Shown here: positions 1 to 13,429 of the stretch, one piece after another
How positions within the stretch are numbered: position 1 is the stretch's first letter
Layout: each line of letters starts with the position of its first letter
Assembly: GCA_012514555.1 (NCBI GenBank)
Contig: JAAZAB010000165.1
Coordinates: 1-13,429 of the forward strand
Source of the DNA: Lentisphaerota bacterium
GTDB taxonomy: Bacteria; Verrucomicrobiota; Kiritimatiellia; JAAZAB01
Length of the DNA: 13,429 bases
Direction: 5' to 3'
Translations under genes and position numbers: made by a program
The notes under the pieces: generated by a model
Database searches by the model: none
What the model was told of the DNA's origin: nothing
What the model saw: only the letters and a program-made list of their open reading frames with translations

Positions 1-138
1 CGCACTTGACCCTATATGGAGCAGTTCAGAGCAATCGAATATCCAATATCCAACAAGGAACTTCCAACATTCATCGGAATCCTTGGAATATTCCGTGTTG
101 GCTGTGAGGCGCTTTGGTTCAGCGGTGATGCAATCCGG

Positions 139-190
139 CTTCTGTAGCGCGCCACGGCGTGGCGCGATTTGCCGCGAACGTTCGGCGGCC
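139..190. repeat. 52-bp repeat element, copy 1, with an internal GC-rich palindrome (CGCGCCACG-G-CGTGGCGCG, 9-bp arms); the + strand RNA would read hairpin followed by AUUUG
   Basis: Positions 139-190 equal the reverse complement of 4378-4429 with 3 mismatches (49/52). The 36-bp core (139-174) is identical. The palindrome could form a stable stem-loop, so this is a REP-like or terminator-like element. Confidence 0.6.
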
Positions 191-434
191 GGGCCCATTC
201 TTCGCCGAAGCGGCTTTGAAGGGCAAGCCGTCCGTCCTCTAGGCGGACGGCCTCGGCCGCCGACGATATAGCCATGTCTCTCGCGGAAGGCGCAAAGGGA
301 TAGTTTGACTGTCCCCAGACACCATTCACTCAGGCAGAAGATAACTTGGAAATCAGGAAAGCAGGAAGGAAATTGCCCCTGCCTTCTCTCTTTTCCTGAT
401 GTTCCTGATTTCCTCATTCAACCCTTATGGACAC

Positions 435-524
435 TATCCCCTAGCTCCTATCCCCTATCCCCTAGCTCCTATCCCCTATCCCCTAGCTCCTATCCCCTAT
501 CCCCTCTATCCTATCCCCTCGTCC
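435..524. repeat. Tandem heptamer array of ~13 units (TATCCCC x9, TAGCTCC x3, plus degenerate TCTATCC / TCGTCC) with a 21-bp higher-order unit TATCCCCTATCCCCTAGCTCC (x3)
   Basis: Read directly from the sequence: the pattern is TATCCCC TAGCTCC TATCCCC TATCCCC TAGCTCC ... from 435. It continues straight into the right inverted repeat, which itself contains TGGATAT x2. Two ORF-track entries (305..571, 399..584) simply translate this repeat as PLAPIPY. Confidence 0.8.
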
Positions 525-557
525 TTGGATATTGGATATTCGATTGCTCTTTCTCGG

Positions 558-591
558 TTGACTTCCCCTGATTCCACGGCATAATGCCGTG
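558..591 (+). promoter_or_regulatory. Candidate sigma70-type promoter TTGACT(558-563)-N16-CATAAT(580-585) for the NfeD-flotillin operon, overlapped by a 17-bp perfect palindrome CACGGCAT-A-ATGCCGTG (575-591), a possible operator
   Basis: The -35 matches consensus at 5/6 and the -10 at 5/6, with 16-17 nt spacing. The palindrome arms are perfectly complementary over 8 bp. The element sits ~90 nt upstream of the 681 ATG. Confidence 0.35.
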
Positions 592-680
592 CATTGCGCT
601 TTATATTGCCCTTACGCCCGCGCGCGGATGACGCAGGATAAGGCGCAGCGCCAAGGACGGACAAAACCGGAGAAAACGCC

Positions 681-1289
681 ATGGAAACACTGGGCGCCTG
701 GTGGAACGGGCTGGGAACCGTGAACCAATGGTTTTACGGCGTGGCCTTCTTTTTCGGCGCGATCTTTCTGTGGCAGATGATCATGTCATTCATCGGCCTG
801 GAACATGACGTGGGGCTTGACACCCAGGTCGAGCCCGACTCAGTTCACGATACGCCGGACGACGCCACCCAGACCCTGGCGGCTTTCAAATTAATCAGCA
901 TCCGCTCAATCCTGGCCTTTCTGACGCTCTTCTCCTGGGGCGGCGCATTGTACCTCAATCAAGGCCTGCCCATGGGCCGCGCCCTGGGCTACTCCATTCT
1001 GTGGGGCCTGGCAGCCATGCTGGCGGTTTCTTTTATCTTCAGCCTGATGGGCAGAATGACGGAGTCCGGAAACATAAAAATCGGCTCTTGCCTGGGCGTC
1101 AACACCACTGTTTATCTCGACATTCCAGCCGGAGGCGTGGGAGAAATACGCGTCCCTTGCAGCGGAGTCATGACCCACATCAAGGCGCGCTCCGCAAAAG
1201 GCGACGCCATAAAGGCAGGCACGCCCGTCAAGGTTGTGCGCCTGGTGGAATCCAACACCGTTGAAGTCGAAACTGTCGAAGCCGGATAG
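681..1289 (+). CDS. NfeD-like membrane protein (YuaF/YqiJ family): N-terminal transmembrane helices plus a C-terminal OB-fold beta-barrel, the usual partner of flotillin/SPFH proteins
   Basis: 202 aa. There are hydrophobic helices (GVAFFFGAIFLWQMIMSFIGL, ILAFLTLFSWGGALYL, ILWGLAAMLAVSFIFSLMG) and then a soluble C-terminus (VYLDIPAGGVGEIRVPCSGVMTHIKARSAKGDAIKAGTPVKVVRLVESNTVEV) typical of the NfeD short form. A GGAGA RBS lies 7 nt before the ATG, and the gene sits immediately upstream of a flotillin gene. Confidence 0.75.
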   Translation: METLGAWWNGLGTVNQWFYGVAFFFGAIFLWQMIMSFIGLEHDVGLDTQVEPDSVHDTPDDATQTLAAFKLISIRSILAFLTLFSWGGALYLNQGLPMGRALGYSILWGLAAMLAVSFIFSLMGRMTESGNIKIGSCLGVNTTVYLDIPAGGVGEIRVPCSGVMTHIKARSAKGDAIKAGTPVKVVRLVESNTVEVETVEAG

Positions 1290-1345
1290 CAACGCAGCCA
1301 GCCGCCGGGCAGGCTGAACGCGAATTACGAAGAAAGGAACGCGAT

Positions 1346-2920
1346 ATGAGCGAAATGCTTTTGACCAGCCTTTGGATGATCGGACAGGTTCAGCCGGATG
1401 GGAATCCCGCGCCATTCCTGGTCTTTTTCCTGCTGTTGTTCCTCATAGTCATGCTGATGACTTTCGTGCGCCGCTACAAGCGCTGCCCAGCGAACAAGAT
1501 ACTGGTAATATACGGCAAGACCGGCAGCGGCGCGGCCAAGTGCATTCACGGCGGCGCCAAGTTCGTCTGGCCCCTGCTTCAGGCGTACGATTTCCTGGAC
1601 CTCGAGCCGTTCGTGGTGCCCATAGATTTGTCCAACGCGCTTTCGCAGGAAAACATCCGCGTGAGCGTTCCCACCTCGGTCACCGCCGCCATATCCAACC
1701 AGCCGGGGATCATGGAAAACGCGGCCGTCCGCCTGCTCGGGCTTACGACCCAGCAGATACAGACCCAGGCCCAGGACATCATCATCGGCCAGATGCGCGC
1801 GGTCATAGCCACCATGCGCATCGAGGACATCAACCGCGACCGCCAGGCCTTCATGAGCAAGGTCAACGAAGCCGTGGCCGTCGAGCTGGAAAAGATCGGA
1901 CTCTCCCTCATCAACGTGAACATCCGCGACCTTGACGACGAGTCCGGCTACATCAAGGCCATAGGCCGCAAGGCTGCGGCCGAGGCGGTCAACCAGGCCA
2001 ACGTGGACGTTGCCGAGCAGGAAAAGACGGGACAGACCGGCGTTGCGGAACGCCAGCGCGACCAGCGCGTTGCCGTTGCGGCCGCCACGGCGGACGCCCA
2101 GATCGGGGAATGGGAAGCCGAAAAGCGCAGGCGCCAGCAAGTTGCCGCGGCCCAGGCCCAGGCCGAGATCGGGGAAGCCGCGGCCGACCGTGAAAAACGC
2201 CAGAACATAGCCCGCCTCGACGCGGAAGCCGTCCATGCCGAGACCGACGCCAACGCGCAGAAGGCCCGGTTCCGCGCCGACCAAAAGGTTGCCGAAGAGG
2301 AATCGCGCAACAAGGGCGATTCCGCGTCGCGCGAAGCGGACGGCGCAATCCGCGTGGCCCAGGAGACAGCCGAGAAGAAGGCTGAAGACGCCCGCGCAAT
2401 CCGCGAGCAGTCCCGGCTCAACGCCGAGATCGTAGTGCCGGCTGAAGCGCAGCGGAAAAAGATAGTGATCGGCGCGGAGGCCGAGAAGCAGCAGGCCGTG
2501 CTCGTGGCCCAGGGCCAGGCCGACGCCATGCTCGCCAGGATGACGGCCGAGGGGCGTGGCGTCCAGGCAGTGCTTGACGGCAAGGCCCAGGGCTACCGGA
2601 ACCTCGTGGCGTCAGCCGGCGATCCCCAGGTTGCGACCTCGCTGCTCATCATTGAGAAGCTCCTGGAAATATCGCACGTCCAGGCCCAGGCCATCCAGAA
2701 CCTGCCGCTCGAAAAGATAGTTGTCTGGGACGGCGGCGGAACGGGCGCCGGCGGCGTGGCGGAGCTCGGCAGGAGAATCATGGGCGTGCTCCCGCCAATG
2801 CACGAGCTGGCGCGCCAGGTCGGCCTTGATTTGCCCGAATTCCTCGGCAAGATCAATGCCGCCGCAAAGGCGGAGGCGGCAAAAACGCCGCCTGAATCCG
2901 ACACAGGGGCCAAGTCCTGA
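1346..2920 (+). CDS. Flotillin-like SPFH/band-7 protein (FloT/YqiK family) with a long Ala/Glu/Gln-rich coiled-coil region
   Basis: 524 aa. It has an N-terminal TM segment (PFLVFFLLLFLIVMLMTF) and an SPFH core (KILVIYGKTGSGAAKCIHGGAKFVWPLLQAYDFLDLEP...ENIRVSV...IIGQMRAVIATMRIEDINRDRQAF). An extended AEAEKRRRQQVAAAQAQAEIGEAAADREKRQ-type EA-repeat coiled coil follows. A GAAAGGAA RBS precedes the ATG. Confidence 0.85.
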   Translation: MSEMLLTSLWMIGQVQPDGNPAPFLVFFLLLFLIVMLMTFVRRYKRCPANKILVIYGKTGSGAAKCIHGGAKFVWPLLQAYDFLDLEPFVVPIDLSNALSQENIRVSVPTSVTAAISNQPGIMENAAVRLLGLTTQQIQTQAQDIIIGQMRAVIATMRIEDINRDRQAFMSKVNEAVAVELEKIGLSLINVNIRDLDDESGYIKAIGRKAAAEAVNQANVDVAEQEKTGQTGVAERQRDQRVAVAAATADAQIGEWEAEKRRRQQVAAAQAQAEIGEAAADREKRQNIARLDAEAVHAETDANAQKARFRADQKVAEEESRNKGDSASREADGAIRVAQETAEKKAEDARAIREQSRLNAEIVVPAEAQRKKIVIGAEAEKQQAVLVAQGQADAMLARMTAEGRGVQAVLDGKAQGYRNLVASAGDPQVATSLLIIEKLLEISHVQAQAIQNLPLEKIVVWDGGGTGAGGVAELGRRIMGVLPPMHELARQVGLDLPEFLGKINAAAKAEAAKTPPESDTGAKS

Positions 2921-3072
2921 TGCGGTTCAACCCAGATTAGCGTTTGAAAAATGAACTATACTTACTACGGGCTGGGAGTATGTCAATACGCCTTCACCCG
3001 CTGCGCCTTGCATCTGCCGCACTCTGACCAATCGCAAAATCCGGGTTCCAAGGCCGCGGACGGCAGGCCCGA

Positions 3073-4317
3073 ATGAAGATACGCATCCTGTTCCGGTCGC
3101 TGGAGAACCGGAACTTCAGGCTTTTTTACGCCGGCCAGGGCATTTCGCTCATCGGCACCTGGATGCAGATGACGGCGGTCGCGTGGCTCGTTTGGCGAAT
3201 GAGCCACAACGCCATGCTGCTGGGCCTTGTCGGGTTCGCCTCGCGGATACCCACTTTCGTGCTTGCGCCTTTTGCCGGCGTCCTGATCGACCGCATGGAC
3301 CGGCGCCGGCTCGTCATGGCGACGCAGGCGGTGGCGATGCTCCAGGCGCTGGCGCTGGCCGGCCTGATGTTTTCCGGGTTCCTCGAGGTCTGGCATATCA
3401 TCGCGCTTTCGCTCCTGCTCGGGTTCATCAACTCTTTCGACGTGCCGGCGCGCCAGTCGTTCTTCATCCAGATGCTCGATCGGCGCGAGGATATCACGAA
3501 CGCCATTGCCCTCAACTCCACCATGGTCAACGGCGCACGGCTGATCGGCCCCTCGATTGCTGGGATCCTGATAGCGGCCTTCGGCGAAGCCGTATGTTTC
3601 CTGCTCAACGGCTTAAGCTACATCGCCGTCATTGCCGGGCTGATGATGATGCGCGTCCGTTCCAATCCGCGTCCGGCGCTGAAGACCGCGGCGCTGGACA
3701 ACCTCATCGAGGGCTTTCGCTACACCTTCGGCTTTCCGCCGATCCGCGCGCTGCTGCTCCTGGTGGCGCTGGTCAGCCTGGCGGGCGCGTCATACACGCA
3801 GCTCCTGCCCATATTCGCGCAGCAGGTCCTGCGCGGCGACGCGCGCACGCAAGGGTTCCTGGTTTCCGCGGCCGCGGTCGGCGCGCTCGGCGGGGCGCTA
3901 TACCTGGCCTCGCGCAGCAGCACGCGCGGGCTCGGGCGGCTCATAGCCATTGCGCCCACTGTTTTCGGCGCCGGCCTGATCGCCATGGGATTGTCGCAGC
4001 GGCTCTGGCTGACGCTGATGATTATGCCGGTCGTCGGGCTCGGGCTGATGGTGCAGATGGCTTCGACAAACACCATGCTGCAGACGATCGTCGAGGACGA
4101 CAAGCGCGGGCGGGTGATGAGCTTCTACTCGATGGCTTTCATGGGAATGGTTCCGCTCGGCAGCCTGGGCTCCGGCATCCTGGCGCGATTCATCGGAGCG
4201 CCATGGGTGGTGATTCTCGGCGGCGCCTGCTGCATCGCGGCATCGGCCGTCTTCGTCCAAAGGCTGCCGGCCCTGCGCATCCTGGTCCACCCTGTTATGC
4301 CGGCGGATGCACAATGA
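3073..4317 (+). CDS. MFS transporter, DHA3/EntS-like (enterobactin-exporter family), ~12 TM helices
   Basis: 414 aa. The N-terminus (FRLFYAGQGISLIGTWMQMTAVAWLV) and motifs (LLGLVGFASRIPTFVLAPFAGVLIDRMDRRR, NGLSYIAVIAG) are characteristic of the MFS_3/EntS family. Hydrophobicity is consistent with 12 TM helices. Confidence 0.85.
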   Translation: MKIRILFRSLENRNFRLFYAGQGISLIGTWMQMTAVAWLVWRMSHNAMLLGLVGFASRIPTFVLAPFAGVLIDRMDRRRLVMATQAVAMLQALALAGLMFSGFLEVWHIIALSLLLGFINSFDVPARQSFFIQMLDRREDITNAIALNSTMVNGARLIGPSIAGILIAAFGEAVCFLLNGLSYIAVIAGLMMMRVRSNPRPALKTAALDNLIEGFRYTFGFPPIRALLLLVALVSLAGASYTQLLPIFAQQVLRGDARTQGFLVSAAAVGALGGALYLASRSSTRGLGRLIAIAPTVFGAGLIAMGLSQRLWLTLMIMPVVGLGLMVQMASTNTMLQTIVEDDKRGRVMSFYSMAFMGMVPLGSLGSGILARFIGAPWVVILGGACCIAASAVFVQRLPALRILVHPVMPADAQ

Positions 4318-4377
4318 CGCTCTCCCCCAGCCTGTGCCGCCATCCAACCCGTCAAAACAAGGAGGGCGCACGGCCTC

Positions 4378-4429
4378 GGCCGCCGGACATGCGCGGCAAA
4401 TCGCGCCACGCCGTGGCGCGCTACAGAAG
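4378..4429. terminator. 52-bp repeat element, copy 2 (inverted relative to copy 1), between the convergent MFS and tad-like operon 3' ends; the - strand RNA would read GC-rich hairpin + AUUUG, a likely bidirectional or operon terminator
   Basis: The 36-bp core CGGCAAATCGCGCCACGCCGTGGCGCGCTACAGAAG (4394-4429) is the reverse complement of 139-174. The palindrome CGCGCCACG-C-CGTGGCGCG lies at 4403-4421. It sits in the 135-bp gap between the MFS stop (4317) and the ATPase stop (4453). Confidence 0.5.
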
Positions 4430-4452
4430 GCAAGGCGGGCGCGCATCCGGCT

Positions 4453-5541
4453 TCAGGCGCGCTCATCGGCCCATGGCTCGGGCAGGTTGAGGCGCCTGGC
4501 CTCTTCGGCGAAGCGCGGCGTTGCGCCGGTGAAAACGTGATGCCCGGCCACCTTTCCATCGGGCGCGAGGCCTTCGGGCCTGAAGACATAAATATCCTGC
4601 ATTTTATAGACGCCCTCCTCGAGCCCGAGGACCTCGGAAATATGCGTTATTTTGCGGGAGCCGTCGGAGAGGCGGGCGGTCTGGATAATCACGCCGATCG
4701 CGCCTGCGACCATGGCGCGGACAGCCGGCATGGGGATGTCAATCCCGCTCAGGAGCGTGCAGGTTTCGAGGCGCGAGAGCGTGTCCAGGGGCGTGTTCGC
4801 ATGAATGGTGGACATGCTCCCGGCATGGCCAGTGTTGAGCGCCTCGAGCAGGTCCAGAGCCTCTCCGCCCCGCACCTCGCCGATCACCAGCCGGTCCGGG
4901 CGCAGGCGCAGGGCCGCTATGAGCAGGTCGCGTATCGTGACCTCGCCCTTGCCGTCCTTGTCGGGCTTTCGCGTCTCGAAGCGCACGGTGTGCGGCTGCT
5001 GGAGTTGAAGTTCGCTGGCGTCCTCGATAACCAGGATGCGTTCGCCCGGGTCTATGATGCCGCTGAGCACGTTCAGGACCGAGGTTTTTCCCGACGAGGT
5101 GGCGCCGGAAACGACAAGGTTCTTGTGGAGCCGGACGATGGTCTCGATCAGGCGCACACCGCCTTCCGAAATGCTGCCGAACCTGACAAGCTCGGCAGGC
5201 GTCAGCTTCTCCTTTCTGAACTTGCGTATGGAAACCACCGTTCCGGTCCGAGACAGCGGGGGTATGACGGCCTCGAGGCGGGAGCCGTCCGGCAGGCGCG
5301 CTTCGAGAATGGGGTTTTCCTCGCCGAGCATGCGGCCGACGCTCCGGGCAACGTTCATGGCGGCCGCTCGCAGCGCGTTCTCGCTGCAGAAGCAGGCATT
5401 GGTGCTCTCGATCCGGCCCCGCCGCTCCACGTAGATTCGGTCCGGGCCATTGATCATTATTTCCGAGACATCAGGATCGTCAAGGAACGGCGCAATCGGC
5501 TCGAAGAAAAGATACAGGAATGCATTCGGATCGGTTGGCAT
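4453..5541 (-). CDS. Short CpaF/TadA/VirB11-family secretion ATPase (N2 + C-terminal ATPase domains only, no N-terminal extension); the second ATPase of the operon
   Basis: 362 aa. Walker A is GATSSGKTS, the Asp box/Walker B are [12 protein letters not shown] and [13 protein letters not shown], and the His box is [13 protein letters not shown]. The N-terminal [22 protein letters not shown] is the typical start of the CpaF N2 domain. An AGGGGA RBS lies 8 nt upstream, and only 10 nt separate it from the upstream gene stop. Confidence 0.85.
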
Positions 5542-5551
5542 CGAGTTTCCC

Positions 5552-7444
5552 CTATTTGCTCAAAAACGGCTTTTCACGGCTTGGAATGACTTCCTCGCCG
5601 CCGGCCGGAAAACTGCCCTTGCCCCGGCCGCCCGCCTGTTCGGACGGCTGCGCAGGGGCAGCCGCCCGGCCCGGGGCTGATTCTCCGCCTTTGGGCGCCT
5701 GGTCCTTGGCCGCCGGAGCCGCCGGAGCGGGCTGCGCCGGGAGAATGGAAGCGCCGCTTTTGAGACGCCGGTCGATCACGGCCCGGGCGTCCTGTTCGGC
5801 AGGCAGGAGCGCGCGCAGTTCCTTGAGGCGTTTCCGGGCCATGGCGGCATACTGGTCCGAGGATGAGGCCACATCGAGAATCTGCATGTAAAGGGCGGCC
5901 GCGTCGCGAACGGAGCCGCGCGACTCGAGCACATAGGCTTTGTTGAAGGCTGTCCCGGTAAAAGCGGCGATGTCCATGCGCAGCCGCGCAAACTCGGCAT
6001 CATGCCCGGGTGACCCGGCGGCAAAGCCGGCGATCAGGAGACTTTTCAGCGCTCGGCTGTTCAGCCTGGCCGCCTCGTAGAGCTCGCCGCGCGCCTTGGC
6101 CGCGGCGGCGTCCGCCATCGCTTTCCGGCCATCCTGCTCGTATTCCTCACGGCCGGGGCCCAGGCGCTTGCGAAGATCGTCCATTCTGGCCAACGCGATC
6201 GTCCTGGCGCCGGGATAGTTCCGGAACGCCGGAGAATCCAGGAGAGCGGTCCCGGCCTCGATGGCCGCGACGTCATTGCTTTGCGCCAGAAGCGCGTCCA
6301 GCGCGGCAGCCTGGGCCAGTAGATTCCCGCGGGCGGCGAGGTCGGCTTTCTGGGAGAAGGACAAGCCGGCCTGCGCCGCCAGGCCAGAGCACACGGACTG
6401 CGCGTCCGGTATCCGCCAGGCATTGAACATGTCATCGGCCTGCTTGAACTGGCCGGCAAGCTCAATCTGGCGCCCGGCCAGGCTGACCAGGTCCTGGCGC
6501 TTGTACTCGTTCAACACCTTCGCGCCGTCAAGAACGGAGAGAACGTCGGCATATCGGGCCTGTTGAAGAAATGCGGCGGCCTTTTCGCAGGCCTCCTCGC
6601 CGCGGAGGTAGGCTTCGAATTCCGACACCTGGCCGTCCGCGGGCGACATTGTCTTCATGCGCTCCAGCGCGCGCCGGGCGCGGGGGATGTCGCCGCTGTC
6701 AATGCACTCCATGCCTTCGGCAAAAGCCTCCTGCATGTGCGCGCCCCGGATTGCGCGCAGGAGGCCGAGCGCCTGAGTATTGCGCGGGTCCAGCGCGACC
6801 GACTCGTTCAACAGGGCCGCGGCCGCCAGGTAATCGTTGCTTGCATAAAGCGCATACTGCCCCTGCTGCATCAGCTGCGCGGCGCGGCGATAGATGTCGG
6901 CCCTGCCATTCAGGGCGGACCCCTCGCCGGGGCCGGGGCCGGCCGGGGCGTTGGACTCCGCGTTAAGCGCCGGAGCAGGCCCGGCCGCCGGGCTGTCGTC
7001 CGCCTGCGGCCGGGCTCTCTTCAACATCCAAGCGGCCAGGGTCGCCAGGCACAGGACAAGGAGAACGGCAACGAGCATCTTGTTCCTGGATCCGGGCGCG
7101 GCCGCGCCGACCGCTCCCTCGTGCGCCGGCACGATGAAGTTGAAATCTCCCAGCGCGACCTGTTTTCCGGGCCGGAGATTCGCTTCGCGCCGGGCAAGCC
7201 GGCGCCCATCCACCTGCACGCCGTTCACGCTGCCAAGGTCGCGGATGTAAAGGCCCCGGGGCGTGAGCGCAAGCTCGGCGTGCCTTGGCGCAAGCGAAGG
7301 GGAATCCAGGCAAAAGTCGCAGAGCGCATCGCGGCCGAGAACGCGCGGCTTGCCGCCGAGAGGCAACTCCAACTCAAGGACGTCGGAGCCGTCGCGGCGC
7401 TTCAGCGCAATTTTCAGGGAAGGCACAAGGTTTTCTTCATTCAC
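5552..7444 (-). CDS. Bitopic membrane protein: N-terminal cytoplasmic FHA domain, single TM helix, large periplasmic Ala-rich TPR-like repeat domain
   Basis: 630 aa. The FHA signature is RVLGRDALCDFCLDSPSLAPRHAELALTPRGLYIRDLGSVNGVQVDGRRLARREANLRPGKQVALGDFNF (the GR...SR-H...S-NG...GD pattern). The TM helix is MLVAVLLVLCLATLAAWML. The C-terminal ~480 aa are helical and Ala/Leu-rich with TPR-like periodicity (AAALLNESVALDPRNTQALGLLRAI..., AAFLQQARYADVLSVL...). A GGAG RBS is present. Confidence 0.7.
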   Translation of the reverse strand: MNEENLVPSLKIALKRRDGSDVLELELPLGGKPRVLGRDALCDFCLDSPSLAPRHAELALTPRGLYIRDLGSVNGVQVDGRRLARREANLRPGKQVALGDFNFIVPAHEGAVGAAAPGSRNKMLVAVLLVLCLATLAAWMLKRARPQADDSPAAGPAPALNAESNAPAGPGPGEGSALNGRADIYRRAAQLMQQGQYALYASNDYLAAAALLNESVALDPRNTQALGLLRAIRGAHMQEAFAEGMECIDSGDIPRARRALERMKTMSPADGQVSEFEAYLRGEEACEKAAAFLQQARYADVLSVLDGAKVLNEYKRQDLVSLAGRQIELAGQFKQADDMFNAWRIPDAQSVCSGLAAQAGLSFSQKADLAARGNLLAQAAALDALLAQSNDVAAIEAGTALLDSPAFRNYPGARTIALARMDDLRKRLGPGREEYEQDGRKAMADAAAAKARGELYEAARLNSRALKSLLIAGFAAGSPGHDAEFARLRMDIAAFTGTAFNKAYVLESRGSVRDAAALYMQILDVASSSDQYAAMARKRLKELRALLPAEQDARAVIDRRLKSGASILPAQPAPAAPAAKDQAPKGGESAPGRAAAPAQPSEQAGGRGKGSFPAGGEEVIPSREKPFLSK

Positions 7445-7462
7445 AGGTTCGGCTCCGCTCGA

Positions 7463-8491
7463 TCAGGGGTTGAATCTCACCCGTTCCGCCTCGTCCCATT
7501 TCCGGGCCCCGTACTTGAACTGCCATGAATTGCGGTCCGGGAACAGGCGCATGATGCAGTCTGCCGCATCGAAGGCATCCGGCTTGTTTCCAAGCCCGAG
7601 CGCCTGTTCCAGGCGTCGGCGCTGGCGGTAGAAAGTTTCCTCGCGGAAGAAGAAGCACAACTGCATCTGCGCCAGGGCCGCATCATATTCGGCGGGCCTC
7701 GGGTCCCGGCGGTATGTGGCGGCCAGCGCCGCGGCGTACTGCTGCATGGCGCCGTTGTAGTAATTCACGTTGGAGTCGCGCCCCATGAGAAGTTCATTAC
7801 CGTAGCGGATGGCGTTGGCGACATCGTTGCTTGTCGCAAGGGCCGGAAGCCGCCGAACAAAGGATTCCCCCGCCAGCCTGGCGTCCTGCAAAGGCGCAAT
7901 GGAAACGCCCTTGATGAAGCCGTCGAACAAGTCCGGACCGTTCGTCAAGGCCGCGGGAAAGACGAACAGGAACCTGTAGGAGTCCGTTTCGTTTTTGACG
8001 ACCAGGCCCAGGACGGCCATCTTTGCAGTGTCGCCCGAGAACCTGACGGCCGGGCATCCGAAAAGGTTGGTTGGCGCCCTGTCCAGGAGCACGAACCCGG
8101 GATAGACAAGCCGCGCGCTGCTTTGAAAATTATCCACCTCGGTGTCCATGTCCAGGAGGCAGCGGCAGGGGTCGCGGTTCGCGTCATAGAACATCGTCGC
8201 CTCTGTTCCGGGGCACTCGAACTGGCGCTTGGCCAGCATGCTGAGGGACTCCATCTGCACCCAGCCCGGCGGCATCCGGATAACGGCGGCGAACTCGCTG
8301 TCCTCGTACAAGTCCGGAGTTTTTTTTGCGGAATCGCGGCAGCCGGCGCTTCCGGCGGCCGCGAGCGCGAGCAGAAGCGCGGGCGCCAGGCGCATTATAA
8401 AATCCGGCAGGCGCATCCCGCGCCCGGATCCGTCCGACGGCATGAGCGCGCGCGGGGCGCCGGGCAATTCCGTATCAGGGCTCATTATCAT
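7463..8491 (-). CDS. Putative lipoprotein of unknown function (lipobox LAAAGSAGC); start codon uncertain (internal ATGs at 8416 and 8395 give a cleaner signal peptide)
   Basis: 342 aa in the longest ORF. MRLAPALLLALAAAGSAGC fits a type-II signal peptide with a lipobox Cys. I recognise no conserved domain. The gene is tightly packed in the operon, 18-19 nt from each neighbour. Confidence 0.55.
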   Translation of the reverse strand: MIMSPDTELPGAPRALMPSDGSGRGMRLPDFIMRLAPALLLALAAAGSAGCRDSAKKTPDLYEDSEFAAVIRMPPGWVQMESLSMLAKRQFECPGTEATMFYDANRDPCRCLLDMDTEVDNFQSSARLVYPGFVLLDRAPTNLFGCPAVRFSGDTAKMAVLGLVVKNETDSYRFLFVFPAALTNGPDLFDGFIKGVSIAPLQDARLAGESFVRRLPALATSNDVANAIRYGNELLMGRDSNVNYYNGAMQQYAAALAATYRRDPRPAEYDAALAQMQLCFFFREETFYRQRRRLEQALGLGNKPDAFDAADCIMRLFPDRNSWQFKYGARKWDEAERVRFNP

Positions 8492-8510
8492 TCATCCTCC
8501 TGTCCCGGCG

Positions 8511-8858
8511 TCATTCGATCAGCCTCAGAGCGTCGCCGATGGCCAGCGCCCAGCGCGACAGCGAGCCGGCCGCGGTTTCCAGCGTATGCCGCCCGCCGGG
8601 GTCCCCGCAGACGAGCATGCGCCATGGCTTCAGGTTTTCCGCCAGCCCGGCAACGCGCCATTCAGCGTCGAGAAATATCACGTCTATGGGCATGCGCATG
8701 AAAAACGTGTGTATGGCGCGGCAGTCCGGGAAGAACATGCCCTCGCCCGGCTCCAGCCCAACCCGGCCCATCAGGCCGCGCATGCGTTTGCGCAGGCTGA
8801 ACGCGCCGGCCACGCCGGTCAGCAGCACCCGCCCTGTTGTTGCATGCTCAAGGATCAT
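8511..8858 (-). CDS. DUF192 (UPF0127/COG1430) family protein
   Basis: 115 aa. Family-typical motifs are GLMGR, GMFF, IHTFFMRMPIDVIFLD and TLETAAG. The size and order of the motifs match DUF192. Confidence 0.7.
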   Translation of the reverse strand: MILEHATTGRVLLTGVAGAFSLRKRMRGLMGRVGLEPGEGMFFPDCRAIHTFFMRMPIDVIFLDAEWRVAGLAENLKPWRMLVCGDPGGRHTLETAAGSLSRWALAIGDALRLIE

Positions 8859-8870
8859 ATTGGCCCAGTG

Positions 8871-9794
8871 TCATTGGTTCATGTAGTACTGGATCATGAC
8901 AGGCCCGATCAGCATGATCAGGATTGACGGAAAGATGCAGCTTAGCAGGGGCAGCAGCATTTTGACGGGCGCTTCCATCGCCAGCTTTTCCACATATTGC
9001 GCCTTGCGCTCCCGGAACTCGCGGGCCTGGATGCGAAGGAGCGGGCCGAGCTCCGTGCCCAGTTCCTCGGCCTGGGTCATCATGTCGATTGTCACGGTAA
9101 TCGGCTCAATGCCTATGCGCCTGGCCATGTCCTTCATGGCATTGACGCGCCGCGCGCCGAGGTGGATTTCGTTGAGCAGGCGCATCAGCTCCTCCGAGAG
9201 CGGGCTCAGCGGAATGTTGCCCACGATCCGCTGGATCGCTATGGTCATGTCCATTCCGGATTCCATGGACAGCGTCAGCAGATCGAGAAAAAATGGCCAG
9301 TCGGACAGAATCTGGCGCCGGCGCGCGGCCCGGGCATTGTCGAGCGGCAGCACGGGAAAGAAGAAGGCCGCAAGGGCCAGGATGGCGACAAAGAGCAGGC
9401 CCGAGCCCAGGTCGGACTCCCGCTCGTGCGCGCGCTGGAAAACGAAGAGCAATGCCGCGCCGAGCGCGCCGGAGCCCAGCGCAAGAACGAACTGCAGCGA
9501 AACCATCTCCTCGGGCGTGAGAGCGGTGTCCACGCCGGCCTGGCGCAGCCGCGTGCGCATTCCGCGCACGAGGGCGTTATCCGCGCCAAGAACCCTGTTG
9601 AGGAGCCGCGTCATTCCGTGCAGCAGGGGTGTGATCCAGAGCATCCAGCCCACGCGCTTGCGCCGGTATTGCGACAGGAACATCCCGTAGCCTTCCATGC
9701 GCTTTGCCAGGAGCGAATAGGCCAGCATGACGGTGGCCGCGAAAAGCAGGATCAAGCCCAGCGTCATTTCATTGAACAATTCGCTCATGCCCAC
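8871..9794 (-). CDS. tadC: Tad/Flp platform protein TadC-like (GspF/T2SSF family, polytopic inner-membrane protein)
   Basis: 307 aa. It has an N-terminal TM helix, a cytoplasmic T2SSF domain (TLSMESGMDMTIAIQRIVGNIPLSPLSEELMRLLNEIHLG...), and C-terminal TM helices (LLPLLSCIFPSILIMLIGPVMI). It starts 6 nt after the tadB stop. Confidence 0.8.
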   Translation of the reverse strand: MGMSELFNEMTLGLILLFAATVMLAYSLLAKRMEGYGMFLSQYRRKRVGWMLWITPLLHGMTRLLNRVLGADNALVRGMRTRLRQAGVDTALTPEEMVSLQFVLALGSGALGAALLFVFQRAHERESDLGSGLLFVAILALAAFFFPVLPLDNARAARRRQILSDWPFFLDLLTLSMESGMDMTIAIQRIVGNIPLSPLSEELMRLLNEIHLGARRVNAMKDMARRIGIEPITVTIDMMTQAEELGTELGPLLRIQAREFRERKAQYVEKLAMEAPVKMLLPLLSCIFPSILIMLIGPVMIQYYMNQ

Positions 9795-9800
9795 CCCGGC

Positions 9801-10664
9801 CTAAAGACGAATGGATACTATCTTGCGGATCATGAAGAACCCGATAACGTCAAGCACCACGACTGCCGCCAGCATGGCCCAGCCCATCATTGTAGTGTAC
9901 ATCAGCCGCATCAACTCCGGGTTGATGAAATGGATGATGATGCCCAGGGCCACGGGAATAAGCACCACGATGATGGCCTGGAGTTTGCCCTGGCTTGTCA
10001 GGGCCTTGATCTTGCCGTCTATCCGGTTGCGCTCGCGTATCGTGTCGCTGAGCTGGCCGAAGACCACCGGCAGTTCGCCGCCGGTCTGTATCGTCAGGCG
10101 GACCGCGGCGACGAGAAGCATCAGGTCCGCGTCGTTCAGGCGCTTGTTCATGTTTTCAAGGGCTTCCTCGATGCGCACGCCGAGGTTGATCTCGCGCACG
10201 GTAAGCCGGAACTCCTGCCCGGCCGGGTCCGGGAGCTGGCGCGCGGCCAGGTCAAGAGCCTGGAGAAAAGAAAAGCCGCTGCGCAGTCCGTTGCTGATGG
10301 TGTTCATTGCGGCGATGAGCTGGGAATTGAACTTCTCACGGCGCCGGGCGACCTTCATGTGAATGAGAATGTCCGGGATGAACGCGCCAATGCCGGCGGC
10401 CGCGGCGGCCAGGATAAAAGGGACGGGGCGCATGAGGCCGGACGACACGACGAGCGCGATGACGCCCAGCAGGAAGGCCGATATCACCTTCATATGCATC
10501 AGGCGCTCCACGGGAATGAACGAGGCGCCCTGCTGGATCAGCTCGGCCGTGCGGCCAAGGTAACGCTCCTCGTACTCGCCATAGCCGCCCGCAAGCGAGC
10601 GGAGCAGGAGAAAAAACAGCAGGCTGACCGAGATGAACGAGACCGCTAGAATTACTGCCAGCAT
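9801..10664 (-). CDS. tadB: Tad/Flp platform protein TadB-like (GspF/T2SSF family); the real start is at the ATG at 10664, not the longer track ORF reaching 10874
   Basis: 287 aa from MLAVILAVSFISVSLLFFLLL. The T2SSF domain is FSFLQALDLAARQLPDPAGQEFRLTVREINLGVRIEEALENM...LTIQTGGELPVVFGQLSDTIRERNR. A GGGGA RBS lies 7 nt upstream. The longer ORF-track version overlaps the upstream ATPase gene in another frame. Confidence 0.8.
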   Translation of the reverse strand: MLAVILAVSFISVSLLFFLLLRSLAGGYGEYEERYLGRTAELIQQGASFIPVERLMHMKVISAFLLGVIALVVSSGLMRPVPFILAAAAAGIGAFIPDILIHMKVARRREKFNSQLIAAMNTISNGLRSGFSFLQALDLAARQLPDPAGQEFRLTVREINLGVRIEEALENMNKRLNDADLMLLVAAVRLTIQTGGELPVVFGQLSDTIRERNRIDGKIKALTSQGKLQAIIVVLIPVALGIIIHFINPELMRLMYTTMMGWAMLAAVVVLDVIGFFMIRKIVSIRL

Positions 10665-10680
10665 GTCGGAATCCCCGCGC

Positions 10681-12306
10681 TCATTTGACGACGAAAATGC
10701 CCATGTCCACGTCCACGCCCCGCTCGCGCAGGCGCATGATGAAGTTCGGGATCGTGCCCGTGGGCTGGAATTCGCCCACAACCCGGCCCTCGGCGTCGTA
10801 GCCCGACTGGCGGAACTCGAATATGTCCTGGAGCGCGATCTCTCCGCCCCCGGCCATGGGCAGCACCTCGGCAATGGCCATGACCTTTCTTGAGCCGTCC
10901 GAAAGGCGCGAGACCTGGCAGACCAGGTTCACGGCCGCCCCGATCTGCTGGCGGATGGCGGCCACGGGCAAATCCATTCCCGACATCAGCACCAGCGTTT
11001 CAAGGCGGGCCATCACATCCTTCGGCGAGTTCGCGTGCACGGTGGTGAGCGACCCGTCATGCCCCGTGTTCATGGCCTGCAGCATGTCAAGGGCCTCCCC
11101 GCCGCGGCACTCGCCGACAACTATGCGGTCGGGCCGCATGCGCAGCGCGTTCCGGACGAGCGTGCGTATGGAAATCTCGCCCTTGCCTTCGATGTTCGGC
11201 GGGCGCGCCTCCATGCGCACCACGTGCTCCTGGTCAAGGCGCAGCTCCGCGGCGTCCTCGATGGTCACGATGCGCTCGGCGCGCGGAATGAACGAGGACG
11301 CGATGTTGAGGAGCGTTGTCTTGCCGGAGCCGGTGCCGCCCGAGATGACCGTGTTCTGCCTGCGCTCGACCGCGATCCTGAGAAAAGCCGCCATCGCGGG
11401 GCTGAGCGTCTTGAACCCCACCAGGTCCTCCATCGTCAGCGGCTTTGCGGGGAACTTGCGGATGTCGAGGGATGCGCCGTCAATGGCCACGGGCGATATC
11501 ACCGCGTTCACCCTGAAACCGTCCGGAAGGCGCGCGTCAACGATCGGGGAGCTTTCGTCAATGCGCCGCCCGAGCGGGCCCACGATGCGCTCGATGATGG
11601 CCTCGAGCTGGCCGGGGCTGTCAAACTTGCGGTTCGAGGGCGCAAGCCTGCCCCTGCGCTCGACAAAAATCCTGTTCCGGCCGAAGCACATTATCTCCGT
11701 GATCTCCGGGTCGTTGATCAGGTCGTCGAGCGGGCCGAAGCCGAGCACGTCGTGCACGACCTCCTTCTGAAGCACATCGGCCGCGACGCCCTGGCGCTCG
11801 GCCTCGGCGCTCAGCTCGCCGATTATTTCGCCGATGAGCTTGCGGGCTCGCTGCCTGAGCTCCAGGGATGCCGCGGCGCCAATGGTGTCGAGGCTCTTGA
11901 GGTCCATCCGGTCGAGCAGTATCTCGTGAACCTTGCGCTTGAGCTGCTCGCGGGCGCCCGCGTTCTCCCCGATATCCGGCCTGGCGGCGGCGGCGGCATC
12001 CTCGACGTCGGACGCCTCCTCGAAGTAGATCATGTTCCATTCGCCGACGGTCAGCTTGTCGCCATTGTGCAGGCGCTGCTCGCGGCCGGCCACCGGGAGG
12101 CCGTTCACGGAAACGGGATGGCGCGAGGACACCGGCTGGACATAAAGCCAGCCGCGCACGTTCAGCACTCGGCAATGCATGCCGGCGACACCCTTTGCCG
12201 GGAGGCGAAGGTCGCAGGAGGACGACGACCCGACCGTGACGAACTCCCTGGTTTTCAGGAAAGACAGGTCCGTCTGCGTTCCGTCGGCATGGAGAAGGTA
12301 AATCAC
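10681..12306 (-). CDS. cpaF: CpaF/TadA-family secretion ATPase with an N-terminal FHA domain fused in place of the usual N-terminal extension; probable GTG start at 12306
   Basis: The FHA-like region is VIYLLHADGTQTDLSFLKTREFVTVGSSSSCDLRLPAKGVAGMHCRVLNVRGWLYVQPVSSRHPVSVNGLPVAGREQRLHNGDKLTVGEW. The CpaF N-terminal helical region follows (EQLKRKVHEILLDRMDLKSLD). Walker A is GGTGSGKTT, Walker B is DRIVVGECRGGEA, and the His box is TGHDGSLTTVHAN. The track ORF (to 12498) overlaps the secretin gene. The GTG at 12306 has a GGTGGTG RBS ~7 nt upstream and leaves a 25-nt gap after the secretin stop. Confidence 0.85.
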   Translation of the reverse strand: MIYLLHADGTQTDLSFLKTREFVTVGSSSSCDLRLPAKGVAGMHCRVLNVRGWLYVQPVSSRHPVSVNGLPVAGREQRLHNGDKLTVGEWNMIYFEEASDVEDAAAAARPDIGENAGAREQLKRKVHEILLDRMDLKSLDTIGAAASLELRQRARKLIGEIIGELSAEAERQGVAADVLQKEVVHDVLGFGPLDDLINDPEITEIMCFGRNRIFVERRGRLAPSNRKFDSPGQLEAIIERIVGPLGRRIDESSPIVDARLPDGFRVNAVISPVAIDGASLDIRKFPAKPLTMEDLVGFKTLSPAMAAFLRIAVERRQNTVISGGTGSGKTTLLNIASSFIPRAERIVTIEDAAELRLDQEHVVRMEARPPNIEGKGEISIRTLVRNALRMRPDRIVVGECRGGEALDMLQAMNTGHDGSLTTVHANSPKDVMARLETLVLMSGMDLPVAAIRQQIGAAVNLVCQVSRLSDGSRKVMAIAEVLPMAGGGEIALQDIFEFRQSGYDAEGRVVGEFQPTGTIPNFIMRLRERGVDVDMGIFVVK

Positions 12307-12331
12307 GTTTTCACCACCACTGTTCCGCCAG

Positions 12332-13429
12332 TTACCAGATGCGGTACAATTTCGGACGCTTCCGGGGCTTTGCGCCGGCCTTGGGCCGGGGCGCCTCGGG
12401 CGCCTGGTACACGCCGGTGCGCATTTCCTCAAGGTAGGCGTCGACCCGGGGCTGAACGTCCCGCGGAATGGGCGCGGGCGCCCGGGCGCCGAACTCATCC
12501 GGCGTGAGCGCCGACAGAATCCGCGGCGTCACGATGGCCAACAACTGAGTGTCCTCGTCCTTCCTGCTCTTGGAGCCGAAAATCCAGTCCAGAACCGGGA
12601 GATCGCCGAGGATTGGGCTGCGGGACTTGTAGAAGTTCTTCATGTTCTCGAGCAGCCCGGAAAGCACTATGCTCTGCCCGACCTGGCAAACCACGGTGCA
12701 CTCGGTTTCGAACTTGTCGAGGTTGAGCTGCTCGCTCCCGGACTTGGCCGTGGGTATGGACACCGTGATCTTCATCGTGTTAAGGATTTCCTTCTCGCTC
12801 ACGAAAGAGGGCCGGACCTCGAGCTGGACGCCGTACTCCACGTTCTTCATGTCCGCGGCCTGGACGCCCGAGACCTCGTAGTAGTATTCGCCCCCGGACA
12901 GGAACTTGCCGGCCTCGTTGTTCTTGGTGCACAGGCGGGGATGCGCGAGGATGGTCGCGTTGCCTTCATCCATCAGCACCTTGAGCTGCGGCGCGATCTG
13001 GGCGGACCAGGTCAGCGTAACGTCCATGGCGCTGTAGTCGGCATCCTTGCGGGTCTGCTGGCCCTGGACGCCGCCGTTCAGGATCAGGCCCTGCCCGCCG
13101 TCGAGCAGGTTGACGCCGATGTCGAACCCGCTGCTCTTCGTGACTTTCAGGAACATGATCTCGGTTTCGATCATGACGTCCCGAACCGAGAGCATGTCCA
13201 CCACGTTCGCCACCTGGGTCCGCGCAAGGCTCAGCACGTTCGACCGCTGGCTGTTGCCGAACACGAACCCGGAAATAAAGGCGGTCTGGCCGACGAGGTT
13301 GATCTTGACGGTTTCCACGCCGGCCGTGCGCCGGATGAAATCGGCAATCACCTCGTTTGACGGGCCGCTGTCGAAAACCGCGAGGTTGACCACCACGTCC
13401 GAGAACGCGGCCGCGATTTTCTGAACGCG
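12332..13429 (-). CDS. cpaC: Secretin (CpaC/RcpA/GspD family), C-terminal secretin domain plus part of the N-domains; the N-terminus lies beyond the window end
   Basis: It carries the canonical secretin C-terminal signature ILGDLPVLDWIFGSKSRKDEDTQLLAIVTPRIL, preceded by VEYGVQLEVRPSF...KITVSIPTAKSGSEQ. The reading frame is open to the window edge. A Pro/Lys-rich basic C-terminal tail (PRPKAGAKPRKRPKLYRIW) follows the secretin motif. Confidence 0.85.
   Translation of the reverse strand, partial: RVQKIAAAFSDVVVNLAVFDSGPSNEVIADFIRRTAGVETVKINLVGQTAFISGFVFGNSQRSNVLSLARTQVANVVDMLSVRDVMIETEIMFLKVTKSSGFDIGVNLLDGGQGLILNGGVQGQQTRKDADYSAMDVTLTWSAQIAPQLKVLMDEGNATILAHPRLCTKNNEAGKFLSGGEYYYEVSGVQAADMKNVEYGVQLEVRPSFVSEKEILNTMKITVSIPTAKSGSEQLNLDKFETECTVVCQVGQSIVLSGLLENMKNFYKSRSPILGDLPVLDWIFGSKSRKDEDTQLLAIVTPRILSALTPDEFGARAPAPIPRDVQPRVDAYLEEMRTGVYQAPEAPRPKAGAKPRKRPKLYRIW

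What the first reader, a model, noticed from the sequence alone, without database searches (positions are those of the whole stretch)
28..550. MITE-like or iteron-like cassette bounded by perfect 26-bp inverted repeats
Exact 26-bp terminal inverted repeats ~470 bp apart enclose low-GC, non-coding DNA. That DNA carries a heptamer/21-bp direct-repeat array and a REP-like palindrome. This architecture (TIRs, no transposase, AT-richer core) fits a miniature inverted-repeat element. Alternatively, 21-bp direct repeats spaced at two helical turns, next to a purine/AT-rich stretch (340-430), resemble iteron-type replicator or partition sites, or a multi-site regulator-binding region in front of the NfeD-flotillin operon.
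Basis: seen in the sequence. Interest (0 to 1): 0.55.

Follow-up and report, generated by a model that had tools for sequence, protein, structure and literature searches.

The report
Mosaic cluster of dispersed hairpin repeats
The "26-bp terminal inverted repeats" are the identical head sequences of two different members of an abundant family of short intergenic hairpin and heptamer repeats that happen to face each other, so this is an ordinary pile-up of repeats upstream of the NfeD-flotillin operon, not one transposable cassette, replication origin or DNA switch.

Summary
There is a perfect 26-bp inverted repeat (28-53 / 525-550), a 7/21-bp CTATCCC array (434-519) and a GTAG-tagged REP palindrome (144-166).

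The interpretation needs changing. The 26-mer is the conserved "head" of a multicopy repeat family. It occurs exactly in 36 metagenome contigs, 20 of them from one assembly, always once per contig and often at contig ends. It also occurs in an Omnitrophota MAG.

Every part of window 28-566 is tiled by modules that recur elsewhere separately, in other orders and orientations. The window holds element "A" (28 to ~320, + strand) and element "B" (566 to 325, - strand), tail to tail. Other loci have A then B, or B then A, in tandem.

- The 523-bp composite never recurs as a unit.
- There is no target-site duplication, internal promoter, recombinase or Rep gene.
- No inverted variant was seen.
- The 21-bp array varies in copy number between samples.
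- Relatives with 78-79% flotillin identity lack the cluster.

The closest known kinds are BIME/REP mosaics and intergenic heptamer repeats (Xanthomonas GGGAATC, Nostoc GGGGAYT, TAACTGA).

One oddity remains. The heptamer core (ATCGAATATCCAATATCCAA) occurs exactly in at least 67 genome stretches from about nine phyla.

The parts
28..53 (+). Head of element A, the left arm of the 26-bp inverted repeat: AGAGCAATCGAATATCCAATATCCAA, containing 2.9 copies of heptamer ATCCAAT
   Evidence: The exact 26-mer is present in 36 metagenome contigs.
28..124 (+). Module M1: head plus an imperfect hairpin (CCAACAAGGAAC..GGAATATTCCGTGTTGG). It is the most abundant unit of the family.
   Evidence: More than 40 BLAST copies at 87-100% identity. 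Copies are listed.
28..318 (+). Element A as a whole (modules M1, M2, M3, M4). The 28-195 or 28-247 part recurs as a block with different upstream flanks.
   Evidence: L105 matches 28-247 at 93%. L089, L093 and L103 match 28-195 at 94-96%. L090 and L108 match at 86-88%. L104 and L097 cover 242-318.
144..166 (+). Module M2: GTAG-tagged REP palindrome (GTAG + CGCGCCAC GGC GTGGCGCG)
   Evidence: Sequence. Separate copies occur in L037, L079, L098, L101, L102, L089 and L105. A second copy lies in the window at 4402-4424(-).
176..262 (+). Module M3 region: GC-rich compound hairpin (GGCGGCCGGGCCC...). Copies occur in both orientations elsewhere.
   Evidence: Fold is -54.4 kcal/mol, z = -4.6. Copies are in L037, L082, L093, L096, L098 and L104. 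An IS110-family unit abuts the start of this module in L080, L082 and L101.
325..566 (-). Element B, read on the minus strand: flank TCAACCGAGAA, then head, then GGACGAGGGGATAGG... heptamer array, then hairpin M5. It recurs as a block in L030.
   Evidence: L030 16-240 matches window 566-325 (76% over 244 nt). Parts match in L082, L090 and L037.
325..424 (+). Module M5: hairpin GGAAATCAGGAA...TTCCTGATTTCC. In other loci it usually lies directly next to a head.
   Evidence: About 11 copies at 85-91% identity (L030, L081, L087, L088, L092, L099, L101, L104, L106).
434..519 (+). Module M6: tandem array, 21-bp period (CTATCCC CTAGCTC CTATCCC) x 4.1. The + strand is C-rich and G-poor. The - strand carries 8 GGGG runs.
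   Evidence: Contig L003 from another sample has one 21-bp unit fewer.
525..550 (-). Head of element B, the right arm of the inverted repeat
   Evidence: Identity to L037 runs for 30 nt, over 525-554.
551..566 (-). Family-typical 5' flank of the head (minus strand TCAACCGAGAA; family consensus TTNANCCTRGAA). This is the right-hand limit of repeat-derived DNA.
   Evidence: Position counts over 36 copies are. BLAST coverage ends at 559-566.
558..585 (+). Sigma-70-like promoter for nfeD (TTGACT-16-CATAAT). It lies outside the inverted repeat, but its -35 overlaps the outer end of element B.
   Evidence: 10 of 12 matches, and the only site found in 1-800.
2929..3047 (.). Further family repeat in the flotillin-MFS intergenic region
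   Evidence: L089 matches at 97% over 69 nt and L091 at 95% over 78 nt.
4361..4438 (-). Further family repeats, including the second GTAG-REP copy (4402-4424), between convergent genes

Best explanation
Window 28-566 is a pile-up of short interspersed intergenic repeats, a BIME-like mosaic, in a PVC-group MAG that NCBI labels 'Lentisphaerae bacterium'.

Two composite members of one repeat family lie tail to tail:
- Element A (28 to ~320, + strand): head, hairpin M1, GTAG-REP M2, GC-rich hairpin M3, then M4.
- Element B (566 to 325, - strand): head, (GGGGATA)n heptamer array, then hairpin M5.

Both begin with the same conserved head of about 38 nt, (TTNANCCTRGAA)-AGAGCAATCGAATATCCAATATCCAA.

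Shown here:
- The head is multicopy.
- The modules recur independently, in other orders and orientations.
- The heptamer array changes copy number between samples.
- The cluster is absent from the nearest available relatives.

Inferred:
- The heptamer tracts grow and shrink by replication slippage.
- The units are dispersed by a trans-acting activity that was not identified. No target-site duplication is made, which resembles REP/REPIN spread more than DDE-type MITE spread.
- The cluster has no dedicated function at this locus. It probably acts as transcriptional punctuation between the unknown upstream gene and the nfeD promoter, through stable hairpins and an 86-nt C-rich, G-poor, rut-like tract on the + strand transcript.
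- The outer end of element B supplies part of the -35 box.
For: 1. The exact 26-mer is found in 36 metagenome contigs. Twenty come from assembly JAEAME01. It occurs once per contig and often at a contig end.
2. A 5' flank TTNANCCTRGAA is conserved in 32-36 of 36 copies, with no conservation further upstream.
3. BLAST of window 1-700 against these contigs and the Omnitrophota MAG loci L030 and L037 tiles all of 28-566 with at least 2 copies per position. Nothing matches 1-27 or beyond 566.
4. The order of A and B differs between loci. L090 has gene stop, then A, then B in direct orientation. L030 has B then A in direct orientation. The window has A and B convergent.
5. B-type and A-type bodies, and at least six other bodies, follow the same head.
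6. Canonical short members are about 105-nt hairpins with z about -6.
7. The array is a VNTR. L003 lacks one 21-bp unit but has the same orientation.
8. Other intergenic regions of the window carry family repeats, including a second GTAG-REP between convergent genes.
9. In at least 9 of 36 loci a long co-oriented ORF ends 5-36 nt before the head.
10. Relatives with 78-79% flotillin identity have only 121-253 bp upstream of the nfeD-like gene and no heptamer heads in 35 kb.
11. Precedents exist in the literature. Intergenic heptamer repeats have been described close to the stop codon of the upstream ORF, often as convergent pairs, length-variable and G4-forming (PMC4692102). The same heptamer has been found shared across phyla (PMC4679880).
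Against: - No mobilising enzyme was found. No RAYT/Y1 transposase appeared among the 25 Pfam families listed for the 95 ORFs of repeat-bearing contigs; that listing showed only the 25 most-matched of 94 families. The only transposase seen was an IS110-family one.
- No true empty site in a close strain was available. The relatives compared are distant, and their upstream gene differs.
- No intrinsic terminator is predicted in 1-800, so the 'punctuation' role is pure inference.
- The left head lacks the canonical 5' flank (consensus against window 17-27).
- A perfect 26/26 match between two copies could also reflect a functional pairing.
- My gene calls for context statistics are crude. By them, 16 upstream neighbours are co-oriented and 11 are divergent.
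Confidence: 0.8

Rival explanations
1. It is a genuine ~523-bp MITE. The two 26-bp arms are the ends recognised by one transposase, and the unit moves as a whole.
For: The 26-bp inverted repeat is perfect, there is no transposase inside, the size is small, and the arm sequence is multicopy. A 3-bp TTC flanks both arms (sequence). One short family member (L084) is a symmetric ~105-nt hairpin with head-like arms on both sides. The window could therefore be such an element swollen by nested insertions.
Against: None of the other 36 contigs has two copies of the 26-mer. The composite is not found as a unit. The arms head different bodies that occur alone. The right-hand TTC is simply part of the family's head flank (GAA on the other strand), and the left flank is non-canonical, so the 3-bp 'duplication' is not convincing. 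No cognate TIR-bearing transposase was seen.
Confidence: 0.06
2. It is an invertible DNA switch (inverton). A recombinase flips 54-524 between the inverted repeats and changes expression of the nfeD-flotillin operon or of the unknown upstream gene.
For: The architecture fits: perfect inverted repeats flank ~470 bp of non-coding DNA directly upstream of an operon. Four independent Logan contigs start exactly at 524/525, the inner edge of the right arm, as expected for a graph branch there.
Against: The contig breaks are explained without inversion. The 30 nt at 525-554 are identical to another family copy (L037), which is enough to branch a k=31 graph; that k is from my own knowledge of how Logan contigs were built. 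The only two contigs that cross the arm (L003, L007) have the window's orientation. No sigma-70-like promoter lies inside the segment; the one promoter is outside. No recombinase is in the 13.4 kb. The arms belong to a dispersed repeat.
Confidence: 0.05
3. It is a locus-specific protein-binding region: iterons of a replicon or partition site, or a multi-site operator for the nfeD operon.
For: There are direct repeats with a 21-bp period, two helical turns. TATCC-type motifs occur in both arms and in the array. The region lies just upstream of the operon promoter.
Against: The same heptamer units and heads occur next to unrelated genes on dozens of contigs. Array copy number varies between samples. 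No Rep, ParA, ParB or regulator gene is in the window. No DnaA box lies in 1-700. There is no match in plasmid or phage collections. Relatives' nfeD operons lack it.
Confidence: 0.03
4. The units are transcribed RNA elements: small RNAs or 3'-UTR elements whose repeated GGA / GGAUA motifs or heptamers titrate an RNA-binding protein such as CsrA, a cold-shock protein or S1.
For: GGA motifs are dense on the minus strand of 325-550. The hairpins are stable. Heads are often placed just after stop codons. The same candidate proteins were proposed for TAACTGA heptamer repeats (PMC4679880).
Against: There is no Rfam match in the window or in 27 related loci. No convincing promoter or terminator belongs to the units. 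No expression data are available. Elements occur in both orientations relative to genes.
Confidence: 0.08

Closest known systems
BIMEs / REP and REPIN elements of proteobacteria (GTAG-tagged REPs; PMC3733652, PMC3116915)
   Same: These are short extragenic palindromes present in many copies, clustered in mosaics with other conserved motifs in variable order and orientation. They make no target-site duplication and favour the 3' side of genes and convergent intergenic regions. Module M2 here has the defining GTAG tag plus a GC-rich palindrome (window 144-166; second copy at 4402-4424).
   Different: No RAYT gene was found, though the contigs are short. The dominant unit here is not a GC-rich REP but an AT-richer hairpin built from 7-nt repeats with an asymmetric, conserved single-stranded 5' flank. 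The host is an uncultivated PVC-group bacterium.
Intergenic heptameric simple-sequence repeats: Xanthomonas GGGAATC and Nostoc/Anabaena GGGGA(T/C)T (PMC4692102), cyanobacterial STRR heptamers, TAACTGA repeats of Beggiatoaceae/Cyanobacteria/Bacteroidetes (PMC4679880)
   Same: They are tandem 7-nt units in intergenic DNA at many loci and vary in length between strains. They often sit within tens of nt of the upstream ORF's stop and are often found as convergent pairs that form inverted repeats. Their G-rich versions can form G-quadruplexes; the window's (GGGGATA)n is one base away from Nostoc's GGGGATT. The same heptamer is shared by distant phyla with no known mechanism.
   Different: The unit sequences differ (AATATCC / CTATCCC). 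Here the heptamers are embedded in larger conserved units (head plus body) that are themselves dispersed. G4 formation was not tested here.
MITEs (e.g. Correia, Nezha, the P. gingivalis MITE with internal minisatellite, PMC4596501)
   Same: Both are small, non-coding, hairpin-forming and multicopy, have terminal inverted repeats, and can carry an internal minisatellite.
   Different: The composite does not recur. There is no target-site duplication and no related transposase with matching TIRs. The two arms belong to different units.
Invertons (fimS-type and Bacteroides-type invertible promoters)
   Same: Inverted repeats flank a few hundred bp directly upstream of an operon.
   Different: There is no internal promoter, no nearby recombinase and no second orientation observed, and the inverted-repeat sequence is a dispersed repeat.

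Membership tests
MITE | Terminal inverted repeats bounding a short non-coding unit without a transposase | tested here: met
   26/26 inverted repeat 471 bp apart. The ORFs inside are repeat-built. 12-329(-) has no Pfam hit, and none of the three internal ORFs is on record as a gene product.
MITE | Direct target-site duplication flanking the TIRs | tested here: not met
   The flanks are GGAGCAGTTC|...|TTCTCGGTTG. Only a 3-bp TTC is shared, and on the right it is part of the family's conserved head flank.
MITE | The whole unit is repeated at other sites | tested here: not met
   The 36 metagenome contigs each hold a single 26-mer. BLAST finds only separate modules. A and B are arranged differently in L030 and L090.
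MITE | TIRs match those of an autonomous IS in the same genome | not testable with these tools
   The source MAG is not available as a whole. The only transposase seen on repeat-bearing contigs is IS110-family, which has no TIRs.
REP / BIME | 20-40-nt GC-rich imperfect palindrome with a 5' GTAG (or CGTC) tag | tested here: met
   Window 144-166 is GTAG+CGCGCCACGGCGTGGCGCG. A second copy lies at 4402-4424(-).
REP / BIME | Many extragenic copies, clustered with other motifs in variable order and orientation | tested here: met
   M2 copies occur in L037, L079, L089, L098, L101, L102 and L105. The mosaic tiling is and the variable order.
REP / BIME | Cognate RAYT (Y1 HUH transposase) in the genome | tested here: inconclusive
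   None appears among the 25 most-matched of the 94 Pfam families found for 95 ORFs from 38 short contigs. The genome itself was not searchable.
Intergenic heptameric SSR families | Tandem 7-nt units in intergenic DNA at many loci | tested here: met
   TRF periods are 7/14/21 at 434-519 and 7 at 34-53 and 525-544. Arrays occur in most of the 67 genome loci and in the metagenome loci.
Intergenic heptameric SSR families | Copy-number polymorphism between strains | tested here: met
   L003 has 3.1 units of 21 bp against 4.1 in the window. Heads carry 1 to more than 5 heptamers among copies.
Intergenic heptameric SSR families | Bias to the 3' side of genes; convergent pairs forming inverted repeats | tested here: inconclusive
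   With crude ORF calls, the cross-phylum loci split into 14 convergent, 23 tandem and 2 divergent contexts, and many sites lie 1-30 nt after an ORF end. About 29 of 67 have a paired inverted array. For the 26-mer family, 16 upstream neighbours are co-oriented and 11 divergent.
Inverton | Both orientations present in a population | tested here: inconclusive
   Only two independent contigs cross an arm, and both match the window's orientation. The contig breaks at 525 have another explanation.
Inverton | Promoter (or other directional signal) inside the invertible segment, and a site-specific recombinase | tested here: not met
   No sigma-70-like site lies inside 54-524. There is no recombinase domain in the nine main window ORFs scanned. 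DNA upstream of position 1 does not exist in the contig.
Iteron-type origin / partition site | Adjacent Rep/Par gene, DnaA boxes or an AT-rich unwinding element, and repeats specific to the replicon | tested here: not met
   No such genes are present. No DnaA box lies in 1-700. The repeats are dispersed over many contigs. There are no plasmid or phage matches.

The most novel reading that the evidence does not exclude
The heptamer core of the arms is not just a lineage-specific repeat. The exact 20-mer ATCGAATATCCAATATCCAA occurs in at least 67 stretches of species-representative genomes labelled as roughly nine phyla, and up to 28-45 nt (…CAACAAGGAATATCCAA…) is shared in PVC, Gemmatimonadota and Thermodesulfobacteriota genomes. 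The motif usually forms the arms of ~60-170-nt hairpins whose centres are unrelated. The most novel reading is that this is an undescribed family of tiny hairpin elements spanning many phyla. Such a family would either spread horizontally or be held constant by a conserved host protein that reads (AATATCC)n. The window's 'heads' would then be a derivative of it.
Probability: 0.2. Interest if true: 0.65.

Novelty: new member of a known kind. Interest (0 to 1): 0.3.

Why it matters
For this locus it matters little. The feature is selfish or neutral repeat DNA that inflates one intergenic region, breaks metagenome assemblies (the contig itself ends at it) and may incidentally terminate or insulate transcription ahead of the nfeD-flotillin operon.

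It is useful as a warning. A perfect long inverted repeat in a MAG can be two copies of a dispersed repeat rather than a transposon or a switch, and contig ends at such repeats mimic inversion signals.

The wider point is that the same heptamer-based hairpin arm is conserved to the base across many uncultivated phyla. That adds a striking case to the unexplained phenomenon of shared intergenic heptamer repeats, and it gives a concrete probe sequence for finding the factor that creates or reads them.

Tried and rejected
- **Rfam.** Searches of the window (gathering threshold, and E-value mode on 1-700) and of 27 related loci found only chance-level miRNA/CRISPR-DR hits and one unrelated tRNA. 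There are no tRNA or tmRNA genes in the window.
- **Inversion signal.** I first read the four Logan contigs starting at 524/525 as evidence for inversion. I rejected this after finding a 30-nt identity to another family copy that would branch a k=31 graph.
- **Looking for the inverted junction or upstream DNA through called small ORFs.** ORFs 12-329(-), 506-682(-) and 399-584(+) are not on record.
- **Protein-guided metagenome scan with NfeD.** It found no confirmed locus.
- **Promoter reading of the head** (TTNANC -35 plus a heptamer -10). No acceptable -10 exists at 15-18 bp spacing (inspection). A sigma-54 reading fails on spacing.
- **DnaA-box or oriC reading.** No boxes lie in 1-700.
- **Literature search for the heptamer string itself.** No papers matched.
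- **Plasmid and phage collections.** No match. The viral contig scan gave only 2 hits, both ordinary heptamer hairpins.
- **Search for a large TIR-bounded autonomous element among 67 genome loci.** Arrays pair only over about 150 nt or less.
- **Covariation analysis of M1.** Not pursued, because the copies are too similar to be informative.
Full report
**1. The observation**

- The arms 28-53 and 525-550 are a perfect 26-nt inverted repeat with 471 nt between them. They are the only two matches in the 13.4-kb window even with 3 mismatches allowed, and no shuffle gave any match.
- A tandem array with a 21-bp period (CTATCCC CTAGCTC CTATCCC, 4.1 copies) occupies 434-519.
- GTAG at 144-147 is followed by the palindrome CGCGCCAC-GGC-GTGGCGCG at 148-166.
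- The 340-430 stretch is an imperfect hairpin: 348-359 pairs with 402-413.
- Two details need correcting. GC is 66% in 101-300 and drops to about 49-51% only in 300-600. The arms themselves contain 2.9 copies of a heptamer.
- The region 1-600 folds much better than shuffles, with z = -8.1.

**2. Surroundings**

- Downstream lie an NfeD-like gene without a Pfam hit (681-1289), a flotillin (1346-2920) and an MFS transporter. After these come secretion/pilus-type genes on the minus strand: T2SSE ATPases with FHA domains and a secretin.
- The only sigma-70-like promoter in 1-800, TTGACT-16-CATAAT at 558-585, lies outside the right arm.
- The flotillin is 100% identical to a protein that NCBI labels 'MAG: Lentisphaerae bacterium', whose longest contig is 13,429 bp. 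The window is therefore a complete contig that stops 27 bp outside the left arm, and nothing upstream can be inspected.

**3. The arms are copies of a dispersed repeat**

- The exact 26-mer occurs in 36 metagenome contigs from digester and activated-sludge samples. Twenty come from one assembly (JAEAME01). It occurs once per contig and often at a contig end.
- Aligned on the 26-mer, the copies share a 5' flank, TTNANCCTRGAA, conserved in 32-36 of 36 sequences. Conservation stops at about -13.
- Downstream of the 26-mer the copies fall into several classes:
  - CAAGGAAC..., as at the window's left arm;
  - GGACGAGGGGATAGG... or CAAGGAGGGGATAGG..., as at the window's right arm read on the minus strand;
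  - at least six others.
- The window's right arm has the canonical flank (TCAACCGAGAA on the minus strand, 551-561). The left arm does not.

**4. The interior is a mosaic**

BLAST of window 1-700 against these contigs and two loci of an Omnitrophota MAG (L030, L037) covers every position of 28-566 with at least 2 copies. Nothing matches 1-27 or beyond 566. The modules are:

| Module | Window coordinates | Notes |
|---|---|---|
| M1 | 28-124 | head plus hairpin; more than 40 copies |
| M1 long block | 28-195 or 28-247 | L089, L093, L103 and L105 at 93-96% |
| M2 | GTAG-REP, 144-166 | separate copies in seven loci |
| M3 | 183-247 | copies in both orientations |
| M4 | 249-318 | |
| M5 | 325-424 | hairpin; about 11 copies |
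| M6 | 434-520 | heptamer array |
| M7 | 488-566 | head plus start of the array, on the minus strand |

- L030 16-240 matches the reverse complement of window 325-566 as one block, so head, array and M5 form a unit, 'B'.
- Window 28-247 likewise recurs as a unit, 'A'.
- Their relative arrangement differs between loci. L090 has a gene stop, then A, then B in direct orientation. L030 has B then A in direct orientation. The window has A and B convergent, with heads outward.
- The '26-bp TIRs' are therefore the heads of two different elements.
- Canonical short members (L084, L080) are ~105-nt hairpins with z about -6.
- Other intergenic regions of the window also carry family repeats, at 2929-3047 and 4361-4438. 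The latter includes a second GTAG-REP between convergent genes.

**5.

MITE:
- No target-site duplication is present. Only TTC is shared by the two flanks, and on the right it belongs to the head flank.
- The composite never recurs.
- No TIR-type transposase was seen.
- The 25 most-matched of the 94 Pfam families found for the 95 ORFs on repeat-bearing contigs include no RAYT. They include only a 99.7-100% identical IS110-family transposase in three contigs and one reverse transcriptase.

Iteron, origin or partition site:
- The repeats are dispersed rather than specific to one locus.
- No Rep or Par genes are present.
- No DnaA box lies in 1-700.
- There are no plasmid or phage matches.

Locus-specific operator:
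- This is unlikely for the same reason, because the units are dispersed.
- In addition, the array differs by one 21-bp unit in another sample, L003.

**6. The inverton idea**

- I raised this reading myself, because four Logan contigs start exactly at 524/525.
- That break is explained by the 30-nt identity of 525-554 to another family copy. Such an identity branches a k=31 de Bruijn graph; the value of k is from my own knowledge.
- The two contigs that cross the arm have the window's orientation.
- No promoter lies inside the segment, and no recombinase is in the window.
- The idea is not excluded, because reads could not be examined.

**7. Relatives**

- Loci with 78-79% identical flotillin (L114, L115, L116) have an nfeD-like gene preceded by only 121-253 bp and a divergent gene. 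They have no heptamer heads in 35 kb.
- The cluster is therefore an addition in this lineage. These relatives are too distant, and too different in synteny, to count as an 'empty site'.

**8. What it most likely is and does**

Shown:
- It is a BIME-like pile-up of dispersed hairpin, REP and heptamer repeats.
- One heptamer array is a VNTR.

Inferred:
- The heptamers change by slippage.
- The units spread by an unidentified trans-acting activity without making duplications, which is REP/REPIN-like.
- At this site the stack of hairpins, plus an 86-nt C-rich, G-poor tract on the + strand (GC skew -0.44 to -0.51), would tend to stop read-through from upstream before the nfeD promoter.
- The -35 of that promoter overlaps the outer end of element B.
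- The minus strand of the array has eight GGGG runs. It resembles the G4-forming GGGGATT repeats of Nostoc (PMC4692102).

**9. Comparison with known systems**

- Closest are BIME/REP/REPIN systems (PMC3733652, PMC3116915).
- Equally close are intergenic heptameric repeats. In Xanthomonas these lie about 28 nt after the upstream ORF, often as convergent pairs, and vary in length (PMC4692102).
- TAACTGA repeats are shared by Beggiatoaceae, Cyanobacteria and Bacteroidetes with no known transfer mechanism (PMC4679880).
- This is a new member of that kind, in uncultivated PVC bacteria.

**10. The unexpected part**

- The 20-mer core ATCGAATATCCAATATCCAA occurs exactly in at least 67 stretches of species-representative genomes. 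My arithmetic for chance expectation in 596 Gb on both strands is about 1.
- The records are labelled Chloroflexota, Bacteroidota, Gemmatimonadota, Verrucomicrobiota/Kiritimatiellia/Lentisphaeria, Planctomycetota, Omnitrophota, Armatimonadota, Cloacimonadota and Desulfobacterota/Thermodesulfobacteriota. Several genomes carry more than one copy.
- None of the 67 is labelled Proteobacteria, Firmicutes or Actinobacteria.
- Only the 34-45-nt arm is conserved between phyla. The centres and flanks are unrelated.
- About 29 of 67 have a paired inverted array within about 150 nt.
- With crude ORF calls, the sites avoid divergent intergenic regions: 2 of 39.
- No paper in the library contains the string.
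- Whether this reflects horizontal spread or a conserved reader protein is open.

**11. Verdict**

- The MITE, iteron and regulator interpretation is only partly supported: the DNA is multicopy and repeat-derived, but it is not one element.
- The locus itself is ordinary and scores low.
- The cross-phylum heptamer hairpin motif is the one thing worth following up.

Noticed in passing
L009-L075 (genome loci), e.g. L017 3100-3260, L062 260-390, L032 1780-1880: The 20-mer ATCGAATATCCAATATCCAA occurs exactly in at least 67 stretches from genomes labelled as about nine phyla. It usually forms arms of 60-170-nt hairpins made of 7-nt repeats, and only the arm is conserved between phyla. None of the listed genomes is labelled Proteobacteria, Firmicutes or Actinobacteria.
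   Followed up: partly
L082 139-1684; L080 172-1534; L101 503-2048: A ~1.5-kb unit encodes a 371-aa IS110-family (DEDD) transposase. It is 99.7-100% identical in three contigs with different outer flanks. Each copy starts at GGCGGCCGGGGCC, the beginning of repeat module M3, which suggests an IS110 element that targets this repeat.
   Followed up: partly
window 1-27: The window is an entire 13,429-bp contig of an NCBI MAG labelled 'Lentisphaerae bacterium'. It ends 27 bp outside the left arm, so the assembly broke at the repeat cluster. Many related contigs also end at the 26-mer.
   Followed up: yes
window 6-21 and 417-432: There is a direct repeat, TTGACCCTATATGGAG versus TTCAACCCTTATGGAC. 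One copy lies just before the left head and the other lies between hairpin M5 and the heptamer array. It was found only in the window and looks like a variant of the family's head flank. It remains unexplained.
   Followed up: partly
window 558-591: The nfeD promoter-like site is TTGACT (558-563) and CATAAT (580-585). A 17-nt palindrome, CACGGCAT-A-ATGCCGTG (575-591), lies across the -10 and is a candidate operator unrelated to the repeats.
   Followed up: no
window 434-519 versus L003: The 21-bp array has 4.1 copies in the window and one unit fewer in an ENA contig from another sample. That contig also differs by one SNP at window 129.
   Followed up: yes
window 2929-3047 and 4361-4438: Two other intergenic regions of the contig carry repeats of the same family. 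The second GTAG-REP (4402-4424, minus strand) lies between the convergent MFS and ATPase genes.
   Followed up: partly
L115 4310-4350 / L116 1000-1040: In relatives, the short region upstream of the nfeD-like gene holds a different tandem repeat (TCTCGTTCCA x 3) rather than heptamer heads.
   Followed up: no
L103 585-2007: A reverse-transcriptase ORF (RVT_1, YADD motif) lies on the opposite strand about 130 nt beyond the part of element A that matches the window. It may be a group II intron inserted next to the repeat. Rfam gave no intron hit.
   Followed up: partly
window 4453-13396: A minus-strand cluster encodes two T2SSE-type ATPases, an FHA-domain protein and a secretin. One of the ATPases itself carries an FHA domain. 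This looks like a pilus/secretion system and is not related to the finding.
   Followed up: no
L076 6540-6618; L077 1233-1311: Only two of 2.9 million viral contigs contain the 20-mer. Both show the usual (GGATATT)n-loop-(AATATCY)n hairpin.
   Followed up: partly

Follow-up and report, generated by a model that had tools for sequence, protein, structure and literature searches.

The described systems closest to the locus considered here are the Flp/Tad pili of Aggregatibacter (tad) and Caulobacter (cpa), which in their canonical form are driven by a single bifunctional ATPase. The minimal CpaF motor was reported to consist of a three-helix bundle (3HB), NTD and CAD (PMC12019362). Extension relies on the N-face and retraction on the C-face, through which PilT, devoid of N1, binds (preprint 10.64898/2026.02.24.707734). 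The fusion of FHA to CpaF is also known: such "class III" proteins are widespread and were assigned mostly to betaproteobacteria (Yen et al. 2025, PMC12019362). The Kil system of Myxococcus xanthus, responsible for prey killing, is encoded by two clusters with many FHA proteins, a kinase-like protein and one ATPase (Seef et al. 2021; PMC8460266).

The analysed window, a 13,429-nt stretch of a Lentisphaerota contig, contains eight co-directional genes on the minus strand at positions 4453-13429:

12332..13429, minus strand: CpaC/RcpA-type secretin, C-terminal 365 aa (Pfam Secretin, 104 bits), 5' end cut by the window
10681..12306, minus strand: FHA-CpaF, class III Tad motor ATPase (Pfam FHA, 39.9 bits, and T2SSE, 204 bits)
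9801..10664, minus strand: TadB/CpaG-type inner-membrane platform protein, 287 aa (Pfam T2SSF, 63 bits; hydropathy)
8871..9794, minus strand: TadC/CpaH-type inner-membrane platform protein, 307 aa (Pfam T2SSF, 51 bits; TM segments)
8511..8858, minus strand: DUF192 protein, 115 aa (Pfam DUF192, 67 bits)
7463..8491, minus strand: putative lipoprotein, 342 aa (lipobox-like LAAAGSAG followed by C; no Pfam match)
5552..7444, minus strand: bitopic FHA-TM-TPR protein, 630 aa (Pfam FHA, 49.9 bits, and Yop-YscD_cpl, 44.4 bits)
4453..5541, minus strand: CpaF2, second CpaF-family ATPase, 362 aa (Pfam T2SSE; NTD and ATPase domain only)

The gene order and the domains were verified with Pfam, and the intergenic gaps from the secretin gene to cpaF2 are 25, 16, 6, 12, 19, 18 and 10 nt. 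The TadB-type protein has about five hydrophobic regions in the hydropathy profile, consistent with several TM helices. Both ATPases belong to the CpaF family, with scores of 352 and 378 bits when compared with Caulobacter CpaF structures. The initial annotation was right in that one operon derived from Tad encodes two ATPases of the CpaF type and two proteins with FHA domains.

The upstream genes lie beyond the edge of the window and were observed in near-identical contigs. Contigs L169, L170 and L171 have 96.9% nucleotide identity to positions 4429-13429 of the window, and contig L172 is 83% identical to the same region. Directly 5' of the secretin gene, L169, L171 and L172 encode two Flp-like pilins, Peptidase_A24, TadE, a TadG-like protein, a further TadE, a 294-aa secreted protein, and CpaB with SAF and RcpC domains. 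L170 is cut upstream, leaving the pilins and the peptidase outside the contig, and the other genes, from TadE to CpaB, are seen. The pilins have the Flp motifs G/QAMLEY and G/QAMTEY, although their Flp_Fap score of 24 bits is below the Pfam gathering threshold of 32.2. The peptidase scores 59 bits with A24, TadE is matched twice, and Tad/TadG scores 25.6 bits. The N-terminus of the secretin lies past the window end; a 98%-identical homologue, P0121, is 507 aa long and has a signal peptide and the T2SS-T3SS_pil_N and Secretin domains. The eight genes form the 3' half of a full Flp/Tad (type IVc) operon of 16 genes, flp-flp-tadV-tadE-tadG-tadE-x-cpaB-cpaC-(FHA)cpaF-tadB-tadC-DUF192-lipoprotein-(FHA-TM-TPR)-cpaF2.

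Only part of the initial claim of a core with no pilin, peptidase, CpaB or TadZ survives. The first three are missing inside the window because it ends within the secretin gene, and their genes sit upstream in L169-L172; TadZ is indeed absent. The reading of the locus as non-canonical largely falls, since flp, tadV, tadE/G/F and cpaB are immediately upstream in the same species and FHA-CpaF fusions are widespread.

No TadZ was found in the whole 16-gene operon or in roughly 4 kb upstream of it. This loss is general to the FHA-CpaF class, not particular to this operon. Among 154 related loci, picked by similarity to the FHA-CpaF of the window and leaving room for a TadZ elsewhere in the genome, TadZ accompanies none of the 44 FHA-CpaF genes and 94 of the 110 other CpaF genes (72 genes just upstream, 22 fused to CpaF; Fisher p = 2e-25). 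The class itself occurs in Lentisphaerota and many other phyla.

The FHA-CpaF gene starts with GTG, 25 nt past the secretin stop codon, and encodes FHA, a linker, the 3HB, NTD and the ATPase domain in this order. The alignment with Caulobacter CpaF 9e24 (378 bits) begins at residue 94 and therefore includes the 3HB. The protein carries the canonical loop-8 GRRID and pore-loop PPNIEG, matching the pattern conserved in CpaFs other than CpaF2. Its FHA domain has G-S, A-x-x-H and S-R-H-P instead of canonical G-R, S-x-x-H and S-x-N-G, and in the FHA domain of the 630-aa protein the Ser is changed to Ala. Neither kinase nor phosphatase genes were found in the operon or its flanks. Regulation by phosphothreonine signalling, proposed initially, is thus doubtful at this locus. 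In the relatives L029 and L115 the FHA-CpaF retains the canonical binding residues. The L029 operon contains genes for a Ser/Thr kinase and a PP2C phosphatase as well, and L115 has the same gene order.

One possibility is that the operon encodes a Kil-type machine, Tad-derived and assembled on contact, which would kill or grip cells as in M. xanthus under control of an FHA/phosphothreonine cascade. As in Kil cluster 1, the secretin gene is directly followed by the FHA-ATPase gene, and a KilD-like FHA-TPR protein is present; to this extent, the Kil-like character considered in the initial annotation is supported. KilD orthologues of Citreicoccus and Archangium share the FHA-TM-C-terminal layout in their hydropathy profiles, the Myxococcota MAG L005 has an unsplit version including CpaF2, and the kinase and phosphatase of L029 would fit such a cascade. 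In the ATPase tree (all trees are neighbour-joining on corrected p-distances) KilF-like sequences of Myxococcaceae are among the nearest neighbours. However, placement in a Kil clade has bootstrap of 0-15%, too low to support membership. The KilF-like orthologues retain the canonical phosphothreonine-binding residues lost in the window, where there is no kinase or phosphatase and there are two FHA proteins rather than many. Descriptions of Kil give it one ATPase and confine it to predatory deltaproteobacteria, whereas the window has two ATPases, and FHA-CpaF is present in non-predatory Thauera, Acidithiobacillus and Achromobacter. To our knowledge, no predatory lifestyle is known for Lentisphaerota. 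A Kil-type function is thus unlikely.

Three genes separate tadC from cpaF2. DUF192 is a frequent accessory after TadC, found there in 37 of 85 loci (17/26 FHA-type, 16/53 other and 4/6 TadZ-fused). The 342-aa protein has no match in Pfam or NCBIfam. Its gene is preceded by a Shine-Dalgarno box AGGAGG at 5 nt, and a signal-peptide-like hydrophobic stretch leads to a plausible lipobox at Cys51. The protein is kept in L085, L169 and L172, a narrow distribution, and a single-sequence AF2 model was too poor to use (pLDDT 33). Possibly it is a TadD-like pilotin substitute.

The 630-aa protein consists of a cytoplasmic FHA domain, one TM helix (123-141), a Pro/Ala linker, a periplasmic alpha-solenoid (about 200-560) and a disordered tail, with a conserved C-terminal peptide EVIPSRExPF. 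Residues 200-560 are modelled by AlphaFold (AF2) as an all-helical solenoid with pLDDT 80-95, whose best PDB matches in Foldseek are TPR proteins, weak at E about 1e-3. Bitopic FHA-TM proteins are encoded at this position in L005, L029, L060, L174, L175, L052 and L037, the first five of these having the FHA-TM(-TPR) gene 3' of TadC. In Myxococcaceae such a protein follows the KilF orthologue. In architecture, the 630-aa protein is KilD-like.

The last gene of the operon encodes CpaF2. It aligns only to residues 146-492 of CpaF 9e24, that is, to NTD and the ATPase domain with no 3HB. The stop codon of the previous gene is 10 nt away and only six in-frame codons precede the ATG, which leaves no space for an N-terminal extension. 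CpaF2 belongs to a clade with neighbour-joining bootstrap 100/100, which unites the second ATPases of the window, L085, L029, L115, L005, L060, L122, L124 and L132 with short CpaFs of the PVC superphylum (the Planctomycetota-Verrucomicrobiota-Chlamydiota group). The Walker A motif of the clade is GATSSGKT. Residues K287, T288, E312, E357, R217, R223 and R347 are retained in 28/28 clade members, whereas R206 is retained in 0/28 and N329 is replaced by Asp in 28/28; E331 is not among the common residues. Among the 120 closest cluster representatives, the KPD loop occurs in 117 and GRR.D in none; 93 are at most 400 aa long, and 25 have an FHA-like N-domain, still with no 3HB. The beta13-beta14 turn of the C-face (R425, D428, G429) is retained in 100% of the clade. 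The alignments indicate that all catalytic residues of CpaF2 are intact and the platform-contact residues on the N-terminal face are replaced.

Across PVC classes CpaF2 is 65-72% identical with invariant catalytic residues, pointing to strong purifying selection. The gene closes or divergently adjoins FHA-CpaF operons of Lentisphaerota, Verrucomicrobiae, Myxococcota and a deltaproteobacterial MAG, at least four lineages, and lies beside such operons in gut or soil contigs that are unassigned. The operons of Lentisphaerota, Verrucomicrobiae and Myxococcota encode FHA-TM proteins as well.

This recurrence, the position of cpaF2 inside the operon 10 nt after the preceding stop codon and the purifying selection all argue against an ordinary adhesive Tad pilus in which CpaF2 is a redundant duplicate or serves another process. 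Some observations do agree with such an unrelated role and speak against CpaF2 as a second motor. Firstly, orphan homologues (L087, L088, L173), with no tad genes within 10 kb, lie among metabolic genes in Lentisphaeria and Kiritimatiellae. Secondly, the FHA-CpaF retains all elements of a bifunctional CpaF; indeed, the partner FHA-CpaFs retain both faces and show no sign of being extension-only, hence there is no evidence of subfunctionalisation. Finally, the retraction-critical R387 is poorly conserved, being replaced by Leu in the CpaF2 of the window and retained in just 11 of 28 clade members. The orphan copies are not a strong argument against a motor role, as pilT genes are often unlinked to pil operons too. 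On balance, an unrelated CpaF2 is improbable.

It could also be suggested that CpaF2 forms no separate ring and instead co-assembles with FHA-CpaF or stacks on it as a regulatory subunit, in mixed hexamers or as a brake or checkpoint, tethered by the FHA-TM protein. The two ATPases of the operon are 47% identical across NTD and CAD, the inter-subunit Arg fingers are conserved, cpaF2 always has genes for FHA or FHA-TM proteins nearby, and an FHA-like domain is part of some clade members themselves. However, the separation of the clade with 100% support and its distinct conserved pore loop point to a separate surface, not shared with CpaF. Mixed hexamers are not known among PilT/VirB11-like ATPases, and this arrangement seems highly unlikely.

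The preferred reading, to which we assign a probability of about 0.7, is a complete Flp/Tad operon of the TadZ-less FHA-CpaF subclass with CpaF2 as a second specialised motor. By the domain identities and published knowledge of Tad, the A24 peptidase would cleave the Flp prepilins, a FHA-CpaF hexamer on the TadB/TadC platform would polymerise them, and the fibre would exit via the CpaB ring and the secretin. Given the association with TadZ loss, the FHA modules of CpaF and of the FHA-TM-TPR protein may replace TadZ in recruiting and positioning the motor, and the periplasmic solenoid could reach the layer of CpaB, secretin and lipoprotein. Since CpaF in this lineage carries an FHA domain without the canonical residues for binding phosphothreonine, the contact is probably phospho-independent, while relatives with canonical residues, such as L029 with its in-operon kinase and phosphatase, probably use phospho-control. 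CpaF2 is predicted to form catalytically competent hexamers and represents a separate, ancient clade of paralogues, which apparently lost the 3HB and exchanged the extension-face platform contacts for a different conserved set. It would engage the platform differently from FHA-CpaF; a role in retraction or as an accessory motor, comparable to PilT or PilU and exerted together with the neighbouring FHA-TM protein, is the most likely.

The operon shares with Tad/Flp the Flp pilins with G/xxxxEY, the short A24 peptidase, TadE/F/G pseudopilins, CpaB/RcpC, the CpaC/RcpA secretin, the CpaF/TadA ATPase, two single-T2SSF platform proteins and a near-canonical gene order. It differs in the absence of TadZ/CpaE and of recognisable TadD or RcpB, in the FHA domain on CpaF, and in four additional genes, DUF192, the lipoprotein, the FHA-TM-TPR protein and the 3HB-less paralogue. 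The first ATPase has the same FHA, linker, 3HB, NTD and CAD as the class III CpaF of Achromobacter xylosoxidans (E3HIW0), with non-canonical FHA binding residues; no 3HB-less paralogue is described there (PMC12019362). Besides the features discussed above, Kil has in common with the operon a Tad-type platform, CpaB, peptidase and pilins, and the main text of the Kil paper does not mention TadZ/CpaE (PMC8460266); unlike Kil, the locus is one operon. In Bdellovibrio, the available text of a preprint (10.64898/2026.07.08.737194) describes a TadZA fusion together with tadA2 and tadA3, so Tad motors vary at the N-terminus and ATPase paralogues exist. There TadZ has been fused instead of replaced, as in the 22 fusion loci recovered here; predation does not require the rcpA2-tadA2 module, and that text reports no 3HB-less architecture.

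The new element of the operon is a conserved second ATPase, a putative motor, without the 3HB, a domain that the minimal Tad motor was so far reported to include. CpaF2 belongs among the CpaF paralogues and lies outside the PilT family, with no AIRNLIRE motif and 41.6 bits against the PilT model TIGR01420 (cutoff 319), and its retraction role is presumptive. Nevertheless, the arrangement resembles the PilB/PilT (PilU) pairs of type IVa pili: two homologous ATPases, hexameric in those pairs and predicted to be so for CpaF2, serve one filament machine, one with an N-terminal N1-type domain and the other reduced to N2D and CTD at about 360 aa, the size of PilT.

The eight minus-strand genes described at 4453-13429 in the initial annotation were borne out by the Pfam analysis. 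With the most plausible starts, they are separated by gaps of 25, 16, 6, 12, 19, 18 and 10 nt, in agreement with the 6-25 nt noted there. The genes and their neighbours are as follows.

12332-13429, minus strand: secretin (Pfam), 5' end cut by the window
10681-12306, minus strand: FHA-CpaF, the first motor ATPase, with FHA and T2SSE domains (Pfam)
9801-10664, minus strand: T2SSF platform protein, 287 aa (Pfam, 63 bits)
8871-9794, minus strand: T2SSF platform protein, 307 aa (Pfam, 51 bits)
8511-8858, minus strand: DUF192 protein (Pfam)
7463-8491, minus strand: lipoprotein-like protein of 342 aa, no Pfam family
5552-7444, minus strand: FHA-TM-TPR protein of 630 aa, FHA/Yop-YscD_cpl (Pfam)
4453-5541, minus strand: CpaF2, the second ATPase, T2SSE, 362 aa (Pfam)
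681-4317, plus strand: genes of a hypothetical protein, an SPFH/Band_7 protein and an MFS_3 transporter, unrelated neighbours of the operon

The two platform proteins, TadB and TadC, are adjacent membrane proteins with one T2SSF domain apiece. Against the Caulobacter CpaF structures FHA-CpaF scores 378 bits and CpaF2 352 bits; the next PDB matches of both are archaeal GspE/FlaI proteins, at 157 bits or less. Both ATPases are below the cutoff of TIGR03819 (conjugal-transfer TadA-like proteins), which rules out membership in that family. Between CpaF2 and the convergent MFS gene, neither promoter-like nor terminator-like sites were seen.

Searching for homologues of the secretin fragment yielded a full-length secretin (P0121, 507 aa, 98% identical) on longer contigs. 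These contigs, L169, L170 and L171, have 96.9% nucleotide identity to window positions 4429-13429, and in all three the gene directly 5' of the secretin, outside the window, encodes CpaB (SAF and RcpC, 59 bits). The series 5' of the secretin in L169 and L171 is on the same strand and consists of two ORFs with Flp motifs, Peptidase_A24, TadE, a Tad/TadG-like protein, a second TadE, a secreted protein of 294 aa with no recognised family, and CpaB; L170 is cut upstream, and the series is visible there only from TadE on. The prepilin ORFs encode 59 and 91 aa with the motifs GQAMLEY(VLL) and GQAMTEY(VII), and their Flp_Fap score of 24 bits is under the gathering threshold. The peptidase has 142 aa (59 bits), and the TadG-like protein 430 aa (Tad/TadG, 25.6 bits). 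The order of all 16 genes is identical in L172, an 83% identical relative. Thus the pilin (G/xxxxEY), the short A24 peptidase and the TadE/F/G pseudopilins of Tad systems are present in L169-L172, outside the window. The absence of pilin, peptidase and CpaB, which the initial annotation had noted for the core, is an artefact of the window end, as these genes are directly upstream in contigs that are about 97% identical. From the canonical set of flp, tadV, cpaB and tadZ, whose presence upstream would speak for a standard Tad operon, three of the four items are there. Scans of genome and metagenome contigs with FHA-CpaF gave no close relative: identity did not exceed 51% over the full length and, with the ATPase core taken by itself, reached about 60%. 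These scans supplied loci for comparison.

Synteny of the window with L169-L171 stops at position 4429. The region 3' of cpaF2 contains a Peptidase_M28/FG-GAP gene in these contigs, and MFS_3, SPFH and 202-aa genes in the window. Another 83% identical contig, L085, combines the two, with a 116-aa gene and M28 followed by MFS, Band_7 and the 202-aa gene. Hence the window lineage appears to have undergone a loss of about 2.3 kb, unless the contig was mis-joined. At L085:3-2300 FHA-CpaF and TadB are called as a single 765-aa product, although they are separate genes in the equally diverged L172; the fused call probably results from misassembly or from loss of a stop codon.

The first ATPase of the operon belongs to class III, the FHA-bearing CpaFs. 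Its FHA domain (39.9 bits) occupies residues 23-88, and residues 131-206 align with the junction of the three-helix bundle (3HB) and the N-terminal domain (NTD) of CpaF (9e24 residues 94-164). The resulting architecture FHA-linker-3HB-NTD-CAD, where CAD is the ATPase domain, is that of the published class III (Yen et al. 2025, PMC12019362). The motifs of both the N-face and the C-face are all intact. FHA-CpaFs occur in Thauera, Acidithiobacillus, Chromatiales, Lentisphaeria, Victivallales, Myxococcota and others.

The operon indeed lacks TadZ, as had been annotated; this is, however, not a peculiarity of the locus. A TadZ HMM was built from five clear or verified TadZ genes and an FHA HMM from CpaF N-termini, and 166 CpaF-family genes uncut by contig ends (154 full-size, 12 short) were classified in the window plus about 165 loci used for comparison. 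No match to the TadZ HMM was obtained for any of the 44 FHA-CpaFs scanned, that of the window included. The remaining 110 full-size CpaFs have a TadZ gene just upstream in 72 cases and are fused to TadZ in 22. The mutual exclusion of FHA and TadZ (0/44 against 94/110, Fisher p = 2e-25) refers to a sample picked by similarity to the FHA-CpaF of the window and to linked genes, since an unlinked TadZ may be encoded elsewhere in a genome. Because none of the 44 FHA-CpaFs and 94 of the 110 others have TadZ, its absence is a property of the class. The secretin gene in FHA-type loci abuts the ATPase gene directly. The same is seen in the precomputed Pfam tables of L169-L172, where the secretin is followed by FHA-CpaF with no ParA/MinD-like gene. 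The strict exclusion provides a testable idea about motor recruitment in TadZ-less systems, including Kil, the Tad-derived contact-dependent killing apparatus of Myxococcus xanthus.

Several other features of these loci may be mentioned. TadZ-CpaF fusions of the Bdellovibrio type (22 loci) extend outside Bdellovibrio. The locus L175:203-7910 encodes Flp, CpaB, FHA-CpaF, TadB, TadC, FHA and 2xFHA-TPR proteins, and its CpaB and ATPase genes are not separated by a secretin gene; a secretin is present in the other closely examined loci that reach 5' of FHA-CpaF, except L007. A DUF192 gene is directly 3' of TadC in 37 of 85 Tad loci from many phyla (L006-L107). It is enriched in FHA-type loci (17/26, compared to 16/53 in the other loci, p = 0.004) and follows TadC in 4/6 TadZ-fusion loci. 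Almost nothing in the literature searched connects DUF192 with pili.

The gene of the 342-aa protein has a strong Shine-Dalgarno box, and the product starts with a hydrophobic stretch up to LAAAGSAG|C, consistent with a lipoprotein. The single-sequence AlphaFold2 model is unusable (pLDDT 33). A chimeric query combining this protein with the periplasmic part of the FHA-TM-TPR protein retrieved two homologues of the latter and none of the former. This is probably due to low-complexity words filling the candidates, and relatives of the lipoprotein are not thereby excluded.

The 630-aa protein has one transmembrane helix (residues 123-141). Residues 200-560 are modelled as an all-helical solenoid (AlphaFold2 from three sequences, pLDDT 80-95), whose best PDB matches are the TPR superhelices of SPINDLY, OGT, P58IPK and BamD, with E only about 1e-3. 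The C-terminus (window 5552-5620) is a disordered Pro/Ala/Gly-rich tail of about 60 residues. The last 13 residues, EVIPSRE-PF--K, are kept even in a 63% identical homologue (P0302) and look like a short docking peptide. Residues 178-311 weakly match, in NCBIfam, the Amuc_1098-family PilQ-like outer-membrane protein of Akkermansia in its N-terminal region (E = 4e-4); there may be a PVC-specific periplasmic TPR module common to secretins and the FHA-TM-TPR protein.

Accessory FHA proteins in the loci with CpaF2 are all bitopic, with at least one cytoplasmic FHA domain, one transmembrane helix and a C-terminal domain. Orthologues of the Kil protein KilD, encoded 3' of the KilF-like ATPase in Citreicoccus and Archangium, share this layout. 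The Myxococcaceae orthologues (L052:11244-13490, L037:2088-4367) consist of two FHA domains, a strongly hydrophobic segment and a C-terminal region, the segment being 19 residues around 300-324 with a Kyte-Doolittle value of about 2.5. KilD was published as a cytoplasmic multidomain protein (PMC8460266). Simple hydropathy suggests that its orthologues are bitopic membrane proteins like those of the PVC loci.

It was initially proposed that the machine is regulated by phosphothreonine signalling. The binding residues make this doubtful here. The FHA domain of the window CpaF has G-S, A-G-M-H and S-R-H-P in place of the canonical G-R, S-x-x-H and S-x-N-G; that of the FHA-TM-TPR protein keeps the arginine and the asparagine, and its phosphate-binding serine is replaced by alanine. 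The canonical residues are kept on the CpaFs of L005, L029, the KilF-like L052/L037, L060 and L089. Neither a kinase nor a phosphatase (Pkinase, PP2C) was found across the window, the operon and the 4 kb upstream. Ser/Thr kinases and a PP2C phosphatase are encoded in the operon of L029, where these domains were scanned for; L115 has the same gene order. Since the canonical residues are missing and no kinase or phosphatase is seen, it is more likely that the FHA domains here serve phospho-independent protein-protein contacts.

The second ATPase, CpaF2, is unusual. It aligns only to residues 146-492 of Caulobacter CpaF, that is, to the NTD and the C-terminal ATPase domain, and lacks the disordered region and the 3HB. 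There is little room for a longer N-terminus, as only six in-frame codons precede the ATG and a stop lies 10 nt upstream. In the survey of CpaF architectures 3HB-NTD-CAD is the minimum, and deletion of the 3HB abolishes the protein in Caulobacter (PMC12019362). CpaF2 is 47% identical to the FHA-CpaF of its operon. A neighbour-joining tree built from 195 ATPase cores places it in a clade apart from every other CpaF (100/100 bootstrap), together with the second ATPases of L085, L029, L115, L005 (Myxococcota), L060 (a deltaproteobacterial MAG), L122, L124 and L132. Short CpaFs of Lentisphaeria, Kiritimatiellia and Verrucomicrobiae also belong to it, and the only two-ATPase locus outside the clade is L151.

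The catalytic residues K287, T288, E312 and E357 and the arginine fingers R217, R223 and R347 (CpaF numbering) are present in 28 of 28 clade members. The N-terminal, or extension, face has changed. Loop 8, G-R-R-[IV]-D elsewhere, reads G-R-[LFVHM]-[LF]-[NDG], and R206 occurs in 0/28 members against 147/163 other CpaFs; the pore loop P-[PA]-N-[ILVM]-E-G has become K-P-D-x-x-G, with Asp for N329 in 28/28 and E331 missing from the common residues; Walker A, GGTGSGKT elsewhere, reads GATSSGKT. Judging by these alignments, the conserved platform-contact residues of this face are replaced. The signature is present in 117 of the 120 closest cluster representatives and GRR.D in none (0/120). Most of them (93/120) do not exceed 400 aa; the 25 that are longer than 470 aa have an N-terminal FHA-like domain and a Pro/Ala linker leading straight to the NTD, with no 3HB. 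A decaying duplicate is ruled out by the invariant catalytic residues and the high identity within the clade. CpaF2 is not of the PilT family either (TIGR01420 41.6 bits, cutoff 319; best PDB PilT match 38 bits). No description of a 3HB-less paralogue was found in the literature searched; as far as could be found, this paralogue and the pattern of FHA in place of TadZ are real, conserved and undescribed.

A search of 50%-identity representatives with CpaF2 yielded mostly tandem-ATPase fusions and generic CpaFs and is uninformative on the size of the clade. The top-scoring proteins, P0152-P0159 (820-1600 aa), contain two to four tandem CpaF-like ATPase stretches; they are either true multi-ATPase fusions or products of gene calling that joined separate genes.

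The cpaF2 gene is the last in the operon in the window lineage, L005 and L029/L115, and near the end in L060, where one further 577-aa ORF with no recognised family follows. In L174 (a Verrucomicrobiae MAG) and L175 it is divergent, beside Flp-CpaB-(secretin)-FHA-CpaF-TadB-TadC-FHA-2xFHA-TPR clusters. In L086 one gene separates it from a small FHA protein downstream, and in L087, L088 and L173 it is an orphan. At L174:10001-13789 (GCA_031290985.1) the 400-aa CpaF2 has beside it a 338-aa protein with three TM segments and a third T2SSE ATPase of 409 aa. All three genes run divergently to the Tad-like operon with FHA-CpaF, in what may be an arrangement with three ATPases.

How a single Tad ATPase both extends and retracts the fibre is under active debate (cryo-EM papers of 2024-2026 and the inversion model of 2026), and all characterised Tad pili use one inverting, bifunctional ATPase. 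According to the inversion model, the N-face (3HB, alpha5-loop 8, pore loop) serves extension and the C-face retraction, and PilT, which has no N1 domain, binds via the C-face (preprint 10.64898/2026.02.24.707734). The beta13-beta14 turn of the C-face (R425, D428, G429) is fully conserved in the CpaF2 clade. Given this turn, the economy of domains and the loss of extension-face residues, CpaF2 would fit a PilT- or PilU-like role. The likeness to PilT/PilU is only in domain economy (N2D plus CTD), as CpaF2 falls outside AIRNLIRE/TIGR01420. Mutation of R387 blocks retraction in Caulobacter; the window CpaF2 has Leu at this position, and only 11 of 28 clade members have Arg. No loss on the C-face is seen in the partner FHA-CpaFs, which keep both faces. 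Thus a simple split, with the retraction face retained by CpaF2 and lost by its partner, is not supported. As R387 is poorly kept and the C-face of FHA-CpaF is intact, a motor dedicated to retraction seems doubtful, and a role that is regulatory, or unrelated to the pilus, is retained as an alternative.

The scheme that we propose is as follows. The FHA modules, together with the bitopic FHA-TM-TPR protein, would take over the role of TadZ in recruiting and positioning the motor, and could also bridge it to periplasmic and outer-membrane parts. CpaF2 would be a second motor, engaging TadB and TadC differently than FHA-CpaF does. We assign a probability of about 0.3 to the full reading, namely a widespread, undescribed two-motor Tad/Kil-like subclass in the PVC superphylum, Myxococcota and others, where CpaF2 is a dedicated retraction-type or antagonistic motor recruited by FHA-TM proteins that replace TadZ. 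If true, Tad systems have independently re-invented the division of labour between PilB and PilT. CpaF2, catalytically intact by its conserved residues and recurrently linked to FHA-CpaF and FHA-TM genes across loci, suggests that some Tad-like machines have two motors. A 3HB-less ATPase with a rewritten extension face inside Tad operons is a natural experiment on the roles of faces and domains.

The locus belongs to the Tad/Flp (type IVc) family by all the features tested but TadZ: the CpaF/TadA motor, TadB and TadC, secretin and CpaB, and the pilin, peptidase and TadE/F/G set are all matched. Only the TadZ/CpaE ParA/MinD-like ATPase, which in Tad is encoded beside the motor, is missing. The initial annotation thus overstated how atypical the operon is, although the second, 3HB-less CpaF and the FHA-for-TadZ pattern are real. 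Its Kil-like reading holds for gene architecture. Both loci have a secretin followed by an FHA-ATPase, and a KilD-like FHA-TM-TPR protein, with one FHA domain here and two in the Myxococcaceae orthologues; similarity to the latter is confined to the FHA region (36-60 bits). The reading does not extend to the single ATPase, the many FHA proteins and the kinase-type partners of Kil, as this locus has two ATPases, two FHA proteins and no kinase. Moreover, KilF-like orthologues keep the FHA Arg, Ser and Asn, which the FHA domain of the window ATPase lacks. For placement relative to the Kil clade, neighbour-joining trees (ATPase core, full-length FHA-CpaF) offer only 0-15% bootstrap on every grouping above the species level. 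The Kil-like gene architecture, reported as restricted to predatory deltaproteobacteria, is extended by this locus to the PVC superphylum.

Follow-up and report, generated by a model that had tools for sequence, protein, structure and literature searches.

Organization of the Tad-like operon

The window, meaning here the whole 13,429-nt stretch of DNA that was analysed, comes from a Lentisphaerota MAG and carries a tightly packed Tad-like operon with the gene order secretin, FHA-CpaF, TadB, TadC, DUF192 protein, 342-aa protein, FHA-transmembrane protein and, as the final gene, a short CpaF/TadA-family ATPase with an ATG start (hereafter short CpaF; Table 1). The intergenic gaps measure 6–25 bp across the entire row, including the 10 bp between short CpaF and the FHA-transmembrane gene upstream of it, and short CpaF lies on the same strand as the genes for both platform proteins, four genes downstream of TadC. 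No upstream in-frame canonical start codon is present for short CpaF, and its N-terminus is common to its orthologues. The 342-aa protein has no Pfam or NCBIfam match, and a DUF192 counterpart was found by tblastn at the same position in a further related locus (L019).

Table 1. Features annotated in the window
Feature	Position	Strand	Basis
GC-rich 8-bp hairpin followed by AUUUG, 33 nt past the short CpaF stop	4398..4420	-	sequence reading, MFE fold
Short CpaF-family ATPase, 362 aa, NTD (N2D-like) and RecA-like ATPase domain only	4453..5541	-	Pfam, CpaF alignment, AF2 model
FHA - transmembrane - helical/TPR-like protein, 630 aa	5552..7444	-	PF00498 FHA, E 4.5e-13
Conserved 342-aa protein, function unassigned; N-terminal hydrophobic, lipoprotein-like segment	7463..8491	-	same position in related loci L001, L002, and L085
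DUF192 protein, 115 aa	8511..8858	-	precomputed PF02643 on the identical L001 gene and the corresponding L085 gene
TadC-like platform protein (T2SSF domain)	8871..9794	-	PF00482, E 1.6e-13
TadB-like platform protein	9801..10664	-	PF00482, E 4.6e-17
Full-length FHA-CpaF: FHA, linker, three-helix bundle, NTD, ATPase (class III architecture)	10681..12306	-	FHA E 6.8e-10; T2SSE E 3.5e-60
Secretin	12332..13396	-	PF00263, E 6.7e-30

Two of the start codons were placed inside longer open reading frames. The TadB-like frame is listed to 10874, and the Met at 10664, just past the FHA-CpaF stop, is the likely start as read from the translation; the FHA-CpaF frame is listed to 12498, with the GTG at 12306, past the secretin stop, as its likely start. 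At most 33 bases separate the secretin frame from the window edge, and the secretin N-terminus may lie beyond that edge.

A promoter and terminator scan of positions 4200–9000 found no terminator after short CpaF and no promoter between the genes; its single sigma-70-like match falls within coding sequence and was disregarded. The GC hairpin and AUUUG downstream of short CpaF appear in the MFE structure of the 3' region with an energy that is ordinary for the base composition (z -0.6), making it a possible weak terminator. Since the scan found none and the hairpin energy is ordinary, the operon end is placed not by a terminator but by a convergent MFS transporter gene that ends 135 bp downstream of short CpaF. 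No kinase or phosphatase gene adjoins short CpaF within the 13,429 nt.

A catalytically intact CpaF-type ATPase

Short CpaF matches PF00437 (T2SSE) with an E-value of 4.8e-51. Among solved structures, the best relative is Caulobacter CpaF (8rkd/9e24; E 2e-104 vs. 1e-39 for the next family), to which it aligns from residue 146 to residue 492; across the NTD and ATPase domains the two proteins are 48% identical. The top Foldseek matches of its AF2 model (pLDDT 88) are CpaF structures (TMq 0.80–0.84), the best being 8rjf (TMq 0.84, 48% identity). Every residue of the reference catalytic set (K287/T288, E312, E357/R359, H382, R217, R223, and R347), as named in the CpaF papers (PMC12019362, PMC11300603), has a counterpart in short CpaF: the Walker A motif G146-x4-G151-K152-T153, the Asp box E177, Walker B E222 and R224, the His box H247, the trans arginine finger R212, and the NTD arginine fingers R82 and R88. 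These residues are 99–100% conserved across the 68-member clade described below. The Walker A motif reads GATSSGKT, which still fits GxxxxGKT; this variant is the usual one among PVC members of the clade and is also that of the window, and GGTGSGKT is retained by many non-PVC members.

Short CpaF is thus very probably a genuine, catalytically intact CpaF/TadA-family ATPase as judged from its sequence, and it would be expected to form a working hexameric ATPase. The original prediction of a complete, N-terminally minimal CpaF with intact catalytic boxes at the end of the operon agrees with these motifs, with the PF00437 match, and with the gap data, and the conserved catalytic Glu (E222) and arginine fingers (R212, R82, R88) rule out the pseudo-ATPase that it had considered.

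Among the NCBIfam models, the best match was TIGR03819 ("TadA family conjugal transfer-associated ATPase", the short actinobacterial-type TadA), which scored below threshold (288.4 bits vs. a cut-off of 373.15). TrbB (210.8 vs. 304.55 bits) and VirB11 (207.6 vs. 249.95 bits) were likewise rejected, the likeness to VirB11 in sequence and fold being far below that to CpaF. Precomputed tables list PF27713 for many orthologues of short CpaF.

An old CpaF subfamily without the three-helix bundle

Short CpaF shares 47% identity with FHA-CpaF of its own operon and 60–72% with orthologues of about 362 aa in Lentisphaerota, Kiritimatiellia, and Verrucomicrobiota. Together with members from Myxococcota, Bradymonadales, Bdellovibrionota, and Planctomycetota, these form a bundle-less CpaF clade that is monophyletic in 96 of 100 neighbour-joining (NJ) bootstraps when FlaI and GspE2 serve as outgroups; the NJ trees cover the best 80 of 527 loci, a selection that favours relatives of the query. 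Because both outgroups carry the bundle, its absence is a derived loss. As placed by these trees, short CpaF comes from an old, widespread, deep multi-phylum CpaF subfamily without the three-helix bundle and hinge. A search for a clade member in Myxococcus xanthus gave Bradymonadales matches instead, and within the literature covered, our searches found no paper that describes a CpaF clade lacking the bundle or a second motor for Tad pili.

This placement upholds the earlier proposal of a second CpaF-type ATPase and overturns its reading as a "truncated paralog", which suggests a locally duplicated copy whose N-terminus was lost. A recent truncated duplicate or decaying pseudo-ATPase would explain why short CpaF is shorter than the usual CpaF and has an unusual Walker A motif. 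We regard this explanation as refuted: identity to the neighbouring paralogue is far lower than to orthologues elsewhere (60–88%), the clade is deep and monophyletic, all catalytic residues are kept, and a dN/dS of 0.15 against the closest relative (L085) indicates purifying selection.

The alignment of short CpaF to CpaF begins at residue 146, so the first ~145 residues, comprising the disordered region and the three-helix bundle, are absent. Only 10 residues precede the NTD, and in most clade members this overhang is at most about 10–13 residues; in the AF2 model, two short helices (7–12 and 14–20) are predicted to run directly into the NTD strands. The hinge glycines G147 and G149 are replaced by F12 and E14, and across the clade as a whole 81% of members have F at position 147 and position 149 shows no conservation. 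FHA-CpaF aligns to CpaF from residue 94, indicating that its bundle is present, and its hinge reads LGFGP. Some longer relatives of short CpaF (P0046, P0048, P0069, P0082, and P0099) have N-terminal extensions, for which one weak match to an FHA-fold Pfam family was obtained (Yop-YscD_cpl, E 0.0075), a hint that these extensions are degenerate FHA-like domains.

The missing parts matter for the function of CpaF. The three-helix bundle (NTD1) is described as part of the minimum CpaF architecture in all phyla (PMC12019362), the hinge mutation G147A/G149A abolishes CpaF function (PMC11300603), and Caulobacter CpaF without residues 1–146 is non-functional in vivo, where the protein could not be detected (PMC12019362, PMC11300603). 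The N-terminal disordered region promotes retraction in Caulobacter (PMC11300603).

Further changes affect residues that face the platform. In CpaF numbering, they include R198N, V200A, and N329D. D208 of loop 8 corresponds to G73 in short CpaF and to D or N in the clade, and is kept as D in 26 of 27 long forms; E331 of the central loop corresponds to D196 in short CpaF and is variable or basic in the clade (N, K, R, or H), with 25 of the 27 long forms keeping E. Both glycines of the central loop E331-G-x-G are retained in short CpaF. According to the CpaF papers (PMC12019362, PMC11300603), the altered sites fall at the CpaG/CpaH interface, and the alignment indicates that the clade has re-modelled its platform-facing helix 5, loop 8, and central loop.

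Genomic context across phyla

The gene order of the window is repeated in the related loci L085 and L019, and of the 20 PVC loci whose flanks span 8 kb or more, 16 have Tad genes around the orthologue (Flp pilin, prepilin peptidase, TadE/G, CpaB, secretin, TadB/C or a long CpaF). The earlier assignment of short CpaF and FHA-CpaF to one cluster rather than to separate systems is borne out by this recurrence, and on gene-order evidence short CpaF is likely part of the Tad machine in the window genome. In Polyangiales, the order is CpaB, secretin, CpaF, TadB, TadC, FHA-TM protein, TPR protein, and short CpaF. There, in other PVC bacteria, and in the window genome alike, short CpaF is encoded in a Kil-like Tad cluster that has a full-length FHA-bearing CpaF as its main motor and is rich in FHA-transmembrane proteins. 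L019 and L059 have an FHA-transmembrane gene ahead of short CpaF; in L011 and further Polyangiales loci, it is found at least one gene farther upstream.

In many PVC loci, short CpaF is found not beside TadB/TadC but at the end of a module of pilin, peptidase, TadE, and TadG genes. This position, the several Flp, TadE, and TadG genes in the clusters, and the entirely intact catalytic site would suit a second assembly or secretion motor that, free of the FHA gate, polymerises a different pilin set or uses the same secretin to export a substrate; the beta-rich, weakly FHA-like N-terminal domains of several clade relatives would also befit a regulated assembly motor. We nevertheless consider such a motor unlikely, as no second set of platform genes accompanies short CpaF, it lacks the bundle and the hinge, mutation of which stops Caulobacter CpaF from driving extension, and the loop 8 and central-loop residues required for extension are not conserved.

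A PP2C phosphatase and/or a Ser/Thr kinase gene directly adjoins short CpaF in many PVC loci, often one on each side, and the gene immediately downstream encodes a kinase in 8 of 24 PVC and 9 of 34 non-PVC loci. In addition, clade members in Bdellovibrionota and Bradymonadales are found away from Tad genes, for example near genes for cytochrome c maturation or acyl-CoA dehydrogenase. In Bradymonadales, short CpaF and the kinase form a pair embedded among ccm genes, and no Tad gene occurs within 10 kb; the isolated Bdellovibrionota members are 83–92% identical across families; an isolated tadA3 paralogue with no assigned role is also listed for Bdellovibrio (bioRxiv 10.64898/2026.07.08.737194). 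The Bdellovibrionota and Bradymonadales members give reason to keep a Tad-independent role in view, in which the ATPase would work with the neighbouring Ser/Thr kinase in another process and its place in the operon would reflect co-regulation or chance linkage. For short CpaF of the window, this seems quite unlikely: in PVC bacteria and Polyangiales, Tad genes accompany it repeatedly in varied arrangements and orientations, a pattern that speaks for function and not for chance; in the window, its translation is closely coupled to that of the FHA-TM gene in the Tad operon; and no other known partner class of CpaF-type ATPases is encoded nearby.

Some clade loci contain no long CpaF. This bears on whether short CpaF could be a partner or regulator of FHA-CpaF that tunes the main motor without mechanical work of its own, either in mixed hexamers or by capping or competing for the platform. 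Mixed rings are sterically conceivable, since the identity between the two ATPases covers their entire NTD-ATPase core, and with it the arginine finger that reaches between subunits and the elements that pack NTD and CTD together. The two genes are also co-transcribed. A purely regulatory partner is very unlikely, however, not only because clade members occur where a long CpaF is missing, but also because the conservation of every catalytic residue in 68 sequences argues for ATP turnover of its own; moreover, the PilT/PilU and PilB paralogues so far studied are reported to be homohexamers (PMC6821130).

Comparison with known machines

Caulobacter crescentus CpaF and Aggregatibacter TadA (8rkd, 8rjf, 9e24) share with short CpaF the fold, Walker A and B, the Asp and His boxes, and the three arginine fingers, as well as a Tad operon with TadB/TadC and secretin; Flp pilins are present in loci related to the window. 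In contrast to short CpaF, CpaF and TadA keep the disordered region, the bundle, the G147/G149 hinge, D208, and E331. These model systems use one bifunctional motor, whereas short CpaF is the second CpaF of its operon.

PilT and PilU belong to the same superfamily and have the same two-domain layout (N2D and ATPase domain). They coexist with a longer assembly-type paralogue, as short CpaF does with FHA-CpaF and its additional FHA domain, linker, and bundle. In sequence, short CpaF is not a member of the PilT/PilU family (TIGR01420, 41.6 bits vs. a cut-off of 319.1), the AIRNLIRE motif is not visible in it, and PilT matches to its model reach a Foldseek TMq of only about 0.55–0.59 at 14–19% identity. 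Any functional parallel between short CpaF and PilT would thus be convergent.

The Kil system of Myxococcus xanthus is a Tad-like apparatus for contact-dependent killing with a single ATPase, KilF, and a short secretin lacking the N0 domain (PMC8460266). It has an N-terminal FHA domain on its main ATPase and several FHA proteins, and in the window FHA domains are found on FHA-CpaF and the 630-aa protein. Both clusters also contain many conserved genes of unassigned function and no visible TadZ. The window operon differs in having two CpaF-type genes, and its Lentisphaerota host is not known for predation; the likeness is one of published description (PMC8460266).

Like the window genome, the Tad-bearing Bdellovibrio bacteriovorus has more than one TadA-type ATPase (tadA2, tadA3). 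The bundle-less members in Bdellovibrionota are isolated, whereas short CpaF of the window lies inside an operon. The Bdellovibrio preprint only lists the paralogues, and the rcpA2-tadA2 module is dispensable (bioRxiv 10.64898/2026.07.08.737194).

Genes for a Hanks-type kinase, a PP2C phosphatase, and FHA proteins accompany an envelope-spanning nanomachine both in the loci related to the window and in the Pseudomonas type VI secretion system. The latter is controlled by threonine phosphorylation through PpkA, PppA, and Fha1. It is a different machine and the likeness is one of gene content only; in the window, the motor itself carries a fused FHA domain.

A proposed second motor in a putative FHA-gated Tad machine

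On balance, we lean towards an explanation in which short CpaF is a bundle-less, two-domain CpaF serving as second motor of a Kil-like Tad machine gated by FHA domains and phosphorylation. FHA-CpaF would be the phosphorylation-gated assembly motor, its FHA domain binding phospho-threonine, and would dock on TadB/TadC via the three-helix bundle, loop 8, and central loop. Short CpaF, as second motor of the same machine, would engage the platform differently or only once FHA-CpaF is released, and would power an antagonistic or FHA-independent step, with pilus disassembly or retraction as the most plausible candidate. The pair would parallel PilT (N2D and CTD only) and PilB (with extra N-terminal domains). 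We infer the docking of short CpaF on TadB/TadC, the direction of its work, and its link to phosphorylation. A retraction-type role as a PilT-like antagonist of FHA-CpaF, drawn by analogy, can be offered only tentatively.

Several observations weigh against this explanation. Short CpaF of the window has neither a kinase nor a phosphatase gene as its neighbour. A bundle-less CpaF may fail to couple to the TadB/TadC platform, because Caulobacter CpaF without residues 1–146 is non-functional and undetectable. A rule by which less N-terminus makes a retraction motor fits poorly, as the disordered N-terminus of Caulobacter CpaF promotes retraction, and the clade members away from Tad genes in Bdellovibrionota and Bradymonadales could indicate a conserved pilus-free role.

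Implications for Tad pilus biology

Current work on Tad pili assumes one bifunctional motor. A conserved, intact clade of bundle-less CpaF proteins beside full-length FHA-CpaF in several phyla means that this single-motor, minimum-architecture picture is incomplete. It is conceivable, though doubtful, that loss of the bundle made a dedicated antagonist motor within the Tad/CpaF lineage independently, as a convergent re-invention of the PilB/PilT arrangement. Two-motor Tad-like machines, with an FHA-gated assembly CpaF and a PilT-like disassembly CpaF switched by Ser/Thr phosphorylation, would then exist in PVC bacteria, Polyangiales, and perhaps predatory Bdellovibrionota and Bradymonadales. 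As cultured bacteria carry clade members (Halobacteriovorax marinus, Bacteriovorax stolpii, and Lujinxingia litoralis), the question is experimentally approachable. If short CpaF is an antagonist or alternative motor, the clade would be a natural experiment on the function of the bundle and hinge, would represent a second, independent origin of two-motor pili, and would give a handle on how kinases, PP2C phosphatases, and FHA domains control pilus dynamics in Kil-like contact-dependent machines.

Gene and domain architecture of the short CpaF

The GC-rich window (~0.54-0.69) carries a minus-strand Tad-like gene row with intergenic gaps of just 6-25 bp (Table), which contains a full-length ATPase (FHA-CpaF) and is closed by a second CpaF-type ATPase of 362 aa (short CpaF). 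The original prediction had called this gene and placed it in one operon with FHA-CpaF. The call was borne out by the ORF, a T2SSE match (E 4.8e-51) and CpaF matches, and the shared cluster by the narrow gaps and a gene order repeated in L085 (closest relative, about 87-88% amino-acid identity) and in the Verrucomicrobiota locus L019. The ATG start lies 10 bp past the FHA-transmembrane gene's stop codon, and inspection of the upstream sequence found no earlier in-frame canonical start. An identical gene, named 'CpaF family protein [Lentisphaerae bacterium]' in the database, is present on four short public contigs, one of them from the Lentisphaerota MAG GCA_033812835.1.

Genes of the Tad-like row and its surroundings
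Feature	Position	Strand	Match or remark
NfeD-like/SPFH pair	681-2920		past MFS gene as seen from operon
MFS transporter gene	3073-4317	+	convergent on end of minus-strand row
Short CpaF, 362 aa	4453-5541	-	T2SSE
FHA-transmembrane protein, 630 aa, helical repeat region	5552-7444	-	
342-aa protein	7463-8491	-	without family match
DUF192 protein	8511-8858	-	
TadC-like platform protein	8871-9794	-	T2SSF
TadB-like platform protein	9801-10664 (ORF to 10874)	-	T2SSF
FHA-CpaF, N-terminal FHA domain	10681-12306 (ORF to 12498)	-	FHA + T2SSE
Secretin	12332-13396	-	PF00263; extends to window edge

The mechanical ORFs of FHA-CpaF and TadB run into the preceding genes; their true starts are likely the GTG at 12306 (after GGGGAG; protein of ~541 aa) and the ATG at 10664 (~287 aa). 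In L085 (4649-6537), two genes (239 and 386 aa) are predicted where the window has the single FHA-transmembrane gene; this may come from a frameshift or an assembly error, or the split may be genuine. Weak NCBIfam matches of this protein (E 3.8e-4) and of the secretin (E 8.5e-8) to 'Amuc_1098 family type IV pilus outer membrane protein' (Akkermansia) hint at a PVC-specific outer-membrane pilus component. The pair beyond the MFS gene, which occupies the same place in L085, consists of a 202-aa membrane protein (no Pfam match; NfeD-like by eye) and a flotillin-like SPFH/Band 7 protein of 524 aa, whose coiled region is long and charged.

Among solved structures, Caulobacter CpaF is the best match of the short CpaF (E 2e-104), with archaeal GspE2 (1e-39), VirB11 (6e-34), FlaI and PilT far behind. 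CpaF comprises a disordered region (residues 1-79), a three-helix bundle (NTD1, 80-146), hinge 1, the NTD, hinge 2 and the ATPase domain (PMC12019362, PMC11300603). As the alignment covers CpaF residues 146 to 492, the window protein starts exactly at hinge 1. Its AlphaFold2 model (47 orthologues; mean pLDDT 88, pTM 0.78) contains the NTD and the RecA-like domain only, and its best fold matches are CpaF structures (TMq 0.80-0.84, 48% identity), with PilT/PilU much farther away. For FHA-CpaF, on the other hand, the alignment begins at CpaF residue 94 and the hinge motif LGFGP is retained, so that the bundle is present.

An old CpaF clade without the three-helix bundle

CpaF-type ORFs were gathered from the best 80 of 527 related loci, duplicates and partial sequences were dropped, and a neighbor-joining (NJ) tree of 95 core regions was calculated. 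Two groups were recovered, within either of which the topology should not be over-read, as sampling was by similarity to the query and only NJ was used. One, with bundle and G-x-G hinge, contains Caulobacter CpaF, every FHA-CpaF and the first ATPase of Polyangiales operons; members of the other, including the short CpaF, have at most ~10-13 residues ahead of the NTD, and F-x-x-P replaces the hinge. Rooted with the bundle-bearing archaeal FlaI and GspE2, the bundle-less group was monophyletic in 96/100 bootstraps and the bundle-bearing forms in just 40/100, with all CpaFs together in 100/100. Since the bundle-less group is monophyletic under bundle-bearing outgroups, the simplest reading of the tree is that the bundle was lost once, anciently, inside the CpaF family. 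The short CpaF is 47% identical to the FHA-CpaF of its own operon and 60-72% identical to ~362-aa proteins of Lentisphaeria, Victivallales, Kiritimatiellia and Verrucomicrobiota. It is thus a member of an old clade and not a locally truncated paralog, as had been proposed; the part of that interpretation which stands is a genuine, intact second ATPase in the same cluster.

The clade spans PVC bacteria, Polyangiales and other Myxococcota, Bradymonadales, Bdellovibrionota, Planctomycetota and one Hydrogenedentes MAG. It falls outside the scheme derived from 292 CpaF orthologues, in which all three architectures have the bundle and bundle-NTD-ATPase is the minimum (PMC12019362). We found no description of it in the literature searched; a preprint on Bdellovibrio does no more than list additional tadA paralogues (bioRxiv 10.64898/2026.07.08.737194). 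PF27713 occurs in precomputed Pfam records of many members, and none is recorded for the window protein. Some members are longer (~480-545 aa; P0046, P0048, P0069, P0082, P0099 and ORFs of L006, L009, L013, L020, L026 and L027) and 63-67% identical to the window protein; they lack the bundle and have a ~100-aa N-terminal beta-rich domain and a low-complexity linker joined directly to the NTD. A weak FHA-fold match (Yop-YscD_cpl, E 0.0075) in one of five such extensions suggests that this domain may be a degenerate FHA domain. In locus L013 (5133-12477), whose label Candidatus Sulfotelmatobacter may stem from a binning error, 7 kb contain three CpaF-type genes; one is an FHA-CpaF with the bundle, another lacks the bundle, and the last has the hinge and the Walker A motif GATGAGKT.

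Intact catalytic residues and altered platform-facing sites

All functional residues of CpaF (K287/T288, E312, E357/R359, H382, the NTD fingers R217/R223 and the trans finger R347; PMC12019362, PMC11300603) have identical equivalents in the window protein (K152/T153, E177, E222/R224, H247, R82/R88 and R212) and are 99-100% conserved across 68 short-type relatives, in agreement with the catalytic boxes having been predicted as intact. CpaF D215 corresponds to E80, with D in 81% of the clade. The Walker A motif is GATSSGKT instead of GGTGSGKT, which still satisfies GxxxxGKT; it marks the PVC subclade, with the variants GGTSSGKT and GPTSSGKT, and many non-PVC members retain the canonical form. 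The complete residue set and a dN/dS of 0.15 against L085 rule out a pseudo-ATPase.

Five columns, each at least 85% conserved in either group with differing residues, set the short clade apart from the long forms: R198N, V200A, T306V, N329D and M366L (Caulobacter numbering). Residues 198 and 200 belong to helix 5 and 329 to the central (pore) loop, sites which the CpaF papers assign to the interface with the platform proteins CpaG/CpaH. In the same loop, E331 is kept in 25/27 bundle-bearing forms and is N, K, R, H or D in the short clade (D196 in the window protein); D208 of loop 8 is kept in 26/27 long forms and is D or N in the clade, with G73 in the window protein. CpaF function is abolished by D208K, a central-loop mutant and the hinge mutant G147A/G149A (hinge: PMC11300603), and the bundle is predicted to contact the N-terminal helices of the platform proteins (PMC12019362, PMC11300603). 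With bundle and hinge absent and changes in helix 5, in loop 8 and in the central loop, every element implicated in CpaF-platform coupling is lost or changed in the clade, next to an intact ATP-hydrolysis machinery.

Genomic neighbourhood and possible role

For the neighbourhoods, ORFs of all fetched loci were clustered and representatives annotated with Pfam. In other PVC loci, the short CpaF either comes last in a module encoding Flp pilins, a prepilin peptidase and proteins of the TadE-like and TadG-like types, or is divergent from or convergent with a block of CpaB, secretin, FHA-CpaF, TadB, TadC and FHA-TM genes a few kb away. Among the 20 PVC loci whose flank on one side measures 8 kb or more, Tad genes occur in 16, a Hanks-type Ser/Thr kinase in 12 and a PP2C phosphatase in seven. 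The kinase gene lies directly downstream of the short CpaF in 8/24 PVC loci, the phosphatase is often an immediate neighbour, and an FHA-sigma54 activator adjoins the short CpaF in one. Polyangiales and related MAGs show the order CpaB, secretin, CpaF (bundle), TadB, TadC, FHA-TM protein, TPR lipoprotein and short CpaF. Cytochrome c maturation genes surround the short CpaF and its divergent kinase in Bradymonadales; this odd placement is conserved in L040, L042, L044, L045, L047, L050 and L056, with a CcmC-like gene upstream and CcmE and CcmF downstream of the short CpaF and Ser/Thr kinase-like gene. Bdellovibrionota members (L073, L078, L084, P0121-P0240) lie apart from Tad genes and share 83-92% identity between Bdellovibrio, Halobacteriovorax marinus and Bacteriovorax stolpii; so high a value is unusual for predators this distantly related, and a role under strong constraint is suggested for this lineage. 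Tad linkage is thus strong in the window's lineage and Polyangiales and absent elsewhere. A kinase-linked ATPase unrelated to the pilus, a reading to be weighed with the recurrent kinases on one side and the Tad genes of most PVC loci on the other, is quite unlikely.

The best explanation would be a single FHA/phosphorylation-gated machine in which the short CpaF acts as a second motor and alternates with FHA-CpaF. The Myxococcus Kil system likewise has an FHA-fused motor and several FHA proteins, but is described with one ATPase (PMC8460266), whereas the window operon has two. By analogy with the two-domain PilT and PilB with its extra N-terminal domains, a pair paralleled by short CpaF and FHA-CpaF, the former would most plausibly be a disassembly or FHA-independent partner of the latter. 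This is weakened by the Caulobacter protein, in which the disordered region promotes retraction and a construct lacking the bundle was non-functional in vivo, where its protein could not be detected either (PMC12019362, PMC11300603), and by the highly conserved clade members apart from Tad genes in predatory lineages. A second assembly or secretion motor is an unlikely rival reading. As another, very unlikely rival, the short CpaF could be a hetero-oligomer partner, with the shared gene row on one side and clade members in loci without a long CpaF on the other.

Beyond the original prediction, the short CpaF represents a deep bundle-less CpaF clade, in which platform-contact sites are altered and a kinase, a phosphatase and FHA proteins are recurrent neighbours. 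It bears on the field's view of Tad pili, in which a single bifunctional CpaF both extends and retracts the pilus, and its presence in cultured carriers makes it open to experiment.

Follow-up and report, generated by a model that had tools for sequence, protein, structure and literature searches.

We lean towards reading the product of the minus-strand gene at 5552-7444 as a bitopic inner-membrane accessory subunit that is dedicated to a Tad-like machine with an FHA-fused CpaF, the architecture designated class III (PMC12019362). A dedicated bitopic role as accessory or scaffold is well supported, and from the architecture and gene neighborhood we infer candidate binding partners and a function in assembly or coupling. 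The open reading frame is a real gene, since its product is identical to the NCBI entry NLE66595.1, from a Lentisphaerota MAG, and has full-length relatives, of which two share 94% and 62% identity with it and a further 13 or so 19–29%. The window, i.e., the whole stretch of DNA analyzed, is the entire contig of 13,429 nt and ends within a secretin gene; the features recognized in it are listed in Table 1.

Table 1. Features of the window. Residue numbers are those of NLE66595.1.
Feature	Position (nt)	Strand	Basis or remark
Whole gene, FHA-TM-TPR-like protein	5552..7444	-	630 aa, GTG start, stop 5552-5554; NLE66595.1
FHA domain, residues 9-104	7133..7420	-	Pfam, AF2 beta sandwich, Foldseek, residue alignment
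Single transmembrane helix, residues 123-141, MLVAVLLVLCLATLAAWML	7022..7078	-	Kyte-Doolittle, AF2
Pro/Ala/Gly-rich low-complexity linker, residues 145-178	6911..7012	-	Composition; predicted disordered
TPR-like alpha-solenoid, residues 180-563	5756..6907	-	Seven long/short hairpins and a capping helix
Disordered Pro/Ala/Gly-rich C-terminal tail, residues 564-630	5555..5755	-	pLDDT about 30 (AF2)
Orphan lipoprotein, 342 aa	7463..8491	-	Immediately upstream of the FHA-TM-TPR gene in loci examined
DUF192 protein, 115 aa	8511..8858	-	Pfam E 1.6e-18
TadC-like platform protein (T2SSF)	8871..9794	-	Profile match
TadB-like platform protein (T2SSF)	9801..10664	-	Translation probably starts at an internal Met; the product then has 287 aa, the length found in L001
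FHA-fused CpaF/TadA ATPase, class III architecture	10681..12306	-	Likely GTG start 12304-12306
Secretin, C-terminal part, running off the contig end	12332..13429	-	Pfam Secretin E 6.7e-30
Second, short CpaF-family ATPase, 362 aa, no FHA	4453..5541	-	10 nt downstream of the FHA-TM-TPR gene

The domain order proposed in the initial annotation, an FHA domain followed by a single transmembrane (TM) helix and a helical repeat region, was borne out by Pfam, hydrophobicity and AF2. The FHA domain is recognized by PF00498 over residues 35-99 (E 4.5e-13; 49.9 bits against a cut-off of 20.7), is modeled by AF2 as a beta sandwich and resembles the solved FHA domains of GarA, OdhI, and Ki67 in Foldseek comparisons, with G37-R38, H55, and S72-x-N74-G75 conserved in the alignment. 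A hydrophobicity scan and AF2 both place one strongly hydrophobic helix behind it: the TM 19-mer has a Kyte-Doolittle mean of 2.69 and is the sole segment above 1.2 (the next-best reaches 1.15), it is covered by a modeled helix at 119-144, and each of the 16 family members is likewise predicted from hydrophobicity to have one TM. The linker that follows is modeled with a pLDDT of 29-41 and differs in length between members.

The C-terminal domain of about 385 residues is all-helical, its 15 helices being modeled with a pLDDT of 91.7 and a pTM of 0.72 when AF2 was given the domain only. Tandem helix-turn-helix hairpins form a solenoid with a unit length of about 48 residues, and a relationship is detectable among units 1-4 and 7. 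The expected repeat fold was found, as a helical solenoid with TPR-like matches. Taken alone, NLE66595.1 matches the TPR profiles weakly (TPR_2, E = 1.1); two relatives exceed the cut-offs (P0017, TPR_2, 34.7 bits; P0008, TPR_14, 30.1 bits), and similarity to consensus-TPR designs emerges with the family profile (CTPR3, E 9e-13). Against PDB sequences, a deeper C-domain profile (A6) retrieved generic or designed TPR proteins and apolipoprotein-like helices and nothing else, and a shallow one (A2) gave zero matches even at E <= 10; no characterized homolog of this domain was found. Near the end of the tail, the motif E-E-V-I-P-S-R-E-K-P-F (nt 5564-5596) is kept in the close clade, residues E618, V619, I620, P621, E624, P626, and F627 being invariant in alignment A1.

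The simplest reading of this layout is a bitopic protein in which the FHA domain would lie in the cytoplasm and, beyond one TM, the TPR-like repeat would lie in the periplasm. The positive-inside rule gives no decision on topology, because Lys and Arg near the TM, summed over the 16 members, are equally frequent on its two sides (57 on the N side vs. 54 on the C side), and a KRAR stretch stands directly C-terminal to the helix. Nor does the family display the asymmetry in Cys content that serves as a topology clue in an ortholog of the Myxococcus protein KilD, which is discussed below.

The family is rare and its synteny is conserved. An exhaustive HMMER search with the C-domain across 1.84 billion cluster representatives gave 20 hits at E<1e-3, and the FHA-TM-helical layout is shared by about 15; a word-indexed homolog search with the whole protein returned three close relatives and one FHA-only match, and a scan of GTDB genomes with alignment A1 found no relative. 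In loci with sufficient flanks, the gene order is TadE, RcpC/CpaB, secretin, FHA-fused CpaF, TadB, TadC, (DUF192), orphan lipoprotein and FHA-TM-TPR gene, with an A24 peptidase ahead of TadE in part of them; the full secretin, where seen, has 507 aa (L001 and L091). The family gene follows the lipoprotein at or near the cluster end in L001, L002, L006, L008, and L091 and partly in L003-L005 and L013, a position that holds down to about 20–29% protein identity. Its constancy after the lipoprotein in all loci with enough flanks argues for a protein dedicated to the machine, and none of the recovered loci places a family member outside an FHA::CpaF Tad-like cluster. In the window, gaps of 18 nt to the lipoprotein gene and 10 nt to the next gene point to one operon. 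That next gene encodes the second CpaF-family ATPase, which is present in the window clade only; a position just upstream of it, to which the initial annotation attached weight, thus applies to that clade but not to L006 and L008, where the family gene closes the cluster on its strand without a second ATPase behind it. No TadZ/CpaE (ParA/MinD-like) gene occurs in the complete clusters seen, so that the family might have a TadZ-like role in recruitment. The sequence comes from a MAG of an uncultured Lentisphaerota bacterium that is not known as a predator, and its Tad-like system is known here from genes.

The constant neighbor of the family gene is an orphan lipoprotein in which an invariant G50-C51 ends an N-terminal hydrophobic segment and is read as a lipobox (alignment A5). 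Its HMM finds matches in L001-L008 and L013; it has no relatives in Pfam or PDB and bears no relation to the NLE66595.1 C-domain. Other Lentisphaerota FHA::CpaF clusters (L010, L011, and L015) encode an FHA-TM protein downstream, and over their last ~105 residues these proteins are similar to the C-terminal module found in the lipoprotein family (hhalign 83.8%), which hints that FHA-TM protein and lipoprotein share one compartment and work together. Such a partner is not obligatory for class III CpaF, as at Acidithiobacillus and some other FHA::CpaF loci no FHA-TM partner is encoded within 10 kb.

As an accessory subunit, NLE66595.1 would dock through its cytoplasmic FHA domain on a component of the machine, the best candidates being the ATPase and the TadB/C platform, and in the window clade this docking may be independent of phosphothreonine (pThr). 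The single helix would serve as the inner-membrane anchor, from which the flexible Pro/Ala linker would extend the solenoid into the periplasm. There the solenoid could act as a protein-binding platform, with the adjacent lipoprotein, RcpC/CpaB, and the secretin N-domains as candidate partners, so that the cytoplasmic motor might be coupled to periplasmic and outer-membrane parts or, as the foci formed by KilD bring to mind, assembly might be nucleated.

The pThr-contact residues of the FHA domain vary within the family. The Ser of the SxxH motif is a main phosphate contact of FHA domains. The full canonical set (G-R, S-x-x-H, and S-x-N-G) is kept in 13 of the 16 members, and in the window protein, P0001, and P0002 the Ser is replaced by Ala52; in the FHA fused to the ATPase of this cluster type, the Arg, the Ser, and the SxNG have all been lost. 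The alignments show that, as far as residues tell, the FHA domains of the window lineage have drifted from canonical pThr binding. A tentative and rather unlikely elaboration of the accessory role is that the family and the orphan lipoprotein constitute a trans-envelope nucleation and coupling module replacing TadZ/CpaE in Tad machines with a class III CpaF. Solenoid and lipoprotein would mark the assembly site, and the FHA domain would recruit the motor through an FHA-FHA or FHA-linker contact, a phospho-independent mode that is proposed because the ATPase FHA is degenerate.

The opposite possibility, a phosphorylation-gated switch, strikes us as doubtful to the same degree. Here the periplasmic TPR would sense an envelope or contact cue, a Ser/Thr kinase encoded elsewhere would phosphorylate a machine component, and binding of pThr by the FHA domain would license recruitment or firing of the ATPase. 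TPR solenoids, however, are usually protein-binding scaffolds rather than ligand sensors, and the T6SS threonine-phosphorylation pathway, PpkA/PppA-Fha1-TssL, includes a kinase and phosphatase of a kind that is annotated nowhere within 10 kb of the family gene in L091, L006, and L008. The bridging of a cytoplasmic phospho-signal suggested by the initial annotation is weakened by this lack of a Ser/Thr kinase or phosphatase together with Ala52 and the degenerate ATPase FHA, and it draws some strength from the 13 canonical members. In its favor too, the FHA domains of KilD and of the ATPase KilF align as canonical in their pThr-contact residues, FHA-based signaling has been proposed for Kil clusters by reviews and the Kil paper (PMC8460266), and the established FHA-pThr activation of the T6SS (PMC3953482) provides a precedent.

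It is improbable that NLE66595.1 makes up functionally for TadZ/CpaE, CpaB/RcpC and/or TadD missing from a reduced Tad system while also forming a bridge to the second ATPase. The lack of TadZ/CpaE and the closeness of the second ATPase gene in the window would fit such a role, as would a TPR-like periplasmic part, TadD being a periplasmic TPR protein; but L006 and L008 carry the family without that ATPase. A missing CpaB, one of the gaps the protein had been supposed to fill, proved to be an error: the gene only seemed absent because the window stops inside the secretin gene, and RcpC/CpaB (SAF + RcpC) immediately precedes the secretin gene in L001, L091, L006, and L008, longer contigs near-identical to the window among the carriers. 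Pilotins such as TadD and PilF/PilW have about 250 aa and canonical 34-residue TPRs and sit in the outer membrane as lipoproteins, whereas in NLE66595.1 a TM behind the FHA domain would hold the protein in the inner membrane, the repeat units have ~48 residues, and the score against PilF does not exceed that against TPR proteins at large. It has no lipoprotein signal peptide or lipobox, its N-terminus being a folded FHA domain, and the adjacent lipoprotein is the better pilotin candidate; the TadD-like role once ascribed to NLE66595.1 is at least as plausible for that neighbor.

Slightly less probable still is an SctD-like ring builder forming a closed ring in the inner membrane around the platform, as in the T3SS inner ring. 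The protein shares with SctD (YscD/PrgH/EscD) the order of an FHA fold, a single TM, and a periplasmic domain, as well as membership of a secretin-containing machine, and it scores 44.4 bits against Yop-YscD_cpl (PF16697; cut-off 33.2); that match (26-105), however, overlaps the stronger FHA match (35-99). The SctD periplasmic region consists of alpha/beta ring-building modules, in place of which NLE66595.1 has its all-alpha TPR-like solenoid, and the cluster is Tad-like (CpaF, TadB/C, RcpC, and TadE) with no T3SS genes. The likeness to YscD/PrgH noted in the initial annotation therefore holds for the domain order and is architectural only, as the periplasmic part is without ring-building domains. 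Furthermore, SctD FHA domains are not known to carry the pThr-binding residues, which are mostly kept in the NLE66595.1 family. Finally, a passenger gene that has nothing to do with the machine, for instance a general envelope FHA protein, would suit a C-domain without a characterized homolog but is very hard to reconcile with synteny kept at about 20–29% identity across widely differing base compositions and with the confinement of the family to such clusters in the loci recovered.

The proposed accessory subunit can be placed beside other FHA proteins. T6SS Fha1/TagH is likewise encoded within a secretion-machine cluster and may couple a signal to assembly; Fha1 is not known to have a TM plus TPR architecture, NLE66595.1 does not match TIGR03354 (TagH), the ATPase FHA alone giving 29.6 bits against a cut-off of 120, and the T6SS further differs in its PpkA-PppA pair, no kinase or phosphatase standing near an NLE66595.1-type gene. 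The gliding-motility protein GltG (NF033760) matches weakly over residues 36-166 (E 5.4e-6); for Myxococcus GltG this amounts to 25 bits against a cut-off of 650 and covers FHA plus TM only, leaving the C-terminal regions unmatched. Among candidate identities, the NCBIfam families GltG, Amuc_1098, and FhaB were rejected as far under their cut-offs with FHA or TPR-like similarity only, TadZ/CpaE for want of a P-loop or CbiA/ParA match, and CpaB/RcpC for want of a SAF or RcpC match, the cluster having a separate RcpC gene.

The closest studied analog is KilD of Myxococcus. Kil is a Tad-like prey-killing system of Myxococcus xanthus (Seef et al. 2021, PMC8460266), in which the FHA-bearing ATPase KilF is followed by KilD (MXAN_3108), annotated "FHA; TPR"; KilD is required for killing, formed foci at prey contact in every kil deletion mutant tested and is labeled cytoplasmic (PMC8460266). 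Apart from this work, a literature search revealed no FHA-TM-TPR protein of a Tad system. As with KilD, the gene for NLE66595.1 lies behind that of an FHA-fused CpaF-type ATPase, where a Tad-like cluster ends. The parallel in the layout of FHA, one TM, and a helical C-part is architectural and is seen in a KilD ortholog assigned by synteny (P0037, L089), which has two FHA domains, a TM at 297-315 and a large helical C-part. All 13 of its Cys are in the C-part and none in the N-part (10-11 vs. 0 in four related Myxococcaceae homologs), which fits a periplasmic C-part; KilD-type proteins may thus span the membrane in bitopic fashion and not be cytoplasmic. KilD differs in having two canonical FHA domains, where NLE66595.1 has one with Ala for Ser, in its Cys-rich C-part and in that no orphan lipoprotein or DUF192 gene is visible beside it. 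At the level of profiles, a 2xFHA-TM-TPR protein encoded in a Tad cluster of a Myxococcota MAG (L009) represents a type whose C-domain is homologous to that of the family over its full length (hhalign 95.9%, E 6.4e-9), and the C-domain of the Myxococcaceae KilD homolog set (A7) gives a non-significant match over 87 columns (hhalign 37.5%).

FHA-rich Tad-like clusters were already known from predators, namely from the Myxococcus Kil system and from Bdellovibrio, and the present family extends this partly known theme while overturning nothing. What is new is a small, clean PVC-group family whose gene position and lipoprotein partner are both fixed; it gives rise to testable hypotheses on how class III CpaF motors are recruited without TadZ/CpaE. 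Were a module replacing TadZ/CpaE to prove true, it would represent a KilD-type assembly principle in non-predatory PVC bacteria.

The gene lying between those of a putative lipoprotein and a second CpaF-family ATPase encodes a 630-residue product (NLE66595.1, listed by NCBI as 'FHA domain-containing protein [Lentisphaerae bacterium]'). This accessory protein of Tad-like clusters with class III CpaF in PVC bacteria is rare and uncharacterised; it has an FHA-TM-TPR layout and is KilD-like. The initial annotation, which read it as a candidate inner-membrane scaffold or signal transducer, is partly supported. The gene belongs to a single series of closely packed minus-strand genes running from the secretin through the second ATPase, the latter 100% identical to an NCBI protein. 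The window covers an entire contig, 13,429 bp long, from a Lentisphaerota metagenome-assembled genome (MAG).

Features of the window and of the loci compared with it (L numbers denote other contigs)
Feature	Locus	Position	Strand	Remark
Secretin	window	12332 to contig end	-	truncated
FHA-fused CpaF/TadA ATPase	window	10681-12306	-	
FHA domain of that ATPase	window	11990-12306	-	
TadB-like	window	9801-10664	-	
TadC-like	window	8871-9794	-	
DUF192 (COG1430)	window	8511-8858	-	between tadC and lipoprotein gene
Putative lipoprotein	window	7463-8491	-	342 aa, no known family
FHA-TM-TPR-like protein	window	5552-7444	-	
Tail motif	window	5564-5596	-	E-E-V-I-P-S-R-E-K-P-F
Second short CpaF-family ATPase	window	4453-5541	-	362 aa, without FHA
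NfeD-like, flotillin (Band_7), MFS_3 transporter	window	681-4317	+	converge on cluster
ATPase-fused FHA	L006	5275-5600		
ATPase-fused FHA	L008	4542-4870		
Orthologue in two ORFs	L002	4634-6537		
P0037, KilD orthologue	L089	9001-11313		Myxococcus sp. MAG
FHA-TM protein	L010	11450-12766		
FHA-TM protein	L011	13599-15215		
FHA-TM protein	L015	13944-15623		

The proposed order of FHA domain, transmembrane (TM) helix and helical repeats was confirmed by Pfam, hydropathy and AF2. The FHA domain (residues 35-99, Pfam E 4.5e-13; AF2 beta sandwich at 9-104) matches those of GarA, OdhI and Ki67 in Foldseek. The sole strong hydrophobic helix (residues 123-141, Kyte-Doolittle mean 2.69; runner-up segment 1.15) is followed by a Pro/Ala/Gly linker with predicted disorder, an all-helical region and a disordered tail of low complexity. 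Residues 180-575, modelled alone from a 17-sequence alignment (pLDDT 91.7, pTM 0.72), form seven hairpins, each of a long and a short helix, plus one capping helix, and this model, together with TPR-like profile matches, bears out the claimed repeat fold. The family profile matches the consensus-TPR design CTPR3 (E 9e-13), its positions 10-105 are matched by generic multi-TPR proteins, and two relatives pass Pfam TPR cut-offs, at the first and last repeat; the window protein alone does not pass the Pfam TPR models (E = 1.1). The units are of ~48 residues, 1-4 and 7 resembling one another and 5 and 6 being divergent, and the label 'TPR' is correct in kind, though non-canonical. The motif at the end of the tail, possibly a short linear docking site, is shared by the close clade and has a loose counterpart in the related protein P0006. 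In L002, a contig of low coverage (about 3x), the orthologue is broken in the Pro/Ala linker, where an ORF for FHA+TM and another for the C-domain overlap in different frames; a frameshift or an assembly error is the most likely cause, rather than a genuine split.

Aligned against the family FHA profile, the domain retains G-R, His and S-x-N-G, while the Ser of S-x-x-H is Ala in the window clade (the window, L001, L002 and L091) and Ser in 13 more distant members. In the ATPase-fused FHA of the window, L006 and L008, G-R has become G-S, the same Ser is Ala and S-x-N-G is gone; judging from these residues, the domain is probably phospho-independent in this lineage. Canonical pThr-contact positions are found in KilF of Myxococcus xanthus, both KilD FHA domains and the ATPase FHA of L009 (a Myxococcota MAG). 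Within 10 kb of the target, the loci examined show no annotated kinase or phosphatase. A model in which the protein acts as a kinase-gated phosphothreonine switch is possible across the family as a whole; given the residue losses and the lack of an annotated kinase or phosphatase nearby, it is doubtful for the window protein and its motor, for which a structural role of the FHA fold independent of phosphorylation, like that in SctD or EssC, is at least as likely.

A second model, in which the protein substitutes for TadZ, CpaB or TadD components thought to be missing, is a less likely rival. TadZ/CpaE is indeed absent from complete clusters, but RcpC/CpaB is not: in longer contigs that match the window almost exactly, a SAF+RcpC gene directly precedes that of the secretin and TadE- and TadG-like genes are present too, and the window fails to show RcpC/CpaB because it stops inside the secretin gene. 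A third, an SctD-like ring after YscD/PrgH, keeps only the order of FHA, TM helix and periplasmic domain; the defining ring-building modules are absent from the C-domain model. The placement of the protein upstream of the second ATPase holds in L001, L002 and L091 but not in L006 and L008, where its gene is the cluster's last on its strand. The second ATPase gene, 10 nt past the target stop codon, is present in the window clade only; its relatives (65-72% identity) are short CpaF proteins widespread in Kiritimatiellia, Lentisphaeria and Verrucomicrobiae. In a Tad-like cluster with two motors, one might serve extension and the other retraction. The NfeD-like/flotillin/MFS_3 trio is kept in L002 and L091, where a Peptidase_M28 domain protein gene (614 and 760 aa, respectively, with faint FG-GAP hits) lies between the second ATPase and MFS genes; the window has a 136-nt gap (4317-4453) in its place.

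An exhaustive HMMER search of 1.84 billion cluster representatives with the C-domain profile (E <= 1e-3) matched 20 proteins in all, about 15 of which share the FHA, single TM and helical layout at 514-630 aa. In every locus with recovered flanks, the gene lies at or near the end of a cluster ordered (A24 prepilin peptidase), TadE, unknown gene, RcpC/CpaB, secretin, FHA::CpaF, TadB, TadC, DUF192 (optional), lipoprotein, target (L001, L002, L006, L008, L091 and L092; part of it in L003-L005 and L013). The DUF192 gene is present in the window, L001, L002, L006 and L091 and missing from L008. That this synteny holds at 19-29% protein identity, in GC-rich and AT-rich hosts alike, points to a dedicated component of the FHA::CpaF Tad-like machine type and speaks against a passenger gene unrelated to it.

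The putative lipoprotein is encoded directly upstream of the target in the loci examined. Members of its family (305-342 aa, C-terminal half helical) share a hydrophobic N-terminal segment whose last residues, an invariant Gly-Cys, are read as a lipobox from the alignment; Pfam and PDB searches returned no relative. It may serve the system as pilotin or partner. In further Lentisphaerota clusters with FHA::CpaF (L010, L011, L015), the FHA-TM proteins have a C-part of ~270 residues that is unlike the target's; the last ~105 residues of that part resemble the C-terminal module of the lipoprotein family (hhalign 83.8%, E 7.9e-6). This likeness is suggestive of a functional linkage between FHA-TM protein and lipoprotein, and could represent a domain-fusion link between two partners.

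The evidence best supports a model in which the protein is a bitopic subunit for coupling or nucleation. Its cytoplasmic FHA domain would dock onto the motor or platform, the TM helix would hold it in the inner membrane, and the flexible linker and TPR-like solenoid would offer a periplasmic protein-binding platform, with the adjacent lipoprotein, RcpC and the secretin as candidate partners. A folded N-terminal FHA, no signal peptide and a single TM helix give N-in/C-out as the default, which would place the C-domain in the periplasm; the positive-inside rule does not decide, as 16 members together have 57 K/R on the N side of the helix and 54 on its C side, counted over 15 residues.

FHA-fused CpaF is a recognised 'class III' architecture (PMC12019362), best studied in KilF of the M. 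xanthus Kil system. The Kil cluster encodes many FHA proteins, and kilD, downstream of kilF, is annotated 'FHA; TPR'; KilD is required for prey killing, its foci at prey contacts persist in each kil deletion mutant tested, and it is tabulated as a 'cytoplasmic multidomain protein' (PMC8460266). The gene order of L089 (250-aa FHA protein, A24 peptidase, BON-secretin, FHA::T2SSE, P0037, polA) matches MXAN_3104-3108, which identifies P0037 as the KilD orthologue by synteny. It has two FHA domains and a single hydrophobic helix (297-315). Its C-part contains 13 Cys and its N-part none (10-11 and none in four related Myxococcaceae homologues), which suggests, contrary to the 'cytoplasmic' listing, a bitopic protein whose C-part is periplasmic and disulfide-bonded; the asymmetry favours N-in/C-out for the architecture class. 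Proteins of 2xFHA-TM-TPR-like type also occur in Tad clusters of L009 and L076 (a Bdellovibrionales MAG). Along its whole length, the L009-type C-domain is homologous to the target family (hhalign 95.9%, E 6.4e-9), but no homology was detectable with the Myxococcaceae KilD-type C-domain (hhalign 37%); the family is thus a variant that resembles KilD in architecture and gene position, homology with KilD itself being unproven. Although not categorically new, the finding sharpens the question of what FHA proteins do in Kil and Tad-like machines, and a simple family with a putative partner protein is now at hand for testing it.

What the first reader, a model, noticed from the sequence alone, without database searches (positions are those of the whole stretch)
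10681..12306. Tad-type ATPase with an N-terminal FHA domain
The first ~100 residues of this CpaF/TadA-family hexameric ATPase form an FHA (phosphothreonine-binding) fold where canonical CpaF has a disordered or non-FHA N-terminal extension. Its pattern is G-x-CDL-L...H-R...SSRH-VSVNG...NGD-L-VGEW. It feeds directly into the conserved CpaF helical N-domain and the Walker A/B and His boxes. An FHA-fused pilus/secretion motor suggests the motor is recruited or gated by a phosphorylated partner (a Hanks-type Ser/Thr kinase pathway), as with the T6SS Fha/PpkA threonine-phosphorylation pathway. I believe FHA-bearing components were reported for the Myxococcus Kil Tad-like predation apparatus, but I cannot verify that from here.
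Basis: partly seen in the sequence, partly recalled or inferred. Interest (0 to 1): 0.75.

Follow-up and report, generated by a model that had tools for sequence, protein, structure and literature searches.

The report
FHA-fused Tad pilus motor ATPase
This gene encodes the motor ATPase of a Tad/Flp pilus with a real FHA domain at its N-terminus, an architecture already published; this copy has lost the residues that bind phosphothreonine, and its locus lacks the usual docking protein TadZ/CpaE.

Summary
Window 10681-12306 (minus strand) encodes a 541-aa CpaF/TadA ATPase (NCBI NLE66600.1, Lentisphaerota MAG). Residues 1-98 form a true FHA domain (Pfam 39.9 bits; AF2 pLDDT 92.6; all top Foldseek PDB hits are FHA domains). 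A disordered linker of about 17 residues joins it to the helical bundle, N-domain and ATPase domain, which match solved CpaF at E=5e-112.

It is not novel. This is the published "class III" CpaF architecture (Nat Commun 2025), and Myxococcus KilF is described as FHA-fused (eLife 2021). Nearly all of the 120 best database homologues carry FHA+T2SSE, across many phyla.

The phospho-gating interpretation is not supported for this copy. Only 2 of the 6 GR/SxxH/NG motif residues remain: R->S27, S->A41, N->H63, G->P64. No kinase or phosphatase gene lies within about 10 kb.

New in this analysis: among 73 related loci, a TadZ/CpaE gene accompanies 0 of 13 FHA-CpaF genes and 54 of 60 others (p=3e-10). 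FHA-type loci are also enriched for extra FHA proteins and a second, N-terminally short CpaF paralogue; this window has both.

Most likely the FHA is a tethered, phospho-independent docking or regulatory adaptor that takes the place of TadZ.

The parts
10681..12306 (-). FHA-CpaF/TadA gene, 541 aa plus stop; identical to NCBI NLE66600.1
12013..12306 (-). FHA domain, residues 1-98. All-beta sandwich with non-canonical apical loops: G26-S27, A41-G-M-H44, S61-R62-H63-P64, N68-G69, G88-E-W90
   Evidence: Pfam; AF2; Foldseek; motif mapping
11962..12012 (-). Disordered linker, residues 99-115 (pLDDT<50)
11794..11961 (-). Helical bundle (the 3HB of CpaF), residues about 116-171
   Evidence: AF2 helices 113-171; the alignment to CpaF 9e24 starts at residue 131
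10684..11793 (-). CpaF N-terminal domain plus C-terminal ATPase domain, residues 172-541. Walker A GGTGSGKT is residues 323-330 (nt 11317-11340); Walker B is IVTIEDAAEL; the His box is GHDGSLTTVHAN
12332..13429 (-). 3' part of the RcpA/CpaC-type secretin gene, cut by the contig end. The full gene is 507 aa in 98%-identical contigs
9801..10664 (-). TadB/CpaG-like platform protein, 287 aa (T2SSF)
8871..9794 (-). TadC/CpaH-like platform protein (T2SSF)
8511..8858 (-). DUF192 protein, 115 aa. A homologue lies after TadC in many of the related loci
7463..8491 (-). 342-aa protein with no family match. A Cys follows an N-terminal hydrophobic stretch, so it is a probable lipoprotein
5552..7444 (-). 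FHA - transmembrane helix - helical domain protein, 630 aa (NLE66595.1). It is a candidate partner or scaffold
4453..5541 (-). Second CpaF-family ATPase, 362 aa (NLE66594.1). It lacks the FHA, linker and helical bundle and is 47% identical to residues 188-522 of the first ATPase

Best explanation
The gene encodes the motor ATPase of a complete Tad/Flp pilus locus in a Lentisphaerota bacterium. Its architecture is the published class III CpaF: FHA domain, short disordered linker, three-helix bundle, N-domain, ATPase domain.

Shown: the hexameric-type ATPase core is a close homologue of Caulobacter CpaF. It sits between the secretin gene and the TadB/TadC platform genes, so it powers pilin insertion or extraction through that platform.

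Shown: the FHA fold is intact and conserved. In this lineage the three phosphopeptide-contacting positions are replaced by a different, itself conserved, set: Gly-Ser instead of Gly-Arg, Ala/Gln-x-x-His instead of Ser-x-x-His, and [S/P]-[K/R]-x-Pro instead of Ser-x-Asn-Gly.

Shown: the locus has no TadZ/CpaE. In canonical Tad machines that ParA/MinD-type protein forms a ring around CpaF and positions the machine.

Inferred: the FHA domain, swinging on its linker, is a phospho-independent (or at least non-canonical) protein-binding adaptor. It would dock or regulate the motor at the inner-membrane platform and so take over the role of TadZ/CpaE. This parallels Bdellovibrio, where a TadZ domain is fused at the same N-terminal position. 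The likeliest partners are encoded in the same operon: the cytoplasmic FHA end of the FHA-transmembrane protein, the second CpaF paralogue, or the cytoplasmic domains of TadB/TadC.
For: Identity as CpaF: T2SSE at 2.7e-60. The protein matches solved CpaF 9e24/8rkd at E=5e-112 over residues 131-534. The Walker A/B and His boxes are intact.

Locus: two Flp prepilins (G/QAMLEY, G/QAMTEY), an A24 peptidase, TadE/TadG-like genes, RcpC, secretin, this ATPase, TadB, TadC.

Architecture: AF2 shows FHA 1-98, disordered 99-115, helices 113-171, then NTD and CAD. This equals class III as defined in PMC12019362.

FHA fold.

Loss of the pThr motifs: residue-by-residue pairing with Ki-67 FHA (G30 R31 S45 H48 N67) gives G26 S27 A41 H44 H63. 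The motif definition (GR/SxxH/NG) and the precedent that FHA domains lacking these motifs do not bind pThr come from MxiG and EssC. Among the 111 nearest FHA-CpaF proteins, 65 lack R, S and N and 16 are fully canonical. In the listed rows, relatives at 54% identity or more have no Ser at 41 or Asn at 63, and one (P0014) keeps the Arg. Ser27 is conserved in 63 of 73 of the Arg/Lys-less subfamily, which points to selection rather than decay.

TadZ exclusivity: 0/13 versus 54/60 loci, Fisher p=3e-10. The TadZ profile seeds were verified as ParA/MinD+REC by Pfam. CpaE is described as a ubiquitous ring around CpaF. The Bdellovibrio TadZ-linker-TadA fusion recruits the motor through its N-terminal module.

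FHA-CpaF loci are enriched for other FHA proteins (6/13 vs 3/60, p=6e-4) and for a second CpaF paralogue (4/13 vs 1/60, p=0.003).

No Pkinase or PP2C gene lies within about 10 kb.
Against: No binding partner has been demonstrated, and no multimer modelling or experiment was possible.

The TadZ/FHA exclusivity rests on 73 loci chosen by similarity to this protein. It covers only +/-10 kb and has no phylogenetic correction, and a TadZ gene could lie elsewhere in the genome.

A conserved Lys/Arg at position 62 next to Ser27 and His63 could form an alternative phosphate site.

Related FHA-CpaF proteins in Myxococcota and some other lineages keep fully canonical GR/SxxH/NG motifs. Phospho-dependence is therefore probably ancestral and may persist in modified form.

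For EssC, the only function assigned to comparable degenerate FHA domains was protein stability.
Confidence: 0.5

Rival explanations
1. One reading: the FHA domain binds a phosphothreonine on a partner phosphorylated by a Hanks-type Ser/Thr kinase encoded elsewhere. The pilus motor would then be recruited or switched on by phosphorylation, as in the T6SS PpkA/Fha1 pathway.
For: The FHA fold is genuine. Cousins in Myxococcota (L004, L036) and 16 of the 111 nearest homologues keep canonical GR/SxxH/NG. The Kil literature proposes such a cascade. Conserved K/R62, S27 and H63 might form a substitute phosphate site.
Against: The Arg, Ser and Asn-Gly that contact the phosphopeptide are all replaced in this protein. 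In its close relatives the Ser and Asn positions are also replaced, and the Arg is replaced in nearly all. FHA domains lacking these motifs (MxiG, EssC) did not bind pThr or lack the binding residues. No kinase or phosphatase gene lies within about 10 kb. The linker of this protein carries no Thr.
Confidence: 0.2
2. The FHA domain is a degenerate, mainly structural appendage. It would be needed for folding, stability or hexamer packing of the ATPase, or act as an intramolecular autoinhibitory plug, and would have no external partner.
For: The ligand-binding motifs are lost. For EssC, removing the degenerate FHA domains only gave an undetectable protein and no partners were found. In Caulobacter CpaF the N-terminal disordered region itself affects extension and retraction (heading).
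Against: The apical-loop residues are replaced by a different conserved set (Ser27 in 63/73; G88 in 68/73 of the subfamily; Trp/Phe/Tyr at position 90 in 91 of all 111 nearest homologues) rather than drifting. The domain is separated from the body by a low-confidence linker rather than packed against it. The strong anticorrelation with TadZ suggests a functional substitution.
Confidence: 0.2
3. The FHA region is not translated because the true start is the internal Met43, or the gene is mis-called.
For: The start codon is GTG rather than ATG, and an in-frame ATG exists at codon 43.
Against: Residues 1-42 are conserved from the first residue in orthologues down to about 57% identity. They form strands 1-3 of a high-confidence fold. 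An SD-like motif precedes the GTG. The NCBI annotation uses the same start.
Confidence: 0.02

Closest known systems
Class III CpaF orthologues (FHA-IDR-3HB-NTD-CAD), e.g. Achromobacter xylosoxidans CpaF E3HIW0, as defined in Nat Commun 2025 (PMC12019362)
   Same: Same domain order, with the FHA joined to the CpaF body by a disordered linker. The ATPase core is homologous to Caulobacter CpaF (E=5e-112).
   Different: That paper reports class III mostly in betaproteobacteria and describes the FHA as phosphothreonine-binding. This copy is from Lentisphaerota, has a short linker of about 17 residues, and lacks the GR/SxxH/NG residues. The proteobacterial examples fetched here also deviate (GK and [A/G]xxH).
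KilF, the ATPase of the Myxococcus xanthus Kil Tad-like predation apparatus (eLife 2021, PMC8460266)
   Same: A hexameric Tad ATPase fused to an N-terminal FHA domain, in a locus with additional FHA-domain proteins. No TadZ/CpaE is mentioned for Kil and none was found here.
   Different: Kil is described as having a single ATPase, a short secretin lacking N0, and genes split over two clusters. Here there are two ATPases and one contiguous locus, and the secretin is 507 aa with a weak match to an N-terminal secretin domain. The Myxococcota relative fetched here (L004) has a canonical FHA; this one does not. The KilF sequence itself could not be retrieved for direct comparison.
Bdellovibrio bacteriovorus TadZA (TadZ-linker-TadA fusion; bioRxiv 2026.07.08.737194)
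   Same: An accessory module is fused through a flexible linker to the N-terminus of the Tad motor. In Bdellovibrio that module mediates recruitment by binding RomR.
   Different: The module there is a ParA/MinD-type TadZ domain, not an FHA domain.
EssC (T7SSb) and the T3SS YscD/MxiG cytoplasmic domains: degenerate FHA domains in secretion machines
   Same: An FHA fold at the cytoplasmic N-terminus of a secretion-machine component (of the motor ATPase itself in EssC), lacking the phosphothreonine-binding residues.
   Different: These are unrelated machines with different ATPase families (FtsK/SpoIIIE type in EssC). EssC has two tandem FHA domains followed by transmembrane helices.
T6SS threonine-phosphorylation pathway (PpkA/PppA/Fha1)
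   Same: An FHA protein associated with a contractile or secretion nanomachine.
   Different: Fha1 is a separate protein with a canonical FHA, and the kinase and phosphatase are encoded in the cluster. Here there is no kinase or phosphatase nearby and the FHA is non-canonical.

Membership tests
CpaF/TadA Tad-pilus motor ATPase (PilT/VirB11-like) | T2SSE ATPase domain above the Pfam threshold, with Walker A, Walker B/Asp box and His box | tested here: met
   PF00437 at 204 bits vs a cut-off of 24.9. GGTGSGKT 323-330, IVTIEDAAEL and GHDGSLTTVHAN are present, and many of these positions are invariant in 71 homologues.
CpaF/TadA Tad-pilus motor ATPase (PilT/VirB11-like) | Closest solved relatives are CpaF, with the match covering the helical bundle, NTD and CAD | tested here: met
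   9e24/8rkd CpaF at E=5e-112 over residues 131-534. The next hits (archaeal GspE-like, FlaI) are at 1e-45 or weaker.
CpaF/TadA Tad-pilus motor ATPase (PilT/VirB11-like) | Encoded in a tad/cpa operon with Flp pilin, prepilin peptidase, RcpC/CpaB, secretin, TadB and TadC | tested here: met
   Window genes. The full locus was read in 97-98%-identical contigs. Flp motifs are present.
CpaF/TadA Tad-pilus motor ATPase (PilT/VirB11-like) | Hexameric ATPase that drives pilus extension and retraction | not testable with these tools
   Needs biochemistry or genetics.
Canonical Tad system | TadZ/CpaE (ParA/MinD+REC) encoded next to the ATPase | tested here: not met
   No ParA-type Pfam hit in the 17.9-kb locus and no hit to a TadZ profile. 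TadZ is present in 54 of 60 non-FHA loci.
FHA domain (PF00498) | Profile match above the gathering threshold | tested here: met
   39.9 bits vs 20.7, residues 23-88, full model.
FHA domain (PF00498) | FHA beta-sandwich fold | tested here: met
   AF2 pLDDT 92.6. All 50 listed Foldseek PDB hits are FHA domains; best 3oun_A, TM 0.79, rmsd 1.9 A.
Phosphothreonine-binding (canonical) FHA | GR, SxxH and NG motifs that bind and position the phosphopeptide | tested here: not met
   G26-S27, A41-G-M-H44 and H63-P64: only 2 of 6 residues are kept (motif definition from PMC3162421).
Phosphothreonine-binding (canonical) FHA | Measured binding to pThr peptides | not testable with these tools
   Needs ITC, NMR or a peptide array.
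Class III CpaF (PMC12019362) | N-terminal FHA, then a disordered region, then 3HB, NTD and CAD | tested here: met
   AF2 full-length model; definition.
Kil-type Tad-like predation apparatus (M. xanthus) | ATPase fused to an N-terminal FHA, with several FHA proteins in the cluster | tested here: met
   FHA-CpaF plus one FHA-TM protein; feature as described.
Kil-type Tad-like predation apparatus (M. xanthus) | Single ATPase | tested here: not met
   A second CpaF paralogue lies at 4453-5541.
Kil-type Tad-like predation apparatus (M. xanthus) | Unusually short secretin lacking the N0 domain | tested here: inconclusive
   The secretin is cut by the contig end in the window. The 98%-identical orthologue is 507 aa with only a weak T2SS-T3SS_pil_N hit. 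No structural test of N0 was run.
Kil-type Tad-like predation apparatus (M. xanthus) | Phylogenetic placement with KilF/KilG/KilH; contact-dependent killing | not tested
The best Myxococcota relative (L004) is 51% identical.
T6SS-like threonine phosphorylation pathway | Hanks kinase and PP2C phosphatase encoded with the FHA component | tested here: not met
   No Pkinase or PP2C among the called genes within about 10 kb either side or in the window. The rest of the genome was not available.

The most novel reading that the evidence does not exclude
FHA-CpaF marks a distinct, widespread, TadZ-less branch of Tad machines. In it a tethered FHA domain (phospho-independent in this Lentisphaerota/Verrucomicrobiota-type 'GS' subfamily) replaces the TadZ/CpaE ring as the motor's docking and regulatory element. 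A second, N-terminally short CpaF paralogue, encoded next to an FHA-transmembrane scaffold, divides labour with the first ATPase (for example extension versus retraction). That would contrast with the single bifunctional ATPase paradigm for Tad pili.
Probability: 0.25. Interest if true: 0.55.

Novelty: new member of a known kind. Interest (0 to 1): 0.3.

Why it matters
As an architecture it does not change anything. FHA-fused CpaF is already classified in the literature and is common in databases, and this protein is already annotated as TadA.

Three points may matter to people working on Tad and Kil machines:
1. Many FHA-CpaF proteins, including this whole subfamily, lack the phosphothreonine-binding residues. 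The routine assumption that FHA implies a kinase cascade should be checked case by case.
2. FHA-CpaF and TadZ/CpaE appear mutually exclusive. This gives a testable idea of what the FHA is for.
3. Some of these loci carry two CpaF-type ATPases.

These are leads from a small, uncorrected sample, not established facts.

Tried and rejected
- The plus-strand reading of 10681-12306 contains an in-frame stop; the gene is on the minus strand.
- The longer ORF from ATG 12498 (605 aa) was rejected. It overlaps the secretin gene, its extra 64 residues are Arg/Pro-rich, and orthologues and NCBI start at the GTG.
- The internal Met43 start was rejected.
It gave no relative above 51% identity and did not return M. 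xanthus, so KilF could not be compared directly.
- The listing of cluster members on seven NCBI-derived homologues returned no organism names.
- The homologue search with the FHA-TM protein found only three orthologues and no taxonomy.
- The exhaustive representative search with the FHA domain alone was dominated by multi-FHA proteins whose scores add up. It was useless as a census of FHA-CpaF.
- A strict KGGxGK[ST] regex for TadZ missed most TadZ genes and was replaced by an iterated profile.
- The NJ tree of ATPase cores has no support values. It is used only descriptively: FHA-type CpaFs are not cleanly monophyletic there.
- No tRNA genes or Rfam matches were found in the window.
- NCBIfam has no model that this protein passes (best TIGR03819, 331 bits vs a 373 cut-off).
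Full report
**What is there**

The finding's coordinates are correct, but the gene lies on the minus strand; the plus-strand frame contains an in-frame stop. Read from GTG at 12306 to the stop at 10681-10683, the gene encodes 541 residues.

The start is well supported:
- The upstream secretin gene ends at 12332.
- No other start codon lies in frame between that stop and the GTG.
- A GGTGGTGA motif precedes the GTG.
- Orthologues from 98% down to about 57% identity all begin M[IA]YL[LI]H.
- The identical 541-aa sequence is in NCBI as NLE66600.1, [quoted passage not shown].

A 100%-identical flotillin on a contig of exactly 13,429 nt shows that the window is a whole contig of that Lentisphaerota MAG.

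**Domain anatomy**

Pfam finds FHA (PF00498, E=5.7e-10, 39.9 bits against a cut-off of 20.7, residues 23-88, whole model) and T2SSE (E=2.7e-60).

An AlphaFold2 model built on 71 homologues (mean pLDDT 85.9) shows four parts:
- residues 1-98: an all-beta domain, with block pLDDT 79-95;
- residues 99-115: a linker with pLDDT below 50;
- residues 113-171: helices;
- the remainder: the N-domain and the ATPase domain.

The N-terminal domain modelled alone has pLDDT 92.6. Its Foldseek hits in the PDB are FHA domains only in the 50 listed (FhaA 3oun_A, TM 0.79, rmsd 1.9 A; 123 hits at E<=1e-3).

Residues 131-534 align to the solved Caulobacter CpaF at E=5e-112. The Walker A, Walker B and His boxes are intact.

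**Context**

All neighbours lie on the same strand:
- the secretin gene, cut by the contig end;
- this ATPase;
- TadB and TadC;
- a DUF192 protein;
- a 342-aa probable lipoprotein;
- a 630-aa protein made of FHA, a transmembrane helix and a helical domain;
- a second CpaF-family ATPase of 362 aa, which lacks the FHA, linker and helical bundle and is 47% identical to the first.

Contigs 97-98% identical to the window give the rest of the locus upstream. It contains two Flp prepilins with the G/QAM[LT]EY processing motif, an A24 prepilin peptidase, TadE/TadG-like genes, RcpC/CpaB and a 507-aa secretin. It is a complete Tad/Flp pilus locus.

Two features stand out in it:
- There is no TadZ/CpaE gene.
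- No Ser/Thr kinase or PP2C phosphatase is called within about 10 kb on either side.

**Is the fusion new? No**

- Of the 120 best database homologues, nearly all carry PF00498 plus PF00437. Named sources include Spartobacteria, Verrucomicrobiae, Kiritimatiellae, Deltaproteobacteria, Schekmanbacteria, Sumerlaeota and Aureabacteria.
- A genome scan found FHA-bearing CpaF in Myxococcota, Spirochaetaceae, Lentisphaeraceae, Kiritimatiellae, Thauera, Acidithiobacillus, Chromatiales and Oleiphilus.
- The 2025 cryo-EM paper on CpaF classifies orthologues into three architectures. Class III is FHA-IDR-3HB-NTD-CAD.
- The 2021 Kil paper states that [quoted passage not shown].

**Does the FHA read phosphothreonine?**

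Canonical FHA domains use three motifs, GR, SxxH and NG. Secretion-machine FHA domains that lack them (MxiG, EssC) do not bind phosphothreonine or lack the binding residues.

The HMMER alignment to Ki-67 FHA, whose hallmark residues are G30, R31, S45, H48 and N67, pairs them with G26, S27, A41, H44 and H63 of this protein. The Gly of NG is Pro64. The family alignment agrees. Only the two structural residues survive.

This is not random decay:
- Among the 111 nearest FHA-CpaF proteins, 65 lack Arg, Ser and Asn together and 16 are fully canonical.
- In the listed rows, relatives at 54% identity or more have no Ser at 41 or Asn at 63; one (P0014) keeps the Arg.
- Within the Arg/Lys-less subfamily, Ser27 is conserved in 63 of 73 sequences.
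- Lys/Arg62 and the Gly-Glu/Asp-Trp loop are conserved as well.

The best sequence match in the PDB is the KIF13B FHA, which also has Gly-Ser. From my own knowledge, that domain binds centaurin-alpha1 without phosphorylation. Myxococcota and some other relatives keep the canonical motifs, so phospho-dependence may be ancestral.

For this copy, the kinase-gated model is not supported, though a non-canonical phosphate site cannot be excluded.

**What is the FHA for?**

I built profiles for the family's FHA domain and for TadZ/CpaE. Pfam confirmed the TadZ seeds as ParA/MinD with a receiver-like domain. I then scanned 83 fetched loci with both profiles.

Results for the 73 independent loci with at least 1.5 kb upstream:

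| Feature in the locus | FHA-CpaF loci | Other loci | Fisher p |
|---|---|---|---|
| TadZ/CpaE gene, adjacent or fused to CpaF | 0 of 13 | 54 of 60 | 3e-10 |
| Another FHA protein | 6 of 13 | 3 of 60 | 6e-4 |
| A second CpaF paralogue | 4 of 13 | 1 of 60 | 0.003 |

CpaE is described as a ubiquitous Tad component that forms a ring of six dimers around CpaF. In Bdellovibrio a TadZ domain is fused through a flexible linker to the N-terminus of TadA and mediates recruitment by RomR. The same fusion type appears in ten of the fetched loci.

Taken together, an N-terminal, linker-tethered adaptor appears to be a recurring solution. FHA and TadZ look like alternatives.

My best explanation (confidence about 0.5 for the mechanism, above 0.9 for the identity) is this. 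The FHA domain is a phospho-independent docking or regulatory adaptor of a TadZ-less Tad motor. Its likeliest partners are the co-encoded FHA-transmembrane protein, the second ATPase, or TadB/TadC.

Caveats:
- The sample was selected by similarity to this protein and is not phylogenetically corrected.
- Only 10-kb flanks were examined.
- No partner was tested.

**Comparison with Kil**

The locus shares with Kil the FHA-fused ATPase, extra FHA proteins and apparently no TadZ. It differs in having two ATPases, a single contiguous cluster and a 507-aa secretin. A Myxococcota MAG (L004) has the same gene order: secretin, FHA-CpaF, TadB, TadC, a 2xFHA-TPR protein, then a second CpaF. In a rough NJ tree the second-ATPase paralogues form their own deep clade.

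**Verdict**

This is a real feature, correctly located. It is an ordinary member of a published architecture, found in a phylum where it has not been discussed. The proposed phospho-gating is not supported for this copy. The TadZ exclusivity and the two-ATPase module are modest new leads.

Noticed in passing
window 4453-5541 (-); also L004 ~16773, L021 ~19159, L036 ~18265: A second CpaF-family ATPase (362 aa, NLE66594.1) with intact Walker and His boxes but no FHA, linker or helical bundle. Its orthologues in three other FHA-CpaF loci form a separate deep clade in a rough NJ tree. Tad pili are usually said to use a single bifunctional ATPase.
   Followed up: partly
window 5552-7444 (-): A 630-aa protein made of FHA, a transmembrane helix and a helical domain (NLE66595.1). 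Its FHA keeps GR and S-x-N-G but has Ala in place of the SxxH serine. Only three orthologues were found in 5.8 billion proteins, so it evolves fast. It has weak NCBIfam similarity to GltG and to the Akkermansia Amuc_1098 pilus protein. The Myxococcota locus L004 has a 2xFHA-TPR protein at the same position.
   Followed up: partly
83 fetched loci (L001-L083); window locus: TadZ/CpaE is absent from all 13 independent FHA-CpaF loci and present (adjacent or fused) in 54 of 60 loci whose CpaF lacks FHA (Fisher p=3e-10). I found no paper stating this. The sample is small and not phylogenetically corrected.
   Followed up: yes
L008, L009, L013, L016, L018, L019, L020, L023, L043, L065: CpaF genes of about 700-1260 aa with a ParA/MinD (TadZ-like) domain fused at the N-terminus (Bdellovibrio-type TadZA; Pfam CbiA+T2SSE confirmed for L020). 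They occur in Bdellovibrionales/Oligoflexia and also in Omnitrophota, WOR-3 and Eremiobacterota MAGs. The fusion is known for B. bacteriovorus from a 2026 preprint.
   Followed up: partly
window 12332-13429 (-): The secretin gene runs off the contig end. The 354-aa ORF listed with a GTG start is only the C-terminal part of a 507-aa RcpA/CpaC-type secretin seen whole in L001-L003.
   Followed up: yes
window 8511-8858 (-); many loci: A DUF192 gene follows TadC here, and a homologue lies at about the same position in roughly 30 of the 83 related Tad loci across many phyla, with or without FHA. Its role in Tad systems is unclear to me.
   Followed up: no
window 4317-4453 versus L002 13303-15585: Similarity to the 97%-identical contigs stops at window position 4429, just past the second ATPase. 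In L002 a 760-aa M28-peptidase/FG-GAP gene lies between that ATPase and the MFS_3 gene; the window has only 136 nt there. This is a strain-level indel at the edge of the Tad locus.
   Followed up: no
window 681-2920 (+) and 3073-4317 (+): An unannotated 202-aa membrane protein (NfeD-like by position and appearance; no Pfam hit), a 524-aa flotillin/SPFH protein and an MFS_3 transporter flank the Tad locus on the opposite strand. They appear ordinary and unrelated to the finding.
   Followed up: no
L005, L007, L011, L012, L014, L015, L040 (proteobacterial and spirochaete FHA-CpaF): These class III CpaFs also deviate from the canonical FHA motifs: Gly-Lys (Gly-Ser in L015) instead of Gly-Arg, and [A/G]-x-x-His (Ser kept in L015) instead of Ser-x-x-His. 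The literature describes the class III FHA simply as phosphothreonine-binding. Pfam FHA did not reach E<=0.001 for the Acidithiobacillus copy, though a family-specific profile did.
   Followed up: partly
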